NCBI GenBank assembly: GCA_944391565.1
Contig: CALXUB010000028.1
Coordinates: 30,738-94,737, forward strand
Length of the DNA stretch: 64,000 bases
Direction: 5' to 3'
DNA from: an uncultured Alphaproteobacteria bacterium
GTDB taxonomy: Bacteria > Pseudomonadota > Alphaproteobacteria > CAAHEQ01 > UBA3637
Shown here: positions 1-64,000 of the stretch, one piece after another
How the letters are laid out: every line of letters starts with the position of its first letter
Numbering within the stretch: the first letter of the stretch is position 1
Notes under the pieces: model-generated
The model's database searches: none
Told to the model about the DNA's origin: nothing
The model's input: the letters and a program-made list of their open reading frames with translations, nothing else
Program-made: the position numbers and the translations under genes

Positions 1-360
1 CATCATTGTGTGCATACATATCATCGGTACTCATAAAAGAAATATATTTCCCGTGTGCTTTTAGAATGCCTTTGTTATAGGGATCGAAAAAACCGATATC
101 CGGTTCGGAATAACATTTTACCCAGCCTTTATCAACGTATTCCTGAATAAGGTCTAACGTGCCGTCAGTCGAGGCACCGTCAATAATAATATGTTCGATA
201 TTTGTATATGTTTGAGCATGAATGGAATTCATGCTTTCTTTAAAAAGTTCTGCGCGTCCGGCTTTTATAATGTTCAGAGTCGCCGTAACGACGGTCACTA
301 GGGGGGGGGGGGGCAAAGTTTGCTGTTATTCAGTCCAGATGTCTCTTTGACCGTTTTCAT
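1..360 (-). CDS. GT2 glycosyltransferase, 5' part (continues beyond window start). ATG at 360-358 is followed by a 13-G (coding poly-C) tract; currently frame-shifted OFF, terminating after 20 codons.
   Basis: Minus-strand translation gives MKTVKETSGLNNSKLCPPPP* with 13 C; with 14 or 11 C it continues LVTVVTATLNIIKAGRAELFKESMNSIHAQTYTNIEHIIIDGASTDGT..., matching the N-termini of the paralogous GT2 genes at 684-1736 and 8886-9719. RBS AAGGAG lies 6 nt upstream of the ATG. Confidence 0.7.
301..313. repeat. Homopolymeric G13 tract (slipped-strand phase-variation switch) inside the 5' coding region of the GT2 gene
   Basis: 13 consecutive G read directly at 301-313, preceded by CACTA. Confidence 0.9.
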
Positions 361-691
361 TTTCTACTCCTTTGTCATACATCGCCAGCATTAGCGTTTC
401 TTCTAAATGTTTAAAGGTGTGTTTTACGCCTTTTTCTATGGCGAAGAAACTGTTTTCCGTAACGATTAAGTTTTCTGTTTTTCCATCTTTTTCCAAAGTA
501 ATATCAATTTTTCCTTGGACAATGTAAAAAGCTTCGCGATTTTCACGATGCAAATGCCCACCGCGAAAAATATTTTTTTTGGTATAAGACAGATTGACCT
601 GGGTCCAACCTTCATGGCATAACTGCCGAAGCCAGCCTCTATCATCATCAAATTCGAAATCAGGTTTTAAAAAAGTAATCATATCAGACAT
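326..691 (-). CDS. Cupin-fold sugar 3,4-ketoisomerase (FdtA/WxcM-like)
   Basis: 121 aa with cupin motifs (GGHLHRE...); sits in a glycosylation cluster; its 3' end overlaps the start of the phase-variable GT2. Confidence 0.55.
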   Translation of the reverse strand: MSDMITFLKPDFEFDDDRGWLRQLCHEGWTQVNLSYTKKNIFRGGHLHRENREAFYIVQGKIDITLEKDGKTENLIVTENSFFAIEKGVKHTFKHLEETLMLAMYDKGVENENGQRDIWTE

Positions 692-1736
692 TTTCTTTCC
701 TTTTTATTTTCAATAGAGGTAATCCCAAGACATATACGCGCGTTGTCTTTCCTTTTATTTTTGTTCTCCACAAAGGGAAACGCCATAAATAGGCGGTAGA
801 TTGAGCTCTGTAAGTTTTCTTATCCAAGCTTTCATTTCCGGATGAGATCGTCGGATAGACAGGGTCGAAATGGAATGTTTTATGAGAAAAATACGCTTGC
901 AACCAAATATCTTTTTTCAATTTTAATCCCAAGTTTGTAAAAGCGGCTCCTTCTAATTTAAACCAAAAGTCGTTGTTGTATAAGACACCGCATTCTGCAG
1001 GTGTCATTCCCCATGTTTTTCCAAAAAGCTCATAGAATGCTTTTGTATGACTTTTACGAATGGATGCTGTCATTTCTCGCGAGCTGCCTTTTCCGTTTTC
1101 TTTAAAAATAGCTGTGACGGAAGGAACTTTTACAGATTTATGATTGCCGGCAATCAATCTCATCATTAACTCATTATCTGCATTCGTCAACTGATCATGA
1201 AATAACCCAAGCTTACGCAAAACATCCGTTTTCGCAAAAATAGTTTGATGGCATGGGAAATAGCCAAAGGGAATATAGTCTAACACTCCTTTCCATAAAA
1301 TAATGTCTCCGGTTTTTGGGTTGTGTCGCCAAGTATCGGCATATGACCAGTCCGCATTTTCTTTTTCAAGCAAATCGACGTTTTCTGCAATAACACTTTT
1401 ATGCGCGAACATATCATCCGTTCCCAAAAATACAATGTACTTACCGGTTGCCTTTTGTATTCCTTTGTTATAAGCATCGTAAATACCTTTATCTTTTTCA
1501 GAATAAATCTTTGTCCGTTTGTCCATTGATAAGTTCTTTAGTAAAGTCAGTGTCCCGTCATTGGATGCGCCATCGATGATGATATGTTCAATATTCGGAT
1601 AGGTTTGAATTTGAACAGAGTTCAAACATTCTTTCAACGATTCTTCCCTTTGAGCTGCAAGCAAATTGAACGTTGCCGTGACAACAGTCACTTTGGGAAG
1701 TTTGGTTTCATGTTTAAAACGTTCAATTTTTACCAT
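684..1736 (-). CDS. Family 2 glycosyltransferase
   Basis: N-terminal VTVVTATFN...IIIDGASNDGT...DDMF pattern typical of GT2 (DxD). Confidence 0.75.
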   Translation of the reverse strand: MVKIERFKHETKLPKVTVVTATFNLLAAQREESLKECLNSVQIQTYPNIEHIIIDGASNDGTLTLLKNLSMDKRTKIYSEKDKGIYDAYNKGIQKATGKYIVFLGTDDMFAHKSVIAENVDLLEKENADWSYADTWRHNPKTGDIILWKGVLDYIPFGYFPCHQTIFAKTDVLRKLGLFHDQLTNADNELMMRLIAGNHKSVKVPSVTAIFKENGKGSSREMTASIRKSHTKAFYELFGKTWGMTPAECGVLYNNDFWFKLEGAAFTNLGLKLKKDIWLQAYFSHKTFHFDPVYPTISSGNESLDKKTYRAQSTAYLWRFPLWRTKIKGKTTRVYVLGLPLLKIKRKENV

Positions 1737-1746
1737 TAGAAAACCA

Positions 1747-2811
1747 TTATTTCTTTTTTATTGACACAAGTGGAAAGCCAAACATCTTTAAATGCATTTT
1801 TGACGGGGTTTCTTTCTCTGTCTTTAACAAAGGGATACCCAGTAAATAAAAACGTGTATTGTTTAATTTACGTTTAAAACCAAAAAGCGGAACGAAGTTA
1901 AAAAAGTAGAATGTCGTTTTTGATTTACGTGTACGAATTCGCAACAAAGGGATAATACCGGCGATACGAATATTCACACGGCTTTCTGACCTTTCTCGAA
2001 TAACTTTTTCCGTTGCTGAACAAGTTGGAAAAAGGAACTTGAGTGCGTAAGTGGTCAGCGCTTTTTTCTGAGGATAGTAAACAAAAAGATCTTTACATTT
2101 TGATGCCAATAAATCACACATGCCGCTGCGCAATGCATGCACTTGCCCGCAATGAAAACCCAAAGCAATCAGCTCTTCAATCGTTAAATCAATATTCGGA
2201 ACATCGGGTATCAAAAAAGATGGATTCAAAACATTTTGAATAACAACGAAGTTTTGCTTTGTCAGCATTTCAGCCGTTCTTTTCCAAAAGCTTACAGAAA
2301 GAGGAGCCAAAGAACTGGCCTCTGGCAATAAAAGAGCAATTTGTTTTAACGGAAAAGAGGTTATTGCTTTTAACTTCGTCTTAAGTTCTTTGGAAACAGT
2401 CGGCATTTGAATCGGTTCGAGCAATGGAGAGTCCTGCGGAATATCCAAAAACGTGGTATAATAAGTTCTGAAATCAAGCTCTCCATTTAACAAAGCAAAA
2501 TGCATATCCTTAAAGGCTGAATGATAGTAGGGATGGGCAACGTATATTTTACCTTTTTCCGGTCCTTTATCTGTCGGAAGCGTTAATGCATCACAGTCAA
2601 CATTTTTCAAAGATATGACTGTATAGTCATGAATTCCATACATCTTCATAATCAGTTCATGACTGGCTTTTATCAAAAAATGAATTTTTCCGCCGTGCTT
2701 TTTCTCCCAAGTCTTTTTAAAACCAGATAAAATCATGGTATCTCCCAAGCCGAAAGGAGATAAAAAATAATACCTGTCTCTTTTTAGTTTAAGAGCGTTG
2801 ATTTCCTGCAT
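1747..2811 (-). CDS. Glycosyltransferase-like protein with a repeated basic/amphipathic C-terminal motif (likely start at MQEINALK)
   Basis: Long ORF in the glycosylation cluster; C-terminus carries about four copies of xFYxxGxPLLKxKxK, a motif shared with the C-terminus of the adjacent GT2. Confidence 0.4.
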   Translation of the reverse strand: MQEINALKLKRDRYYFLSPFGLGDTMILSGFKKTWEKKHGGKIHFLIKASHELIMKMYGIHDYTVISLKNVDCDALTLPTDKGPEKGKIYVAHPYYHSAFKDMHFALLNGELDFRTYYTTFLDIPQDSPLLEPIQMPTVSKELKTKLKAITSFPLKQIALLLPEASSLAPLSVSFWKRTAEMLTKQNFVVIQNVLNPSFLIPDVPNIDLTIEELIALGFHCGQVHALRSGMCDLLASKCKDLFVYYPQKKALTTYALKFLFPTCSATEKVIRERSESRVNIRIAGIIPLLRIRTRKSKTTFYFFNFVPLFGFKRKLNNTRFYLLGIPLLKTEKETPSKMHLKMFGFPLVSIKKK

Positions 2812-2822
2812 TGTATCAGTCC

Positions 2823-4046
2823 TTAAAGCTTTTTCACAAACTGGATGGCTTCGAACATGGAAACATCCGCATTTTGATATTGCCACTGACCCCAACGACC
2901 GACACCGAACAAATGTTTGTCACGATAGTAATCCAAAACATTCTTAATTGCTCCGGCATGGCCGATAACTGGAATGGGGTAGGCTGCTTGTGTTTCAAAG
3001 TGAGCCAGAGCTTTTGTGCCCATAATCGGGTCGTCTCCATTGAAACGTTTTATATTTGTTTCCAGATAGATACCATTTTTCTTACTGTCAAATGCAAAGT
3101 TAGAAATATAAAATTCACGATGATACCGGCGATTGATATCCGGAACATAACGCCAATGCCAGTTAACGTTATACTCTTTTTCATACAAAGAAACGACAAT
3201 TCTGTTATATTGCATTTTAGCAAAATCATCTTTTAAAGCAGAAGGTTCGCCTAATGCTTTGAACAAATCAGGCCAGGGCGCCGTATTGATGACATTTTTT
3301 GCTTGATAGGTGTCATTAATGAGCCAGGAACCATCAGCCTGATATTGCATTTTCGTCACGGGTGTATTCAACACGACATTTTGAGCTTCATCTTTGTAAA
3401 TAGCGTCAAAAATCGCTTGGAAACCTCCTTGTTTCGGATAATAGAAACCAATGTGTGCCGGGAACTTTGTCACATCTTGTTTACGATCCAAACTATACTT
3501 TAAAACTTCTTCCACATTGACACGCGGGATTTTATACAGCCAATCCACATCCATTTCAGCTGGTGTGACACCCCATAATTTCGTATTGTAGGGTATCATA
3601 TAAGTATCACAGATTTTATCGCCTAATTTCCAGCGAATCCATTCTTCGTAATTTTTGGGTTCCGGTTTGCCCAAAGATTCCCCATTGCGAATAACAGAAA
3701 TTAAATAAGCGATTTGTTCATCCTGTGGCAGCTGCCATAAGTTGGATTCAATCGGATAATCAATTGTTGTTTCACCGATCAGCTGTTTTGAAACACGAGG
3801 AATAAAGTTAAAATGACTTTCGGGAATATGGCTGAAAATATAGTCATACACTTCTTGATGCTTTGTACCAAAAAAATGTCCGCCGCCAATATCCAACACA
3901 TGTCCGTCAATGATCTTTGTCGTGCAAAGCCCGCCGGCTTCTTTGGCTGCCTCTAAAACAACAACATTGTGAATTCCTTTTTCTTTCAGCTTTTTACATA
4001 ATGTGACACCAGTCACGCCGGCGCCGATAATGAGATAGTCATACAT
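2823..4046 (-). CDS. glf: UDP-galactopyranose mutase
   Basis: N-terminal FAD-binding MYDYLIIGAGVTG motif; length and conserved blocks match Glf. Confidence 0.7.
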   Translation of the reverse strand: MYDYLIIGAGVTGVTLCKKLKEKGIHNVVVLEAAKEAGGLCTTKIIDGHVLDIGGGHFFGTKHQEVYDYIFSHIPESHFNFIPRVSKQLIGETTIDYPIESNLWQLPQDEQIAYLISVIRNGESLGKPEPKNYEEWIRWKLGDKICDTYMIPYNTKLWGVTPAEMDVDWLYKIPRVNVEEVLKYSLDRKQDVTKFPAHIGFYYPKQGGFQAIFDAIYKDEAQNVVLNTPVTKMQYQADGSWLINDTYQAKNVINTAPWPDLFKALGEPSALKDDFAKMQYNRIVVSLYEKEYNVNWHWRYVPDINRRYHREFYISNFAFDSKKNGIYLETNIKRFNGDDPIMGTKALAHFETQAAYPIPVIGHAGAIKNVLDYYRDKHLFGVGRWGQWQYQNADVSMFEAIQFVKKL

Positions 4047-4058
4047 TCCCGTTTTCCT

Positions 4059-5117
4059 TTATAAAGATTGATACCATCGATAAAAGGCCGCAATTCCTTC
4101 TTCCAAAGAAATTTTCGGTTCCCAACCCAAAGCTTTGATCCGCGTTGCATCCATCATTTTTCTCGGAGTACCGTTCGGTTTTGTGTTGTCATACTCTATT
4201 TTACCTTGATAGCCGGTCAGACGTTTTGTTAATTCAAATAAATCTTTTAATTGAATGTCGTCTCCTTTGGTAATATTGACAAACTCACCGATTTCATCAT
4301 AATCCTTGTTATTCATCAGATAAATACAGGCGTCGGCCAAATCATCCGAACACATCATTTCACGATATACAGATCCATCTCCCCACATAACAACTTTGTC
4401 AGGATAGACACCGACTTTTTCCAACGCTTTTAGTAAGCTTTCCCGATCATCAAAAAGAAGCTGTTCATCTAAACCCCATCCTAACTTATATCTTTTTAAA
4501 TCAGTCTCGATGGCGTTCCAGTCATCATTCATCAATAATTTTGCCAAGTGAAAACGGCGCATGATAACCGGCAGTAGATGTCCGGTCTCCATATTAAAGT
4601 TATCACCTTGGCCGTATTGATTGGTGGGCATTACGGAGATAAAATTAGTTCCGTATTGTTTATTATAATACTGACAAAGCTTGATCGCTGAGATTTTTGC
4701 CAAGGCATAGGCTTCGTTGGTTTTTTCCAACTCACCGGTTAACAAAGCCTCTTCCTTCATTGGTTGAGGAGCCATACGGGGGTAGATGCAAGAAGAGCCT
4801 AAATTCAACAGTTTTTTGACACCGGTTTTATATGCGCTGTCAATCACGTTGCAGGCAATCATCAAATTTTGATAAATAAACTCGGCGGGATAGGTTGAAT
4901 TCGCCATAATGCCGCCAACTTTTGCGGCAGCCAGGATGACATAGTCCGGTTTTTCCTGTTCAAAAAAAGCCAGTGTTTGTGCTTGATTTGTCAGGTCTAA
5001 TTCAGCAAATGTCCGTGTAATGATATGATTAAATCCGGCGTTCTTTAAACCGCGATAAATCGCAGAACCGACTAATCCTGTATGTCCGGCAAGATAGATT
5101 TTTGCATCTTTTTCCAT
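4059..5117 (-). CDS. fcl: GDP-L-fucose synthase (GDP-4-keto-6-deoxymannose epimerase/reductase)
   Basis: SDR-fold with N-terminal GHTGLVGSA Rossmann motif; located downstream of gmd. Confidence 0.7.
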   Translation of the reverse strand: MEKDAKIYLAGHTGLVGSAIYRGLKNAGFNHIITRTFAELDLTNQAQTLAFFEQEKPDYVILAAAKVGGIMANSTYPAEFIYQNLMIACNVIDSAYKTGVKKLLNLGSSCIYPRMAPQPMKEEALLTGELEKTNEAYALAKISAIKLCQYYNKQYGTNFISVMPTNQYGQGDNFNMETGHLLPVIMRRFHLAKLLMNDDWNAIETDLKRYKLGWGLDEQLLFDDRESLLKALEKVGVYPDKVVMWGDGSVYREMMCSDDLADACIYLMNNKDYDEIGEFVNITKGDDIQLKDLFELTKRLTGYQGKIEYDNTKPNGTPRKMMDATRIKALGWEPKISLEEGIAAFYRWYQSL

Positions 5118-5123
5118 TTTTAT

Positions 5124-6218
5124 TTAAACCTCCTGTGGAATCAGAACCTTATATCCGTTTCCGGTCAAGAATTTTTCACGCATGGCTTCGCTCATGTCTG
5201 ATTCGACCATATCCTTTACCAACTCTTGTAAAGAATGTTCTGCTTTCCATCCCAGTTTCTGTTGAGCTTTACTCGGATCACCTAAAAGCAAGTCCACTTC
5301 AGCTGGACGGAAATACTTGGGATCGACTTCAATTAAGACTTTTCCTGTTTCAGCATCAATTCCTTTTTCATTGACGCCTTCACCTTCCCATTTTAACTGA
5401 TAACCTAACTCTTTAAAGACTAAATTACAAAAATCACGAATAGTCGTTGTTTGTCCGGTTGCCAAAACAAAATCTTCCGGTTTTTCTTGCTGCAGCATCA
5501 ACCACATGCCTTTTACATAATCTTTTGCATGTCCCCAATCCCGTTTGGAAGAAAGATTCCCTAAATACAGTTTGTCCTGCATACCCAAACGAATGCGAAC
5601 GGCGGCACGTGTGATTTTACGTGTGACAAATGTTTCACCGCGGCGCGGGCTTTCGTGGTTGAACAGAATGCCGTTGCAGGCATAAATGCCATAACTTTCA
5701 CGATAATTGACCGTAATCCAATAAGCATATAGCTTTGCGCAACCATAAGGGGACCGCGGATAAAAAGGTGTTGTTTCTTTTTGAGGCGTTTCTTGGACAA
5801 GGCCGAAAAGTTCAGATGTCGAAGCCTGATAGAATTTTGTTTTCTTTTCCAATCCCAGGATACGAATCGCCTCTAAGAAGCGTAAAGTGCCGATACCATC
5901 GGCATTGGCGGTATATTCAGGCACGTCAAAAGAAACCTTAACATGAGATTGTGCCGCTAAATTGTAAATCTCATCCGGTTGGATTTCCTGCAACAAGCGA
6001 ATAATGTTGCTGGTATCCGTCAAGTCAGCATAGTGAAGAAAGAAATGACGGTTTTCATTATGTGTGTCCTGATATAAATGATCAATACGGGCAGAGTTAA
6101 AAGAAGAAGCGCGTCTTTTCATGCCATGAACTTCATATCCTTTTTCTAACAATAATTCAGCTAAGTAAGAACCATCTTGCCCAGTGACGCCGGTAATTAA
6201 AGCTATTTTTTTAGTCAT
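5124..6218 (-). CDS. gmd: GDP-mannose 4,6-dehydratase (ORF track extends to 6254; likely start [10 protein letters not shown] at 6218)
   Basis: [19 protein letters not shown]... and conserved Gmd blocks. Confidence 0.8.
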
Positions 6219-6226
6219 TGTTTGTC

Positions 6227-6658
6227 CTATTTTTTCCAGTTGTTTAAAATCCACGAAGAGGAGTTCATTTTATTTTCTCCTCCGACACCGAAACGCATTT
6301 CAACTTGACACGTTTGGCACATCTCAATTTCCGGGATGTTTTCTTTTGTTCGATCTCCGCCATTGGCGAAAACCAACCGATCATTCGGATACTTTTGGCG
6401 CACGCGGCGAATGCCGTCATTTGCTGAATTGTCTGAATCATCGAAACAGATAACATCAACGACGCCTTTAATATTTTCACAAATGGTTTGTCGGGTTTTT
6501 TGACTCATAAAATTTTTCCCTTTTTTACGACATAGCCACTCATCCGAATTAAGTAATAAAATAACACCGTCCGATTCTTTTTGGGAAGCCTTGATCATCT
6601 CGATATGGCCTTCATGAATGGGGTCAAAGCCGCCACTGACAATATAATAAGTTTTCAT
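6227..6658 (-). CDS. Cytidylyltransferase-like nucleotidyltransferase (glycerol-3-P cytidylyltransferase / RfaE domain II-like)
   Basis: [10 protein letters not shown] (HxGH) nucleotidyltransferase motif near the N-terminus. Confidence 0.55.
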
Positions 6659-6794
6659 TGTAATCTCTTCTTAAGTTGAACGATGGAAGGCATTATAATC
6701 TATAAAAAACGAAAAGCAAGAGAAAAAATGTTTTTAACTTCAGCTTTTTATTCAGTTTTATTTTGGAACATAAATAGTGATAAAAAACGTCAAG

Positions 6795-7652
6795 TTATTT
6801 TTCAGACAGATGCCAACCTTTCTTCTTCGAATAAAAAATAATCTTATCTGTGTGAGTATATTTGTACTTTTCTTTTTTTCGCCAAAGATGTCGTTGGCGC
6901 CAGAAGTAAAAACGTTTTCTTAGAGAGTTTGTTTCGCTTCCGCTGAGTATCTCCATTTCTTTTCGATATTGATTTATTCTTTCGGATAACTGACCCGGTC
7001 TTGTTCGTGCTGCCGCCAGGAAGGTGTCAGCAATATAAAGAGATGTTTTATGAGCAAAAAACCACCACAAATAAAAATCTCCGGCCAATTTAAAAGAGGC
7101 AAATTGTTTATAATCAAAGTCATTCATTAACGAACGTCGCCAAAATGTTGTTTCTTGTTGAATAAAGGGAAGCTGTCGGCCGTAATATCCATTTAAAATC
7201 CCTTTGTTATCATATTCAAATGGTAATCGGTTGAAAACAATGTTTCCTTTTTCGTCGGTGGTACATTGTCGTCCGCAGAGCCATAAAACTTGTGGATATT
7301 TTTTAAAAATAGAAGCGACGAATTCAAAAGCATGTGGAAAATAAAAGTCATCTGCGTTCAGATATGCGATGATTTCTCCGGTAGCCATTTGAAAACCTTT
7401 TGTAATTCCTTCATACATGCCGTTATCTTTTTCGGATATGACTTTCATTTCAATGGAAGGATTTTCGCCATAACAGCCATGTTTTAGACGTTCTTCATGG
7501 GCCGAAATAATACGAAGGCTGTTATCTTCGGAGGCAGCGTCAATAATAATATACTCCAGTTCGAAGGAACCTTTTTGAGATAAAACACTTTCCAATGTTT
7601 CAGCAATATATTTCTCACAGTTAAAACAAGTTGTAATAATTGAAATTTTCAT
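6795..7652 (-). CDS. Family 2 glycosyltransferase
   Basis: MKISIITTCFN...IIIDAASEDNS...DDFY GT2 pattern. Confidence 0.7.
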   Translation of the reverse strand: MKISIITTCFNCEKYIAETLESVLSQKGSFELEYIIIDAASEDNSLRIISAHEERLKHGCYGENPSIEMKVISEKDNGMYEGITKGFQMATGEIIAYLNADDFYFPHAFEFVASIFKKYPQVLWLCGRQCTTDEKGNIVFNRLPFEYDNKGILNGYYGRQLPFIQQETTFWRRSLMNDFDYKQFASFKLAGDFYLWWFFAHKTSLYIADTFLAAARTRPGQLSERINQYRKEMEILSGSETNSLRKRFYFWRQRHLWRKKEKYKYTHTDKIIFYSKKKGWHLSEK

Positions 7653-7686
7653 CTTTATATAGAATCTTTTATTTTTTTAACCACTT

Positions 7687-8886
7687 TTAGTTTAATAATT
7701 TTTGAAGTAAAGTAAAGCTGTTTTTAGAAAAATTTTCGCGAGAGTAGCGTTTTGTAAAATAATGTTGCAAGAAACGAATATCGTTTTCAACTTCCTTCAT
7801 GTCTTTTTGAAAAAATATTTTCAGAGTTGCTTCGATTTCATCAATGGAACAATTTTCCAAATATATTCCTTTCCCTTTTGGCAAATCAACGCCGGCATCG
7901 TGGCTGATAATCGGATAAAGGCCGGCATTTAAAGCTGTAATGGCAGCCGTAGAGGTTGCTTCCGAAGCGGAAGCGTTGACAAAAGCAACGCATCGGGAAA
8001 GTATCTGTCGGAACAGATCGGAATCAGATGCGACAAGACCATAGCAATGAATATTTGGTGTATTGTGTATTTCCTGATAATATGCCTTTATAAAGTCTTT
8101 TTCAGAATATATTTTTCCTGCTATGTGCAGGTGCCATTCCGGGTGTTTGACAAAAACTTCCAAAAGACGATCTAATCCTTTTAAAATGACACCGGCACCA
8201 CCGAGCCAAAGAATCCCTCGGTCTTCAGATGGTGGAATAAAATGTTCTTTTTTGGCTGTGTGTGTTATATCAGATCCTGTCAGATCCAGTAAATGGATTT
8301 TAGGTTGCAGTGATTTCGGATATGTTTCGAGAGTATGTTTGTTTCCGACTAAAACTGCGCCATCGGCAGCTTTCAGAGAGTCCAAAAGAGCCTGCGGATT
8401 TTTGATAAGACGTTTGGGATGACAATGAACATTTCGACGTTTGTTAAGGGCTTCACAACGTTCGGTTTCTCTTTGATTTTGATAAAAAGGGTCGCTTGAC
8501 GTCAAATACTGAATTTTAATACAGGTCGATGGTAAATTCCAAAAATGAAAATGCGAACCCGAATCGATGACGGCATAATAGTTTTTTTGCGGTTTAAAAA
8601 AAGGATTTTGATAAAAAACGACATCAACATTATAACCCAGCTTCAGCAATGATTGGACGAGTTCTTTGTTTTCCCATCGATTGGAATGATATTGAAAAAG
8701 TTTTTGTTTTCGAGGTTCTGAAGCCCAATCGAACAAATAAGAGACAAGCACCCATGGCGCTTCCGTCCGACTGATAAAAGAAATGACGCTTTTGTTCAAA
8801 AGATAGGTCAAATAGAGTTTTGCTTTTCGACGTGTTTTTTTGTGAGGAATAAGGCAGGTGAAAGCTTTTATCAGAGCTTTTTTCAT
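7687..8886 (-). CDS. Glycosyltransferase (GT1/GT4-like) or polysaccharide polymerase-associated protein
   Basis: 399 aa in the glycosylation cluster; family assignment is tentative. Confidence 0.35.
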   Translation of the reverse strand: MKKALIKAFTCLIPHKKTRRKAKLYLTYLLNKSVISFISRTEAPWVLVSYLFDWASEPRKQKLFQYHSNRWENKELVQSLLKLGYNVDVVFYQNPFFKPQKNYYAVIDSGSHFHFWNLPSTCIKIQYLTSSDPFYQNQRETERCEALNKRRNVHCHPKRLIKNPQALLDSLKAADGAVLVGNKHTLETYPKSLQPKIHLLDLTGSDITHTAKKEHFIPPSEDRGILWLGGAGVILKGLDRLLEVFVKHPEWHLHIAGKIYSEKDFIKAYYQEIHNTPNIHCYGLVASDSDLFRQILSRCVAFVNASASEATSTAAITALNAGLYPIISHDAGVDLPKGKGIYLENCSIDEIEATLKIFFQKDMKEVENDIRFLQHYFTKRYSRENFSKNSFTLLQKLLN

Positions 8887-9719
8887 CAGATTTTCCCGAA
8901 AAGTTTTCTTTTAAGTGAGTTTAAACCAATCCACAGGCAAGACCTTTTAATTTCAGGTGAGGGACATTGATAAAGTGCTTTAAGCAACTTAAATGGAAAA
9001 ATATAAGTCTGCGCCATTTTTTCAAAATCAGCCGTTGGACAAAATTCGGCATAATTTTTGCGATAAAGATAAATTTTCTCCGAAGGATGCTGCTTTTCGT
9101 TTTGATCTGTCGCCCCGCCTCTGCGGAAAGTTGCCAATGTTTTATTTACCATTGTACCGCGATAATTGTGTAAATATAATCGTAAAATAAAATCATAATC
9201 TCCCATTAGTCTGAAATTCGTATCAAATCCGCCGATTTTTTGAAAAACGTCTTTAATCACGAACATTCCGGGGTGCGGAAAAGGCATATTTCTGAGCAGA
9301 CGGCCTAATTTTATTTTACCGACTTTTTGCATCTTTTTCTTTTCATCTAAATTGATGATGGGCGCATAAGAAAAATCATAGCCTTTGGATAAAGCTTTAA
9401 CAGAAAGTTCTATGGCTTTCGGGTTATGAAAGAAATCGTCCGAGTTTAAGAAAGTGACAATGCTGCCACAGCACAATTTCACTCCTTTGTTCATGGCGTC
9501 ATAGATGCCTTTATCTGGTTCTGAAACATATTTGATCCATCCTTTTTGGGCGTATTTTTTTAAAAGGTCGACTGTTCCGTCCGTTGAGCCGCCGTCGATA
9601 ATGATATGCTCAATATCCGAATATGTTTGGTGATGCACAGATTCCAGCGTTTGAAGAAAGGTTTTGTTTCGTTTCGCTTGAAATAAATTAAAAACCACAG
9701 TAATCACTGAAACTTTCAT
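8886..9719 (-). CDS. Family 2 glycosyltransferase
   Basis: MKVSVITVVFN...IIIDGGSTDGT...SDDFF. Confidence 0.75.
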   Translation of the reverse strand: MKVSVITVVFNLFQAKRNKTFLQTLESVHHQTYSDIEHIIIDGGSTDGTVDLLKKYAQKGWIKYVSEPDKGIYDAMNKGVKLCCGSIVTFLNSDDFFHNPKAIELSVKALSKGYDFSYAPIINLDEKKKMQKVGKIKLGRLLRNMPFPHPGMFVIKDVFQKIGGFDTNFRLMGDYDFILRLYLHNYRGTMVNKTLATFRRGGATDQNEKQHPSEKIYLYRKNYAEFCPTADFEKMAQTYIFPFKLLKALYQCPSPEIKRSCLWIGLNSLKRKLFGKI

Positions 9720-9856
9720 CTGTCTGTTCCTTTTTAAATCATTTTCTCTAAGATAAGAAAAAACAAGTTAAAAGTAAAGTTGTATTTAAAGGGGAAAGAT
9801 TTTGACTTTCTCTTTTAAAAAGTGTAAAATATGTTTATTTAAGAGAGGAAAATAAA

Positions 9857-12118
9857 ATGAAAGCGGAACTTTTGGCGCCGGCCGGAGATGTTGAGGCCGG
9901 TTATGCGGCTCTTTTTTATGGTGCTGATGCGGTTTATTTGGGGCTTCAGCAATTTTCGGCGCGGGCGACAGCCGTTAATTTTACACCGGAAACATTGGCT
10001 GATTTTACGGGCTATGCCCATTCATTAAAACGAAAACTTTATGTTGCCGTCAATACTTTGGTGCAGGAAACGGAATTATCCAGCTTGCTTCAAACATTGG
10101 AGGCTTGTCGAACAGCGCAAGCAGATGCGGTGATTTTACAAGATTTAGGGGTTGCTCGTGTCATTCGTGATTCTTTTCCGGAGCTTGAATTACATGCCAG
10201 CACGCAAATGGCCGTTCATAATAAAGAAGGAGCGCTGGCTTTACAGCGATTGGGCTTTACACGGGTTGTTTTGGCGCGTGAGTTGAGCTTGCCTGAAATA
10301 GAAGAAATCGCAGCTATTCCCGGTCTTGAAACCGAAGCCTTTATTCACGGCGCGTTGTGCTATTCTTACAGCGGATTATGTCTGTTTTCATCAATGGAAA
10401 CTGGGAAAAGCGCAAACCGTGGGAAATGTTCTTATCCGTGCCGGGCCTGTTTTCAGGGGCCGCTTGGAGCACGCCATTATTTTTCAATGAAAGATATGGC
10501 TTTATGCGAAGATGTTTTAAAAATGCCCGTCAGCAGCTTAAAAATAGAAGGACGTAAAAAAAGTGCTTTATATGTTGCGGCGGTGACGGATTTTTATCGA
10601 AGAATTTTGGATGGCAAGGGGGTCGATTCGAATCGTGCTGAGAATATTCGGCAGATTTTTTCAAGACCTTGGACAAAGTTTCATTTTTTGGGGAAAAATA
10701 AAGAAGTCGTTGATCCTGATTTTGTAGGGCATCGGGGCCTTGAAATCGGTCAGGTGGAGGTCGCTTTTCAAGGGAAACTTCTGTTTCGGACGAAACATGC
10801 ATTAGCTCGATATGACGGCTTGCAGATTGATGTCAAAGGGTTTGAAAAACCTTTTGGTTTCTCTTTGGAAAAAATGCGTGTTGCAGGTCAATCTGTTTTC
10901 GAGGCTAAGGCCGGTGATAAAGTAGAAGTGTCTTTACCGTCGAACGCGCCTTTTCTCCAAAAGGGTGAAAGAATTTACTTGGCTTCATCAACAGCCGTTA
11001 AAGGAGCTTATCCGTACCAAAAACCAAAAGCAGGAGCCTTTATGCCCAAAACGCCGTTATCTGTGCAACTGGAAATCAAGCCCGACTTATTAAAAGCGCA
11101 GGCAATGGGGCAAACATGTGAGATATTCGGTCAATTTGAAACGGCACAAAATCCGGGAAAAACAACAGCAGCTGCGCATCAAGCATTTGCTAAGACCGAT
11201 CGCGCTCCTTTTTATTTGTCTGATTTGAAGATAGAAAATCCGCAATCGCTGTTTGTTCCCGTTTCTGTATTAAACGATCTTCGTCGACGTTTGTATCAAG
11301 ACCTTGAACTCCCACCAAAAATAACTGCTTTGCCGCCGCTGCCGTCGGCTCTGAAAAACAGGAAAAAAGAGTTTGTTCTGAAAACGGATTCGGCAGCATT
11401 ATTGACCAAGTTGGATTTGACAAATATGACTGAAGTCATTTATTTGCTAAATCCGGAGACGGATGTGGGCTTGTTTAAGCTGCTTCCTAAAAATAAAGTG
11501 CGCTTGGCGCTGCCGACGGTTTGTCGTCGGCCAAAGTGCTTTGCACCGGTTGTTCAGAAGCTGTTGGAGCAAGGCTATCGAAAATGGGAAATCGGTCATG
11601 CGTGGGGATTAGCGCTTTTGCCGGAAAAAGGGATTGACCTGAGTTTTGATACACCGTTTTATATGATGAATACACAAGCTTTTGCCATGGCACAGGAAAT
11701 GGGAGCAACTCGTGCCTGTTTTGCAATTGAGGACACGTTGGAAAATATCCGACAACTAGCGTCAAAGCCGAGTATTGAGACGACATTTGTTATTTATCAG
11801 GATGTTCCTTTGTTTACAAGTGCTGTTTGTTTGCGCGCCAACAGCTGTCGAGAGTGTCCTAAAGATGAAAAATGGAGTCGTTTGCAAAAAGGTAAAGAAC
11901 AGTTTGATGTTCTATCCAAAAACTGTGGGACAACGGTATTTTCGGCTGAACCTTTGTGTTTGGCATCTGAAGCCGCTTCCGTTTCGGCTGATTACTATCG
12001 GATAGATTTCGTCGGAAAGGTGTATTCACCTGAAAAAGCGGCTTATTTGCTGGACCAGCTTTCCCATTTCAAAGACGTGCTCGGCAGCAGAAAAGGCAAT
12101 ATGCAACGGCGTCTTTAA
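9857..12118 (+). CDS. Peptidase U32 family protein (large form)
   Basis: N-terminal ELLAPAGD...ADAVY U32 signature; 753 aa. Confidence 0.65.
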   Translation: MKAELLAPAGDVEAGYAALFYGADAVYLGLQQFSARATAVNFTPETLADFTGYAHSLKRKLYVAVNTLVQETELSSLLQTLEACRTAQADAVILQDLGVARVIRDSFPELELHASTQMAVHNKEGALALQRLGFTRVVLARELSLPEIEEIAAIPGLETEAFIHGALCYSYSGLCLFSSMETGKSANRGKCSYPCRACFQGPLGARHYFSMKDMALCEDVLKMPVSSLKIEGRKKSALYVAAVTDFYRRILDGKGVDSNRAENIRQIFSRPWTKFHFLGKNKEVVDPDFVGHRGLEIGQVEVAFQGKLLFRTKHALARYDGLQIDVKGFEKPFGFSLEKMRVAGQSVFEAKAGDKVEVSLPSNAPFLQKGERIYLASSTAVKGAYPYQKPKAGAFMPKTPLSVQLEIKPDLLKAQAMGQTCEIFGQFETAQNPGKTTAAAHQAFAKTDRAPFYLSDLKIENPQSLFVPVSVLNDLRRRLYQDLELPPKITALPPLPSALKNRKKEFVLKTDSAALLTKLDLTNMTEVIYLLNPETDVGLFKLLPKNKVRLALPTVCRRPKCFAPVVQKLLEQGYRKWEIGHAWGLALLPEKGIDLSFDTPFYMMNTQAFAMAQEMGATRACFAIEDTLENIRQLASKPSIETTFVIYQDVPLFTSAVCLRANSCRECPKDEKWSRLQKGKEQFDVLSKNCGTTVFSAEPLCLASEAASVSADYYRIDFVGKVYSPEKAAYLLDQLSHFKDVLGSRKGNMQRRL

Positions 12119-13959
12119 CTCTTTTCGAGTTCATCACCCAACTTCAGCCACTTTTCTTCCAAAGAAGCAATTTGTTTATCCAGTTGAGCAAGTTCTTTTT
12201 GGAGGTTTGTTATTTCGCCGGGCGTTAAAGGTTCCATAAAACGGTTTTCAATTTGCTCTTTTTGCTGATTGAGGGCCTCCATTGTTTGTTCAAGACGTTG
12301 CATTTCCTTTTTTAAAGGAGCCAAGACGGCTCGTTTTTGCGCTTGAATCCGACGTTCTGTTTTGGCAGAAACATTTTCTTTTTTATCTTTGGCGGTCATT
12401 GCCGGATCTTCCAACAATAATTTTTTGTAATCTTCCAGGTCACCGTCAAAGGGGCGGCAGGTTTGATTTTGAACCAGCCAGAGCTTATCGGCGATTAACT
12501 CAATCAAGTGTAAATCATGCGTGATTAAAAGAACAGCCCCTTCATAAGCATTTAATGCTTCGATTAACGCATCTCGTGCATCCATATCTAAATGGTTAGT
12601 CGGTTCATCTAAAATAAACAGCGCAGGTGCTTCACGACTCATGGCCGCGAAAAGCAATCGCGCTTTTTCGCCACCGGACAGTCTTTTGATAAGTGTTAAA
12701 GCTTTTTCACCTTCCAACCCAAAGCGTGCCAAGTGTGATCGGACTTTTGTTTCGGTCGCGTCATTCATTAAACCGGACATAAACCCGAGTGCCGTTTTTT
12801 CCAGTGGCAGTTCTTCTGCCTGATGCTGAGCAAAATAACCGACGCTGATTTTTTTGGAATGAGAGATGGTTCCTTCCAAAGGTTTTAACCGTCCGGCCAA
12901 CAGTTTTGCGAGCGTTGATTTTCCGTTGCCGTTTGCACCTAAAAGAGCGATTCGATCATCGCTGTCAATTTGAAGTGTCAAATTTTTAAGAACTGCTTTT
13001 CCGTTATAACCGACAGCCGCTTTTTCAAGTGTGATCAGCGGGGGAGCCAAATGAACCGGTTGAGGAAAATCAAAACGAGCACCTCCTTCATCCGTTAAAA
13101 GAGGAATAGTTTCCATCTTTGCAAGCATTTTTAATCGGCTTTGCGCTTGTTTGGCCTTTGTGGCCTTGTAGCGAAAACGGTCAACGAAAGATTGCAGATG
13201 TTGTCTTTTTTGTTCCTGCTTCGCTGCCAACTTTTGCAAAAGTTCTTGTTTTTGCGTGCGTGTTTGCACAAAAGTGTCATAATTACCGCTATAAAGAGAC
13301 AGAGTTTGATGTTCCAGATGAAGGATTTGTGTGCATAATGCGTTTAAAACAGTTCGATCATGGCTGATTAACAAAAGAGTTCCACGATATTTTTGCAAAT
13401 GTGAAACAAACCATAAAACGGCTTCCAAATCCAAGTGATTGGTCGGTTCATCCAATAAAAGATAATCAGAAGGGGCAAACAATGTTCCGGCCAAGGCAAC
13501 CCGCATACGCCAACCTCCGGAAAACTCAGAAAGCGGACGATAAATATCTTTTTCTTGGAAACCGAGACCTGTTAAAATATGCGCAGCACGAGCAGGGGCT
13601 CCGTCTGCATCAATCATTGTCAGACGTTCATGAATATCTGCCAGTTCTTCTGCATCTGCCGTTTCCAGTCTTTTTAAAAGAACCATCCGTTCCGTATCTT
13701 TTTCTAAAACGTAATCCAACAGTGATAAAGAAAGATCGGATAATTCTTGTTCCATATAAGCTATTTTAGTGCGCGCCGGAAAAGAAACGGTTCCCGTTTC
13801 TGTACCGATTTCGCCGAGCAGAACACGAAATAAAGTTGATTTTCCGCATCCGTTTAATCCGACCAACCCGACTTTTTGTCGGTCAGAGATGTGTGCACTG
13901 GCATGAGAAAGCAAAACATGAGATCCCATGCGAACCGTAATGTCATTTATGTCAATCAT
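12115..13959 (-). CDS. ABC-F family ATPase (two ABC domains plus C-terminal coiled coil; Uup/EttA-like)
   Basis: Two Walker A sites (GLNGCGKST, GANGNGKST), LSGG signatures, coiled-coil tail; start taken at MIDINDIT. Confidence 0.75.
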   Translation of the reverse strand: MIDINDITVRMGSHVLLSHASAHISDRQKVGLVGLNGCGKSTLFRVLLGEIGTETGTVSFPARTKIAYMEQELSDLSLSLLDYVLEKDTERMVLLKRLETADAEELADIHERLTMIDADGAPARAAHILTGLGFQEKDIYRPLSEFSGGWRMRVALAGTLFAPSDYLLLDEPTNHLDLEAVLWFVSHLQKYRGTLLLISHDRTVLNALCTQILHLEHQTLSLYSGNYDTFVQTRTQKQELLQKLAAKQEQKRQHLQSFVDRFRYKATKAKQAQSRLKMLAKMETIPLLTDEGGARFDFPQPVHLAPPLITLEKAAVGYNGKAVLKNLTLQIDSDDRIALLGANGNGKSTLAKLLAGRLKPLEGTISHSKKISVGYFAQHQAEELPLEKTALGFMSGLMNDATETKVRSHLARFGLEGEKALTLIKRLSGGEKARLLFAAMSREAPALFILDEPTNHLDMDARDALIEALNAYEGAVLLITHDLHLIELIADKLWLVQNQTCRPFDGDLEDYKKLLLEDPAMTAKDKKENVSAKTERRIQAQKRAVLAPLKKEMQRLEQTMEALNQQKEQIENRFMEPLTPGEITNLQKELAQLDKQIASLEEKWLKLGDELEKS

Positions 13960-14060
13960 GTTGCTCAGCCTAACAAAAACAAACAAGATTGTAAAGTTTT
14001 TGATAAAACTCTTGAAAAAGAAAAGAAGAGTAGTCTATATTCAATAACAAAGGGGAGTAA

Positions 14061-15180
14061 GATGTTCTTTTTTATAACGACAATTTTAACGCTTTTAATG
14101 GCAGCCTACGTTATTAAATCAGTGGTTTTGCCGTTGTCAGTTGCCTTATGGATCAGGGTGGTGTTGGCTGTTTTGATTTTGATCGGTTCTCAGAAAATGG
14201 GAATTTATTGGTTTTTAGGGAATATATTTCCTTTTTTGCAAATGAGGGGTGTTATGATTTTTTTCGGAATTGCACAAGCTTGGATTTTGATGATGTTTCT
14301 GGGTGCTATTGTGCTGAATGTGCTCAGCCTATTTAAAGTTTTTATCCCGGCGGCTTTGCCGATTATGTTGATTGCCACTTTACTGATAGCTGTTTTTTCG
14401 GTGTGGCAAGCTTTGCGGGTACCGTCAGTTAAAAAGGTAAATGTTGCATTGAGCGGTCTGTCCCAATCATGGCAGCCGCTTCGTATCGTTCAGCTGTCAG
14501 ATTTGCACATCGGTTCCGGCTTTAATGGAAAATGGTTGTCTTTGGTTGTGGAAAAGACCAATGCCTTAAAACCTGATTTAATCCTGATTACGGGTGATTT
14601 GATTGATGGTTCGCCGACAAGCTTGATGCCTGAGCTGCAGCCGTTGAAGAAATTAAAAGCTCCTCAAGGTGTATTGATGGTTTATGGTAATCATGAGTAT
14701 TATTATGGCCCTGAACGATGGATGCCGGCTTTTAAAGAGTTAGGGCTGGACATTGTTATGAATGAAGCACGCGTTTTGGATAATGCCGGAACGCCTTTTG
14801 TCGTCGGAGGTTTACCGATGCCGGGAGCTAATCGATTTAGCCTGCCGGCGCCGCAATTATCTAAAACTTTTGAAAAAGTTGATAAAGACTTACCCCGTTT
14901 TTTAATGGCACATTATCCGTCACAAGTGCAGGATGCGGCAAAGCATCAGGTTCTTATGCAGTTTTCCGGTCATACCCATGGCGGTCAGCTGTTTTGGCCG
15001 TTGAACATTCCGGCGTCTTCCGCTAACAATGGTTTTTTAAAGGGTTTTTATCAAGTCGGTCCGACACGGCTTTATGTCAGCTCCGGAACAGGCTTGTGGG
15101 GTGGTTTTCCGGTCAGATTGGGAACAACACCCGAAATTACGCTTTTTACGATTGAAAGAGCGGAGAACCACGGCGCATAA
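14061..15180 (+). CDS. Membrane-anchored calcineurin-like metallophosphoesterase
   Basis: N-terminal TM helices, then LSDLHIG...GDLIDG...GNHEY...GHTHGGQ phosphoesterase motifs; RBS before the ATG at 14061. Confidence 0.65.
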
Positions 15181-15871
15181 TATCTTCAATTTCTATGCTG
15201 CGGGTTGTATTATCCTGGTGCAGGATAAAACCCGGGTGTAAAGAAAAAGATTTGCGAGAGCCGAGAGTTCCTTGTATTAAAACACGTTTCGGTTTTTTTC
15301 CGCTTCTCGGCCAAAACGGAACCAGTATCAGTCCCCCTAGTTTCGGATTAAGCAAAGACAGGATTTCGGGAACTCTTTCAGCTCTGTGAATGAGTGTTAA
15401 GGTTCCTTTTGGCTTAACTTTCTTGATGCAAAATGACAGCCAATCAGATAAAGGAACGTTCTCTTTATGTGCGATCGCCACGGTTTTATTCTGTCTTTGG
15501 GGTGTTTCGGTAAAATAGGGGGGATTCGTGACAACATGATCAAATGTTAAACCAGCCAAAACAGTTGGTGGATTGGCGACGTCGCCCTTCAAAAGGTGCA
15601 TTGAAACCTGATTGAGTTCTGCATTTTGCTTGGCAACTTCAATCATTTCATCCTGAATATCTATTCCTGTTATAGACAATCCTTTAACCCGCGCATTCAA
15701 ACATAAAGCAACAGCACCGGTGCCTATGCCGACGTCTAATACGCTTTGACCGGTTTTGGCAGGAACGGCGGCTGCCAATAAAACGGCATCGCTGGTTGCA
15801 CGATATCCTTCTTTGGGTTGTCTTAAACGAACAAGGCCGCCTAAGAAATCATCTGTGGTGTAGGCTTCCAT
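15146..15871 (-). CDS. SAM-dependent N6-adenine methyltransferase, tRNA m6A37 (TrmN6/YfiC)-like
   Basis: DVGIGTGAV SAM motif and NPPYF catalytic motif; about 240 aa. Confidence 0.55.
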   Translation of the reverse strand: MEAYTTDDFLGGLVRLRQPKEGYRATSDAVLLAAAVPAKTGQSVLDVGIGTGAVALCLNARVKGLSITGIDIQDEMIEVAKQNAELNQVSMHLLKGDVANPPTVLAGLTFDHVVTNPPYFTETPQRQNKTVAIAHKENVPLSDWLSFCIKKVKPKGTLTLIHRAERVPEILSLLNPKLGGLILVPFWPRSGKKPKRVLIQGTLGSRKSFSLHPGFILHQDNTTRSIEIEDIMRRGSPLFQS

Positions 15872-15892
15872 CAGCTTTTCCTTTGCCGATAA

Positions 15893-16345
15893 TCAACGGT
15901 CTTGGCCGCGATTAGCCGGGAAACGGCCAAAATTGCCAATCATTTCTTCCCAAACGCTTAAATCTTTTCCATAAGTTTTTGTTTTATCAGTGTCGTAAGG
16001 AACATCGATTCCGTCAGCCAATGTCAATTCTTGAATCTTTTCGACGACACCGTCTTGATTAAAGGTAATGACATCAACATTACGTTCAATTTCTTTTGCC
16101 GGCAGAAAAGCTCGCTGCTGTTCTTTCGAGGCAATATAAAGCCAAGATTCTTTTTCAAACAGCGTAATAGATGTAGGAGAGCCGATCAAACGGGTGACAT
16201 CTTCTTTGGTATGTTTGCCGGGTTTAATGGCATGCAGGCGAATTTCCGAAGGTGTATCGCCGACTTGAGTGACAGGAAGACTGCAAGCTGTCAGACTTAA
16301 GCAGCAGACCGCACAAAAAAATAAACTTATCTTGCTCATTTTCAT
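15893..16345 (-). CDS. Small outer-membrane lipoprotein (BamE/SmpA-like)
   Basis: Lipobox LTAC after the signal peptide; 150 aa. Confidence 0.4.
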   Translation of the reverse strand: MKMSKISLFFCAVCCLSLTACSLPVTQVGDTPSEIRLHAIKPGKHTKEDVTRLIGSPTSITLFEKESWLYIASKEQQRAFLPAKEIERNVDVITFNQDGVVEKIQELTLADGIDVPYDTDKTKTYGKDLSVWEEMIGNFGRFPANRGQDR

Positions 16346-16403
16346 CTTCTTTCCTATAATCTACCTAAGATATAATCGAAAAAATGAAAAAAGGAAAGAA
16401 AAA

Positions 16404-16940
16404 ATGCAACAATTTTCAGAGCTGCCTACTCTAATAGACGTATATAAAATCCCCGAAAAAGGAAAACGCGTAAAAATTACGGCGACCTTAGAACAGTGTC
16501 AAGCCATTGCGAAGCGGTTAAGAATTCCGGCAGTTTCATCTTTGTCGGCTTTCGTGGAAGTGACAAACGGTTCCTCCATTCGCGTGAAGGGACATTTCCG
16601 TGCCGAATTAAAGCAAACTTGTGTTATCACTTTAGAAACGATTGATACCCGGGTGCAGGGAGACTTTGAGGAATTTTTTACCTTGTCATCTGTTCCCCAT
16701 CATAAGAATGAAGTTCTTGATTTAGATCTGGAAGACAAGGATCCCCTTCCGCTGGAAGGGCATGAATTGGATGTCGGTGAGTTGGTGCTGGAACATTTAT
16801 CATTGGCCATGGATCCATATCCCAGAAAAAAAGGACTGCCGTCAGACTTTTTCTTCAAAGATGATGCGTTTGATTCGCCTCAAAGAGAAAATCCTTTTGC
16901 TAAACTGGCAGACTTCAAACCTAAGAAAACTTCTTCTTGA
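16404..16940 (+). CDS. yceD: YceD/DUF177 family protein
   Basis: Family-typical acidic protein with conserved blocks; RBS AAGGAAAG before the ATG at 16404. Confidence 0.45.
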   Translation: MQQFSELPTLIDVYKIPEKGKRVKITATLEQCQAIAKRLRIPAVSSLSAFVEVTNGSSIRVKGHFRAELKQTCVITLETIDTRVQGDFEEFFTLSSVPHHKNEVLDLDLEDKDPLPLEGHELDVGELVLEHLSLAMDPYPRKKGLPSDFFFKDDAFDSPQRENPFAKLADFKPKKTSS

Positions 16941-16991
16941 TTTTATATAAAAAAAATGCTAGATTGAAAATGTCAGTAAAAGGAGGCCGCT

Positions 16992-17654
16992 ATGGAAGAA
17001 GTGAAAAAAGTGAATGTGAAGCCGGTACAACAAACGAATCAGACTTTTAATCATAAAACAGTCAATTTAGACAAAGTCAACATTCGTAATATTCCGAGTT
17101 TTGATGAAAACACTCGAACGGCGGAAGTTTTCAATGAAATTACGGCGGATGGTAGAGTGACTCGAGAAGAGTTCGGTCAAATGCTGAAAGTGCATTCACA
17201 GATCATTCGTGACTTTTTAGTGGCACAGGAAACGGTGGCTCAGTTAGAAAGAAATCCCAAAGCAACTGCAGAAGAACTGGACGCTGCCCGTTTTATGCTT
17301 CAATGGCTGATGATTGAGCGGGATAAATCTTATCAATATACTTATCAGGCTTTCTTTTATAATCAGCTGCCTCAGGAAGAAATCAAAAAGCGTGAGATGC
17401 GTCGTCAGATCGGCGAGCATATCAAACTGGATATTAATCCGTATTTGATTTTCGGCATGGAAGGTTCGGCGCATAAGATTTTTGATTATGTCCGCGAAAA
17501 AGAGCAAAAAGTGATGATGACACCGGAAGAGTTGAAAAAAACACAGCAAAAAATCCAACAAAAGCTGGAAGAACTGGTCGAAGTTAAAAATCCTGAAGAA
17601 CGGAATTTAATGCTGCAACGTTTCTTGCAAGAAGAAAAACAACGCGTGGCTTAA
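16992..17654 (+). CDS. Hypothetical protein (220 aa), charged and helical
   Basis: Long ORF with good RBS (AAAGGAGG) and no recognisable motif. Confidence 0.4.
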   Translation: MEEVKKVNVKPVQQTNQTFNHKTVNLDKVNIRNIPSFDENTRTAEVFNEITADGRVTREEFGQMLKVHSQIIRDFLVAQETVAQLERNPKATAEELDAARFMLQWLMIERDKSYQYTYQAFFYNQLPQEEIKKREMRRQIGEHIKLDINPYLIFGMEGSAHKIFDYVREKEQKVMMTPEELKKTQQKIQQKLEELVEVKNPEERNLMLQRFLQEEKQRVA

Positions 17655-17746
17655 AAAAAGCTCTTGACAAGTATTTTAAAAACAGATATATAAGAAGCCT
17701 TCGTAATAGAAGAATGATTTTTAACAAATGAAACGGAGAAAAAGCC

Positions 17747-17881
17747 ATGAAACGTACATATCAACCTTCACAATTGGTTCGCTCTCGCCGTCATGGTTTC
17801 AGAAGCCGCATGGCAACGGTCGGTGGTCGCAAGGTGTTAAGTGCTCGTCGTCGTAAAGGCCGTAAGGTTTTAAGCGCCTAA
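17747..17881 (+). CDS. rpmH: 50S ribosomal protein L34
   Basis: [44 protein letters not shown]; absent from the ORF track because it is under 60 aa. Confidence 0.9.
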
Positions 17882-17898
17882 GACCTAGGGGTTCACCC

Positions 17899-18255
17899 AT
17901 GGGAGCTTTGGTGCGGTTGAAAAAACGCAGAGAGTTTGTCAAAATTGCCGAACAAGGGCAAAAATACGTGACTTCGGGTCTGATTTTGCAAGCCCTTTTT
18001 CGTTCAGAAGATACACGATTTCAAGATGCGATACGTGTTGGTTTCACGACAAGCCGAAAGGTGGGAAATGCCGTGAAACGCAACCGTGTCCGTCGTCGTT
18101 TACGCGAGGTTGCGCGTTTCGTGTTGCCTCAAATGGGACAGCCTGGCACCGACTATGTCATTATCGGTCGGACAAAAACAGCAGACAGACCGTTTGCCTG
18201 CCTTATCGAAGATTTGAAAGATGCACTGAAAAATACTAAAGGGACAGATTCATGA
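17899..18255 (+). CDS. rnpA: RNase P protein component
   Basis: Position after rpmH; basic 118-aa protein. Confidence 0.8.
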
Positions 18256-18503
18256 ATATTCTGCAGCAAATCGGAGTATTTCTGATTGATTGCTATCGCG
18301 CTTTAATTTCGCCTTTTAAAGTGCCTTGCTGTCGTTTTCAGCCGACCTGTTCCCAATATGCGAAAACGGCAATACAAAAACATGGATTTTTTAAAGGAAG
18401 TCTGCTAGCATGCAAACGACTCTTGAGATGTCACCCTTGGGGCGGCAGCGGTTATGATCCCGTCCCCGATAATTTAAAGGAAAAACATACGAATGAAAAA
18501 TGA
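18252..18503 (+). CDS. yidD: Membrane protein insertion efficiency factor
   Basis: 83 aa with conserved Cys pattern; sits between rnpA and yidC. Confidence 0.75.
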
Positions 18504-20166
18504 AAATAAAGGTATCCTGACAGCGGTTTTATTATCTTTGGTTGTTATTTTCGGAATGGAGCTGCTCTTTCCCACTCAAAAGCAAGCGCCGGCACCCGCC
18601 ACTTCTGTTCAGCCGATTTCCGTGGAAACGGTCGACACGGTTGCCGTACCGGAGGTTGTTCTTCCTGCTGAAGAAGAAGAGGGCCCTATCGTATCAATTC
18701 AAAGTGATACTTTGTCTGGTTCGATTCGCTTAAAAGGAGCTCGGTTCGATAATCTTGTTTTTTCGAAATATAAAGAAACGACGGCAGCCGACAGTCCGGA
18801 TGTTTCTTTTTTAACGTCCCGTTTTTTTGCTGATTTCTCTGTTGCTGTTTCGAATAAAGGAATAGACATACCGACGGCGGAAACAATATGGACAGCCAAT
18901 CAAACTGTTTTAACGCCGGAACAACCGATTACTTTGAAGTGGCAAAATGAACAAGGTTTTGTTTTTGAGCGTACAATTGCTTTAGATGAAGAGTATATGT
19001 TTACAATTACGGATCGGGTGACAAATCCAACAGAGCAGGCTGTTTCTTTTGCTTTCGGCGGTGTTATAACTCGGATTGACCCGCCCGAAAAAGGAACGGC
19101 AACCGTGCATGAAGGATTTGTCGGCGTCATGAACGAGACATTAGAAGAAGAAAAATATGCCGTTTTGAAAGATGACCGTGAAAAATCTTTTAAGACGACA
19201 GGCGGTTGGATTGGCCAAACCGATAAATACTGGTTGGCTGCAATGGCTTTTAATCAACAAACAGCTGGCGTTAAAGCTGATTACCTTTATCGTGATATTC
19301 AGGGGAAAAATGTTTTTCAAACACGCTTTGTGATGCCGCCGCTTCTTCTGAACAAAGGAGGAGTTCAGGAAAATAAGACTTTTTTCTTTGCCGGTCCGAA
19401 AGAATTGAAGATCATTACGGATTATATGGATCGATTGGGTATAGAAAAGTTTGATTTAGCTATTGATTTTGGTTGGTATTACTTTTTGACAAAGCCATTC
19501 CTTTATATTTTGGGATGGTTAAATCAACTTGTCGGCAACATGGGGATTGCGATTTTAATTTTTGCGACTTTGTTAAGAATTTTATTGCTGCCGATCGCCG
19601 GTAAATCTTTTGAAAGCATGGCTAAAATGCGCAAACTTCAACCAAAGATTCAAGAGATACAAGAACGCTTTAAACATGACAAGCTGCGTCAAAATCAAGA
19701 AACGATGGCCTTATATAAAAAGGCTCAGGTTAATCCGGCTGCCGGTTGTTTGCCTTTGTTTATTCAAATTCCGGTGTTCTTTTCTTTGTATAAGGTTTTG
19801 TCTGTTTCTATAGAGATGCGTCAGGCTCCGTTTTTCGGGTGGATACATGATTTATCCGCTCCAGATCCGTCTTCTGTTTTTACGTTGTTCGGTTATCTTC
19901 CTTGGCCGATTCCGGGGATTTTGAATATTGGCGTTTGGCCGGTTTTAATGGGCTTGACAATGTATCTGCAACAAAAGATGTCGTCACCTTCGACCGTGAA
20001 TGCTCAAGAAAATCCGGCGTTGTCCGCTATGAAATGGATGCCGCTGATATTCATGTTTATGATGGGCCATTTTGCTTCCGGTTTGGTGATTTACTGGACA
20101 TGGAGCAACATTTTGTCGATTGCTCAGCAACGTTATGTGATGCATAAATACGGTGTAGATAAATGA
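18493..20166 (+). CDS. yidC: Membrane protein insertase YidC
   Basis: 557 aa; large periplasmic domain plus C-terminal 5-TM core. Confidence 0.85.
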
Positions 20167-20795
20167 ACAAAAAAGAGGATTTCATCGAAGCCGGTCGTAT
20201 TTTGTTTCATCAACCTTGCACATTTGTGTTAGGTGTGGCTCAGCCTGAGCAAGTACCACCGGCGGATCGCCTTGAGATTGCTTTTGCGGGACGTTCTAAT
20301 GTAGGTAAGTCGAGTCTTATCAATGCTCTTGTTCGTCGTAAGGATTTGGCTCGAGCTTCCTCAACTCCGGGGCGGACTCAACAGCTAAACTATTTTAACT
20401 TAGCCGATTCGCTTTATTTGGTGGATCTGCCCGGTTATGGGTTCGCAAACGCACCTGAAAAAAATGTTAGGCTTTGGAATAGCTTGGTTTTTTCTTATTT
20501 GAAGGGACGTCCCTCTTTGCGTCGTGTTTTTTTGCTGATTGACAGTCGTCAAGGAATAACTAAAAAAGATTTGGAAGTGATGGAAATGTTGGATAAGGCA
20601 GCCGTTTCTTATCAAATTGTTTTAACAAAAGCAGATAAGTTAAAATCCATGACCTTGGAAAAAATAAAGAATGAAACCCAAGAGCAAATGAAGAATCATA
20701 CGGCTTGCTATCCAGACTTGATTGTGACCAGTTCTGAGAAAAATTTTGGTATTGAGGCTGTTCGAGCGGCTATTGCAGAATTGTTGGCCCATTAA
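20163..20795 (+). CDS. engB: Ribosome biogenesis GTP-binding protein YihA/EngB
   Basis: G1 motif GRSNVGKSS, DLPGYG, and TKADK (NKxD-type). Confidence 0.8.
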   Translation: MNKKEDFIEAGRILFHQPCTFVLGVAQPEQVPPADRLEIAFAGRSNVGKSSLINALVRRKDLARASSTPGRTQQLNYFNLADSLYLVDLPGYGFANAPEKNVRLWNSLVFSYLKGRPSLRRVFLLIDSRQGITKKDLEVMEMLDKAAVSYQIVLTKADKLKSMTLEKIKNETQEQMKNHTACYPDLIVTSSEKNFGIEAVRAAIAELLAH

Positions 20796-21159
20796 TTGCC
20801 CCTTTTAAATCGGGCGATCTTTTAATCATGACACACAAGTAAGACTATAGCCGAAATTTAATACTCTTAAAAATGAAACGCCTCTTTAATTATTTATTTA
20901 ATTAAATCATACTTTTTATCAAAGAGGACACACAGGAGTGCGTATTTAAGAGAGAATCGTCTTCTTTATTCACACTTTATTGTTTGTTGAAAGGGGATGA
21001 TTCAAGCTTTTTTTGTAAAAATAAAAGACTAAAAATATTTACGTATGTCATGAACATATTTACTTATTATTTTTTAAGTTTAACCTTAAAAAGGGATTGA
21101 TTTAATAATTTAATCTCTTTAAAGTTGACATTGTATTCATTCAAAGAAGGGAGATAAAA

Positions 21160-21771
21160 ATGTCGAATACAGTTATAAAACTATTGATGGTAAGTGCTGT
21201 ATGTTTTGGGACAACGGCAGTTTACGCAGATTGTGTTTGTGGTACACAAGGCTGTAAAGCCTGTGCAAACGCTGAAGAATTTTTGGAAGAACGTGGGGAA
21301 ATGATAACGGATCATGCCAAAAATTTAAAAAAGACGGCCTGGGGACTGAAGGATGCAAGTTCTTCAGCAAAAGTTGAATCGGCACGCGGACAGGGGGATT
21401 GCGTGACAGAAAATGTGGCTTTTTTCATGGAGCAGGCTGATGTTTTGGAAAAGAACGGACAAGTTGTTTTATGGTATGCTGATGTGATGGAAGATGATGT
21501 TTTGCCATTAAAAGCCAGTGATTATCCCAAAGCTAAAGCAGATGCACAGAACTTGGTTGCGACAGGTACGCAAATGAAGACAGATGCAGCAGCTAAAAAA
21601 GCGGCCTGTGCTGCTAAAACCGTTGAAATTGCAGCAATAGAAGATGATGTAATTGCAACGGCCATGAAAGGTCACCAAGAAGATGTGATCTCATATTTGG
21701 AAATTGTTGAACAAAACGGAGACGCTTTGATTGCCTCCGGAGAGATGATCGAAAGTAAATTATCTCCGTAA
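21160..21771 (+). CDS. Secreted hypothetical protein (203 aa)
   Basis: Signal peptide; no recognisable motif. Confidence 0.4.
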   Translation: MSNTVIKLLMVSAVCFGTTAVYADCVCGTQGCKACANAEEFLEERGEMITDHAKNLKKTAWGLKDASSSAKVESARGQGDCVTENVAFFMEQADVLEKNGQVVLWYADVMEDDVLPLKASDYPKAKADAQNLVATGTQMKTDAAAKKAACAAKTVEIAAIEDDVIATAMKGHQEDVISYLEIVEQNGDALIASGEMIESKLSP

Positions 21772-21822
21772 TGATTTGAAAGCCCTGTCGGTTATCGGCA
21801 GGGCTTTTTGAAAGGATAAAAA

Positions 21823-22299
21823 ATGAAAATTCAAAAAGCTTATTTTGCAGCCGGTTCTTTTTGGGAAGTTCAAGCGTCTTATGAAGAAATAGAAGGTGTA
21901 CTTGCAACGCGCGTAGGGTATATGGGCGGATTTATGCCTTATCCCAAGCATCAAGATGTAGTCAAGGGGTTTACAGGACACGCGCAAACCGTGGAAGTTC
22001 TTTTTAACGAAGATGAAGTTTCTTATCGTGAACTGGCCGATTATTTTTTTGAGATACATAATCCGACAACGCTGAATTGCCAAGGACCTGATGAAGGAAC
22101 GGCTTTTCGTTCTGTTTTATTTTATTTAAATTTGGAACAAAAAACACAAGCTCTTCTAGCAAAAGATTTCTTTGATGCAGAGAATATTTATCATAAACCG
22201 GCTGTCACGCATATTCGTCCGGCGGATAAATTCTATATAGCCGAAGAAGAACACCAGTATTTTGTCGAAAAACATCCGGAGTTGCTCAGTTTTGGTTAA
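21823..22299 (+). CDS. Peptide methionine sulfoxide reductase MsrA-like protein with Ser replacing the catalytic Cys (GSFW instead of GCFW)
   Basis: Matches MsrA blocks (VGYMGG, GHAQTVEV, QGPDEGTAFRS), but the codon at the active-site position is TCT (Ser). Confidence 0.65.
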   Translation: MKIQKAYFAAGSFWEVQASYEEIEGVLATRVGYMGGFMPYPKHQDVVKGFTGHAQTVEVLFNEDEVSYRELADYFFEIHNPTTLNCQGPDEGTAFRSVLFYLNLEQKTQALLAKDFFDAENIYHKPAVTHIRPADKFYIAEEEHQYFVEKHPELLSFG

Positions 22300-23570
22300 A
22301 GGCTTTTTTTGTTTTTGTTAATTAAGGCATCCATTCTGGCTCTGCTTTCTTGAAAGGCGTCGTTTGTCGTTTGCTGCAGGTTTTTTAACCGATCTTGGAT
22401 CGACATTTCCTTTGATTTTTTCTTACCTTCTAAGTACAGCCTTGCATCAGAGCCTTGATCAAAAGCGTTTTGGAGTGCTGTATGCCCGTGTTTGTCCAAA
22501 AGCTCCGGATCGGCCCCTTTTTCCAGCAGCAAAGGGATCCCTTCTGGATAATAATTAACGGCGACATGAAGCGGATATTGTCCCTTTTTATTCGGTTCAT
22601 TGATTTGAAAGCCCGGAACGCTGATAACAATGTTCATAAAATCCTGATTTTTGGTGTAAATTGCTTGATCAAGCAAACTTTCTCCATCAGGATCAAAAAA
22701 ATCCTGTGCTGCGCCGCGTCGCATCAAATCAGCGCCTTTTTCAAAGTAATTTTGCAGATTTTTTTCTCGATTATCAGGATTTTTATAAACATCATTAAAC
22801 GACATCACATGTTTTTTCATTTGTTTATTTAAGGCCTCTATTTCCGGAGGAACAGCAGGCTTCGGCGGTTCTTCAGAATGGGGTTGTTCTTGCTGTTCCG
22901 AGACAGGCTTTGTTGGCTGCCGTTTCGGGAATAAGTCAGCATTTCCGTATTTTTGCGCTAAATCAAAGGCATTTTCTCCCTTTGGGGTCAGCCAATCCGT
23001 GCGGGCTCCGTGTTGAAGCAAAAGCCAAATTGTGTCTCGTTCTTTATTTCGGATAGCTTCGTATAGCGGGGTCATTCCGAAACGATTGACAGCATTGATA
23101 TCAAAGCGTTTTGTGTTTAATAAGATATGTAAAGCTTCTGCTTGACCACAACGGGCAGCCAAATGAAGAGGCGTTTCTTTGTCCTTCGTCAGATTATTGG
23201 GATTTACAAGAGGTGCCAGTTCTTGAACAGCACGGGTGTGTCCGACTAAAGCCGCTTGATGAAGGAGGGTATATCCCGGATTCTTTTTAAAGAAGTCTTT
23301 CAATTTGGTTTGGGTTGACACGTTCGGATCCGCACCTTGACGAACAAAAGCGAGCGCTCTGTTAAAATAAGCATCTTTATCTGTGTACAGAAAATTCATA
23401 TCCGTTGATTGTTCCAACAGATCCTGGAGGGCTGATGTTTGTTTGGAATCGTTAACAGTCTTTCGGACTTGATGAAAAATATTTGTTATTTTCCCCAACA
23501 TGCTTTTATCCTCTTTTTGTTTTTTATGCTTCATTATAGCATGTTTTGTGTTGTTTTTCAATAAAAACAA
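22296..23570 (-). CDS. Ankyrin-repeat protein
   Basis: Several ANK repeats (TPLHLAARCGQAEALHILL, MTPLYEAIRNKERDTIWLLLQHGA, YPLHVAVNYYPEGIPLLLEKGADP); basic C-terminus. Confidence 0.7.
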   Translation of the reverse strand: MFLLKNNTKHAIMKHKKQKEDKSMLGKITNIFHQVRKTVNDSKQTSALQDLLEQSTDMNFLYTDKDAYFNRALAFVRQGADPNVSTQTKLKDFFKKNPGYTLLHQAALVGHTRAVQELAPLVNPNNLTKDKETPLHLAARCGQAEALHILLNTKRFDINAVNRFGMTPLYEAIRNKERDTIWLLLQHGARTDWLTPKGENAFDLAQKYGNADLFPKRQPTKPVSEQQEQPHSEEPPKPAVPPEIEALNKQMKKHVMSFNDVYKNPDNREKNLQNYFEKGADLMRRGAAQDFFDPDGESLLDQAIYTKNQDFMNIVISVPGFQINEPNKKGQYPLHVAVNYYPEGIPLLLEKGADPELLDKHGHTALQNAFDQGSDARLYLEGKKKSKEMSIQDRLKNLQQTTNDAFQESRARMDALINKNKKSL

Positions 23571-23590
23571 ATATCAAACTGAAAAGGGGA

Positions 23591-24565
23591 TTAAAAAGCA
23601 GCTTTGATTTCCGCTATTGTTTGTTTAATGGCGGCTTGTGCCGGGGTTGTTTGCGCCAGTCCGTCCAGCATCATAAAATCGTGAATTGTTCCTTTATAAC
23701 GGACGGCTGTCACGCTATTGCCCGCCTGCATAAGCTTATCCGCATAGGCTTCTCCTTCGTCTCGAAGAACATCATTTTCTGCTGTAATGACAAAGGCCGG
23801 GGGTAAACCTGCCAACTGTTCTGTCGATGCATTGATTGGAGAAGCGTAAATTTCTTGACGAACATTTGTGTTAGGTGCATAGGCATCCCAAAAATAAGCC
23901 ATCGCTTTTTGTGTTAACCACGGTCCGTTAGCAAAATCGCGATAAGACGGAGAACTCATGGAGGCATCCGTGACCGGGTAAAGTAAAATTTGTTTGCTGA
24001 GTGCTGGACCATGGCGTTCTTTTGACATTAAAGATAAAACAGCCGCCATATTGCCTCCAACAGAATCTCCGGCAACTAAAACTGCGTTCGGATTGACATG
24101 GTAATCCGCTGCATGATGGATTACGTATTCCAGGGCATCATACCCTTCTTCCAAGACATTCGGGTATTGTCCCTCTGGAGAAGACAAATAATTGACGAAA
24201 AGAATCGCACAGCCGCTTCCGATACAAAGTTCACGCATCAATCGTTCATGTGTTTTCTTATTTCCCATGACCCAGCCGCCGCCATGATAATATACAACCA
24301 ATGGCAGCACTTCATGGTTATTTTGCGGGCGATAAAATCTGACATCTACTCTGCCGTTGGGTCCTACCGGGAAAAGTGTGTCTTGGATGTCGCAGGTCAA
24401 ACGAGCTGTTATCTCTGTCTGATTTTGGGCCCCTAAAAGGACTTTGCGTGCTTCTTCATATGAAAGCGTGTCCAGCGGTGCAGCTTTTTGTTTGGCTAAT
24501 TCATCCAAAAATTGGCGCGTTTCGGTTGTCAAGTGCGGATTTTCTGAGTTTGGCTGTTGATACAT
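23591..24565 (-). CDS. Alpha/beta hydrolase, HSL-family esterase/lipase
   Basis: HGGGW oxyanion motif and GDSVGG nucleophile elbow; start taken at MYQQP, which has an RBS. Confidence 0.7.
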   Translation of the reverse strand: MYQQPNSENPHLTTETRQFLDELAKQKAAPLDTLSYEEARKVLLGAQNQTEITARLTCDIQDTLFPVGPNGRVDVRFYRPQNNHEVLPLVVYYHGGGWVMGNKKTHERLMRELCIGSGCAILFVNYLSSPEGQYPNVLEEGYDALEYVIHHAADYHVNPNAVLVAGDSVGGNMAAVLSLMSKERHGPALSKQILLYPVTDASMSSPSYRDFANGPWLTQKAMAYFWDAYAPNTNVRQEIYASPINASTEQLAGLPPAFVITAENDVLRDEGEAYADKLMQAGNSVTAVRYKGTIHDFMMLDGLAQTTPAQAAIKQTIAEIKAAF

Positions 24566-24766
24566 GTTTTCCCCCTTTATTAAAAATAAAATAAAGTTTT
24601 TTTCTGTCAAAACAAGCCATCCTAAAGAATAGAGTATGAAATAGGGATTGCAGACGAGAAAATCGGTTTTGAGAGAAATAGGCAACTATTTGAGAACATC
24701 AGGTCTTTATTATTTGTCATTTCGGCCTCATATCTGAAAAAAGATGCAATAAATTCGGAGGATAAA

Positions 24767-25813
24767 ATGAAAGGAATAATGATGAGTGCAATATTAGGAG
24801 CTGTTGTTTTGGGTGGTACTGAAAGTACACTTGCCGCAATGTCAAATCCTTATGGATTGGTTTATGAAAATGCAATTACGGAAAATACAGCAGGTGCTGT
24901 TCAAATCCATCCGGTCCAGTATCAATTACATGGCATCAATATCGCCGCTAATGTTTATACACCGGCCGGTTATAATGCCTCCCAAAAATATCCGGCTATT
25001 GTGGTAGCGCATCCGAACGGCGGTACGAAAGAGCAGGTTGCGGGTCTTTTTGCACAACGTTTAGCTGAAAACGGCTATATTACAATCACGGCAGATGCTG
25101 CTTTCCAAGGGGCCAGCGGCGGAGAACCTCGTCATACGGATAAGCCTTACTATCGTGAAGAAGATATTCATGGAATGGCTGATTATATTTCTGAATATCC
25201 GGGTGTTGACGCGGAAAAAATAGGTGTGTTGGGGATCTGTGGCGGTGGCGGTTATACACTTAAAGCAGCACAATCCGATAAAAGGCTGAAAGCCATAGCT
25301 ACCTTAAGTATGTTTAACTCAGGTCGTGTCCGTCGGAACGGCTATCAGGACTCTCAGTTGGATACCATTCAAGAACGTCTTTTAAAAGCAGCTGATGCGC
25401 GCTCTGAAGAAGTATTAACCGGAAAAATCAGGTTAGTCGGTCAAATGGATTTCAGTGATGAAGCGATCGCAAAATTACCCTATGATTTATATCGGGAAGG
25501 TGCGGTTTATTATGGTCGAACACATGCTCATCCGAATTCTACATTTGAATATACTGAAAGCAGTTTGATGGATTTGATGACTTGGGACGCGACAGATCAA
25601 ATCGAACTGATTAACCAGCCGTTGTTAATGATAGCCGGGGAAAAAGCCGATTCGCTTTATATGACGCAAGATGCTTTTGAAAAAGCAACAGGAACCAAAG
25701 ATAAAGAGCTGTTCCTTATTCCAAATGCGACCCATATTCAAACTTATTATGTTCCTGATTATGTTAATACGGCAGCAAATAAGCTGGTCCAATTTTATGG
25801 AAAAAAGCTTTAA
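24767..25813 (+). CDS. Secreted alpha/beta hydrolase (dienelactone hydrolase / peptidase S9-like)
   Basis: Signal peptide; GICGGGG nucleophile-elbow-like motif. Confidence 0.5.
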   Translation: MKGIMMSAILGAVVLGGTESTLAAMSNPYGLVYENAITENTAGAVQIHPVQYQLHGINIAANVYTPAGYNASQKYPAIVVAHPNGGTKEQVAGLFAQRLAENGYITITADAAFQGASGGEPRHTDKPYYREEDIHGMADYISEYPGVDAEKIGVLGICGGGGYTLKAAQSDKRLKAIATLSMFNSGRVRRNGYQDSQLDTIQERLLKAADARSEEVLTGKIRLVGQMDFSDEAIAKLPYDLYREGAVYYGRTHAHPNSTFEYTESSLMDLMTWDATDQIELINQPLLMIAGEKADSLYMTQDAFEKATGTKDKELFLIPNATHIQTYYVPDYVNTAANKLVQFYGKKL

Positions 25814-25825
25814 CAGGAGGTCAAA

Positions 25826-26881
25826 ATGAATAAACTTACTTTTACGCTGCTTGCCCTGCTGATGGTGTCGGCTTGTTCGGATAAAACCATAAAAATCGAA
25901 AAACAAGGGCATTTTTCTGTCGGTGGAACAACTGTGCAGCGGGAAGGTGCGTATGATAACAGTCAGTTTATCGGATGGGCTGAACAAAACGAAACCGGAC
26001 AAAGCTATCGTGGGGATCATGCCTTTGTTGAGTATCAAATCCCTGTTGGAGCGCATCCATATCCGTTGGTGTTCGTTCACGGTTATGGCGGTTCGGGTGT
26101 TTGTTGGCAAATGACCCCGGATAACCGAGATGGTTTTGCAACATTGATGTTGCGCAAAGGTTATTCAACATATGTCATGGATTTACCTGGCCGGGGACGG
26201 GCCGGTCGAACAACTGCTGAAAAGCAAATTAAGCCGGTGGCAGATGAAATGTTTTGGTTTGATATTTGGCGCATTGGTGTTTGGCCAACCTATAACAAGG
26301 GTGTTCAATTTTCCCAAGACCCAGTGTATTTGTCTCAGTTTTTCAGAGAGATGACACCTGATTTAAGTGATCATACTTTGGATGTGGGAGCTATTGATGC
26401 ATTGGTGAATAAAATTGGGAATTCCGTATTGGTCACACATTCTGCCGGTGGATTTCCGGGCTGGTTGGTTGCTATGCAAAATGATCGCGTAAAGGGGGTC
26501 GCGGCCTTTGAACCGGGTGGCTATGTTTTTCCGGAGGGCGAAGTGCCGAAACCTATGCCGAGTTTAACCGGAAGCTTAGAAGGCGTCCCCGTACCGTTGG
26601 AAAGTTTTTTGAAATTAACAAAAATGCCTATTGTTCTGTATTTTGGAGACTATATTCCAGAAGAATCAAGTTCTCGCTTGGGAGATGAAAATTGGCGAGT
26701 TCGTTTACAAATGGGACGAAAATTCGTTGAAACCGTGAATAAACATGGAGGTCAAGCCACACTTGTAGAACTGCCTAAAATCGGTATTTATGGGAATACT
26801 CATTTCTTGATGCAGGACTTAAACAATGACGTGATTGCCGATTTGTTTAACAAATGGCTGACGGAAAGCAATTTAAAATAA
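25826..26881 (+). CDS. Lipoprotein alpha/beta hydrolase
   Basis: Lipobox SAC; HSAGG nucleophile elbow. Confidence 0.5.
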   Translation: MNKLTFTLLALLMVSACSDKTIKIEKQGHFSVGGTTVQREGAYDNSQFIGWAEQNETGQSYRGDHAFVEYQIPVGAHPYPLVFVHGYGGSGVCWQMTPDNRDGFATLMLRKGYSTYVMDLPGRGRAGRTTAEKQIKPVADEMFWFDIWRIGVWPTYNKGVQFSQDPVYLSQFFREMTPDLSDHTLDVGAIDALVNKIGNSVLVTHSAGGFPGWLVAMQNDRVKGVAAFEPGGYVFPEGEVPKPMPSLTGSLEGVPVPLESFLKLTKMPIVLYFGDYIPEESSSRLGDENWRVRLQMGRKFVETVNKHGGQATLVELPKIGIYGNTHFLMQDLNNDVIADLFNKWLTESNLK

Positions 26882-26903
26882 GTATTTGAACCAAAGCCGT
26901 CAA

Positions 26904-27791
26904 TCAGATGTTTTTCATTTGATTGACGTTCGCTTTGGGGGGTAATCCGAACATGCGTTTATACTCGCGATTGAATTGGCTGGTGCTTTCATAACCAACT
27001 TGATAAGCTGCATTAGCCGCATCAATATTTTCAGCAAACATCAAGCGTTGTGCTTCGTATAAGCGTAGTCGTTTTTGATATTGAAGCGGACTTAAGCTGG
27101 TCACTTTGTTAAAATGGCGATAAAAAGAAGATTCGGCCATGTTGAATTTTTGCGCTAGTTGCTCAATGCGAAGTGTTTGACGATAATTCTCCTTCAACCA
27201 GGCAATTGCACCGGCAATTTGACTGTTTCTTGATCCTTTCATGTTGACAGAACGCAAAATGTCTCCCAGGGACGAAGTTAAAAGCAGATAATGAATTTCT
27301 CGAATAATCATGGGCGCCATGACTTTCTGTCGTTCCGGCTGCTCAACTAAAGATAATAGGCGATAAAAAGCATCCAGTAAAGGTTCATCCGCTTCAGCGA
27401 TTCCCATGGTTCGCGGAGGTGTTTGTTCCTGGACATAATGCTCTTCACTCAGTAGTTGTGAAATCAAATAGTTATCTAAATCTAAAATCAAGGTCATGAA
27501 AGGTTTTTCTTTAGAAGCTTCTGAAATACTGCTGACTGTCGGGATATCAATGGAGGTGACGACGAGTTGCTTTTCTTGGTAAGTAAAATCAGTGGAACCC
27601 AGAATTGCTTTTTTTTGACCCTGTAGAATAAGAATCACCATGGGATTATAAAAACAATGTTGATTAAATGTCGGCTCTGTTCGTAAAGAGGCCCTGAAGC
27701 CGTTAATGCCTGTTTGAAACATTCCGGGTTCGGGAAACAGAGATTGGAGTTTATTTTTTAACAAATCAAGTTTTTCAATCGAGTGACTCAT
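26904..27791 (-). CDS. AraC-family transcriptional regulator
   Basis: C-terminal HTH_AraC signature. Confidence 0.7.
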   Translation of the reverse strand: MSHSIEKLDLLKNKLQSLFPEPGMFQTGINGFRASLRTEPTFNQHCFYNPMVILILQGQKKAILGSTDFTYQEKQLVVTSIDIPTVSSISEASKEKPFMTLILDLDNYLISQLLSEEHYVQEQTPPRTMGIAEADEPLLDAFYRLLSLVEQPERQKVMAPMIIREIHYLLLTSSLGDILRSVNMKGSRNSQIAGAIAWLKENYRQTLRIEQLAQKFNMAESSFYRHFNKVTSLSPLQYQKRLRLYEAQRLMFAENIDAANAAYQVGYESTSQFNREYKRMFGLPPKANVNQMKNI

Positions 27792-27948
27792 TTTCCTATC
27801 TTTCCTTTCTTTTTTAATAATATAAGCTGGAATATAAAATGTAAATAAAAAATGATAGGATTAGGCAATTATTTGAGAGTATCTGCTCTGTTCATTTGCA
27901 TTTCATCTAACTAAAGTATAAAATAAGTGTTGGTTTTAAGGAGGAAAA

Positions 27949-28581
27949 ATGAAAGTATTATTGATTAACGGTTCACCTAATAAAAAAGGCTGCACTTACA
28001 CGGCATTAAAGGAAATTGCTGAACAGCTTGAAAAAGAAGGTATCGGTTCAGAGATCTACGATATCGGTACAGAAGCAATTCGTCCCTGTTTAGCTTGTCG
28101 GGCCTGCGCCAAACTGGGGAAGTGCGTTATCAACGATAAGGTCAATGAGTTTGTTGAAAAAGCGGCTGAATTTGACGGTTATATTATTGGATCACCTGTT
28201 CATTACGCTTCGGCCAGTGGAGTCGTTGTTCCGTTTATGGATCGCGCTTTCTTTTCCTCTTTTGTCGCAGGTAAGTTGATTTTTCGTCATAAACCGGGAT
28301 CTGCAATCGTCAGTGCTCGACGAGCCGGTACCACAGCAACGATTGATCAGCTGAATAAGTATTTTCAAATTGCTGAAATGCCGGTTATTTCAGGACGCTA
28401 TTGGAATATGGTTCACGGCAGCACGCCCGAAGAAGTGAAACAAGATAAAGAAGGCATGCAAAATATGCGTATTTTGGCTAAAAATATGGCTTATTTCCTG
28501 AAATGCCAAGATGCTGCACGTCAGGCCGGTATTACTCCACCGGCTCCGGAAAAAATTGAGTTTACGAATTTTATCAGATAA
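27949..28581 (+). CDS. Flavodoxin-like NAD(P)H-dependent FMN reductase / iron-sulfur flavoprotein
   Basis: NGSPNKKG flavodoxin-like fold start; CxxC pair. Confidence 0.5.
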   Translation: MKVLLINGSPNKKGCTYTALKEIAEQLEKEGIGSEIYDIGTEAIRPCLACRACAKLGKCVINDKVNEFVEKAAEFDGYIIGSPVHYASASGVVVPFMDRAFFSSFVAGKLIFRHKPGSAIVSARRAGTTATIDQLNKYFQIAEMPVISGRYWNMVHGSTPEEVKQDKEGMQNMRILAKNMAYFLKCQDAARQAGITPPAPEKIEFTNFIR

Positions 28582-28591
28582 AGGAGGAAAT

Positions 28592-29614
28592 ATGATTAAA
28601 AAGGTTTTATTTTCTTTTGTGTTGGGAATAGTTTTGTCTTTAGGAGGAACAGCTATGGCAGATGAAGTATTAACTGCAAAACAAAGATCAATTGCTGCTG
28701 CTGCATCTTATGCAGCCAGAGGAGATCAGATCGGTTTAAAACAATCTTTGATTGAGGGGCTGGATGCTGGTGTGACGGTCAATGAATTTAAGGAGATTTT
28801 GGTTCAGGTTTATGCGTATTGCGGTTTTCCGCGTAGTTTAAATGCCTTGAATACGTTGATGCAAGTTGTTGAAGAGCGTGGTTATCAAGATGAGGAGGGG
28901 CGATTGCCCGGTGCGCTTCCGTCAGGCAGTAGCTTGGTTTATGGAACGGCTAATCAGACACGGCTGGTCGGCGGACCTGTTCAAGGTAAACTGTATGAGT
29001 TTGCACCAGCGATTGACACCTTCCTGAAAGCTCATTTGTTCGGGGATATTTTCGCCCGTGATAATGTGGATTGGCAAACCCGCGAGCTTGCAACAATTGC
29101 TATGCTGGCTTCTTTAAGTCAGGTTGACAGTCAGCTTAACAGTCACATTAACATTGGTAAACACAACGGATTAACTGATGAGCAGGTTGATGCGATTTTA
29201 AAAGTTGCTTCCGAAACGGGAGCTAAGGACGTTTTGTTCGGTTTTGGAAATGAAAATACGGGATTTGCTCAATATTTCAGCGGTAAAAGTTATTTACAGC
29301 CCTTAACGCAAGGGGACATAAACGCGGCAAATGTCACTTTTGAACCCGGTGTGCGGAATAATTGGCATGTTCATCATAAGACAGGGCAAACATTGTTGGT
29401 TGTCTCGGGACGTGGTTATTATCAAGAATGGGGAAAACCGGCTCAGGAGTTAAAACCGGGTGATACTGTTTCTATTCCTGAGGGCGTTAAACATTGGCAC
29501 GGAGCAGCAAAAGACAGCTGGTTTACGCATATTGCGCTTTCCGTTCCGGTAGAGGGTGCTTCTACCGAGTGGCTGGAGCCTGTTTCTGAGACTGAGTATC
29601 GTCAACTGAAGTAA
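28592..29614 (+). CDS. Secreted carboxymuconolactone-decarboxylase-like plus cupin-domain protein
   Basis: Signal peptide; C-terminal cupin; strong RBS AAGGAGG before the ATG at 28592. Confidence 0.45.
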   Translation: MIKKVLFSFVLGIVLSLGGTAMADEVLTAKQRSIAAAASYAARGDQIGLKQSLIEGLDAGVTVNEFKEILVQVYAYCGFPRSLNALNTLMQVVEERGYQDEEGRLPGALPSGSSLVYGTANQTRLVGGPVQGKLYEFAPAIDTFLKAHLFGDIFARDNVDWQTRELATIAMLASLSQVDSQLNSHINIGKHNGLTDEQVDAILKVASETGAKDVLFGFGNENTGFAQYFSGKSYLQPLTQGDINAANVTFEPGVRNNWHVHHKTGQTLLVVSGRGYYQEWGKPAQELKPGDTVSIPEGVKHWHGAAKDSWFTHIALSVPVEGASTEWLEPVSETEYRQLK

Positions 29615-30091
29615 AGTTCGGTTGTTTCTTGTTGTCGATTGCCGTTTTGTTTGGAAGTTCACGGCGAAATAAAGAGATAATTAAGTTTTGTCAGTGAGCT
29701 TCAACAAACGGTGCGGGTTGGTGTACGGTTGTCGGCTATTTGGTTTTGTATATTCAATCTTACCCAAGAAATTTCTTTGCAGATACAAAAAAGTTTTATC
29801 GATTTTTTTGGCTTTGAAAAAAATCGGCATAATAAAAGAAAATTTTTATAGTAAAATTAAAAGTCCGATGGATTATGGAAAATTAAAACACAAAAATCGG
29901 ACCGGACAGGGAAGTTGATTTTTGGGGGATAAAAAAATTTGAAAGGGGCATTTTCAAAATGGTGCGCGATACTATGCAGTTATCGGACTAAAAACTATGA
30001 GGATTTTAAGGAATTAAAAAAGAAATTAAAAAAAATCTTGTAACTTTTTTACTACAAATATAATATATCATTAGAGGTGAGAGTTTAGAAA

Positions 30092-30847
30092 ATGATTAAA
30101 GATGAAATAACAGATAAAATAATTTGTGGTGATTGTTTGGAGATAATGAAAACCATCCCTTCAGAGTTTTGTGATTTGGTAGTTACATCTCCACCATATA
30201 ATTTGAAAAACTCCACAGGAAATGGTATGAAAGACGGAAGAGGTGGAAAATGGCAAAATGCCGCTTTAGTAAACGGATACCAAAATTATGATGACAATAT
30301 GCCCCATGAAGAATATGTATCATGGCAAAGACAATGTTTAACGGAAATGATGAGGATTATAAATGATAAAGGAGCAATCTTTTATAATCATAAATGGCGT
30401 GTACAGAATGGATTATTACAAGATCGACAAGATATTGTATCTGGTTTTCCGGTTAGGCAAATTATTATATGGAAGAGAAAGGGAGGTATTAACTTTAATC
30501 CTGGTTACTTTCTTCCAACGTATGAAGTTATTTACGTGATAGCAAAGCCAAATTTCAAACTTCGGCGAGGAGCAAATGCTCTTGGTGACGTTTGGGAATT
30601 TACTCAAGAAATGAACAACAATCATCCAGCCCCCTTTCCTGTAGCTCTTATTGATAGAATTATATCTTCAACAGACGCTAATATCATTTTAGACCCTTTT
30701 ATGGGAAGCGGAACAACTGCAATTGCGGCTATAAAAAATGGAAGGCACTATATAGGCATAGAGATATCACAAGAATATGTAAATTCTGCAAATGAACGGA
30801 TAGAAAATGAATTACTAAGATATACACCTTTATTAAAGTTTGGATAA
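30092..30847 (+). CDS. Type II DNA methyltransferase (SPPY motif; N4-cytosine or N6-adenine, beta class)
   Basis: DLVVTSPPYN catalytic motif and FMGSGTT SAM motif; AT-rich cassette. Confidence 0.75.
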   Translation: MIKDEITDKIICGDCLEIMKTIPSEFCDLVVTSPPYNLKNSTGNGMKDGRGGKWQNAALVNGYQNYDDNMPHEEYVSWQRQCLTEMMRIINDKGAIFYNHKWRVQNGLLQDRQDIVSGFPVRQIIIWKRKGGINFNPGYFLPTYEVIYVIAKPNFKLRRGANALGDVWEFTQEMNNNHPAPFPVALIDRIISSTDANIILDPFMGSGTTAIAAIKNGRHYIGIEISQEYVNSANERIENELLRYTPLLKFG

Positions 30848-31646
30848 AGTAATGATGAACGTACCAATTTACACAAAAGAAAAACTAATAGAAAAGCTGT
30901 TAGAAATAAAACAGTTGGGCTGGATTGTGGGTGGCCGCCCTGGAAATGATGGTAGTGTTGGTAATACTTTAGAAGATTTGTTAGGAATAAAAGAAAATAA
31001 TCTTCCCATACCAAATGCTGCGGAATGGGAATTGAAATGTCAAAGACTACAAGGCTGTTCCAGAACAACAGGATTTCATATAGAGCCATCACCCCGAGCA
31101 TTACATCTTGTTCCGAATTTATTATTAAAAAGTTATGGCTGGCCTCATAAAGAAGCAGGCAAAAAATATCCATCATCTGAGATGAGTTTCAGAATGACAA
31201 TGAATGCTTTGAGTAGAACTGACAGGGGATTTGGAATAGTAATTAATGATGCAGAAAGGAAAATTGAGGTATCTTTTGATGCCGAATCTGTTCATCCACG
31301 ACATAAGGAATGGTTAGAAAGTGTGGATAAAAGGATCGGATTAAAAGAACTAAATCCTCAACCATATTGGGGATTTGATGATTTATTCCATAAAGTTGGT
31401 AATAAATTGCATAACTGTTTTTATATCCTTGCAGATTGTAAACAAGAAAATGGGATTGAATATTTTCAATATAATAAGATATTTAAGCTATCTACTTTTG
31501 ATGAAACCAAATTAATAGATGCGATTAGAAACGGCGTATTAATTGCAGAATTTGATGCAAGAACCGGTCATAATCATGGCACGAAATTTAGGTTTAAAAA
31601 AGGCGATTTACCAAAATTGTATAAATACGTTGAAATAATCGAATAA
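30840..31646 (+). CDS. Putative type II restriction endonuclease, MvaI/BcnI-like, cognate to the upstream methyltransferase
   Basis: Overlaps the methyltransferase stop; size and partner type fit MvaI/BcnI-like systems; family assignment rests on weak recall. Confidence 0.4.
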   Translation: MDKVMMNVPIYTKEKLIEKLLEIKQLGWIVGGRPGNDGSVGNTLEDLLGIKENNLPIPNAAEWELKCQRLQGCSRTTGFHIEPSPRALHLVPNLLLKSYGWPHKEAGKKYPSSEMSFRMTMNALSRTDRGFGIVINDAERKIEVSFDAESVHPRHKEWLESVDKRIGLKELNPQPYWGFDDLFHKVGNKLHNCFYILADCKQENGIEYFQYNKIFKLSTFDETKLIDAIRNGVLIAEFDARTGHNHGTKFRFKKGDLPKLYKYVEIIE

Positions 31647-31764
31647 GCTAATAAAAAGTCCGATAAATTGTTAAAATTTACCTTTTTCAAAATTATGTAA
31701 ATCGGACTAAATAAGTAATTGTTTAAAAACAAAAAATCCGCCACTTGGGCGGAAATATCAAAAA

Positions 31765-31839
31765 TGGTGCCGCTGGTGAGAATCGGACTCACGACCTCTC
31801 CCTTACCAAGGGAACGCTCTACCACTGAGCCACAGCGGC
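31765..31839 (-). tRNA. tRNA-Thr (anticodon GGT)
   Basis: Cloverleaf read by eye: acceptor GCCGCTG/CAGCGGC, T-arm GTGAG-TCCGATT-CTCAC, anticodon loop TTGGTAA, encoded CCA; minus-strand terminator hairpin at 31735-31764. Confidence 0.8.
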
Positions 31840-31890
31840 ACAAATAACGGATATGCCATCCGAGAACGTTGAAGTTCATCTTACGATGAA

Positions 31891-31920
31891 AGGGAACGCT
31901 CTATCCCTTCGCCACAGCGG
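31891..31920 (-). pseudogene. Partial duplicate of the tRNA-Thr 5' half (tRNA fragment / att-like scar)
   Basis: AGGGAACGCTCTA...CCACAGCGGCA matches 31808-31840 in 24 of 32 positions. Confidence 0.6.
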
Positions 31921-32046
31921 CAAAAGATGTTTTTCCTTTTAAAAGATTTTCCTCTCCCTGTCAAGAGAAAAGATACATATTTAAAAATCTCTTGTCATAC
32001 TGGAAATCTTATTTTATCATACATTCCATTCAATAAGAGGGAAAAC

Positions 32047-34719
32047 ATGGAAAACAAAAATTATTTTGCGCAACAAACAGATGTTGTTTTGGAAGCTTTT
32101 CATTCGAATTCGCAACACGGTTTAACAACAGCTCAGGCAACTCAGGCGCTTCAGAAATATGGGCTCAATGTGATTTCACCTAAAAAGGGAAAAAGTGCGT
32201 TGCTGCGCTTTTGGCTTCAGATACATCAGCCTCTCATTTATGTTTTGCTTTTTTCGGCAACGTTTGCTCTGTTTTTGGGAGAATATGTAGATTCTTCAGT
32301 AATTTATGGGGTTGTTTTGATAAATGCGATTATGGGTTTTCTTCAGGAAGACAAAGCATTGAAAGCTTTGGATTCGCTTTCCAGAAGTATCACCATCAAG
32401 ACACAGGTCCTACGTAATGGTGAGACAGAGCAAATTGAGGCTCAAGGTTTAGTTCCAGGTGACATTATTATTTTACATTCAGGGGATAAAGTACCGGCAG
32501 ATGTGCGGTTATTGGAGGTTCATGATTTAAAGGTTGATGAATCCGCTTTAACGGGTGAGTCTGTGCCGGTTGAAAAAAAAGCAGACGTTTTAGAGGAAGA
32601 AACCGTTTTGGCAGATCGTTTAAATATGGCATATGCTTCCACGCTTGTGACGTTCGGTAGTGCAAAAGCTTTGGTTGTCGAAACTGGAGATCATACGGAA
32701 ATCGGTAAGATTTCAAAGTTAATAGCAGATGCTAAAGAGCTTAAAACACCCCTGACAAAAAAAATAGATGCTTTCAGTAATAAGTTGTTGTGGTTGATTG
32801 TTGCAATGTCTGTCGTGTCCTTTGCGGTTGGTGTTTATAAAGGGCTAAAGTTTGCCGACACATTTATGGCAGCTGTTGCGATGGCGGTTGCCGCTATTCC
32901 GGAAGGATTGCCTGCGGCGTTAACGATTATTTTGGCTATCGGCGTCAGTCGAATGTTGAAACGAAATGCGATTGTCCGCAAGCTGCCGGCTGTTGAGACT
33001 TTGGGCAGTACAACGATTATTTGTTCGGATAAAACAGGTACTCTGACGGAAAACAAAATGACCGTTCAAAAAATATATGTTGCCGGTCAAGAATATTCGG
33101 TTTCAGGTAGTGGATATTCCTTAAAAGGCAACTTCGTACCTGATGAAATGAACGAGGCTTTGCGTCAATGTTTGTTGGGTGGTGTTTTATGCAGCGACGC
33201 AGCATTGAAAAATGCAGAAGGCAAAATTAAACCATCCGGAGATCCGACCGAAATTGCTTTGTTGGTTTCAGCAGCTAAGAAGGGACTGAATGCATGGGAT
33301 GTTCGGCCGGAAAATCCTTGTGTAGATGAAATTCCTTTTGAATCGGATTATCAATACATGGCTTGTTTGCGTGCTGATAAAAGTTTATATGTCAAAGGAG
33401 CGGCGGAAGCTATTTTGCCGTATTGCACTCAGCAAATGAATGCGGACGGCAGTTTGTCCGGCTTGGATCAATCGGTTATTTTATCTCAAATAGAAAGTTT
33501 TGCGAAACAGGGATTGCGTGTTTTGGGGTTTGCGGTTCGTCAACATTTTCCCAAGAAAACAATTACCCACGAAGATGTTCATGAAAAACTGGTTTTCATC
33601 GGTTTGCAGGCCATGATCGACCCGCCGCGGGCTGAAGCTGTTCGAGCAATCGCAGCTTGTCATACGGCTGGTATCCGTATTAAAATGATTACGGGAGATC
33701 ATGTTATTACGGCTCGGGCGATTGCAGCTGCCATGAATTTACATGGTGCCGGAGAAACAAAGGAACCTGTTGTAATCAACGGAACGGAAATTGCTCGATT
33801 AACGGATGGTGAGTTGAAGAAGGTTGCAGAAACAACTGACGTTTTCGCGCGTGTGACGCCGGAGGATAAATTGCGTTTAGTGAGGGCTTTGCAAAAAACG
33901 CATAATATTGTTGCTATGACGGGTGACGGGGTTAATGATGCGCCGGCATTGAAACAAGCGAATATCGGCATAGCTATGGGACAAAACGGAACAGATGTGG
34001 CAAAAGAAGCTGCTGCCATTGTTTTATTGGATGATAACTTTGCGACCATAGAAAAGGCTGTTGAACAAGGCCGGGGTGTTTTTGATAATTTAGTGAAGTT
34101 TATTTTGTGGACACTGCCGGTCAGTTTTGCCGAAGCTTTGATTGTTATGTTGGCGATTTTCTTTAATTTACAGGTGCCGATTTCTCCTGTGCAGATTTTG
34201 TGGATTAACATGGTGACGACAATTCTGTTGGGGGCAATGTTCTCGTTTGAACCGGTAGAAAAAGATATTATGCAGCGACCGCCCAGAAAACCTGATGCGC
34301 CGATTGTCACGCGTCCGGCATTGTTTCGGATGGTGGCGGTTATGGGTTTGATAACTGCTTTATGTTTTGCGGCTTTTGAGATGACAGAGGGCACATATTC
34401 TTATCGTTTGTCACAAACAGTCATCGTTAATTTGATTGTTTTTTGCGGTATCGTTTATATGTTCTCCTGCCGTTCGTTTAAAAAGTCTGTTTTTCAAATG
34501 AAGTTATTCGGCAACAAGTGGATGGTTTGGGGAGCTTTGGGAATGGTCCTATTGCAGCTTTTATTTACATATACCCCTTTATTTGCTTACTTGTTTAAAA
34601 CAGAACCGTTAAACGGCGAAAATTGGCTGGTTGTTTTAGGAGGCGGCTTTGTCTTGTTGTTATATCTGGAACTTGAAAAGCTTTTTTGGCGGATTTTCGG
34701 CAAAAATACGATGGTGTAA
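32047..34719 (+). CDS. Cation-transporting P-type ATPase (Ca2+/Mg2+-type, P2)
   Basis: CSDKTGTLTEN phosphorylation motif, MITGD, GDGVNDAPAL; RBS before the ATG at 32047. Confidence 0.8.
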   Translation: MENKNYFAQQTDVVLEAFHSNSQHGLTTAQATQALQKYGLNVISPKKGKSALLRFWLQIHQPLIYVLLFSATFALFLGEYVDSSVIYGVVLINAIMGFLQEDKALKALDSLSRSITIKTQVLRNGETEQIEAQGLVPGDIIILHSGDKVPADVRLLEVHDLKVDESALTGESVPVEKKADVLEEETVLADRLNMAYASTLVTFGSAKALVVETGDHTEIGKISKLIADAKELKTPLTKKIDAFSNKLLWLIVAMSVVSFAVGVYKGLKFADTFMAAVAMAVAAIPEGLPAALTIILAIGVSRMLKRNAIVRKLPAVETLGSTTIICSDKTGTLTENKMTVQKIYVAGQEYSVSGSGYSLKGNFVPDEMNEALRQCLLGGVLCSDAALKNAEGKIKPSGDPTEIALLVSAAKKGLNAWDVRPENPCVDEIPFESDYQYMACLRADKSLYVKGAAEAILPYCTQQMNADGSLSGLDQSVILSQIESFAKQGLRVLGFAVRQHFPKKTITHEDVHEKLVFIGLQAMIDPPRAEAVRAIAACHTAGIRIKMITGDHVITARAIAAAMNLHGAGETKEPVVINGTEIARLTDGELKKVAETTDVFARVTPEDKLRLVRALQKTHNIVAMTGDGVNDAPALKQANIGIAMGQNGTDVAKEAAAIVLLDDNFATIEKAVEQGRGVFDNLVKFILWTLPVSFAEALIVMLAIFFNLQVPISPVQILWINMVTTILLGAMFSFEPVEKDIMQRPPRKPDAPIVTRPALFRMVAVMGLITALCFAAFEMTEGTYSYRLSQTVIVNLIVFCGIVYMFSCRSFKKSVFQMKLFGNKWMVWGALGMVLLQLLFTYTPLFAYLFKTEPLNGENWLVVLGGGFVLLLYLELEKLFWRIFGKNTMV

Positions 34720-34730
34720 GGAATTCCTTT

Positions 34731-35375
34731 TTACTTTTTCCGATGTTTGGAAACACCAGTCCCTTTTCGCGTTTTTAATCGAATAGGGGATTGAGGTTTA
34801 TAGCACGGGGCCGGCTTTTTCCCTTCGACAGAAAAACCGAATTTTCCGAGTTTGCGCCCCAACGTGAAGTAAAAACCGTGTACATAGACCAGCAGACCGG
34901 CTTTTTCAAGCAAAAGAGCGCCTTTATCATCCAATAAAGAGTCATCAACCGAAACGCCTTTAATTTCTGCCAAAAACATATCATGTGTCTTGAAATGTCG
35001 GACATCGATGACTTTGCATTCAAGAGACAAGGGGGCTTCCAATACTTGAGGTGCCGAAATGTGTACGCTCTCAGCCGGTGTTATGCCGCAGGTTTTAAAC
35101 TTATCAATTTTTCTGCCGGATTTAACACCACACCAATCTGTGATGGCTGCTAAAGGCAGATGAGGCAGATTAATGACAAACTCTCCGCTGTGTGTAATCA
35201 GTTCGTGAGAGTATCTGGAAGGGCGAATGGAAACATATGTCAGAGGGGGATCAGAATTGATGATGCCTGTCCAAGCTGCTGTCATCACATTTGGTTTTTC
35301 AAATGTTCCGCATGAAATCAGTGCCGGCGGAACGGGAGCCAATAATGTTCCTGCTTTCCAATGAATTTTAGTCAT
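34731..35375 (-). CDS. Flavin reductase-like (DIM6/NTAB) domain protein
   Basis: Family blocks; start taken at MTKIHWK, which has a GAGAGG RBS. Confidence 0.55.
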   Translation of the reverse strand: MTKIHWKAGTLLAPVPPALISCGTFEKPNVMTAAWTGIINSDPPLTYVSIRPSRYSHELITHSGEFVINLPHLPLAAITDWCGVKSGRKIDKFKTCGITPAESVHISAPQVLEAPLSLECKVIDVRHFKTHDMFLAEIKGVSVDDSLLDDKGALLLEKAGLLVYVHGFYFTLGRKLGKFGFSVEGKKPAPCYKPQSPIRLKTRKGTGVSKHRKK

Positions 35376-35386
35376 TTTGCCTCTCT

Positions 35387-36172
35387 TTAAAAAACAGTTT
35401 TTATTTGAACGCGGAGGGTGTGTCCGTCGCCGTGTGCATTGTTTTTCCCATTGTCTTGAAAAGTATAGGAATATCCGCCGCCGACAGCCAACCAATCCGT
35501 CACAAATGTATATAAGTCAGCAGTTGCATATAGCTTTTTAGATTTCCATAACTTGTCATAGTTATAGTGAAATGTTGCATCCACAGCGATCAGTTGATTA
35601 AGACTTTTATAAAGTCCTGCCATGATGTCGTATTTTGGGTTGTTATCAGCAAACTTATGTTGAAAAAGCGGTAATTCGGCGCTTGCTCCGATATAGGGCA
35701 GAACAAATTTCAGATCATATCCGGCTCTTGCATGTAAATTAAAGGCTTTGTAAGCGCCACCTGCATGGTGTGTTTCTTTTTGTAAATAAGCAAGGCGCGT
35801 TTGAACATAGGTTGTTTCTGTTTTATATAAGTCATAAGTAGCACCTAATTGCCAGTCGATGTTTGTATCTTCTCCATCCGTCACATTTGTTCCATCGTAC
35901 TTCAACCGATTCCAAGCATTGGAAATAACCGCGTCAATAGCAACCTTGGGTGCAACACCATAACTGAAAGCCTGAGCAGCAATGATGTCACGTGTTCGAT
36001 AGTTCTGATAACCGTTTATCATGTCTTTAACATGAAACTTTTCCCAAGCAAAGGTTGTTGTGGAGGTCAGTGTTTTTTCGGGAGACAGATAAAAGGGATG
36101 TGTTATTTCCAGAGCTTGGGCAGCAAACGGCAAGCAAACGGCAAGTAAGCTGAAGCAAAACAGTTTTTTCAT
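35387..36172 (-). CDS. Outer-membrane beta-barrel protein (OmpV/MipA-like)
   Basis: Signal peptide; alternating amphipathic strands; C-terminal Phe. Confidence 0.5.
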   Translation of the reverse strand: MKKLFCFSLLAVCLPFAAQALEITHPFYLSPEKTLTSTTTFAWEKFHVKDMINGYQNYRTRDIIAAQAFSYGVAPKVAIDAVISNAWNRLKYDGTNVTDGEDTNIDWQLGATYDLYKTETTYVQTRLAYLQKETHHAGGAYKAFNLHARAGYDLKFVLPYIGASAELPLFQHKFADNNPKYDIMAGLYKSLNQLIAVDATFHYNYDKLWKSKKLYATADLYTFVTDWLAVGGGYSYTFQDNGKNNAHGDGHTLRVQIKTVF

Positions 36173-36321
36173 AATTCCTCCTTTTTTGACTAAGCCTAAA
36201 AGAGAATGTCCAAAAAATCAATCAAAACTTTATCGGAATAAAAATTAGCTTTGGAATGTATGCTTTTGGCGGATTGTTTTTTCTTTGTTTCTTTCTATGA
36301 TTAAAAAGAAAGGAACATTTC

Positions 36322-36759
36322 ATGAACAAGGAAGTCAAAATCTATTCAGCAGAGCTTCATGCTTTTTGTGCTCTGCCTTTTGCGGATAAAGGAATTCGGG
36401 CCGGTTTTCCAAGCCCGGCGCAAGATTATATTGAAAAGAGTCTGGATTTAAATGAAGCTTTAATCAAACATCCGGCCAGTACTTTTTTCGGGCGTGTTGT
36501 CGGCGATAGTATGAAGGATTGCGGATTGGAGGAAGGAGACATTTTGGTTATTGATAAATCTTTGACGGTTTATGACGGGGCAATGGCTGTTTGTTTCATT
36601 GATGGAGAGTTTACGATTAAGTTTATTAAAAAGAAAGCGGGCGGTCTATGGCTAATGCCTGCTAATTCAGCTTATTTACCGATTCAGGTGACTTCTGAAA
36701 ATGATTTTATGGTTTGGGGTATTGTGACGTACTCTATCAAAAACAGGCATAAGAGGTAA
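36322..36759 (+). CDS. umuD: Error-prone repair protein UmuD (S24 LexA-like peptidase)
   Basis: GDSM Ser motif and downstream Lys; 145 aa; followed by umuC. Confidence 0.75.
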   Translation: MNKEVKIYSAELHAFCALPFADKGIRAGFPSPAQDYIEKSLDLNEALIKHPASTFFGRVVGDSMKDCGLEEGDILVIDKSLTVYDGAMAVCFIDGEFTIKFIKKKAGGLWLMPANSAYLPIQVTSENDFMVWGIVTYSIKNRHKR

Positions 36760-36761
36760 AG

Positions 36762-38018
36762 ATGTTCGGATTGCTGGATTGTAATAATTTTTATGTCAGT
36801 TGCGAGCGTGTTTTTAATCCTGCTTTATGTCAAAAGCCTGTTTTGGTGCTTAGTAATAATGACGGTTGTGTGATTGCCCGTTCGAATGAAGCAAAAGCGC
36901 TGGGTATTCAAATGGGAACCCCTGCTTATCAGTTGAAGAGGGTGATCGAAAGAGAAAAAATACATGTTTTTTCTTCTAATTATGCATTATACGCTGATAT
37001 GTCCGGTCGTGTGATGCAGCTTTTGGAAAGTTGTGTGCCGGCAATGGAAGTTTATTCAATAGACGAAGCTTTCTTGGATTTGACAGGCATAACACAACTT
37101 ACTTCCTTCGGTAGAAAAATAATTCAGATGGTGATGCGCGGAACAGGCATTCCTGTTTCGTTGGGGATAGCTTCTACGAAAACTTTGGCAAAAGTTGCCA
37201 ATAAATTTGCAAAGAAATATCAATCTTATCAGCATGTGTGTTTAATAGATACACAAGAAAAACGTGAAAAAGCTCTGCGATTAACGAATATCAGCGATGT
37301 GTGGGGAATTGGACATCGTCTGACGGAAAAACTGCATCAGGAAGGTGTGAAAACAGCCTATGATTTTACCTGTCTGCCGCGTGCGTGGGTCAGACAAAAT
37401 CTGCATCTGGGCGGATTATGTGTTTGGCAAGAGCTGCAAGGAGAAAAATGTCTTGACTTAGAACAAGAAGAAATGGAGAAAAAACAAATTTGCACTTCCC
37501 GTAGTTTTGGCGAAATGGTGACAGAATTGTCAGTGTTGAAAGAAGCCATTGCAACACATGCAGCCAGGTGTGCGGCTAAATTAAGAAAACAAAACGGCTG
37601 TGTTGTTTCGTTGGTCGTTTTTATCTCTACAAACGTTCATCGGACGGATTTACCTCAATACTGGAAAAGCCAACTTGTTTCCTTATTGGTTCCGTCAGAT
37701 GATACACGTGAAATTGTGACAGCGGCCTTGCATGGGTTGGAACAGATTTACAAACAAGGATATAATTATAAAAAAGCAGGTGTGATTTTGACGGAAATTG
37801 TCGCTAAGGTGCCTTTTCAGCAGGATTTATTTGATGAAAAGAATCATGAAAAGGCTTTTCGGTTAATGCAAGCCATAGATCAAATAAACGGTTTTTATCA
37901 TGAATGTAAAATTCGTTTGGCTGTCGAAGGAACCGGTCGTCGGTGGCGATTAAAACAGGAAAAACGTTCATTATGTTATACAACAAACTGGCGGGAGTTA
38001 ATTCGCATTCGAACATAA
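36762..38018 (+). CDS. umuC: DNA polymerase V subunit UmuC (Y-family)
   Basis: N-terminal LDCNNFYVSCE Y-family motif. Confidence 0.8.
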   Translation: MFGLLDCNNFYVSCERVFNPALCQKPVLVLSNNDGCVIARSNEAKALGIQMGTPAYQLKRVIEREKIHVFSSNYALYADMSGRVMQLLESCVPAMEVYSIDEAFLDLTGITQLTSFGRKIIQMVMRGTGIPVSLGIASTKTLAKVANKFAKKYQSYQHVCLIDTQEKREKALRLTNISDVWGIGHRLTEKLHQEGVKTAYDFTCLPRAWVRQNLHLGGLCVWQELQGEKCLDLEQEEMEKKQICTSRSFGEMVTELSVLKEAIATHAARCAAKLRKQNGCVVSLVVFISTNVHRTDLPQYWKSQLVSLLVPSDDTREIVTAALHGLEQIYKQGYNYKKAGVILTEIVAKVPFQQDLFDEKNHEKAFRLMQAIDQINGFYHECKIRLAVEGTGRRWRLKQEKRSLCYTTNWRELIRIRT

Positions 38019-38087
38019 AAAGTATTCTCTTAAAGCCTCTTTCCCTGATTGAACAAAATGTTTTGTTTTTAAATAGGAAAATAATCC

Positions 38088-38120
38088 TTGACTTTAAATA
38101 AAGAAAAGAGTATATTTTAT
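38088..38120 (+). promoter_or_regulatory. Sigma70-like promoter (TTGACT-N17-TATATT) for the island operon
   Basis: Hexamers and spacing read directly. Confidence 0.4.
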
Positions 38121-38177
38121 AATGTTAAAAGCTCGACGTGTGTTCGGGCTTTTTTTTATGTCTGAAAGGAGAAGAAA

Positions 38178-38351
38178 GTGAAAGAGCGTTTATTAGCATA
38201 TTTGAAGGAAAATAAAAAGAAGGTCGTTGCATTTGTCGTTGCTGGTATAATCGCAGCATTGGGATTGACTGTCTCACAAGAGGCAGCTGATGGGATTGTC
38301 AGTGTTTTAGATAGTCTATCAACCGCGTTGTTTGAAACGGCAGTCGCATGA
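38178..38351 (+). CDS. Small single-TM protein (57 aa, GTG start)
   Basis: RBS AGGAGA before the GTG; stop overlaps the next ORF's start (ATGA). Confidence 0.35.
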   Translation: MKERLLAYLKENKKKVVAFVVAGIIAALGLTVSQEAADGIVSVLDSLSTALFETAVA

Positions 38352-38542
38352 CAAATCCGGTCGTTTGGCTCTTGAGTGCCCTTGCAGGGGCACTCTTTTT
38401 TTATAAGTGGGGTAAGAAAGCAGGGCAATATGACGAGCAGAAAAAGACGCAGGAAAAAGTTTTGGCTGCATTGGAGCAATCTTATCATTTTGATTCTTTG
38501 GATGATGTTGAGCTTGACAGGCTGCCATCAAAATATGACTGA
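38348..38542 (+). CDS. Small single-TM protein (64 aa)
   Basis: Translationally coupled to the preceding small ORF; N-terminal TM helix and charged C-terminus. Confidence 0.4.
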   Translation: MTNPVVWLLSALAGALFFYKWGKKAGQYDEQKKTQEKVLAALEQSYHFDSLDDVELDRLPSKYD

Positions 38543-38653
38543 TGCTCCGTTTTGTTTTATTTATCGGCCAGTCGCAGGAACAGGAGATATTCAACCTGAA
38601 CCACAGCGATTGGCAGTAAAAAGGAATAACTTAAAATATGAGGAGTTATGTGA

Positions 38654-39241
38654 ATGATGACGATTTTAATGATGATTTTTGAATCCTGGTGGCGGCGGTG
38701 GTTTGGCGGCGGCTTTATTGGCGGGGACAAGTGGGAAAATAAATGGTTTAATCGCCGGGGGACACAACATATTGTCAACTGTCTGATAATGGCCTTGTTT
38801 TTGGGCATATATTGTAAAATAAATATTTGGATAACAATATATTGTATCGCAGTGATTGAAGGCTTATTTTGGTCGCCGGGACATGGACCTGGCTTTGATA
38901 TGTCACGTGCCGGCGTGCCGGATGATACAAGCCGATATGAGGAAAAGTGGTGGAATAAAATTTGTCAATTCCTTGTTCCACGTGAACAATGGTATTCATT
39001 TGGATACGACTGGCTGTGGATGATGCTGCGCTATACAAGCCCTTGTGTTTTGCTCGTCCCCGTTTTTGGCTGGGAGATTTTGTTTATGGGCTTGTCGGTT
39101 GCACCTGTCTATGGCTTTTGTGCTTCGTTTTATGAAAAAGTGGATACGTCGCGTTGGCCGTCATGGTTAGACCGTGCCAACAAGTTAGCCGAAATTATTG
39201 TCGGCGGAATTGTGGGGTTGCTTTTGGGAGTGTTGGCATGA
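38654..39241 (+). CDS. Trp-rich polytopic membrane protein (195 aa), hypothetical
   Basis: Several hydrophobic segments; RBS AGGAG upstream. Confidence 0.45.
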   Translation: MMTILMMIFESWWRRWFGGGFIGGDKWENKWFNRRGTQHIVNCLIMALFLGIYCKINIWITIYCIAVIEGLFWSPGHGPGFDMSRAGVPDDTSRYEEKWWNKICQFLVPREQWYSFGYDWLWMMLRYTSPCVLLVPVFGWEILFMGLSVAPVYGFCASFYEKVDTSRWPSWLDRANKLAEIIVGGIVGLLLGVLA

Positions 39242-39408
39242 GGAAGTATGATAATGTGAAACCATTATTGAAAGATGAGGAACGACAAGCTGTCGAATGT
39301 TGGATGCGTGTGATGGGGTATTTTCGTCCTGTGTCTGGTTTTAATAAAGGTAAGCTCTCTGAATACAAAGAACGAAAATGGTTTCATGAAAGAAAAATTA
39401 AACTCTGA
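39238..39408 (+). CDS. 56-aa stand-alone NrdD-type glycyl-radical C-terminal domain-like protein
   Basis: RVMGYFRPVSGFNKGKLSEYKERK resembles the class III RNR C-terminus (RVCGYLG...FNAGKQEE..RR, as recalled for the E. coli NrdD C-terminus; approximate, from memory); ATGA overlap with the upstream ORF; GGAG RBS. Confidence 0.45.
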   Translation: MRKYDNVKPLLKDEERQAVECWMRVMGYFRPVSGFNKGKLSEYKERKWFHERKIKL

Positions 39409-39577
39409 AAAGTCTTCGAGCTGTTTTGGTCCGACAGTTTATTTTGACAGGTTTCACCGATTCTAAAACAGACTGTCTTGATAAAGGAGGGGCAAGAAAA
39501 CAGCATAGAGCATAAAAATATAAATAACTCTTGCAAACCATTTTAATTTTGTGTTTAATTACCGTAGTAGGTTAAAT

Positions 39578-40720
39578 ATGACAGCACAAAGACATTTGAA
39601 CTTTATTGATACAATAAACTTTGGAAGTTATTATACACCACCCGATCTTGTTGATATAGTATATAATATGGTTCAAAAAAATGAACCAAATTGGTATAAT
39701 TTTAGGATTATTGACACGTCGTGCGGGTATGGGAATTTTTTGCGTATTCCGCATTCAATTGGCGCGGATTATGATGAAAAAGCCATACAGGAAGCTTGTA
39801 AGCAAACTAAGAACTGTCATTTCTATTGCCACAATAGTTTAATGAATGTAAATAGAAGGCAGTATGGTTTATCGGATAATGATAAAATAATTATTGTGGG
39901 TAATCCCCCATATAATGATACAACATCTATTATACGTAATGATATTAAATCGGAAATATGCAAGATAGACGAGGATATAAAGCATAGGGATATGGGTGTA
40001 TCGTTTTTGCTCTCGTATGAAAAACTGAAAGCGGATTATATTTGTGTTTTGCATCCTTTATCATATCTTATAAAAAAAGCTAATTTTAACAGCCTCAATA
40101 AATTTAAGGATAATTACATTTTAATTGACTCTGTGATTGTAAGTAGCGGGGCGTTTCATGATACTTCTAAAACAACTCATTTCCCGATTATCATTGCACT
40201 CTACAAAAGAAGCAGCAGGGGAATGGACTATCCTTTTATCCAGAATTATACATTTAAGACAAAGGATAACAAAGCGTTTAAGATCGGTGATTTTGATAAA
40301 CTTTGCAATTATATTACCAAATATCCTAACCATAAATATTTATCATTGAAGGATTCTGTCGCTTTTTTTTGGACAATGCGGGATATCAATGCCTTAAAAA
40401 GGACGAAAACTTTTATAGAACGGGAAGTTTATAATTCTATCAGAATTCCAAAAGAAAAATTATCATTATATTGTTATGCGGATGTGTTTAAAGAATATAT
40501 TTCTTATGTACCGTATTATTTTGGTAATAGCGATATAATGATAGATTTAGATTCTTTTAAACGTATAGAGAAGTCTTTCTTACGTAAAAGTCTTTCTAAG
40601 TATTCTTTTTTAAGGGGCCTGCTGCAGGGAGAAGATGTATCAGAGAATGATCTTTATAATATAAATACTTACTTTCACGATTTGCTGGGAGAACATTATG
40701 TGGATAAAGGAATTGGATGA
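39578..40720 (+). CDS. N6-adenine DNA methyltransferase, gamma class (Eco57I/TaqI-like), apparently orphan
   Basis: Motif I IIDTSCGYGNFL and motif IV IIVGNPPYN. Confidence 0.7.
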   Translation: MTAQRHLNFIDTINFGSYYTPPDLVDIVYNMVQKNEPNWYNFRIIDTSCGYGNFLRIPHSIGADYDEKAIQEACKQTKNCHFYCHNSLMNVNRRQYGLSDNDKIIIVGNPPYNDTTSIIRNDIKSEICKIDEDIKHRDMGVSFLLSYEKLKADYICVLHPLSYLIKKANFNSLNKFKDNYILIDSVIVSSGAFHDTSKTTHFPIIIALYKRSSRGMDYPFIQNYTFKTKDNKAFKIGDFDKLCNYITKYPNHKYLSLKDSVAFFWTMRDINALKRTKTFIEREVYNSIRIPKEKLSLYCYADVFKEYISYVPYYFGNSDIMIDLDSFKRIEKSFLRKSLSKYSFLRGLLQGEDVSENDLYNINTYFHDLLGEHYVDKGIG

Positions 40721-41207
40721 ACAAAATAAAAAAATAATTGTTGAAATTCCTTTAACAAAAGGAACAGATAAGACAAGAATCAAAAAAAGAAGTTGTTTTA
40801 ATGAGTACGGAATCCCTGTCTCAACGAAATCCGAAAGTTTTTCTCAAGCCTGCTATGTTGAGTGGCAAATTGGATATGATGTTGTGACCTCCGATAAAGA
40901 AAAGTTAGAACGAACAACAATGAAAGATTTTGTGTTTAACGGAGCAAATGGAAAAGAAAAAACAATTTACGAGTTGTCAGAGTACATTTTTTATTTTTAT
41001 AAATGGAATGTTATTTCTAAGAATAAATTACTTGAAATAAAATCTTTTTTGGAGGCTTGTTCTGAAAATGATTTTGTCGACAATCCTCGTAATTTTGCCA
41101 TAGAACGGAGTCATCCGGTAAAAAAACAGGTTTTGGGAATAAATTTCTTTTATACGCAAGTAAAAACCCAATGCTTGTTCATAGATTCGAGCAGTATGAA
41201 ATTTTAA
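40698..41207 (+). CDS. Hypothetical protein overlapping the methyltransferase 3' end; possible restriction endonuclease fragment
   Basis: ORF overlaps by 23 nt; no motif recognised. Confidence 0.3.
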   Translation: MWIKELDEQNKKIIVEIPLTKGTDKTRIKKRSCFNEYGIPVSTKSESFSQACYVEWQIGYDVVTSDKEKLERTTMKDFVFNGANGKEKTIYELSEYIFYFYKWNVISKNKLLEIKSFLEACSENDFVDNPRNFAIERSHPVKKQVLGINFFYTQVKTQCLFIDSSSMKF

Positions 41208-41458
41208 CGGAAATTAAAATAACGGAAAAACAATATGCGATCGGTGTTCAGCCTATGCTTTATCTGTGTTTCCCCATAATGGAGCTAAAGTCTTCACAAC
41301 CTTTAATCGGACGAACTGCCATAACAAAAGAAACAGCAGATTTTGAAATCAATTCCAGTAATATATCTATTTTTTTAGAAATGTTAAAAATATTTGGTAT
41401 TTTAAGTAAGAATCATAACAAAGATATCATAACCATCATTGATAAAATAGTAAGCTGA
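41171..41458 (+). CDS. Hypothetical protein, possibly a frameshifted continuation of the preceding ORF
   Basis: Overlaps the previous ORF by 37 nt in another frame. Confidence 0.25.
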   Translation: MLVHRFEQYEILTEIKITEKQYAIGVQPMLYLCFPIMELKSSQPLIGRTAITKETADFEINSSNISIFLEMLKIFGILSKNHNKDIITIIDKIVS

Positions 41459-41647
41459 TTATTTCACAGTATCTGAAATTCAATTCATCTTGAATGATAC
41501 AATAAATCTGTTTGTTAATATAAAGCGATTACAGGTTTTTATTTTCCGATGGATATATATGCTAAAAGCTTTTTATATAAGCATATTCCGTTTTGATGAC
41601 AACAGAAAGAAAGTTGGAAAAACGCCATTTGGTATTTATTTGACATT

Positions 41648-41726
41648 TGGTCGGAGTGGCGGGATTTGAACCCACGACCCCTACGTCCCGAACGTAGTGC
41701 TCTACCAGACTGAGCCACACTCCGAC
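41648..41726 (-). tRNA. tRNA-Pro (anticodon CGG)
   Basis: Cloverleaf read from the reverse complement: GTCGGAGTGTGGCTCAGTCTGGTAGAGCACTACGTTCGGGACGTAG...CCA. Confidence 0.8.
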
Positions 41727-41898
41727 TAAGAATGTCCTCTTTATATACCACTTCAAAATAAAATTCAACATCTTTTTTTATATTTTGATGTCTTTCTTAA
41801 CTTATCTTTACAAAACCACCTTTTACTGAAGAGCATTTTTGAAATTTTTCTTGTTTTTTCCATTGCTCTGTTTTAAAACTGAAATAAAGGAGAAAAAA

Positions 41899-42312
41899 AT
41901 GAATGAATACGAAGAACAAGTTTTAGAATGCCATAAAGCATTCGGTGTTGCAGAGCATAAACCTTTTACCAAAGATTTACTGACACTCCGTAAAACTTTG
42001 ATTGCCGAAGAAACAAAAGAGCTTTTCGATGAAATTGACTCTGCTATTTCGGAGGTTGAAACAGGTGCTGTGGTTTCTCACGAAACATTTGAACGATTGA
42101 TGAAAGAAATTGCTGACTTGCAATATGTATTATCGGGGATGGTTGTCACATTCGGATTACCGATGCAGGAAGCGTTTCGGCGCGTGCATCAAAGTAATAT
42201 GTCCAAGTTGGGGCCGGACGGAAAGCCGATTTTTCGTGAAGACGGCAAGTACATTAAAGGACCTAATTACAAGAAACCGAATTTGTCAGACTTATCGCAG
42301 GATATTTTATAA
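41899..42312 (+). CDS. MazG-like all-alpha nucleoside triphosphate pyrophosphohydrolase (tentative)
   Basis: EE..E..DE acidic helix motifs; 138 aa; RBS AAGGAG. Confidence 0.35.
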   Translation: MNEYEEQVLECHKAFGVAEHKPFTKDLLTLRKTLIAEETKELFDEIDSAISEVETGAVVSHETFERLMKEIADLQYVLSGMVVTFGLPMQEAFRRVHQSNMSKLGPDGKPIFREDGKYIKGPNYKKPNLSDLSQDIL

Positions 42313-43053
42313 ATGGAAAAATTTGTCAAACAATATGATGTTCGAAGTTATGAATGTGATAAGGACAGCCGTTTAAGACTGTTGACAATTTTTAATTTGA
42401 TGCAGGATATGGCGGATACGCATGCCGATTTGATGGGGGTGGGATATGATGCTTGCTTTCAAAAGGGAATCGGTTGGGTCGGGGGCAACTATCATCTTCG
42501 GATTCATAAACTGCCGAAATGGCGAGAAAAAATTATTTTAAAAACATGGCCGACTGCAAAAACTTTTGTGACGGGAATTCGGGACTTTGAAGCGCTTAAT
42601 GAAACCGGTTCTATCCTGTTTCAAGCTTCCAGTCAATGGGTTCTGATTGATTTGACCAAAGGACGACCTGTAGCGGTTGCTAAAAACTTAGGAAACTATG
42701 AGCTTTTGCCGGAAAGAGCAATTGAAACACAGTTTTCAACGCCTCCGTTGCCTGAACGAACGGATTTTGAAAAAAAGTTTTTTGTCCGTTATGATGACAT
42801 TGATATGAATAATCATGTTAACAATGCCGTTTATCCGGTATGGGCGGCAGAAGCTGTCCCGCCGGCTTTTAAGGCATGTCATGATGTGGCTGAGTTGGAA
42901 GTTTCTTTCAAAAAGCCGGCTTTGTCAGGGGATGTGGTTTTAATCGAAACGCAAATAGATGATAAAACAACCCGTCATTTAATCAAAAGCGAGACGAACG
43001 GAACAGTTTTTGCTCAGGTTGCCATTCAATGGACAGTTCATTCTGAAGACTGA
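42313..43053 (+). CDS. Acyl-ACP thioesterase (FatA/B-like hotdog pair)
   Basis: Family blocks (YDVRSYECD..., NNHVNN). Confidence 0.55.
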   Translation: MEKFVKQYDVRSYECDKDSRLRLLTIFNLMQDMADTHADLMGVGYDACFQKGIGWVGGNYHLRIHKLPKWREKIILKTWPTAKTFVTGIRDFEALNETGSILFQASSQWVLIDLTKGRPVAVAKNLGNYELLPERAIETQFSTPPLPERTDFEKKFFVRYDDIDMNNHVNNAVYPVWAAEAVPPAFKACHDVAELEVSFKKPALSGDVVLIETQIDDKTTRHLIKSETNGTVFAQVAIQWTVHSED

Positions 43054-46000
43054 GCTTTTCTTTTGGGATGAAAACGATAAAATATAACGGGTGTCACCAA
43101 TAGATTTAAAATGGTAGATGTTAACAATCCGAAAGCAATGACAACTGCTGCCGGATAAAGGATTTCTTTCCCGGCGGTGTTGCCTGCAACGATCAACGGC
43201 ACAAATCCGATAATAGAGGTTAAAGTTGTCATCATAACGGGTTCTAAACGCTCCTTTGTCGTATTAATCAATTCTTTTATTGTCAGTCTTTTTCCTTTCT
43301 CGGCTTCTTTATGCAAATATAACTCCATTAGCAAAATGCCGTTACGAATGGCAATGCCTACCAAAGCAATTAAACCGACAATACTGGCGATTGAAATGAC
43401 GCGAGAGGTTAGAAATAATCCGATTACGGCTCCCATTAAAGAAAGCGGAAGAGTAATCATCAACTGCAAGGCCAAATTTAAACTTTTAAAGTTAATGTAA
43501 AGAGCGCCGAACATAATCGTCAAGGACAGCAAAGCCAAAATAAAAATATGACGAGCTGCTGTTTGTTGGCTTTCAAATTGGCCGTCTATTTTCCAAAAAG
43601 TATTTTCAGGGAACGATATTTCATTCTCGATACGTTTTTCAATGTTTTGTGCTGTTTTTACTAAGTCTCGTCCAATAATATTTGCTTGAATAACCAAGCG
43701 ACGACTGCCGTTTTCTCGAGCAATTTCACTCGGACTTTTGGTTAAGTAAATTTCACTGATAGTCGATAGAGGAACAAAATAGCCTTTAACCGTTTCAACA
43801 GGGAGTTGTCCTAAAACGTCAGGTGTGATGTTAAGAGCATCTTTGAACATTAAAACAAGATCATAACTTCGTTCATCTTCCTGGATTTGTGCGATTTTTC
43901 GACCAGCCAAGGCTGTCTCGATGCTGTTAACGGCTGTGCCGGTCTGCACACCATGACGAGCTGCTTTGTCTCGATCAATTTGAATGTGTATTTCGGGGAT
44001 CAAAATTTGCATGTCTTGTGTGATGTCTGTTATCTCCGGCATTTCTTTTAAAATGTGTTCGATTTGCTCTGCCGTTTTACGAAGAGCTTCGGTGTCAGAT
44101 CCGAATAATTTGATAGCTAATTGAGACTGTGATCCAGAAATAATAAAATCGATCCGGTGTGAAATGGGTTGCCCGATGTTGACAAAAATACCGGGAATAT
44201 TCAGTTTTTCTCGAATTTCTGACATTAGTTCTTCTTTGGTTTTCTGTGTTTTTGGTTTAAGCTCAACTTCAATTTCACTGATGTGAACGCCTAGCGCATG
44301 TTCATCCAAATCTGCTCTGCCTGTTTTTCGTCCGGTTGAAACAATATCAGGAATGGAAAGTAGAGCCTTTTCTGCCAGTTGTCCAATCCGATTGCTTTCT
44401 GTCAGGTTTGTTCCGGGAGCCGAAGCTACAGCTATATTAAAACTGCCTTCGTTAAAAGGAGGCAGAAATTCACGTCCCATTTCGAGTGCCGCACAAACAA
44501 GAAGCACAAAAAATATTCCTAAAGCAATCAAAACACCTTTTGTGTGATAAAAACAAAAACGCAATCCTTTGTCTTGTGCTTTTTTGAGAATACGGACAAT
44601 CCATGCATCATGAGGACGGCCTAAGGATTTTAACGAAGGCAGCAGGTAAGCTGATAAAGCCGGTGTTAAAGTCAATGCGACAACGGTTGACATCGTCATG
44701 GACAGAATAAAGGCAATCGCTAACGGTGTAAAGATTTTTCCTTCAATCCCTGATAGAGCAAAAAGCGGAATAAAAACTAAGAAAACCAAAACAGTAGAAA
44801 AAATAATGGAGTTGCGAACTTCTTTTGATGCTTCAAAAACAACCTGCCAAACAGGGCGCGGGGTTTGACTGTGTTTATTTTCTTTAAGGCGTTTGTAGAT
44901 GTTTGTCACATCAACAATTGCATCGTCAACAAGCGAACCGATTGCCATAGCTAAACCGCCCAGCGTCATTGTGTTGATATTTAAACCGAATACGTCAAAG
45001 ACAATGGCCGTCATGATGAAAGAGGTCGGAATAACAGTTAAAATAATGGCGGTTGATCGAAAATTGACAAGAAATAAAAACAAGATAACGGCAATTAAAA
45101 TAGAACCACTCCATAAAGCTTCCGTGATGTTGTCAATGGCGCGCTGAATGAAGCGACTTTGTTTAAAAATATCTGCCGTCAAAATAACATTTTCAGGTAA
45201 GATTTTTTGTATTCTGCTCAATTCTATTTCCAACTGACGAGTCAGTGATAATGTATCTATACCGGGTTGCTTGGCAATACTGATTAAAACACCCGGATTA
45301 GCATTGATGCCGGCATCTCCGCGTTTGTTTATTTCAGGTGCTTCCCGAATATCGGCAATTTGTTCCAACGTAATACCAGGAGCATCTTTTCGAATTTCTT
45401 TAGCCAACACGATTTTTTTTAAGTCAGCGATTGTTTCCGGTCGTCCCAGGATACGAATTTGCTTTTCTGTCCAAGTTTCTTGTAAAAAGCCGGCCGTAGA
45501 GTTTAATCCGCTGTTTTGAAGGGATTGAATGACATCAGAAAGAGAGATGTTCATCAGTTGCATTTGGATAGGATCCAGCATAATTTGGTATTGCTTGATG
45601 TCTCCGCCAATCGTTGAAACGTTAGAAACGCCGGGAATACCCAACAACCGCTTTCGTATTAAATTATCTGCAATACTGCGTAGCTGCATGGAGGAAAAAG
45701 CATTATTTGACGAAAAAAGGCCCGCAATCATAACTTCTCCCATAATGGACGAAACAGGTCCCATCGCTATGCGTGTTCCGTCAGGTAAGGATTGTTGAAG
45801 AGTGCTCAATCGTTCATTGATAATTTGACGCGCTTTGAAAATGTCTGTATCCCAATTAAACTCGGCTTTAACTATGCCATAACCAACGTTAGCGGAAGAA
45901 GTCAGACGTGTGATGCCAGATGCTCCGTTGACAGCATTTTCAACGGGAATTAAAATCTGTTTTTCTATTTCCTCAACAGCTAGTCCTTCTGTTTCAATAA

Positions 46001-46148
46001 TCAAAGAAACGGTCGGTTTATTCAGATCCGGGAATACATCAACGGATAAATGAGCAGCCTTGTTATATCCGTAAAAAAACAATAACAAGTATGCACACAC
46101 AATAATGAGTTTGTATCTTAAAGAAAATTGAATAATTCGATCAAACAT
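43038..46148 (-). CDS. czcA: RND heavy-metal efflux pump, CzcA/CusA family
   Basis: 1036 aa, 12-TM RND architecture, N-terminal family signature. Confidence 0.8.
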   Translation of the reverse strand: MFDRIIQFSLRYKLIIVCAYLLLFFYGYNKAAHLSVDVFPDLNKPTVSLIIETEGLAVEEIEKQILIPVENAVNGASGITRLTSSANVGYGIVKAEFNWDTDIFKARQIINERLSTLQQSLPDGTRIAMGPVSSIMGEVMIAGLFSSNNAFSSMQLRSIADNLIRKRLLGIPGVSNVSTIGGDIKQYQIMLDPIQMQLMNISLSDVIQSLQNSGLNSTAGFLQETWTEKQIRILGRPETIADLKKIVLAKEIRKDAPGITLEQIADIREAPEINKRGDAGINANPGVLISIAKQPGIDTLSLTRQLEIELSRIQKILPENVILTADIFKQSRFIQRAIDNITEALWSGSILIAVILFLFLVNFRSTAIILTVIPTSFIMTAIVFDVFGLNINTMTLGGLAMAIGSLVDDAIVDVTNIYKRLKENKHSQTPRPVWQVVFEASKEVRNSIIFSTVLVFLVFIPLFALSGIEGKIFTPLAIAFILSMTMSTVVALTLTPALSAYLLPSLKSLGRPHDAWIVRILKKAQDKGLRFCFYHTKGVLIALGIFFVLLVCAALEMGREFLPPFNEGSFNIAVASAPGTNLTESNRIGQLAEKALLSIPDIVSTGRKTGRADLDEHALGVHISEIEVELKPKTQKTKEELMSEIREKLNIPGIFVNIGQPISHRIDFIISGSQSQLAIKLFGSDTEALRKTAEQIEHILKEMPEITDITQDMQILIPEIHIQIDRDKAARHGVQTGTAVNSIETALAGRKIAQIQEDERSYDLVLMFKDALNITPDVLGQLPVETVKGYFVPLSTISEIYLTKSPSEIARENGSRRLVIQANIIGRDLVKTAQNIEKRIENEISFPENTFWKIDGQFESQQTAARHIFILALLSLTIMFGALYINFKSLNLALQLMITLPLSLMGAVIGLFLTSRVISIASIVGLIALVGIAIRNGILLMELYLHKEAEKGKRLTIKELINTTKERLEPVMMTTLTSIIGFVPLIVAGNTAGKEILYPAAVVIAFGLLTSTILNLLVTPVIFYRFHPKRKAQSSE

Positions 46149-46867
46149 TACTCTATCTCCTCTTTTTGTGTCTGTCTATTGGTCGATGTTGTCACAAATT
46201 GTAATTGGTGAGCTCCTTGAGTGATAACTTTTTCGCCTTCTGATAAACCATGTATGATTTCAATAAGATCGCCTGATACGTGTCCGATGGCTACCGGTCG
46301 ACGTTCAAAATGATTTTCTTTTCGGATAAAAACATAGAAATTTCCTGCTTCTCCTTGAACTGCTTTTTGAGAAACCGCCAAGGCGTTTTCTTCTTCATCT
46401 AGCAAAATTGTCATTTCTCCTTTTAATCCTACGAAAGAAAAAGGGGGTGAGGTATTAAAGTTTGAATAAATGCTGAACATTCTGTTAGTTGTGTCAATTT
46501 CTTCATCTATTTCATAAACTTTTCCCGAGAGTGTTTTGTCTGGAGAAACATCTAATTTTATGATGGTATTCATTCCTTTTTCTATGATAAAAAGTTCTTT
46601 TCCCTCCATAATAAAACCTTGAGCAATTAGCTGTTCTGTTAATGGTGCATGTCGCAGTGTCATCGGAATAGTTATGGTTTTATATAAAGTATGTTTTTTG
46701 ACTTCTTCTTCTTTCAGTTGCAGATTGTGGATTTGAATATCTGTCAGATCAAATGAGGTACTGACTTGATTTCCGACAAAAGCAGAATCACCATGATCAT
46801 GTCCATTATGAGCTAAAGCAGGTATTGCCAAATAAATCAATGTGCATAAAATAAACAGTATTTTCAT
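46148..46867 (-). CDS. Short periplasmic adaptor (MFP/CzcB-like) with N-terminal His-rich segment
   Basis: Signal peptide, HNGHDHGDS, beta-barrel-like C-terminus; operon position. Confidence 0.55.
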   Translation of the reverse strand: MKILFILCTLIYLAIPALAHNGHDHGDSAFVGNQVSTSFDLTDIQIHNLQLKEEEVKKHTLYKTITIPMTLRHAPLTEQLIAQGFIMEGKELFIIEKGMNTIIKLDVSPDKTLSGKVYEIDEEIDTTNRMFSIYSNFNTSPPFSFVGLKGEMTILLDEEENALAVSQKAVQGEAGNFYVFIRKENHFERRPVAIGHVSGDLIEIIHGLSEGEKVITQGAHQLQFVTTSTNRQTQKEEIE

Positions 46868-48072
46868 TGAATATCCTCCAATCTTGAACCGATGTAAATT
46901 TCCAAAACCGCTTTTGCTTCATAAGCTTCTTTTAAAGCAAGCAATGCGGCCGTTTGAGCCGAAGTCCATTTTTCTTTGGCTTGCCAAACCACTAAAACAG
47001 AAGCTTCGCCTTTGTTGAAAGCTTCTTCTGTTTCAGCAATGCTTTTTTCGTAAAGCGGTAATATTTCCTTAAAATAAGTCTCAGCTCTTTGGGAGAGGCG
47101 TTGTGCTGTTTGATAATGATTTTTTATCAGTGTCTCAAAACCGACTTTTTCTAAGTTTCTCTGCTGCGTTTTTATCCATGCTTCTTCGGCTTTTAATGCT
47201 TTTATGCGGCCGTTGCTGTGATTCCACAGAGGAATTGTCAGCGTCAGTCCGGCTTGCCAACTATCTTGGTTTTCTTCATTGTCATACCCATATTTGATTT
47301 TAGGTTCTAAAATTGGGAAATAAGCATCTTGTTTGGCAATGGACAGCTTTTTGGCGGCTTGTTGTTCCTGTAAGTTTAACATATATTGGTAAGAGGGTTG
47401 GTTTTGTGCTGTTTCAAGGACTTGTTTAAGCGTAGCTTTTATCTGGATACGTGGCGGTGGTTCAAGGGTTAATTCATCATTTGAAAGCCCGATCTGTTGT
47501 CCAAAATCCAAAAATATTTTTTGCTTGTGCCATTTTTGAGCAGCAGCTTCTTCACGGACAGCCATTGTATCAGCCTTTAACAGAGCGGCTTCTGTTTTGG
47601 AAATACCATTACGGTTTAAAGAACGTGTCACGGTTTCATTAGCTTTCTCCAAATAGGCTTGATTGAGAAGAGTGTATTTTAATTCTTCTTGAGCCAAAAA
47701 AGTTTCGCAATAAAGCAGTGTTATCCGGTGATAAAGACGCAAAGCATCCAAGCGTTCCTCTTGCCTGTTCATTGTTTCTAATAGCTTTTTATAGTCAAAG
47801 CGGGTCAAGGTCAGATCTGATAAACGCAAAGGCTGTGTGAAGCTGATGTCTGACGAATGACTGTCAACATCATATTCCCACTCAAGCTCGGGACTGAGCA
47901 GTGCTGTATCGTCTGTCTCGGCGCCAAAGGTATTCAGTCTGTTTTTCTGTAATTCAGAGACGAACGGACTATGGATAAAAGCCGACGCCAAAGCTTTGTC
48001 AAGTGTTAATGTTTCGGCACAGATACCGAAAGGGAGGCTGCAAAACAGCCCTAAGATTATAAAAAAACGCAT
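46864..48072 (-). CDS. Outer membrane efflux protein (CzcC/TolC-like)
   Basis: 402 aa; signal peptide; OEP repeats. Confidence 0.65.
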   Translation of the reverse strand: MRFFIILGLFCSLPFGICAETLTLDKALASAFIHSPFVSELQKNRLNTFGAETDDTALLSPELEWEYDVDSHSSDISFTQPLRLSDLTLTRFDYKKLLETMNRQEERLDALRLYHRITLLYCETFLAQEELKYTLLNQAYLEKANETVTRSLNRNGISKTEAALLKADTMAVREEAAAQKWHKQKIFLDFGQQIGLSNDELTLEPPPRIQIKATLKQVLETAQNQPSYQYMLNLQEQQAAKKLSIAKQDAYFPILEPKIKYGYDNEENQDSWQAGLTLTIPLWNHSNGRIKALKAEEAWIKTQQRNLEKVGFETLIKNHYQTAQRLSQRAETYFKEILPLYEKSIAETEEAFNKGEASVLVVWQAKEKWTSAQTAALLALKEAYEAKAVLEIYIGSRLEDIQ

Positions 48073-48105
48073 TTTTTCCTCTTTCTTTAAGTGTATGAAT
48101 AAAGC

Positions 48106-48432
48106 TTAAAGAAAAGAACGAGGTGGTTTTTTTATTTTATAAATAAATGATAAAGAAAAAGATTTTACTTTCGGAGGCCGTTTAAAAATACTTACCGAAG
48201 CCTCAAAACGCTCTTGAATACTGGAAGTGGGCAAGAATGAAAAAGCATGGGTACAGAGGGAACAATCTTCGCAACAGCAAGTATGGTGTTGCTGATGCGG
48301 ACAGTCCGAAGGTGCAGTTATGGACAGAACAGTTGTCGGTTGAGTCGAATGAATATGTGTTAAGACGGACATTCCTAAAAAGGATGTCACAAAAGCCAAC
48401 AAAAACAAAAAAGATACAACAGCTTTTTTCAT
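48106..48432 (-). CDS. Small secreted Cys/His-rich protein (CzcI-like metal-binding/regulatory protein)
   Basis: CPHQQHHTCCCEDCSLCTH cluster; first gene of the efflux operon. Confidence 0.45.
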   Translation of the reverse strand: MKKAVVSFLFLLAFVTSFLGMSVLTHIHSTQPTTVLSITAPSDCPHQQHHTCCCEDCSLCTHAFSFLPTSSIQERFEASVSIFKRPPKVKSFSLSFIYKIKKPPRSFL

Positions 48433-48610
48433 AAAAGACATCTTAGCAATGATGGACTTCTTTTGTCAATATCAAAAAAGAGACTTTTAGATGATAATAA
48501 AAATGTTTTTATTGATTACTTGTAAACAGGTAAAAAATGTAAAAAAATAATATTTTTATTGCAATTTTTTATGAAATGTTTTAGGAAGAAGAAAAAGAGG
48601 AGATACGATC

Positions 48611-48927
48611 ATGCACGTCAGAAAGAAACAAGCTTGTATAAGTGCTTTCATCCCACTAGGGGGGAGGGGGGTCAATTTGGTCGCACATTATTAGAGACAT
48701 TGTCAGTTTTAGCCTTGTCAGGAATGCTGACATCGTTAGCATTAGCCGGGTTTGTTTACGCGCGAGCTAAGGTTGCGGCCAATCATATTTTAACGGATGT
48801 TTCATTAGCGTATGCCGAAGCGTTGCCCGAGACGCGGGAGAGCAATCGGTTTTATGAAATTTCTTTTACGACAGATTCACATTTAACGATACACACGGTC
48901 CGGACGGAAAGTTTTCTGACGGAATGA
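48611..48927 (+). pseudogene. Type IV pilin-like gene with interrupted G-tract (G6-A-G6). The ATG+RBS at 48611 is out of frame with the pilin-like body (ON with one fewer G).
   Basis: RBS GAGGAG 8 nt before the ATG at 48611; with the current tract the reading stops after 28 codons, while the next frame encodes ...GGQFGRTLLETLSVLALSGMLTSLALAGFVYARAKVAAN (pilin-like N-helix). Confidence 0.5.
48659..48671. repeat. G6-A-G6 tract preceded by CACTA (same flank as the G13 tract at 301-313)
   Basis: Read directly. Confidence 0.9.
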
Positions 48928-48933
48928 GCGGAT

Positions 48934-49776
48934 TTGGTTATTGTTGAGGATGTTCCCGAGCGTATTTGCCGGATATTGTTTGGGATGAACGGCGTGAACG
49001 GTCTGAGTCTTTTGTCAGAATCAGACGAGACATATGTTCCGTTTCCCGGGTGTGAGACTGGTTTGAACCGGATGATATTTTCTTTGAACGGAGAGGGGTC
49101 ATGTGATTGTCCTGCGCATGCGTCTTGTGAGCTGGACACGGGGTGTCATTGTGATTTCGGGTATGAAATATCTTCTGACGGGAGTTGTCAGGAGAAGAAC
49201 TGTCCTTCTGTTAAAGAGATTACGGAGATCACGGAAGAATATTGTTGTGAGAAGGCGAAAGGTGTTTGGGACGGTATAGTAGGTTGTGTTTGTCCCGAGG
49301 AAAGTTATTTTAATGGAACGTCCTGTGTTGCGTCGCAGGGTTTTTGTGTTTACAGTTATGAAGGACCGAGCGGCGGCGGATATTATTCAAATTGTTCATA
49401 TACCTTCAGTGAAACGGATGGCACGGCTTCGGTCGTTTCACGGGAAAGCTGTCCGTCTGGACAATATTGTATTTTAAAGTGGACGGACACGGATTGCGGC
49501 AGTGAGATCGAAGCCTCCGGCGCTTCGGTGATTTACGGTCGTTGTGCAACGCTGTCGACACATTACAGCCAATGTCGTCAATATGATGAAAATCTTGTTC
49601 CGACGGTTTCGGCCCTTCAAGGCTGCGGTTCAGACGAATATTGCCGATTAACTTGGTCGAGCGATACCTGCGACACGTTATCGGCCGAAGGAGCAGCTTT
49701 TATTTACGGAGTCTGCTTGGAACTCGCCAAGTCTTCTCCTATAACATGCCCGGTGGAAAAAGAAGAAGGAGTTTAA
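48934..49776 (+). CDS. Cys-rich EGF-like repeat protein, in frame with the upstream pilin-like ORF and separated from it by a single TGA
   Basis: 32 Cys in recurring CxC/CxxC spacing; no signal peptide of its own. Confidence 0.45.
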   Translation: MVIVEDVPERICRILFGMNGVNGLSLLSESDETYVPFPGCETGLNRMIFSLNGEGSCDCPAHASCELDTGCHCDFGYEISSDGSCQEKNCPSVKEITEITEEYCCEKAKGVWDGIVGCVCPEESYFNGTSCVASQGFCVYSYEGPSGGGYYSNCSYTFSETDGTASVVSRESCPSGQYCILKWTDTDCGSEIEASGASVIYGRCATLSTHYSQCRQYDENLVPTVSALQGCGSDEYCRLTWSSDTCDTLSAEGAAFIYGVCLELAKSSPITCPVEKEEGV

Positions 49777-49777
49777 G

Positions 49778-50164
49778 ATGAAAAAAATTTTTTTAATATT
49801 GTTTTTATTATTTTCGCTGAATGCCTATGGAGTTTGTAAAGAAGGGACAGAAATCACGGGTAAGAACGGTCATGTTTATTGTATGAGCAATGTCATTATG
49901 AACTGGTATACGGCATTTGCATGGTGTGATACGCAGGGGCGGACATTGGCGACGATGGAACAGATATGCGACATTGATGAAACGGAACGTTGGGATGGGA
50001 ATACTGGAGAAGGGAAGTGCTTGAACATGGTTGGAGCAGGTCTAAGTCGATGGGCTTGGTCGTCCATTCCCTCCGGCTCCACTTCCGCATTCCTCGTCAC
50101 TCTATCAACTGGAAATGTGACCAGCAGCATTCGTTCAAATACGTACAACGCCATCTGTTGGTAG
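49778..50164 (+). CDS. Secreted C-type-lectin-like small protein
   Basis: Signal peptide; WCDTQGRTLATMEQ and terminal CW resemble the CTLD fold; strong RBS. Confidence 0.4.
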   Translation: MKKIFLILFLLFSLNAYGVCKEGTEITGKNGHVYCMSNVIMNWYTAFAWCDTQGRTLATMEQICDIDETERWDGNTGEGKCLNMVGAGLSRWAWSSIPSGSTSAFLVTLSTGNVTSSIRSNTYNAICW

Positions 50165-50356
50165 GTTGTTTCCCAGCTTTTATTTTGACTCCAATCCGTC
50201 CTTAAATGGACGGATTGGGACTTGACGGACTGCATTTAAAGCAGTCCGTCCCGGGGTGCCGGGCTGCAACAGGGGCTTTATCGGAGCAGATACCGCTGTT
50301 TTTTTTTGATTATTTCGGTTTAAAGCCGGAAGAAAAAGAAAACCGTATTTTTTTAT

Positions 50357-50390
50357 TGACAAGGAAAATAAATCCCGATAGGATACCCGC
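50357..50390 (+). promoter_or_regulatory. Promoter of tRNA-Val (TTGACA-N17-TAGGAT)
   Basis: Read directly; 6-7 nt to the tRNA 5' end. Confidence 0.5.
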
Positions 50391-50395
50391 ATATC

Positions 50396-50472
50396 GGGCG
50401 GTTAGCTCAGCTGGCTAGAGCATCTCGTTTACACCGAGAGGGTCAGGAGTTCGAATCTCTTACCGCCTACCA
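50396..50472 (+). tRNA. tRNA-Val (anticodon TAC)
   Basis: GGGCGGTTAGCTCAGCTGGCTAGAGCATCTCGTTTACACCGAGAGGGTCAGGAGTTCGAATCTCTTACCGCCTACCA. Confidence 0.8.
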
Positions 50473-50674
50473 AACAGGGCCGTATGGCCCTTTTTTGATG
50501 TTTCTATCGGCCCACCTTCCATCTTTCCCGGTTGTTTGTTTCTTTGGAGGGCAAACTGCACCATCCGGCATTGCTTACACGGTTCAAAAAGATAATTTGC
50601 AACCAGGGGGATGAACCAATAAACATAAAAAGGGCGACAATTTGCCGCCCTTTATAAAACGAAAGTCAACAAAC

Positions 50675-50950
50675 TTATTTGTTGACAGCGTCTTTCAAAC
50701 CTTTACCAGCACGGAATTTGGGTTGTTTCGATGCAGCGATTTTGATTTTTGCACCTGTGCGCGGGTTGCGGCCTTCAGAAGCAGCACGTTTCGTCACAGC
50801 AAATGTACCAAAACCAACCAAACGAACTTCATCACCTTTCTTCAAAGCTCCGGTCACGGAAGCAATGAACGCATCCACAGCTTTAGCAGCATCTGTTTTG
50901 GACAAGCCAGCTTTTTTTGCAACATCTGCAATCAAATCATTCTTATTCAC
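50675..50950 (-). CDS. hupB: DNA-binding protein HU (GTG start)
   Basis: [28 protein letters not shown]...; RBS AAGGAG. Confidence 0.85.
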
Positions 50951-51531
50951 GATAGGACTCCTTATTATAAAGTTAATACATAGTCTCCAATTTTGGCTCT
51001 TTTGAGCCACAATTAGATGTTAAGACGCTTTTGAAAGGATTGTCAAACAAAAATCTCATTTTTTCGTGATTTTCCTTTATTTTTGTGAAGTTTTATCGCT
51101 CAAGTAGAAGGAAAAAAGTAAAATATGCCACTTTTGGATGTAAAACATCAATATATCCAGGAAATCCAAGGCTTTCATGCTTTCTTAAACAAAAATAAAA
51201 ACGATTCGTTTTAACTCTTTCGGAAAATGATTCGATAAAATGGCAGTTCACATTTTTCCCTGGTCAGAAAAAACGTTTTCAGTTATCCTCATAACGACTC
51301 GATTCGTTTTTCGTTTTTAATAAAAAAAATCGTTTGTCTTAAAATGGAATAACCTAATAGGCGATTTTATTTAAAATATTTTCTATTTATAGATTATAAT
51401 TATCAATTAAAAAGTGTATCTAAATAAAAAACTTTAAAAATATTCAAAAAAATGTAATCTAAAGATTGTGTTCTTTAAAACTTTTACATATAATACATGT
51501 GTGTTTAAAAAACGATGAAAGGAGGTAGAAA

Positions 51532-51753
51532 ATGCTTTCAACTGAACAAGTTTTCATTAAAAGTGAAAACGTTAAAGTTCCTTTAAATAAGGAAGTTTGC
51601 GCTGCTCTGAATGATATTTGTCAAAAGGAGAAGATTAATTTTGGAAATCTCTGCTCTATGATTGATCAAAGAAAAGGAAAGACCTGTCTGACATTGGCGC
51701 TTTATTTGTTTACTTTGATTTATTATCGGCGAGCAGCGCTGGTTCAAAAATAA
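51532..51753 (+). CDS. Small hypothetical protein (73 aa) with C-terminal hydrophobic segment
   Basis: Very strong RBS AAAGGAGG. Confidence 0.35.
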   Translation: MLSTEQVFIKSENVKVPLNKEVCAALNDICQKEKINFGNLCSMIDQRKGKTCLTLALYLFTLIYYRRAALVQK

Positions 51754-51776
51754 TGATTTTTTCATTCCTCTGTTAA

Positions 51777-51802
51777 AAAAAAGCCCCCGAAAGGGGGCTT
51801 TT
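51777..51802. terminator. Bidirectional rho-independent terminator (GCCCCCGAAAGGGGGC flanked by A and T runs)
   Basis: Read directly. Confidence 0.75.
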
Positions 51803-51812
51803 GGTTAAGAAC

Positions 51813-54236
51813 TTAATTAACGGCAACCGTTGTTTGTGGACCGGGTGCCTCACAAGGCGGTAAGTCGTTTGGCAAAGGGGTCAAAGGTTGGATTAAGGCC
51901 TTTTCCAAAACTTCGCGCACATAAGTGACAGGAATAATTTGAAGACCTTCTTTAACGTTGGCCGGTATTTCCTCCAAATCTTTGACATTTTCCGAGGGAA
52001 TCAGAACGGTTTTTAAACCGGCTCGCAGAGCTGCCAACAATTTTTCCTTTAACCCACCGATCGGCAGAACACGACCACGCAACGTAATTTCTCCCGTCAT
52101 GGCAATGTCTTTCCGAACCGGAATACCGGTCAGAGCGGAAACCAAAGACGTACACATGGTAATACCGGCTGACGGTCCGTCTTTCGGTGTGGCTCCTTCG
52201 GGAACATGAACATGAAGATCATTCTTTTCAAATAAAGAGGAGGGAATACCAAAAGCAACATGGTGCGAACGAATGTAAGAACGAGCTGCTTCCACAGATT
52301 CTTTCATTACATCTCCCAGCGATCCCGTTAAGATGATATTGCCTTTTCCGGGCATCGTGACTGCTTCGATGGATAGAATTTCCCCCCCCACTTCTGTCCA
52401 AGCTAAACCGGTTGTCACACCGACTTGGTCTTCCTGTTCCGCAACCCCGAAACTATAACGTGGCACACCGGCATATTTTGACAAGTTTTCTTTTGTCACT
52501 TCCACCGTTTTTTGTTCACCCATCATGATTTCTTTGACGGCTTTTCGCGTCAGATTGGCAATTTCACGCTCTAAGTTGCGCACACCTGCCTCACGCGTAT
52601 ATAAACGGATTAAATCGCGGATAGCATCTTCCGTCACTTTAAATTCTTTTTCGGTCAATCCGGCGGCTTTCATTTGTTTGGCAATCAAATGACGCTTTGC
52701 TATTTCGACTTTTTCGTCTTCTGTATAGCCGGATAATTGAATAATTTCCATTCGATCTAACAAAGGACGCGGCATTTTCAGCGTGTTAGCCGTTGTGACA
52801 AACATCACGTCGGATAAGTTATAATCAATCTCCAAATAATGGTCGTTGAAGGTTGCATTTTGTTCAGGATCCAGCACTTCCAGCAAAGCAGAAGAAGGAT
52901 CTCCGCGCCAGTCAGCTCCTAATTTATCAATTTCATCCAACAGGAACAATGTGTTTAGCGTTTTGGCTTTTTTCATGCCCTGAATAATTTTGCCGGGCAT
53001 GGAACCGATATAGGTACGTCTGTGTCCGCGGATTTCTGCTTCATCCCGCATGCCGCCTAATGAGGCGCGGACGAAATGTCGTCCTGTTGCTTTGGCAATA
53101 GACTGTCCCAAAGATGTCTTGCCGACACCCGGCGGACCGACCAAACATAGAATCGGACCCTTAATTCCGTTCGACTTCTTTTGAACAGCTAAATATTCAA
53201 TGATGCGTTCTTTGACTTTTTCCAAACCGTAATGATCTTTATCCAGGATTTCCTGAGCTTTTTTTAAATCAATTTGGTTTCGTCCCGGATGCTTCCACGG
53301 CAAAGATAAAATCCAATCTAAATAATTGCGAATGACACCGGCTTCGGCCGACATAGGACCCATCATGCGCAGTTTCCTGAGCTCTCCAAGGGCTTTTTCT
53401 TTTGCTTCTTTGGGCAAATGTGCTTTTTCAATTCTTTTTTGAAACTCAAGCAATTCACTGCCTTCTTCTTCATCTCCCAGCTCTTTTTGAATGGCTTTCA
53501 TCTGCTCATTCAGATAGTATTCTTTTTGACTTTTTTCCATTTGATGTTTCACGCGCTTGCGGATTTTCTTTTCAACTTGCAAGACGCTGATTTCCTTTTC
53601 CATGAAAGTAAACAATTCTTCCATGCGTTTCAAAAGGGATTTTGTTTCCAAAAGCTTTTGTTTGTCAGCAATTTTAAGCGTTAAATGAGATGAAACGGCA
53701 TCTGCCAACTTGGCCGGATCTTGTATTTGAGAAACGGCGACCCATGCTTCCGGCGGAATGCGTTTATTCAGGCTGACATATCGTTCAAATTGTCCCATAA
53801 TGGAACGGGTGAGGGCATCCAATTCTTCGGATGGTTCATCTTCATCTTTAACTTGTTCGGCACGAACTTCCATAAAAGGATCTTCTTGAATGAAGGCTTT
53901 AATTTCAGCTCGTTGTGTTCCTTCCACCAAGACTTTGACGGTTCCGTCCGGCAGACGAAGCAGCTGCAAAACGGTTGCCAGTGTTCCCAGTGTATTCATA
54001 TCTTCGGCTTTGGGATCATCCACGGTCGGATCTTTTTGCGTGACAAGCAAAATTTGCTTATTTTCGGACATAATGCTATCCAAAGCACGGACTGACTTTT
54101 CGCGGCCGACAAACAAAGGCACAACCATGTGCGGAAAGACAACAATATCTCGTAACGGCAACAGCGGATAAACATCCTTCGGTCCGTTGTCGGCAGGAAT
54201 AATATTTTCAAAGTTTTTTAAATCTTCTGACGGCAT
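51813..54236 (-). CDS. lon: ATP-dependent Lon protease
   Basis: 807 aa; Walker [10 protein letters not shown]; catalytic Ser context DGPSAG. Confidence 0.95.
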
Positions 54237-54238
54237 TT

Positions 54239-55534
54239 TTAACTCGCATTTTCTTGTTTTTCATCAGCGTAAACCAGCATCGGAGCAGCTTCGCCATTAA
54301 CAACTTTTTCATTGATGATGACACCTGTTAAATCTTTAATGGTTGACAAATCAAACATCAAATCCAACAACAGATTTTCCATGATAGAACGTAAGCCTCT
54401 GGCCCCTGTTTTGCGGTCAAGAGCTTTCTGTGCAATGGCTTTGCAGGCATCTTTCGTAAAAGTCAAATCAACATTTTCCATCTTAAAGAGGCTTTGATAT
54501 TGCTTGATAAGCGCATTTTTAGGTTCAGTTAAAATCTTAACCAAAGCCTTTTCATCCAAATCATCCAATGTTGCAATGACTGGCAAACGTCCCACAAACT
54601 CCGGAATAAGGCCAAACTTCAATAAATCTTCAGGTTCCAGTTGAGCCAAAAGTTCTCCGGTTGTCTTTTCATCTTTGTCATGAACGGTTGCGCCAAAGCC
54701 GATAGAGGATTTTTCGGTTCGACGTTCAATCATTTTTTCCAAACCGGCAAAAGCTCCGCCGCAAATAAAAAGAATATTGGACGTATCCACCTGAATAAAC
54801 TCTTGCTGCGGATGTTTACGTCCGCCCTGTGGTGGAACGGCTGCTACCGTTCCTTCCATTAGTTTTAAAAGAGCTTGTTGCACTCCTTCACCGGATACAT
54901 CACGTGTGATGGAGGGGCCATCGTTCTTACGAGAGATTTTATCTATTTCATCAATATAAACAATTCCTTTTTGAGCCTTTTCAACATTATAATTAGCCGC
55001 TTGCAGCAATTTCAAAATGATGTTCTCAACGTCTTCACCGACATAACCGGCTTCTGTCAAAGTTGTCGCATCGGCAATAGCAAAAGGAACATTCAGGATT
55101 TTAGCCAAAGTCCGTGCTAAATATGTTTTACCGCATCCTGTGGCACCGACCAATAAGATGTTGGATTTGTTGATTTCTACATCATCTTTCTTTTCACTTG
55201 AGAGGCGTTTATAATGATTGTAAACAGCAACGGAAAGAACTTTCTTGGCTTTTTCCTGTCCGATGACATATTGATCCAAAAAAGCTTTAATCTCATGAGG
55301 GGAGGTTAGTTTTAATTCATCATCACTCATCTCGGTTTTGGCATTAGAGGCTTCTTCCGCAATGATTTTAGCACATAAATCAACGCACTCGTCACAGATG
55401 AAAACCGTTTGACCTTGGCCTTCGCCCATGGAAAGCGTGCGTCCGGCAATCAACTTGCGAACTTCGTTCTGCGTTTTATTGCAAAAAGAACAAACGAGTG
55501 TGTTTTTGTTATTTTCGTGCGTTTTATCAGTCAT
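54239..55534 (-). CDS. clpX: ClpX ATPase subunit
   Basis: Zinc-finger CSFCNK...CDEC and GPTGCGKT. Confidence 0.95.
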
Positions 55535-55727
55535 TTCATTCCCTCTTTATCATAGATATGTATATATAGGAAGAGGGGGATCTTTTTGCAAGCCCCTTCT
55601 TTGGTCTGCCATCTTTTTGATATATGTCTGGCCATCCTGTCCTTATCTTGCCTAACTCATATTAAACTGATAACAGTTTATCTGCTTTCGGCTAAAAAGC
55701 AAGCAAAAAAGCAAACAATTTTAGGGA

Positions 55728-56348
55728 TTATTTTTCCGGTGTTCTTGTTGTAATGATTTCATCAATCAAGCCAAATTTTTTGGCATCCTCGGGCGTCATG
55801 AAGTTATCACGTTCCATGGCTTTTTCAACAACATCCAATGATTTTCCCGTTTGTTGGACGTAAATCTGATTTAATCGCGCTTTTAAATCCAAAATCTCTT
55901 TTGCATGAATTTCAATATCGGTCGCTTGTCCTTGAAATCCGCCGGACGGTTGATGAATCATGATGCGCGAATGAGGTAGTGCAAACCGTCTTCCTTTCGC
56001 ACCACAGCATAAGAGTAAGGAACCCATAGAAGCTGCTTGTCCCATGACAATCGTTGAAACAGGACATTTAATATAGTTCATGGTATCCATAATGGCCAAA
56101 CCGGAAGTGACAACACCGCCGGGGGAGTTGATATAAAAAGAAATTTCTTTTTTAGGATCTTCTGCCTCCAGGAACAAAAGCTGGGCGCAGATAAGGCTGG
56201 ATACATTATCTTCGACAGGTCCGGTCAAAAAGATAATTCGTTCTTTTAACAGACGCGAATAAATATCGAAAGCTCTTTCCCCGCGGCCGGTTTGTTCAAC
56301 AACCGTCGGAACCAGATATTCCATTTTCATTTGACCGAACTCTGTCAT
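55728..56348 (-). CDS. clpP: ClpP protease subunit
   Basis: Family blocks including [15 protein letters not shown] and GQAASMGS. Confidence 0.95.
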
Positions 56349-56360
56349 GTGATATGTCCT

Positions 56361-57713
56361 TTATTTGTTTTTCTTATTGTCTTTTGCATCCGGATCGTAG
56401 GCATACAATTCGGCAACCGTCAATTGTTTTTCATTGACTTTAATATTGTCTGCTACGAAGTCAATGACTTTTTCTTCAAAAAGCGGCGCACGCAGGGTAT
56501 CCAAAGCGCGTTCGTTTTTGGCATAGAAGTCAAAGACTTTTTGTTCTTGTCCCGGATAACGGCGAGCTTCAGCCATGATTGCCTTTGTTAAATCATCCTG
56601 TGACAGGGTGATTTTGTTCAAGTTTGCAATTTCGGCAAGCAGCAAGCCGAGTTTAACCCGACGTTCCGCAATACCTTTATATTCTTTTTTCAGATCTTCT
56701 TCTTTGGCGTTTTTCTCATCTTCATCCAGTTCGCCGCGGGCTTTAGCCGCTTCATACTGTTTCCAGATAGCGTCAAATTCCATATCGACCATGCTTTGCG
56801 GCGCTTCAAAATCGCACAAAGGAGCTAACGCATCCAAAATAGCGCGTTTCAAATGAATATGAGAGACATTCGCATATTCTTTAGCAAGCTCGTCTTTCAC
56901 CAATTCTTTTAATGCATCCAATGTATCTTTTCCGAATAACTTGGCAAAGTCATCGTTCATTTCAACATCTTTGACTTTACGCAATTCTTTGATATCTACA
57001 TCAAACAGAGCTTGTTTGCCTGCCAGTTCTTTAACATGATAATTGGCCGGAAAAGCAACGTTGACAAGGGTTTTTTCTCCGATTTTCTTGCCTGTCAGCT
57101 GATCTTCGAAACCTGGGATAAAGGTGTTGGAACCCAGTTCCAGGTAATAATCCTTGCCTTTTCCGCCTTTGAATTCTTTTCCGTCAATGGAGCCCACGAA
57201 GTCGATCACGATAATATCGCCGGTTTTTGTCGGGCGGTCTTCGTTTAAAACCTCTGTTTCGCGGCGGCTTTGAGCCAAACGTTTTAAGGCTTCGTCAATT
57301 TCTTTTTGGGTCACTTCAGCCGTTAATTTTTGGACTTCTACTTTTGTTAAGTCGACCGGTTTGATTTCCGGTAAAACTTCGGCTTCCACCGTGAATTCGA
57401 AATCTTTTCCGTCTTCAAAAGCGCCAATGTCCACTTTCGGTGTGTTGGCTGCTTTTAACTTATTTTCTTCAAAAGCCTGGCGAGAGCCTTGTTGAACCAA
57501 AGCTTCGGCGGCTTCGCCTTTTACGGCTTGACCATATTTTTGTTCAACGACATTCATCGGAACTTTGCCCGGACGGAACCCGGGAAGTTTGACTTTTGTC
57601 GCAATGTCTTGAAGCCTTTTTTGGACTTCAGCTTCGAATTCATCGGCGGGAACGACAACTTTAAATGTGTGTGTCAATCCTTTTTTATTTGTTTCAGTAA
57701 TTTTCATAGACAT
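56361..57713 (-). CDS. tig: Trigger factor
   Basis: 450 aa; family blocks. Confidence 0.9.
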   Translation of the reverse strand: MSMKITETNKKGLTHTFKVVVPADEFEAEVQKRLQDIATKVKLPGFRPGKVPMNVVEQKYGQAVKGEAAEALVQQGSRQAFEENKLKAANTPKVDIGAFEDGKDFEFTVEAEVLPEIKPVDLTKVEVQKLTAEVTQKEIDEALKRLAQSRRETEVLNEDRPTKTGDIIVIDFVGSIDGKEFKGGKGKDYYLELGSNTFIPGFEDQLTGKKIGEKTLVNVAFPANYHVKELAGKQALFDVDIKELRKVKDVEMNDDFAKLFGKDTLDALKELVKDELAKEYANVSHIHLKRAILDALAPLCDFEAPQSMVDMEFDAIWKQYEAAKARGELDEDEKNAKEEDLKKEYKGIAERRVKLGLLLAEIANLNKITLSQDDLTKAIMAEARRYPGQEQKVFDFYAKNERALDTLRAPLFEEKVIDFVADNIKVNEKQLTVAELYAYDPDAKDNKKNK

Positions 57714-57744
57714 ATCCTATCATTTTTTTAACGGTGTCCTTTTG

Positions 57745-57829
57745 TGGTGCGGGCGGAGGGACTTGAACCCCCATGAGTTTCCTCATCGGAACCTAAATCC
57801 GACGCGTCTACCAGTTTCGCCACGCCCGC
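57745..57829 (-). tRNA. tRNA-Leu (anticodon TAG)
   Basis: Reverse-complement cloverleaf with long variable arm and encoded CCA. Confidence 0.8.
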
Positions 57830-57975
57830 AAAACTCGGGACAGACAATCATAAAACAAATTGCAAAATAGACGAAAAGTCACGTTTTTGCAACTCTTTTT
57901 TACGCTTGAGGCTCATCTTGTCACAAAAAAAACGGAAAATCAAGCAGATTTCTTCATAAAAAAGGAACAAAGCAT

Positions 57976-58066
57976 GAAAAAAGGGAAAGCATAACTTTCC
58001 CTTCTCATTTTGTGGAATAATCCTTATTAACGGAAAGACCACACTCTTTTATCTGCTATAAAAGAT
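57976..58066 (-). ncRNA. Predicted tracrRNA: anti-repeat, AAUAAGG / AAAUGAGAA region and intrinsic terminator (GGGAAAGUUAUGCUUUCCC-U6)
   Basis: The + strand at 58027-58062 is 27/36 identical to the crRNA-sense repeat, so the minus strand pairs with it; minus-strand terminator hairpin at 58001-57983 plus T6; candidate -10 TATAAT on the minus strand at 58075-58070. Confidence 0.6.
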
Positions 58067-58137
58067 ACAATTATATTGCAATATTATCTAAACTCTGTCA
58101 ATATATTTTTTATTCTAATATGAAAAAAGAGGTCACT

Positions 58138-61100
58138 ATGAGCTATACGTTAGGATTGGACTTAGGAAATACATCTATCGGATGGGTACTTTTAAAAACA
58201 AACGATGCGGAAATAACGGGAATTGAAGCCATGGGCGTCCGTATTTTCCCGGATGGTCGTGAAGCTCAGTCTAAAGAGCCTTTAGCTGTCGCACGCAGGA
58301 TGGCCCGTTCGATGCGCCGTTCTTTGGACAGACGTCTGCTGCGTCAGGAAAAACTGATGCGCTTTTTGATTGAGAACGGCCTTTACCCTGCAAATGAAGC
58401 AGATAGTAAGAAATTGGTTCAATTAAATCCCTATGCCTGTCGTGATAAAGCTTCCCGTGAAGAAGTTAATCCTTTTGAAGTGGGGCGAGCATTATACCAT
58501 ATTTGTCTTCGTCGCGGTTTTCTCAGCAACAGAAAAACAGACAAAAAAGACAAAGAAAGCGGCAGCATGAAAACAGCCATTCATGTATTGGAAGAAAAAA
58601 TAGCTCAATCAGGAGCGCAAACGCTGGGGCAATATCTGTATTTGCTTCAGCTTCAGGATGATCATGCGCAGCTGCGTGTCAGTGCGCAGACGGCGGGAAC
58701 AAAAAACGTATACAATTTCTATCCCTCTCGAGCCATGTATGAGCGGGAGGTTGATCAAATTTTAATGCATCAATCATATTTGTCGGCGGCCCAGAAAAAT
58801 GAAATAAAAGAAATTATTTTCTATCAACGGCCCTTGAAAAAGCCTCAAGTTGGCTTTTGCACTTTAGAAGAAAAAGAACGTCGGGCGCCCAAATCCAGTA
58901 TTTTGTTTCAATATTTCAGGTTGTTGCAAAAACTGAATGATTTAGAATATGTTTTCTTGGATACAGGGGAATGTTTAACAGATGAAAACCGTCAAGTTAT
59001 TAAAGAAATGCTGTTGAAATCAAAAGAAGTTTCTTTTGAAACGATTCGTAAAAAATTAGGCGTTTCGTATCGTTTTTCGCATGAAGACGAAAAAACATCC
59101 AAACTGACGGGACATGAAATCAATGCGAAAATGAGTTCTAAAAAGGCTTTCGGATCTGCTTGGTTTGAACTGTCCGGACGGGAACAAGAACACCTTGTCA
59201 TGCTTTTGTCCAATCTGGAGAAAGAAGATGTTCTTGAAAAATATTTAAAACAGACTTATCCGGATTTAAGCGATGAGCAAGTCGAATATCTGCTAGGACT
59301 TTCTTTTCCAGAAGGATATGGCCATTTAAGTCGACGAGCAATGTTAAAAATAATTCCGTTTATGGAAAAAGGCTTATCTTATTATGATGCTTGTGAAGCG
59401 GCCGGTTATCACGAAACGGAACAGCCGCACGGAGAGCTGTTGCCTTATTATGGGGAGATTTTGTATAAAAAATTATTGGGCGGAAGTTTTAATCCATCCG
59501 ATCAAAATACACCGGAGCTTTATTATGGAAAAATTAATAATCCGACAGTTCATATCGGTCTGAACCAACTTCGTTTGCTTGTCAATGAACTAATAGCCCA
59601 ATATGGGAAGCCGACACAAATTGTGGTAGAACTGGCGCGTGAATTAAAGATGTCTCAAAAAGACTTGAATGAACTGAATCGAAGACAAACGGCCGATAGA
59701 AAGGAAAACGAGAAAATCAATCTTTTTCTGAAAGAACAAGGATTGCCTGAAAGCTATGAAAATCGAATGCGGTATAAATTGTGGACGGATTTGGCTGAAA
59801 ATCCCTTGGAGCGCTGTTGTCCTTTCTGCGGTCGCACAATCGGTGAAGGGGATATTTTCTCGCCGGCTTTTGAAACAGAACATTTACTGCCATTTTCTCG
59901 TTCATTTAATGACGGACGGAATAATAAGGTTTTAGCTTGTAAGGAATGCAATAACTTTAAGAAAAACCAAACACCTTGGGAGGCATTTCATACTCATGTG
60001 GGAGATAAATATGATTGGGAAAATATCTTGGCCCGCGTTTCAAAAATGAATAACAGAAAAGCATGGCATTTTACGAAAGAAGCTGCCGAAAGTTTGGATG
60101 AAAACACGGTCTTAAATCGTTTTTTGAATGATACAAAGTATTTGTCCAAAATGGCAAAAGCTTATTTGGAATATATTTGTCCGGTTCGAACAATTCCGGG
60201 ACAATTAACCTCTAAAATGCGCAAGATTTGGCAATTTAATGACTTGATCGGCGAAACGGATGAAAAAGATCGCACGGAGCATCGACATCATGCGATTGAT
60301 GCCTTAACGGTGGCATGCACGACACGCAGTACACTACAGGCTTTTTCAACACATTCAAAAGAAAGCTATGAACGACAGCATAAAATTTTGGCCGGCAGTT
60401 TAGTTCCTTTTAAGGCTTTTAATCGGGCAGAAATGAAACAACTTTTGGAAAATATGGTGATTTCCTATAAACCTAATCATAAAGATGCTCAAAAAGCTGT
60501 TTCCCAAGGCAAAACGGCAGGGGCTTTGCATGATGAAACAAACTACGGAAAAGTGATGCATTTAAACGATGACGGTTCTGTTGAAAGCCGCTATGTGGTT
60601 CGAAAGCCGCTAATCAGTTTAATTGAAGATAAAAATATTGAAGAAATCGGTGATCGAAAAATCCGTCATGAACTGCAGACATTGCTTGCCGGCAAAAGTA
60701 AAGAGGAACGTAAAAAATTATTGGAGGCCTACAGCGAGGAAAAGAATATCAGAACGGTTCGCGTCCATATCATTAAAAAAGATGATGCTATGATCGGCAT
60801 TTGTCGGAAGGGACAGGAAAAACCCTATCGTTATGTCGCCAGCGGTAATAATTATTGTATGGATATTTATTGTCCGAATCGAGGGAAAAATAAAGGGGTT
60901 TGGTGTGGAGAAGTCATCTCTAATTATGAGGCTCATCAAAAAGGTTTCCAGCCTCAGTGGCGGCAAAAAGAGCCGGAGGCAAAACTGATTATGCGTCTGT
61001 TTATCGACGATATGGTCGCATATGAGGAAAACGGACAAACGGAAATCCGACGCGTGAAAAAAATGGATAAAAGTGTTAAAGTTTATCTGCGTTCTCATTT

Positions 61101-61227
61101 GATAGCAGCAGAAGAAGCAGATAAATTATCTTGGGCAGCTTCTCCGCGACAGCTTCAGTTAAAAAATGCCCGGAAAATAAAAGTTGATGTTTTGGGACGG
61201 GTTTTTGACCCGAAAAGTTCCAAATGA
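58138..61227 (+). CDS. cas9: Cas9, type II-C, about 1029 aa (ORF track begins at 58120; the ATG at 58138 has an AAGAGG RBS)
   Basis: RuvC-I LGLDLGNTSIGW; Arg-rich bridge helix RRMARSMRRSLDRRLLRQ; HNH ETEHLLPFSRSFNDGRNNKVLACKECNNFKKNQTP; RuvC-III HHAIDAL. Confidence 0.92.
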   Translation: MSYTLGLDLGNTSIGWVLLKTNDAEITGIEAMGVRIFPDGREAQSKEPLAVARRMARSMRRSLDRRLLRQEKLMRFLIENGLYPANEADSKKLVQLNPYACRDKASREEVNPFEVGRALYHICLRRGFLSNRKTDKKDKESGSMKTAIHVLEEKIAQSGAQTLGQYLYLLQLQDDHAQLRVSAQTAGTKNVYNFYPSRAMYEREVDQILMHQSYLSAAQKNEIKEIIFYQRPLKKPQVGFCTLEEKERRAPKSSILFQYFRLLQKLNDLEYVFLDTGECLTDENRQVIKEMLLKSKEVSFETIRKKLGVSYRFSHEDEKTSKLTGHEINAKMSSKKAFGSAWFELSGREQEHLVMLLSNLEKEDVLEKYLKQTYPDLSDEQVEYLLGLSFPEGYGHLSRRAMLKIIPFMEKGLSYYDACEAAGYHETEQPHGELLPYYGEILYKKLLGGSFNPSDQNTPELYYGKINNPTVHIGLNQLRLLVNELIAQYGKPTQIVVELARELKMSQKDLNELNRRQTADRKENEKINLFLKEQGLPESYENRMRYKLWTDLAENPLERCCPFCGRTIGEGDIFSPAFETEHLLPFSRSFNDGRNNKVLACKECNNFKKNQTPWEAFHTHVGDKYDWENILARVSKMNNRKAWHFTKEAAESLDENTVLNRFLNDTKYLSKMAKAYLEYICPVRTIPGQLTSKMRKIWQFNDLIGETDEKDRTEHRHHAIDALTVACTTRSTLQAFSTHSKESYERQHKILAGSLVPFKAFNRAEMKQLLENMVISYKPNHKDAQKAVSQGKTAGALHDETNYGKVMHLNDDGSVESRYVVRKPLISLIEDKNIEEIGDRKIRHELQTLLAGKSKEERKKLLEAYSEEKNIRTVRVHIIKKDDAMIGICRKGQEKPYRYVASGNNYCMDIYCPNRGKNKGVWCGEVISNYEAHQKGFQPQWRQKEPEAKLIMRLFIDDMVAYEENGQTEIRRVKKMDKSVKVYLRSHLIAAEEADKLSWAASPRQLQLKNARKIKVDVLGRVFDPKSSK

Positions 61228-62150
61228 CCGGACAGATTTTGGAAATAGCAACAGATAATAAGCATTTGTCCGCCAAAGACGGATTTATCGTCATTTCGGA
61301 AGGACAGGTCGAGTTGGGCCGTATTCCGATTGACGCCGTTGAAGCCGTAGTTGTTTCTGCGCATGGCATCACTTACAGTCATTCTTTTTTGGTGCGCTTG
61401 TCAGAGAATAACATTCCGTTTGTGGCTTGCAATCAAAAGCACTTTCCCGTTTCTTATCTGCTTCCTTTAGAGGGACATTATAAGCAAGGCTCTGTGATGG
61501 ATGCTCAGCTTCAAGCAAATCTACCGCTTAATAAAAGGTTGTGGCGAGACTTAGTGAAAGCAAAAATTGCTATGCAAATCAGCGTTTTAACACATTATCA
61601 GAAGCCTGTGCAACGTTTAGAGTATTTATTGAAATCCGTCAAATCGGATGATAGTGAAAATGCAGAAGGTCAGGCAGCCCGTTTTTACTTTCAAGCATTG
61701 TTCGGAGACAATTTTATACGCGATCGTGAGGCGGATGGTATCAATGCCATGCTCAATTACGGATATACGGTTCTGAGGGCCTTTATCGCGCGTTATTCGA
61801 CGGCTGCCGGTTTGCATCCGACAATGGGGATTCATCATCGGAACGCTTTGAACGGATTTCGCTTAGCCGACGATTTGATGGAACCTTTTCGGCCGATTGT
61901 TGACTTTGCTGTTTATGAGATGATAACAAAGGGAGAAACGGCACTGACTTCAACCGTGAAGCAAAGCTTGGTTAATGTATTTTCAGGAAATATACCCGCT
62001 TTTTTGGGACAAACTCAAATAACAATCTGTATGCAGAATCTGTGTATTTCTTTGGCTAAAGTATATTTAAAAGAACGGGAGGAACTTGATTTGCCATATT
62101 CACCGCAACCATGGGATTGGGAGGCTTTAAATGCCTTCATCGCCGTATAA
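61224..62150 (+). CDS. cas1: Cas1
   Basis: 308 aa; overlaps the cas9 stop (ATGA); position. Confidence 0.85.
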   Translation: MTGQILEIATDNKHLSAKDGFIVISEGQVELGRIPIDAVEAVVVSAHGITYSHSFLVRLSENNIPFVACNQKHFPVSYLLPLEGHYKQGSVMDAQLQANLPLNKRLWRDLVKAKIAMQISVLTHYQKPVQRLEYLLKSVKSDDSENAEGQAARFYFQALFGDNFIRDREADGINAMLNYGYTVLRAFIARYSTAAGLHPTMGIHHRNALNGFRLADDLMEPFRPIVDFAVYEMITKGETALTSTVKQSLVNVFSGNIPAFLGQTQITICMQNLCISLAKVYLKEREELDLPYSPQPWDWEALNAFIAV

Positions 62151-62460
62151 TCAAATGTGGATGATGGTTATGTTTGATTTGCCGGTCGGAACGGCAAAAG
62201 AGCGTAAAAAAGCCACGGCTTTTCGAAAGGGACTCTTGGATCTTGGCTTCGAAATGTCACAATTTTCAGTTTATGTACGTTTTTGCGGCGACAGGCAGAA
62301 AACAGAACCTTATGTTCGAAAAATTAAGACGTTAATTCCGGAAAATGGGAGCGTCACGTTATTATTTTTTACGGATCGACAATTCTCCGATATTATTAAC
62401 TTTTCGAATCGAAAACGTAAAAAATTAAAGGAAAATCCGGCTCAGTTATCTCTGTTCTAG
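62131..62460 (+). CDS. cas2: Cas2
   Basis: 109 aa; overlaps cas1; MWMMVMFDLP start typical of Cas2. Confidence 0.85.
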   Translation: MPSSPYNQMWMMVMFDLPVGTAKERKKATAFRKGLLDLGFEMSQFSVYVRFCGDRQKTEPYVRKIKTLIPENGSVTLLFFTDRQFSDIINFSNRKRKKLKENPAQLSLF

Positions 62461-62468
62461 AGAGCTTT

Positions 62469-62497
62469 TGGGAGGATATTTTCTTATATCCTCCTTT
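62469..62497 (+). terminator. Rho-independent terminator after cas2 (GGGAGGATAT-TTTCTT-ATATCCTCC-TTTT)
   Basis: Read directly. Confidence 0.65.
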
Positions 62498-62521
62498 TAA
62501 AACAACGACTTAACTCAGTGA

Positions 62522-63020
62522 GATTATAGCAGATTAAAGAGTATGGTCAAGCCGTAACAATTCGTTGTCTACATAATTTTTTACTTCTATTATAGCAGAT
62601 TAAAGAGTATGGTCAAGCCGTAACACTATAATTTCAAAGTATTGGGATTTTGCTATTATAGCAGATTAAAGAGTATGGTCAAGCCGTAACTTATCAATGT
62701 GTTTATTTACATCAACATTAATTATAGCAGATTAAAGAGTATGGTCAAGCCGTAACTTGTTTATCCCTGTTGTTATATAGCTTTTTATTATAGCAGATTA
62801 AAGAGTATGGTCAAGCCGTAACATCACCTAAAATAATATTGAAAGCTTTTTTATTATAGCAGATTAAAGAGTATGGTCAAGCCGTAACTTTTCAAAACCG
62901 TCAAATTCAAGCCGAGAAATTATAGCAGATTAAAGAGTATGGTCAAGCCGCAACGCAACACGCGAGATCATTGACATCGTACAGATTATAGCAGATGAAG
63001 GAATATCTTGTTGACGAAAG
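62522..63020 (-). CRISPR. CRISPR array: 36-bp repeat (+ strand ATTATAGCAGATTAAAGAGTATGGTCAAGCCGTAAC), 7 spacers of 30-31 bp, repeat 7 variant (GCCGCAAC), degenerate 8th repeat at 62985. The crRNA-sense repeat is the reverse complement and ends in an extended -10 TGCTATAAT.
   Basis: Repeat starts 62522, 62589, 62655, 62721, 62787, 62853, 62919, 62985 counted directly. Confidence 0.95.
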
Positions 63021-63040
63021 CTGATTTTTCCTGTAAAATC
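63011..63040 (+). promoter_or_regulatory. Sigma70-like promoter TTGACG-N17-TAAAAT overlapping the degenerate terminal repeat
   Basis: Read directly. Confidence 0.4.
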
Positions 63041-63059
63041 AAAGCCAAAAGAAAAAACA

Positions 63060-63326
63060 ATGAAACAAAAAACGCCAAAAACCATTTTAAAAGAATACAA
63101 AGAAGCATATAATGCCCTTTTGGATCAAGTGTTGGAGATATCGGCTTTTGTGCTTTTTTGGCCTTTCTTTTATCTCTTTATCGAAACGGATATAACGGTC
63201 TTTAAAGCATTTCTGTATTACTTTCTGTCCTCCGTTTTTTCAGCTTTTTTCATCATGAAAATAATTGAATATTTCGTTTTAAAAAATGCTCTTAAAAGTG
63301 TTTCTGGTTTAAATAAAAGACTGTAA
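63060..63326 (+). CDS. Small membrane protein (88 aa), hypothetical
   Basis: Two hydrophobic helices. Confidence 0.35.
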   Translation: MKQKTPKTILKEYKEAYNALLDQVLEISAFVLFWPFFYLFIETDITVFKAFLYYFLSSVFSAFFIMKIIEYFVLKNALKSVSGLNKRL

Positions 63327-63412
63327 ACAAGGCTTCTGTTTTATATTCTTTTTATGAAAACACTGGACTTTTAGGGCGCAATCGGTTATGAAAAGAGCAA
63401 AAGGGAAAAAAG

Positions 63413-64000
63413 ATGACTTACGATAAACAAGATATTATTACAAAAAGGCGCACTTTCGCGATTATTTCTCACCCGGATGCCGGTAAAACAACTTTGACCG
63501 AAAAGCTGTTGTTGTTCGGTGGTGCGATTGCTATGGCCGGGGCTGTTAAAGCAAAGCGAGAACAACGTGCGGCGCATTCGGATTGGATGAAAGTGGAACA
63601 AGAGCGCGGTATTTCAGTGGCATCTTCTGTTATGACGTTTGATTATGCCGGTTGTACGTTTAATCTTTTGGATACGCCGGGACATGAAGACTTTTCGGAA
63701 GATACTTATCGTGTTTTAACGGCGGTCGATAGTGCGGTGATGGTGATTGACTGTGCAAAGGGGATTGAGGCTCAAACATTGAAATTGTTTGAAGTTTGTC
63801 GTCTTCGGGATATTCCGATTATTACCTTTATCAATAAATTGGACAGGGAAGGACAAGATTCGTTTGCTTTGTTGGAAGAAATCGAGCAGTCTTTGGCATT
63901 GGATGTTTGTCCGGCCAGTTGGCCTATTGGTATGGGACGTTCTTTTAAAGGCTGCTATGACTTATTGAATGATCGATTGAATTTAATTGATCGTTCTGCG
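63413..64000 (+). CDS. prfC: Peptide chain release factor 3 (N-terminal part; continues beyond the window)
   Basis: [19 protein letters not shown]1 motif and DTPGHEDF; RBS before the ATG at 63413. Confidence 0.85.

Follow-up and report, generated by a model that had tools for sequence, protein, structure and literature searches.

The window analyzed here, a 64-kb stretch (64,000 nucleotides) of DNA from an uncultured low-GC bacterium, has a compact type II-C CRISPR-Cas locus at its end, and the short stretch of DNA in front of cas9 raises a question: does it encode the tracrRNA that this Cas9 would need as the small helper by which crRNAs are paired and loaded, and if so, from which strand and between which ends? 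The earlier note had proposed a minus-strand tracrRNA gene divergent from cas9, and this proposal is now backed by the anatomy of the region, comparative genomics, covariation, and an independent covariance model. We put the probability that the minus strand of positions 57977 to 58066 encodes the tracrRNA of the adjacent type II-C system at about 93%. The gene is very probably real but ordinary, given that it is a standard component at the standard place for this clade of Cas9 proteins.

Results

Setting of the locus

The type II-C system of the window looks intact. The candidate tracrRNA gene lies 75 nt upstream of cas9, and cas9, cas1, cas2, and the CRISPR array are adjacent to one another (Table 1). 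We preferred the cas9 start codon at 58138 over the ATG at 58120 given that the homologues are 1,029 aa long. The solved structures nearest to the Cas9 of the window are those of compact Cas9 proteins of 1,082 to 1,095 residues (entries 9ar4, 8jtj, 8uza, and 6jdq), among which we assume the Neisseria and Geobacillus enzymes to be represented. The upstream side of the locus is occupied by a tRNA-Leu gene and the trigger factor gene (tig), and beyond the latter the minus strand carries three open reading frames whose lengths would suit clpP, clpX, and lon, names that we assigned provisionally from the matching gene order in two related loci, L081 and L088.

Table 1. Coordinates of the features of the type II-C locus and its surroundings within the 64-kb window.
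Feature	Position	Strand	Basis or details
Trigger factor gene (tig), upstream side of locus	56361-57713	-	Pfam
tRNA-Leu gene, upstream side of locus	57745-57829	-	
Predicted tracrRNA, ~90 nt, from the A at 58066 (predicted start) to the end of U6	57977-58066	-	Covariance model, fold, promoter geometry
Intrinsic terminator	57977-58001	-	GGGAAAG 58001-57995, loop UUAUG, CUUUCCC 57989-57983, U6 57982-57977
Single-stranded linker ACAAAAUGAGAA, conserved	58002-58013	-	CACAAAAUGARA nearly invariant in multi-locus alignments A2 and A3
UAA junction and nexus-like hairpin	58014-58026	-	GGA 58023-58021, loop UUAU, UCC 58016-58014
Anti-repeat UUUAUAGCAGAUAAAAGAGUGUGGUCUUUCCGUUAA	58027-58062	-	28/36 identity to repeat; duplex energy; pairing across loci
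Lower stem with crRNA	58028-58033	-	
Internal-loop strand UUU	58034-58036	-	3x3 loop opposite crRNA CUU
Upper stem with crRNA	58038-58061	-	~25 bp, one A.A mismatch, one G.U pair
Candidate tracrRNA promoter	58073-58101	-	-35 TTGACA 58101-58096, 17-nt spacer, -10 CAATAT 58078-58073; consensus match
Candidate cas9 promoter mirroring the tracrRNA promoter	58076-58104	+	-35 TTGCAA 58076-58081, 17-nt spacer, -10 CAATAT 58099-58104; inference
cas9 ribosome-binding site AAGAGG	58127-58132	+	
cas9, type II-C, 1,029 aa	58138-61227	+	Pfam RuvC_III, HNH_4, Cas9_a
cas1	61224-62150	+	Pfam Cas_Cas1
cas2	62131-62460	+	Pfam CRISPR_Cas2
CRISPR array, 7 repeats of 36 nt, 30-nt spacers	62523-62954	- (reading strand)	
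Degenerate 'extra' repeat, transcriptionally upstream end	62985-63020	-	25/36 identity

Anti-repeat and scaffold

A 36-nt repeat-like stretch upstream of cas9 on the plus strand had been described as 75% identical to the repeat, and it was borne out with a slightly higher figure: positions 58027 to 58062 read TTAACGGAAAGACCACACTCTTTTATCTGCTATAAA on the plus strand and share 28 of their 36 nucleotides (78%) with the reverse complement of the array repeat GTTACGGCTTGACCATACTCTTTAATCTGCTATAAT. The duplex between the repeat and this anti-repeat has a predicted energy of -41.6 kcal/mol (z = -8.9), measured against a background of -10.05 +/- 3.54 kcal/mol from 42,228 segments of the window outside the array, and the site ranks first among all sites outside the array. 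The search for a better anti-repeat elsewhere in the 64-kb window outside the array found none, the runner-up by identity in both orientations reaching 22/36 and the next independent duplex site -27.6 kcal/mol. We also considered as a rival anti-repeat a 16-nt exact match to the repeat inside tig (57521 to 57536), which was rejected: it comes without a scaffold, falls within a conserved codon stretch (YGQAVK), and is absent from L081 despite the same gene order.

The duplex had earlier been aligned by eye as a long helix with an internal region of mismatches or bulges, and the computed fold resolves this region into a 3x3 loop and one A.A mismatch. In the lower stem, UUACGG of the crRNA faces CCGUUAA of the tracrRNA over 7 positions with two mismatches. 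The 3x3 internal loop is unpaired in every aligned locus and is thus a conserved feature rather than a sign of decay.

[quoted passage not shown] The clean terminator hairpin with a U6 run that had been noticed near 57976 is present, with its U-run ending at 57977, and the hairpin has a computed energy of -15.7 kcal/mol (z = -5.16 versus shuffles). The motifs AAUAAGG (58028 to 58022) and AAAUGAGAA (58010 to 58002) were likewise found where they had been placed. The fold of the free tracrRNA as a whole has a z score of -5.45.

Within that free fold, GUGUGG folds back onto CCACA; this pairing recurs in relatives with shifting registers, and we rejected it as a conserved structure because its register is not constant among them.

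Candidate promoter and predicted ends of the transcript

The candidate tracrRNA promoter (Table 1) was assigned from conservation, given that a generic, stricter sigma-70 scan of positions 57600 to 58400 called no promoter. In 12 of the 16 close loci, TTGACA-N17-CAAnnT is found at a constant distance from the anti-repeat, and a -35 element of the form TTGAC(A/T) is also found in several distant loci. This conserved geometry predicts a tracrRNA start at about 58066, which is the boundary that the earlier note had drawn. The same generic scan listed the hairpin only on the plus strand, despite the minus-strand T-run.

A genuine tracrRNA gene could nonetheless have other ends or several isoforms, a reading that we consider fairly unlikely: a longer form may arise from an upstream promoter, transcription may read through to the T-run at 57953 to 57958, or the mature form may start inside the anti-repeat after RNase III cleavage. 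In S. pyogenes, two promoters and a processing step give rise to several forms of the tracrRNA (PMC5965381), and in the window a TATAAT located 3 nt downstream of the proposed -10 box would shift the start to about 58063; however, the conserved TTGACA-N17-CAAnnT spacing in 12 loci pins the start to within a few nucleotides. At the other end a second T-run does follow the terminator, but sequence conservation ends at the U-tract.

The suggestion that TATAAA (58057 to 58062) doubles as the cas9 promoter fared less well. It lacks the critical last T, and in relatives, whose repeats retain TATAAT, the corresponding box has degenerated to TATGGT, TATACC, TAGACA, or TATGAG. The arrangement TTGCAA-N17-CAATAT appears to be a better candidate for the cas9 promoter than the TATAAA inside the anti-repeat; the putative transcript would start near 58111, which is upstream of the ribosome-binding site (58127 to 58132). 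Across loci the plus-strand version reads TTGCAA/TTGCCA-N17-CAAnAT, and in 12 loci both promoter blocks are conserved with 14 variable nucleotides between them.

The two candidate promoters are mirror images, with TTGACA-N14-TGnCAAnAT on one strand and TTGCCA-N14-TGTCAAnAT on the other, such that each -35 element is the -10 region of the other. At positions -12 to -10, the -10 box of the tracrRNA promoter has an invariant CAA that departs from the consensus and is exactly what the TTG of the opposite -35 element requires. We tentatively suggest, while considering it on balance doubtful, that in the low-GC subclade a single dyad-symmetric, fully overlapping pair of divergent promoters (58073 to 58104) may serve both tracrRNA and cas9. 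If this is true, RNA polymerase or a dimeric regulator that binds the inverted repeat could occupy only one orientation at a time, and the production of Cas9 would be coupled to, or balanced with, that of its scaffold RNA. A literature search for a bidirectional promoter shared by tracrRNA and cas9 returned nothing relevant.

Conservation and covariation among relatives

Homologues of the Cas9 of the window form a series of 99, 79, 66, 65, 53, 52, and 51% identity, followed by many at 40 to 48%. Scanning a genome collection with the Cas9 alignment gave nothing closer than 46% identity, and the closer relatives were gathered protein by protein; most of their contigs stop at the first repeat. 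In all 15 loci compared (Cas9 43 to 99% identical), the best match to the locus's own repeat lies 58 to 226 nt upstream of cas9 on the opposite strand, and the anti-repeat is followed by a UCUUUCC-GUUAAYAAG junction, the nexus hairpin, CACAAAAUGARA, and a G+C-rich hairpin with a U-run. Among the more distant loci (Cas9 32 to 46% identical), the best anti-repeat was located 57 to 311 nt upstream of cas9 on the opposite strand in 39 of 44. The tracrRNA of the window is identical or nearly so to the versions in L081 to L083 and L088. Near-identical contigs trace back to the sequencing runs SRR27381044 and ERR14205067. In L081 to L083 the near-identical tracrRNA sits in intergenic DNA that is different from that of the window, and in L082 and L083 the neighboring genes differ too, with RNase HII in place of trigger factor and tRNA-Leu.

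For the analysis of covariation, each locus's repeat was joined to its tracrRNA in the manner of an sgRNA, and 13 loci were aligned. Although the counts are inflated because anti-repeats were picked by likeness to their own repeat, 91.3% of cells were paired compared to 39 to 49% when the partners were slid by 1 to 3 columns, 19 pairs were changed on both sides compared to 5 to 8 in the slid controls, and none of 500 shuffles equaled the observed pairing values. The constant position of the anti-repeat and the independent covariance model offset this inflation. The nexus columns form stems of 2 to 5 bp in relatives and show compensatory changes (GCGUC/GAUGC, GUGUC/GACAC, GAAUC/GAUUC, and GAACG/CGUUC). 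Repeat and anti-repeat co-evolve across related loci.

The covariance model, R1, was built from 11 loci whose Cas9 proteins are 43 to 53% identical to that of the window, with the window and its close relatives excluded. Its consensus structure was supplied by hand; the RNAalifold consensus on the MAFFT alignment of tracrRNAs was poor because the terminator stems fall in three registers. R1 matched the minus strand at 57976 to 58062 over its full length (84.8 bits; E = 1e-15), so that a model made from other loci independently delimits the candidate. The second-best match in the 64-kb window scored 20.8 bits, and the array repeats were among the weak matches. Applied to 89 sources, R1 gave 49 hits, every one on the strand opposite cas9 and some of them in loci without an array in the DNA searched. 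Apart from those in L069 and L028, which stop 445 and 758 nt, respectively, before the start of the cas9 match, the hits have their ends no more than about 320 nt upstream of cas9. In the R1-fitted alignment A4, whose pair counts lean toward the structure of the model to which it was fitted, the nexus and terminator were 88% paired compared to 45 to 58% when slid, and all 7 pairs of the terminator stem were changed on both sides in relatives. Catalogues of Cas9 tracrRNAs obtained with large-scale covariance models already exist (bioRxiv 10.1101/2020.09.02.279885). A search of positions 57000 to 64000 against Rfam at permissive thresholds returned no tracrRNA or other meaningful family; only tRNA-Leu passed, and the best overlap with the candidate, sraA, was at chance level (24.2 bits compared to a gathering score of 56).

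These comparisons bear on whether the repeat-like stretch is simply a decayed orphan repeat, left in the cas9 promoter region by an old array or a repeat duplication and making no functional RNA. The anti-repeats of tracrRNAs are thought to come from degenerate repeats (PMC3737331), but a remnant would not retain a promoter, nexus, linker, and terminator, nor would it covary with the repeat down to Cas9 proteins 43% identical; the local look of decay is displayed instead by the truly decayed repeat at 62985 to 63020. We regard an orphan repeat as very unlikely. The anatomy of the tracrRNA gene, its uniqueness in the window, the conservation of its position and strand, the covariation, and its membership in a conserved RNA family are all direct observations.

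CRISPR array and proposed direction of the crRNAs

Given the polarity of the tracrRNA, the strand of the array that yields crRNAs would be the minus strand, opposite in sense to the cas genes. On that strand, all 7 repeats and the degenerate repeat have TGCTATAAT, which is a perfect extended -10 box, at their 3' ends, and by analogy with Neisseria the array is probably transcribed from this box in each repeat. Repeat-embedded promoters start crRNAs inside each spacer in N. meningitidis and C. jejuni (PMC3737331, PMC5965381, PMC12477760), and the arrays of Neisseria and Campylobacter are read opposite to the cas operon (PMC3737331).

The degenerate repeat has kept its TGCTATAAT end and lost the half that pairs with the tracrRNA, and its duplex with the tracrRNA is predicted at -19.3 kcal/mol compared to -41.6 kcal/mol for the consensus repeat. 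Feussner et al. (2025, PMC12080349) described in type II-C arrays a mutated 'extra repeat', the oldest of the array and at its transcriptionally upstream end, whose changes fall in the segment that engages the tracrRNA within Cas9. The degenerate repeat of the window is a textbook fit to this description, with no notable difference. A search for protospacers of the whole array gave no match among 50,697 phage records.

A functional RNA from the plus strand, with the array read in the direction of cas9 and the plus copy of 58027 to 58062 serving as the anti-repeat, possibly in the 5' leader of cas9, is hardly tenable: its duplex is nearly as good (-38.2 kcal/mol), so that energy alone does not decide the strand, the degenerate repeat sits at the cas-distal end, where the usual rule would suggest plus-strand transcription, and the generic scan reported a plus-strand hairpin, but the hairpins would come before the anti-repeat with no U-run after, the wrong polarity for a Cas9 scaffold, and the T6 run, the conserved -35 and -10 boxes, the covariance model hit, and the TGCTATAAT box of each repeat are all on the minus strand. 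The remaining anatomy decides, given that only on the minus strand does the anti-repeat lie 5' of the scaffold hairpins and the U-run after the terminator, and we therefore place the tracrRNA on that strand.

Discussion

Proposed mechanism

Transcription, the exact RNA ends, processing, and loading into Cas9 are proposed here from the established biology of type II systems. The minus-strand transcript would start near 58066 from TTGACA-N17-CAATAT and stop at the hairpin and U6 at 57977, giving an RNA of about 90 nt whose 5' 36 nt would pair with the repeat part of the crRNAs. The crRNAs would be minus-strand products of the array, transcribed against the direction of cas9-cas1-cas2 and probably from the TGCTATAAT box present in every repeat. 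The resulting duplex is predicted to consist of a 7-position lower stem, the conserved 3x3 pyrimidine internal loop, and an upper stem of about 25 bp, and its distal part would probably be trimmed by RNase III. The scaffold held by Cas9 would then comprise the UAAUAAGG junction, the nexus hairpin, the CACAAAAUGAGAA linker, and the terminator hairpin. The 3x3 pyrimidine internal loop and the CACAAAAUGA linker probably mark contacts with Cas9.

Comparison with known systems

Within the proteobacterial type II-C clade (L001 to L088, comprising Alphaproteobacteria metagenome-assembled genomes, Parvibaculaceae, Nitrosomonas, Novosphingobium, Azospirillum, and others), the layout is the same as in the window, with the tracrRNA divergent just upstream of cas9 and the array after cas2, and R1 fits 49 loci. 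The window and the clade have in common the UCUUUCC loop strand, the GUUAAYAAG junction, the nexus, the CACAAAAUGA linker, and the terminator, whereas only the anti-repeat core, nexus loop, and terminator stem differ, in step with each locus's repeat. More generally, tracrRNAs are mostly located upstream of cas9 in types II-A and II-C (PMC3737331).

The Neisseria meningitidis (Nme) system resembles that of the window in its minimal cas9-cas1-cas2 operon, in its 36-nt repeats ending in an extended -10-like box (TGCTACAAT in Nme and TGCTATAAT here), and in a duplex built from a lower stem, an internal loop, and an upper stem. Its Cas9 is presumably among the solved structures of compact enzymes of 1,082 to 1,095 residues that are closest to the Cas9 of the window. 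The Nme tracrRNA gene is located elsewhere in its locus. Both arrays are antisense to the cas operon, that of Nme as reported (PMC3737331) and that of the window as judged from the polarity of the tracrRNA. The Nme scaffold differs in having two larger stem-loops after the junction, compared to the 3-bp nexus hairpin, the CACAAAAUGARA linker, and a single terminator hairpin in the window.

Both motifs that had been read as echoes of the Nme tracrRNA deserve comment. The Nme sgRNA reads ...CGAAAUGAGAACCGUUGCUACAAUAAGGCCGUC... (PMC9674691), with AAUAAGG directly after the anti-repeat as in the window, and this echo is sound, given that CAAUAAGG of Nme likewise joins the anti-repeat to the first stem-loop (PMC9674691). 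There is no sequence homology between the two RNAs beyond AAUAAGG. The second echo, AAAUGAGAA, is coincidental rather than homologous, since in Nme it lies inside the anti-repeat and pairs with UUCUCAUUU of the crRNA, whereas here it follows the nexus; it is nonetheless a real motif of this clade, in which the CACAAAAUGARA linker is conserved.

The type II-A tracrRNA of S. pyogenes is likewise located upstream of cas9 on the opposite strand (PMC5965381). It shares with the window an anti-repeat that pairs with pre-crRNA repeats, an AAUAAGG-type junction into the nexus, and an end at an intrinsic terminator. The differences are that type II-A systems have csn2 and a leader-driven array transcribed in the same direction as the cas genes and that S. 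pyogenes makes several tracrRNA forms, one of them long. No Rfam family, any streptococcal one included, matches the candidate tracrRNA.

Meaning

No new principle emerges from this locus, which conforms to what is known of type II-C systems in the placement and polarity of the tracrRNA, the architecture of the duplex, and the promoters embedded in the repeats. The analysis completes the annotation of a type II-C system in an uncultured low-GC bacterium. It also yields by-products of modest value, namely, a covariance model that locates the tracrRNA in 49 loci of the clade, the mirrored promoter candidate, and the conserved 3x3 loop and CACAAAAUGA linker. For practical use, the guide RNA of this compact Cas9 of 1,029 aa could be reconstructed from the sequences given here. 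An sgRNA of 103 nt, designed as a guide followed by GUUACGGCUUGACCAUACUCUUUA-GAAA-UAAAAGAGUGUGGUCUUUCCGUUAAUAAGGAUUAUUCCACAAAAUGAGAAGGGAAAGUUAUGCUUUCCCUUUUUU, has the intended computed fold, with the lower stem, loop, upper stem, nexus, and terminator.

Architecture of the guide duplex

The lower and upper stems of the predicted crRNA:tracrRNA duplex are separated by a 3x3 pyrimidine internal loop. All 13 loci of the alignment retain this loop, and the pairs that flank it co-vary. The loop is probably a recognition feature for Cas9, comparable to the bulge of type II-A guides. When the free tracrRNA is folded in silico, UGUGG in the 3' half of the anti-repeat is predicted to pair with CCACA in the nexus/linker, and similar fold-backs occur in the equivalent region of most relatives, with shifting registers. 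We considered that the modeled fold-back could represent a self-sequestered state of the tracrRNA that precedes crRNA binding; it could also be a by-product of base composition.

Features considered in this part, with positions in the window
Feature	Position	Strand	Sequence or detail
Trigger factor gene	56361-57713	-
Repeat match in trigger factor gene	57521-57536	+	TTACGGCTTGACCATA
tracrRNA fold-back	58012-58043	-	UGUGG/CCACA
3x3 internal loop, tracrRNA side	58034-58036		UUU, opposite CUU at repeat positions 8-10
Overlapping divergent promoter candidates	58073-58104	both	dyad-symmetric pair in conserved blocks
tracrRNA-strand promoter candidate	within 58073-58104		TTGACA-N17-CAAnnT
cas9-strand promoter candidate	within 58073-58104		TTGCCA/TTGCAA-N17-CAAnAT
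cas9 start region	58120-58140		ATG at 58120 and 58138
cas9 ribosome-binding site	58127-58132		AAGAGG
Repeats closed by a perfect extended -10 box	62523-62954	-	TGCTATAAT
Array with seven spacers	62523-63020
Degenerate terminal repeat	62985-63020

Predicted transcription of the array, and its terminal repeat

Because every repeat of the array ends in an extended -10 box, Neisseria-style transcription of candidate crRNAs is predicted, starting 6 to 7 nt into each 30-nt spacer (PMC12477760), which would yield guides of about 24 nt. In the degenerate terminal repeat the TGCTATAAT end persists but the tracrRNA-pairing half has gone, and the duplex energy is -19.3 kcal/mol versus -41.6 kcal/mol for the consensus repeat. 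This agrees with the "extra repeat" mutations of type II-C arrays, for which a role in suppressing extraneous crRNA has been proposed (PMC12080349). A search of the array with its seven spacers against 50,697 phage records for phage targets gave no match.

Mobility of the cassette and possible co-resident systems

The tracrRNA-cas9-cas1-cas2-array cassette adjoins the trigger factor and tRNA-Leu genes in the window and in the related loci L081 and L088, and genes for RNase HII and an N6-methyltransferase in the related loci L082 and L083. When positions 1-4000 of L082 and L083 were compared with 54000-58000 of the window, similarity began directly after the tracrRNA terminator, and on this basis the cassette has moved as one unit. 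Two further related type II-C loci, L084 and L087, lie in one metagenome-assembled genome (GCA_965314975.1), and their Cas9 proteins are 53% and 51% identical, respectively, to that of the window. Given that their repeats differ, and so do the matching anti-repeats, the sequences suggest two co-resident, possibly orthogonal Cas9 systems.

The trigger factor gene beside the window's cassette holds a 16-nt stretch identical to the crRNA-sense repeat over its positions 2-17 (chance expectation for such a match, about 6e-4), such that its mRNA would bear a perfect complement to the crRNA repeats. The duplex of this site with the crRNA repeat (-27.6 kcal/mol) is the second best in the window. The match is probably a coincidence, since it falls on codons for the conserved residues YGQAVK and since L081, with the same gene order, lacks it.

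Candidate divergent promoters and the cas9 start codon

Both promoter candidates between the tracrRNA and cas9 are formed by the same two conserved blocks, separated by a variable 14-nt spacer. The dyad-symmetric pair is also found in L081-L085, L087, L003-L005, L032, and L038; among the loci compared, the G+C-rich ones, which are more distant, lack it. A dimeric regulator might just as well use this element as its operator. The longest cas9 open reading frame begins at the upstream ATG (58120); we favor the ATG at 58138 as the likely true start, given that homologues are of 1029 aa and that a ribosome-binding site precedes this codon.

Follow-up and report, generated by a model that had tools for sequence, protein, structure and literature searches.

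[quoted passage not shown]

How, and from which strand, are the crRNAs of a CRISPR locus made when each repeat of its array ends in a promoter-like motif that faces the cas genes? The question is raised by an array in a 64,000-nt stretch of alphaproteobacterial DNA (hereafter the window), for which a first-pass annotation had proposed self-promoted crRNAs read from the minus strand. The reading that we favor, at a probability of roughly four in five, is that of a type II-C locus whose array would be transcribed on the minus strand from a sigma-70 promoter within every repeat. The elements themselves, their conservation, a tracrRNA gene with its pairing, and the direction in which the repeats decay can be read from the sequences, and from these we infer promoter activity, the position of the start sites, and processing.

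The cas operon, its surroundings, and the predicted tracrRNA

Judged by gene content and layout, the locus is a complete type II-C CRISPR-Cas9 system, with a tracrRNA gene on the minus strand, cas9-cas1-cas2 on the plus strand, and then the array. The cas9 gene (58138..61227, +) matches TIGR01865 over its full length with 622 bits; the longest open reading frame opens at 58120, and the ATG at 58138 is the likely start because homologues are 1029 aa long and AAGAGG precedes this codon. Close Cas9 homologues carry the Pfam domains Cas9_a, HNH_4, and RuvC_III, and in the alignment the columns D8, E498, H582, N605, H717/H718, and D721, which we take to belong to the RuvC and HNH catalytic sites, are invariant. 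The closest solved structures are Neisseria meningitidis (Nme)-type Cas9 proteins of 1082 aa, to which the similarity is moderate (phmmer E ~1e-56 to 1e-71). Next come cas1 (61224..62150, +), which scores 243.5 bits against TIGR03639, the type II NMENI class, above the cutoff of that model, and cas2 (62131..62460, +), with 64.9 bits against TIGR01573. On the strength of the Nme-type structure matches and of the cas1_NMENI model, respectively, Cas9 and Cas1 fall among the proteins of II-C systems. No fourth cas gene, csn2 and cas4 included, turned up at the locus in the ORF map or the family scan, and relatives share the three-gene cas9-cas1-cas2 layout.

On the cas9 side the locus is flanked by tig, clpP, clpX, lon, and a tRNA, and past the array lies a small ORF, beyond which stands a gene that we take to be prfC. 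By its Lon protease the host belongs among uncultured alphaproteobacteria, and the best named relatives of this protein are from Rhodospirillales (~70-72% identity). The two closest relatives of the locus (L003 and L004) occupy the same site, after lon-clpX-clpP-tig, and those at 51-66% Cas9 identity (L005-L009) are found in unrelated neighborhoods; two of the latter, L006 and L009, are present together in assembly GCA_965314975.1. These differing neighborhoods and the double presence in one assembly suggest that the locus is horizontally mobile.

The predicted tracrRNA, of ~90 nt (57977..58066, -), lies upstream of cas9 and divergent from it. Its anti-repeat (58062-58026, -) matches the repeat at 28 of 36 positions without gaps and is the sole strong repeat-like sequence that a search of the window returned outside the array. 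Over the whole length, the anti-repeat and the minus-strand consensus repeat are predicted to pair with -41.6 kcal/mol, against -11.3 +/- 2.9 kcal/mol for shuffled repeats, and the resulting guide duplex has a 7-bp lower stem followed by a 3-nt internal loop, which is the usual geometry of Cas9 guide RNAs. The sequence 3' of the anti-repeat reads AATAAGGATTATTCCACAAAAT and then forms a G+C-rich hairpin; within it we distinguish a linker (AATAAGG...CACAAAAT; 58028-58007, -) and a terminator composed of that hairpin and a run of six T (58006-57977, -), with compensatory changes in the stem at eight of nine pairs in an alignment of 12 such RNAs. Six close relatives, with Cas9 identities from 99 down to 51%, have this gene in the corresponding position and orientation, and for about 60 of the 68 loci of the wider clade the best anti-repeat again maps to the strand opposite cas9, immediately upstream of that gene.

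No Rfam family reached its gathering threshold in the tracrRNA region or the array. A sub-threshold match to PrrB/RsmZ on the plus strand (57868-58009; 24.9 bits, gathering threshold 44; E = 0.0005, a value that holds for the 311-nt search only) ends at the hairpin shared with the tracrRNA terminator and is probably spurious, its GGA motifs, compared by eye, not being conserved in L004. A 16-nt exact match to the plus strand of the repeat, TATGGTCAAGCCGTAA, lies in the coding sequence of tig (57518-57533, -); by our estimate ~1e-3 such matches are expected by chance, and it is probably a coincidence, since synonymous differences in the sister locus L004 interrupt it.

For the promoter of the tracrRNA we infer TTGACA (58101-58096) and CAATAT (58078-58073), separated by 17 nt on the minus strand (58070..58101 as a candidate region, -), with a TATAAT at 58075-58070 (-), 20 nt from TTGACA, as an alternative candidate -10. 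The TTGAC element and its spacing are kept in L004-L009. On the plus strand an element facing cas9 consists of TTGCAA (58076-58081), 17 nt, and CAATAT (58099-58104), so that 58070-58104 holds overlapping, divergent promoter-like elements on both strands, likewise conserved in L004-L009; the overlap suggests that transcription of tracrRNA and cas9 may be coupled or in competition. The strand opposite the anti-repeat also bears a repeat-like extended -10 that points at cas9 (58054-58062, +); L004 and L005 agree with the window in having TGCTATAAA, and L006, L007, and L009 have TGCTACAAT. As a repeat-derived cas9 promoter, TGCTATAAA has been downgraded: the final T of the hexamer is lost, and few of the loci compared below keep the hexamer pattern here.

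A locus of this kind might nonetheless be inactive, its repeat promoters surviving as sequence relics while functional crRNAs are absent. Such a reading can draw on the shortness of the array, with seven spacers, and on the searches for spacer targets: the whole array gave no credible protospacer or PAM against phage records and plasmids, five spacer cores gave no credible target among IMG/VR viral contigs, and neither did the seven spacers within the 64-kb window itself. It is at odds with the full-length cas9, cas1, and cas2 genes, with their strong family scores and retained invariant Cas9 columns, with six identical repeats, with a tracrRNA whose candidate promoter and terminator are intact, and with the presence of a 99%-identical locus in another sample. 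We consider inactivity unlikely. Among the matches met in the searches, a human-gut phage contig (MT835486.1, L010; 13980-14010) resembles the 5' part of the repeat; at 21 of 23 positions, with E = 0.1, and within an apparent tRNA-synthetase-type gene that looks class I aminoacyl-tRNA-synthetase-like, the match was set aside as chance.

Promoter elements in the repeats and their conservation

The array (62523..63020) comprises eight 36-nt repeats at a period of 66, with seven 30-nt spacers between them; read on the minus strand, its oldest end is at 63020 and its newest at 62523. The consensus repeat is ATTATAGCAGATTAAAGAGTATGGTCAAGCCGTAAC on the plus strand and GTTACGGCTTGACCATACTCTTTAATCTGCTATAAT on the minus strand. 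Six of the eight copies are identical, and the only mutated ones, repeats 7 and 8, are cas-distal.

Each repeat carries promoter-like elements on its minus strand. The annotation had placed an extended -10 at this end of every copy, and TGCTATAAT is present in all eight, at the repeat boundary; this is not the whole of the promoter, as a TTGACC -35 also occurs in repeats 1-7. Repeat 1 (62523..62558, -), next to cas2, has TATAAT at 62528-62523, TG at 62531-62530, and TTGACC at 62550-62545, and points to the leader and cas2 with no spacer downstream. Repeat 2 (62589..62624, -; -10 at 62594-62589, TG at 62597-62596, -35 at 62616-62611) is predicted to drive the spacer at 62588-62559, and repeat 3 (62655..62690, -; -10 at 62660-62655, -35 at 62682-62677) that at 62654-62625. 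With the same elements as repeats 1-3, repeat 4 (62721..62756, -) would drive the spacer at 62720-62691, repeat 5 (62787..62822, -) that at 62786-62757, and repeat 6 (62853..62888, -) that at 62852-62823. Repeat 7 (62919..62954, -), predicted to drive the spacer at 62918-62889, has a single substitution, A to G at crRNA-sense position 4 (GTTGCGG...), which leaves both the promoter and the pairing with tracrRNA unaffected (duplex of -41.9 kcal/mol).

Repeat 8 (62985..63020, -) is the degenerate 'extra' copy. Its first 24 minus-strand nucleotides have decayed and its last 12, ATCTGCTATAAT, are retained, which bears out the earlier statement that the terminal repeat keeps TATAAT; with TCAACA at 18 nt from the -10, it is predicted to drive the oldest spacer (62984-62955). 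In the promoter scan repeat 8 matches 10 of 12 hexamer positions, and repeats 1-7, with TTGACC exactly 16 nt upstream of TATAAT, match 11 of 12 and have the TG besides. The eight repeat sites are the eight top promoter-like sites across the 5.9 kb scanned. On the plus strand of the repeats the same scan found no comparable recurring site, only two weak matches that depend on spacer sequence. A separate plus-strand site, TTGACG, 17 nt, and TAAAAT (63011-63039), overlaps the degenerate repeat; 3' of it is an 88-aa ORF (63060-63326, +) that has no NCBIfam match and whose sequence reads as hydrophobic.

The eight copies are one sequence repeated, and they therefore count as a single observation, so that conservation was compared across related loci. 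A contig scan with the single Cas9 protein yielded two distant loci only, and the close relatives came from contigs that encode homologues and from a metagenome scan. When metagenome contigs were scanned with a Cas9 alignment, 80 further loci were obtained, which together with the earlier ones gave 62 distinct 36-nt repeats. In all scanned loci the array lies downstream of cas2 and has one shared orientation.

Five diverged repeats can be compared, namely that of the window and those of relatives with 51-66% Cas9 identity (GTTACGGTTTGACTATACTCTTTTATCTGCTATAAT, CTTGCGGTTTGACCTTAAATTTCTATCTGCTATAAT, GTTGCAGTTTGACTGCAATTTTCTATCTGCTATAAT, and GTTGCAGTTTGACTACAATTTCCCATCTGCTATAAT). TTGAC, the 16-nt spacing, and ATCTGCTATAAT are unchanged among them, while other positions vary. 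Of the 62 repeats, numbered in crRNA sense, 61 have T31 and A32 and 58 have T36, with positions 33-35 freely variable, and 56 of the 62 end in TAnnnT. This end agrees with TATAAT at 4.2 of 6 positions on average, and the 3' end of the other strand at 2.2. In the sigma-70 -10 hexamer it is the first T, the A after it, and the last T that carry most information, and on this sequence evidence the fixed T31, A32, and T36 around a free middle are the profile of such a hexamer. The remaining elements are less widespread: TG occurs in 20 of the 62 repeats, and only 14, essentially those of the closest relatives, match the -35 at 5/6 or better, so that conservation of the -35 may be mostly inheritance.

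The anti-repeat offers an internal comparison, as it is a copy under the same pairing constraint. On its opposite strand TAnnnT is found in only 9 of 53 loci, the copy in the window being TATAAA, and for this reason the -10 pattern is maintained specifically in the repeats of the array. Such array-specific upkeep would be expected of a promoter that serves the next spacer, and RNA pairing alone does not predict it. Thus, the comparative case for selection of the repeat-end motif as a promoter is that it is kept in the repeats and not in the anti-repeat.

Direction of transcription and the cas2 side

The claim of minus-strand transcription, opposite to cas9-cas1-cas2, is supported by the orientation of the tracrRNA, by the position of the worn repeat, and by the conservation of TAnnnT; transcription of the array against the cas operon is strongly implied by the first of these, by the polarity of repeat decay, and by array-exit terminators in relatives. 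Functional crRNAs should be those of the minus strand because anti-repeat sequence transcribed from the plus strand would have no terminator and would enter cas9, and the repeat promoters are on the same strand as these tracrRNA-compatible crRNAs. As for polarity, the worn and oldest repeat is the cas-distal one, at the upstream end of the predicted direction of transcription, as published for II-C systems. Its predicted duplex with tracrRNA is confined to the 3' promoter part and falls to -19.3 kcal/mol, compared with -41.6 kcal/mol for the consensus. Read-in that would make a spacer-less crRNA from this end is unlikely, because no minus-strand promoter-like site was found by the promoter scan upstream of the array (63021-63500) and the neighboring genes are on the plus strand.

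The description of the crRNAs as antisense to the cas operon needs to be narrowed. They would indeed be made from the opposite strand, but the two transcription units are convergent and the crRNAs do not overlap the cas genes; only the promoter of repeat 1 is a candidate for RNA antisense to cas2, which it could produce.

A gap of 62 nt (62461..62522) separates cas2 from the array. It is on this leader side that II-C systems acquire spacers, and here the gap holds a hairpin (62470-62494) with a 10-bp stem, followed on the plus strand by TTTT. A terminator had been reported on this side together with the lack of an obvious leader promoter, and both descriptions hold: the hairpin is real, if modest and below the T-run rule of the scanner, and the promoter scan found no promoter-like site on the plus strand from cas2 to repeat 1. 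It is plausible that the hairpin serves as the terminator of the cas operon. L003-L009 have a hairpin at the same position of the gap, with different stem sequences. When gap terminators were defined as a hairpin followed by at least five T in eight, 27 of 63 related loci (L001-L090) had one on the crRNA-sense strand and 7 of 63 on the cas-sense strand. Many relatives thus terminate transcripts that leave the array toward cas2, which adds, if indirectly, to the case that such transcripts are made. The window is an exception among them, as the minus-strand tail of its hairpin is CAAAAGC, with no T-run, and the promoter of repeat 1 may for this reason read across the leader hairpin into cas2 as an antisense RNA.

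Could the array instead be expressed as a single long precursor, through plus-strand read-through from the cas operon or from one external promoter, with TGCTATAAT conserved for recognition by Cas1-Cas2 or Cas9? The conserved end of the repeat does adjoin the site of acquisition, and part of its conservation could serve integration by Cas1-Cas2; moreover, with a modest leader hairpin and four T on the plus strand, some read-through from cas2 is possible. Plus-strand crRNAs would, however, be unable to pair productively, whereas the anti-repeat, the linker, and the covarying terminator all suit crRNAs of the minus strand, and for an external promoter on that strand no candidate site exists at 63021-63500. 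The fixed T, A, and final T with their free middle likewise have the form of a -10 hexamer, which is not that of an inverted terminal repeat, and in related II-C systems experiments have shown this motif, identically placed, to work as a promoter. A long precursor is accordingly judged quite unlikely. That the motif is a mere accident of an AT-rich repeat is scarcely credible: TATAAT has 66 occurrences on the two strands of the window, whose GC content is 40%, but these strands, 128 kb in all, contain just five copies of TGNTATAAT outside the array, the TTGACC-16 nt combination ends exactly at the repeat-spacer junction and is unchanged in otherwise diverged repeats, and the conservation across loci already contradicts an accident.

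Proposed mechanism and comparison with known type II-C systems

Transcription from within every repeat, then, would proceed as follows. RNA polymerase would recognize TTGACC, 16 nt, and TGcTATAAT in each repeat, the -10 hexamer being the last six bases of the repeat, and would start ~5-8 nt into the following spacer, moving on the minus strand toward cas2. In this way the 5' end of each crRNA would be primary, its guide would measure ~22-25 nt, and behind the guide would come the next repeat, which would pair with the anti-repeat of the ~90-nt divergent tracrRNA to give a duplex that is loaded into Cas9. RNase III, whose gene rnc lies outside the window, may cut this duplex to produce the 3' end, and the 5' end would have no need of it. 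New spacers would be inserted at the cas2-proximal repeat. At the opposite end, repeat 8 has kept its -10, so the oldest spacer would still be expressed, and it has lost its pairing with tracrRNA, so a spacer-less crRNA could not be made.

Perhaps the repeat of this clade evolved from an extended -10 only to a complete, host-adapted sigma-70 promoter; we offer this extension tentatively and regard it as doubtful. A single 36-nt sequence would on this view be under selection twice over, for binding of RNA polymerase and for the structure of the Cas9 guide, the TTGAC of the -35 overlapping, in the predicted crRNA:tracrRNA duplex, the internal loop and the adjoining stem. To the same extension belongs an antisense RNA from repeat 1 into cas2 and cas1, which might tune expression of the spacer-acquisition genes, a transcript that relatives suppress with array-exit terminators and that the window does not. 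Alphaproteobacterial promoters lean more on a -35 of the CTTGAC type, and a near-consensus -35 within the repeat would fit that preference.

The main value of the analysis lies in annotation, as it provides the orientation of the array, a tracrRNA, and a basis for the design of single-guide RNAs for an uncharacterized compact Cas9 of 1029 aa.

The likeness to the promoter-in-repeat arrangement of N. meningitidis and Campylobacter jejuni, which the annotation had pointed out, is accurate in light of the literature. The locus shares with that of N. meningitidis a cas9-cas1-cas2 operon with no other cas genes, 36-nt repeats, 30-nt spacers, an array downstream of cas2, and, as predicted here, transcription opposite to the operon from promoters within the repeats. 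It differs in the near-consensus -35 (TTGACC at 16 nt) of its repeat; the meningococcal repeat has TGCTACAAT at its end and is not known to carry a -35, nor is the meningococcal tracrRNA known to lie upstream of and divergent from cas9. According to Zhang et al. (2013), as relayed in PMC5965381 and PMC3737331, promoters within the repeats of N. meningitidis give rise to crRNA 5' ends that are independent of RNase III. In C. jejuni an element resembling an extended -10, GGTAAAAT, closes each repeat (Dugar et al., 2013; PMC3656092); primary transcripts begin at position five of each spacer, and a single cut by RNase III with tracrRNA generates the 3' end (PMC3656092). The present locus shares with C. 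jejuni a repeat that ends in an extended -10-like element, and is set apart by the promoter type, which lacks a -35 in C. jejuni, and by the smaller size of CjCas9. The arrays of both species are transcribed opposite to the cas operon, contrary to the orientation that the rule for II-A systems would derive from repeat decay. In addition, the repeat-encoded promoter element of Flavobacterium II-C arrays has been reported as 5'-TTG-3'.

A survey of more than 650 II-C systems (Feussner et al., 2025; PMC12080349) describes a promoter of its own for each repeat and places spacer acquisition at whichever repeat is transcribed last. In the same study the first, 'extra' (oldest) repeat was mutated in 60% of arrays, mostly within its first 15 nt, weakening the pairing with tracrRNA (PMC12080349). 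The array of the window shares this form of decay, its oldest repeat being the first in the predicted direction of transcription, mutated in the part that pairs with tracrRNA, and weakened in its duplex. A further parallel comes from alphaproteobacterial and metagenomic II-C loci in which a tracrRNA precedes cas9, such as EHCas9, a metagenomic system whose array was deduced to be transcribed in the direction of the tracrRNA from promoters in its repeats (PMC10281378). Its layout is that of the present locus, with a tracrRNA that has a separate promoter and terminator (candidate elements in the window) ahead of cas9, a cas9-cas1-cas2 operon, and 36-bp repeats after cas2. Cleavage of DNA was tested for EHCas9.

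Transcription from promoters in the repeats, opposite to the cas operon, is thus already established for type II-C systems, and the sole distinguishing detail of the locus described here is the near-consensus -35. Type II-C biology is unchanged by it; a -35 in the repeat and a cas2-facing promoter with no terminator behind it are minor variants of an arrangement that the locus appears to share with N. meningitidis and C. jejuni.
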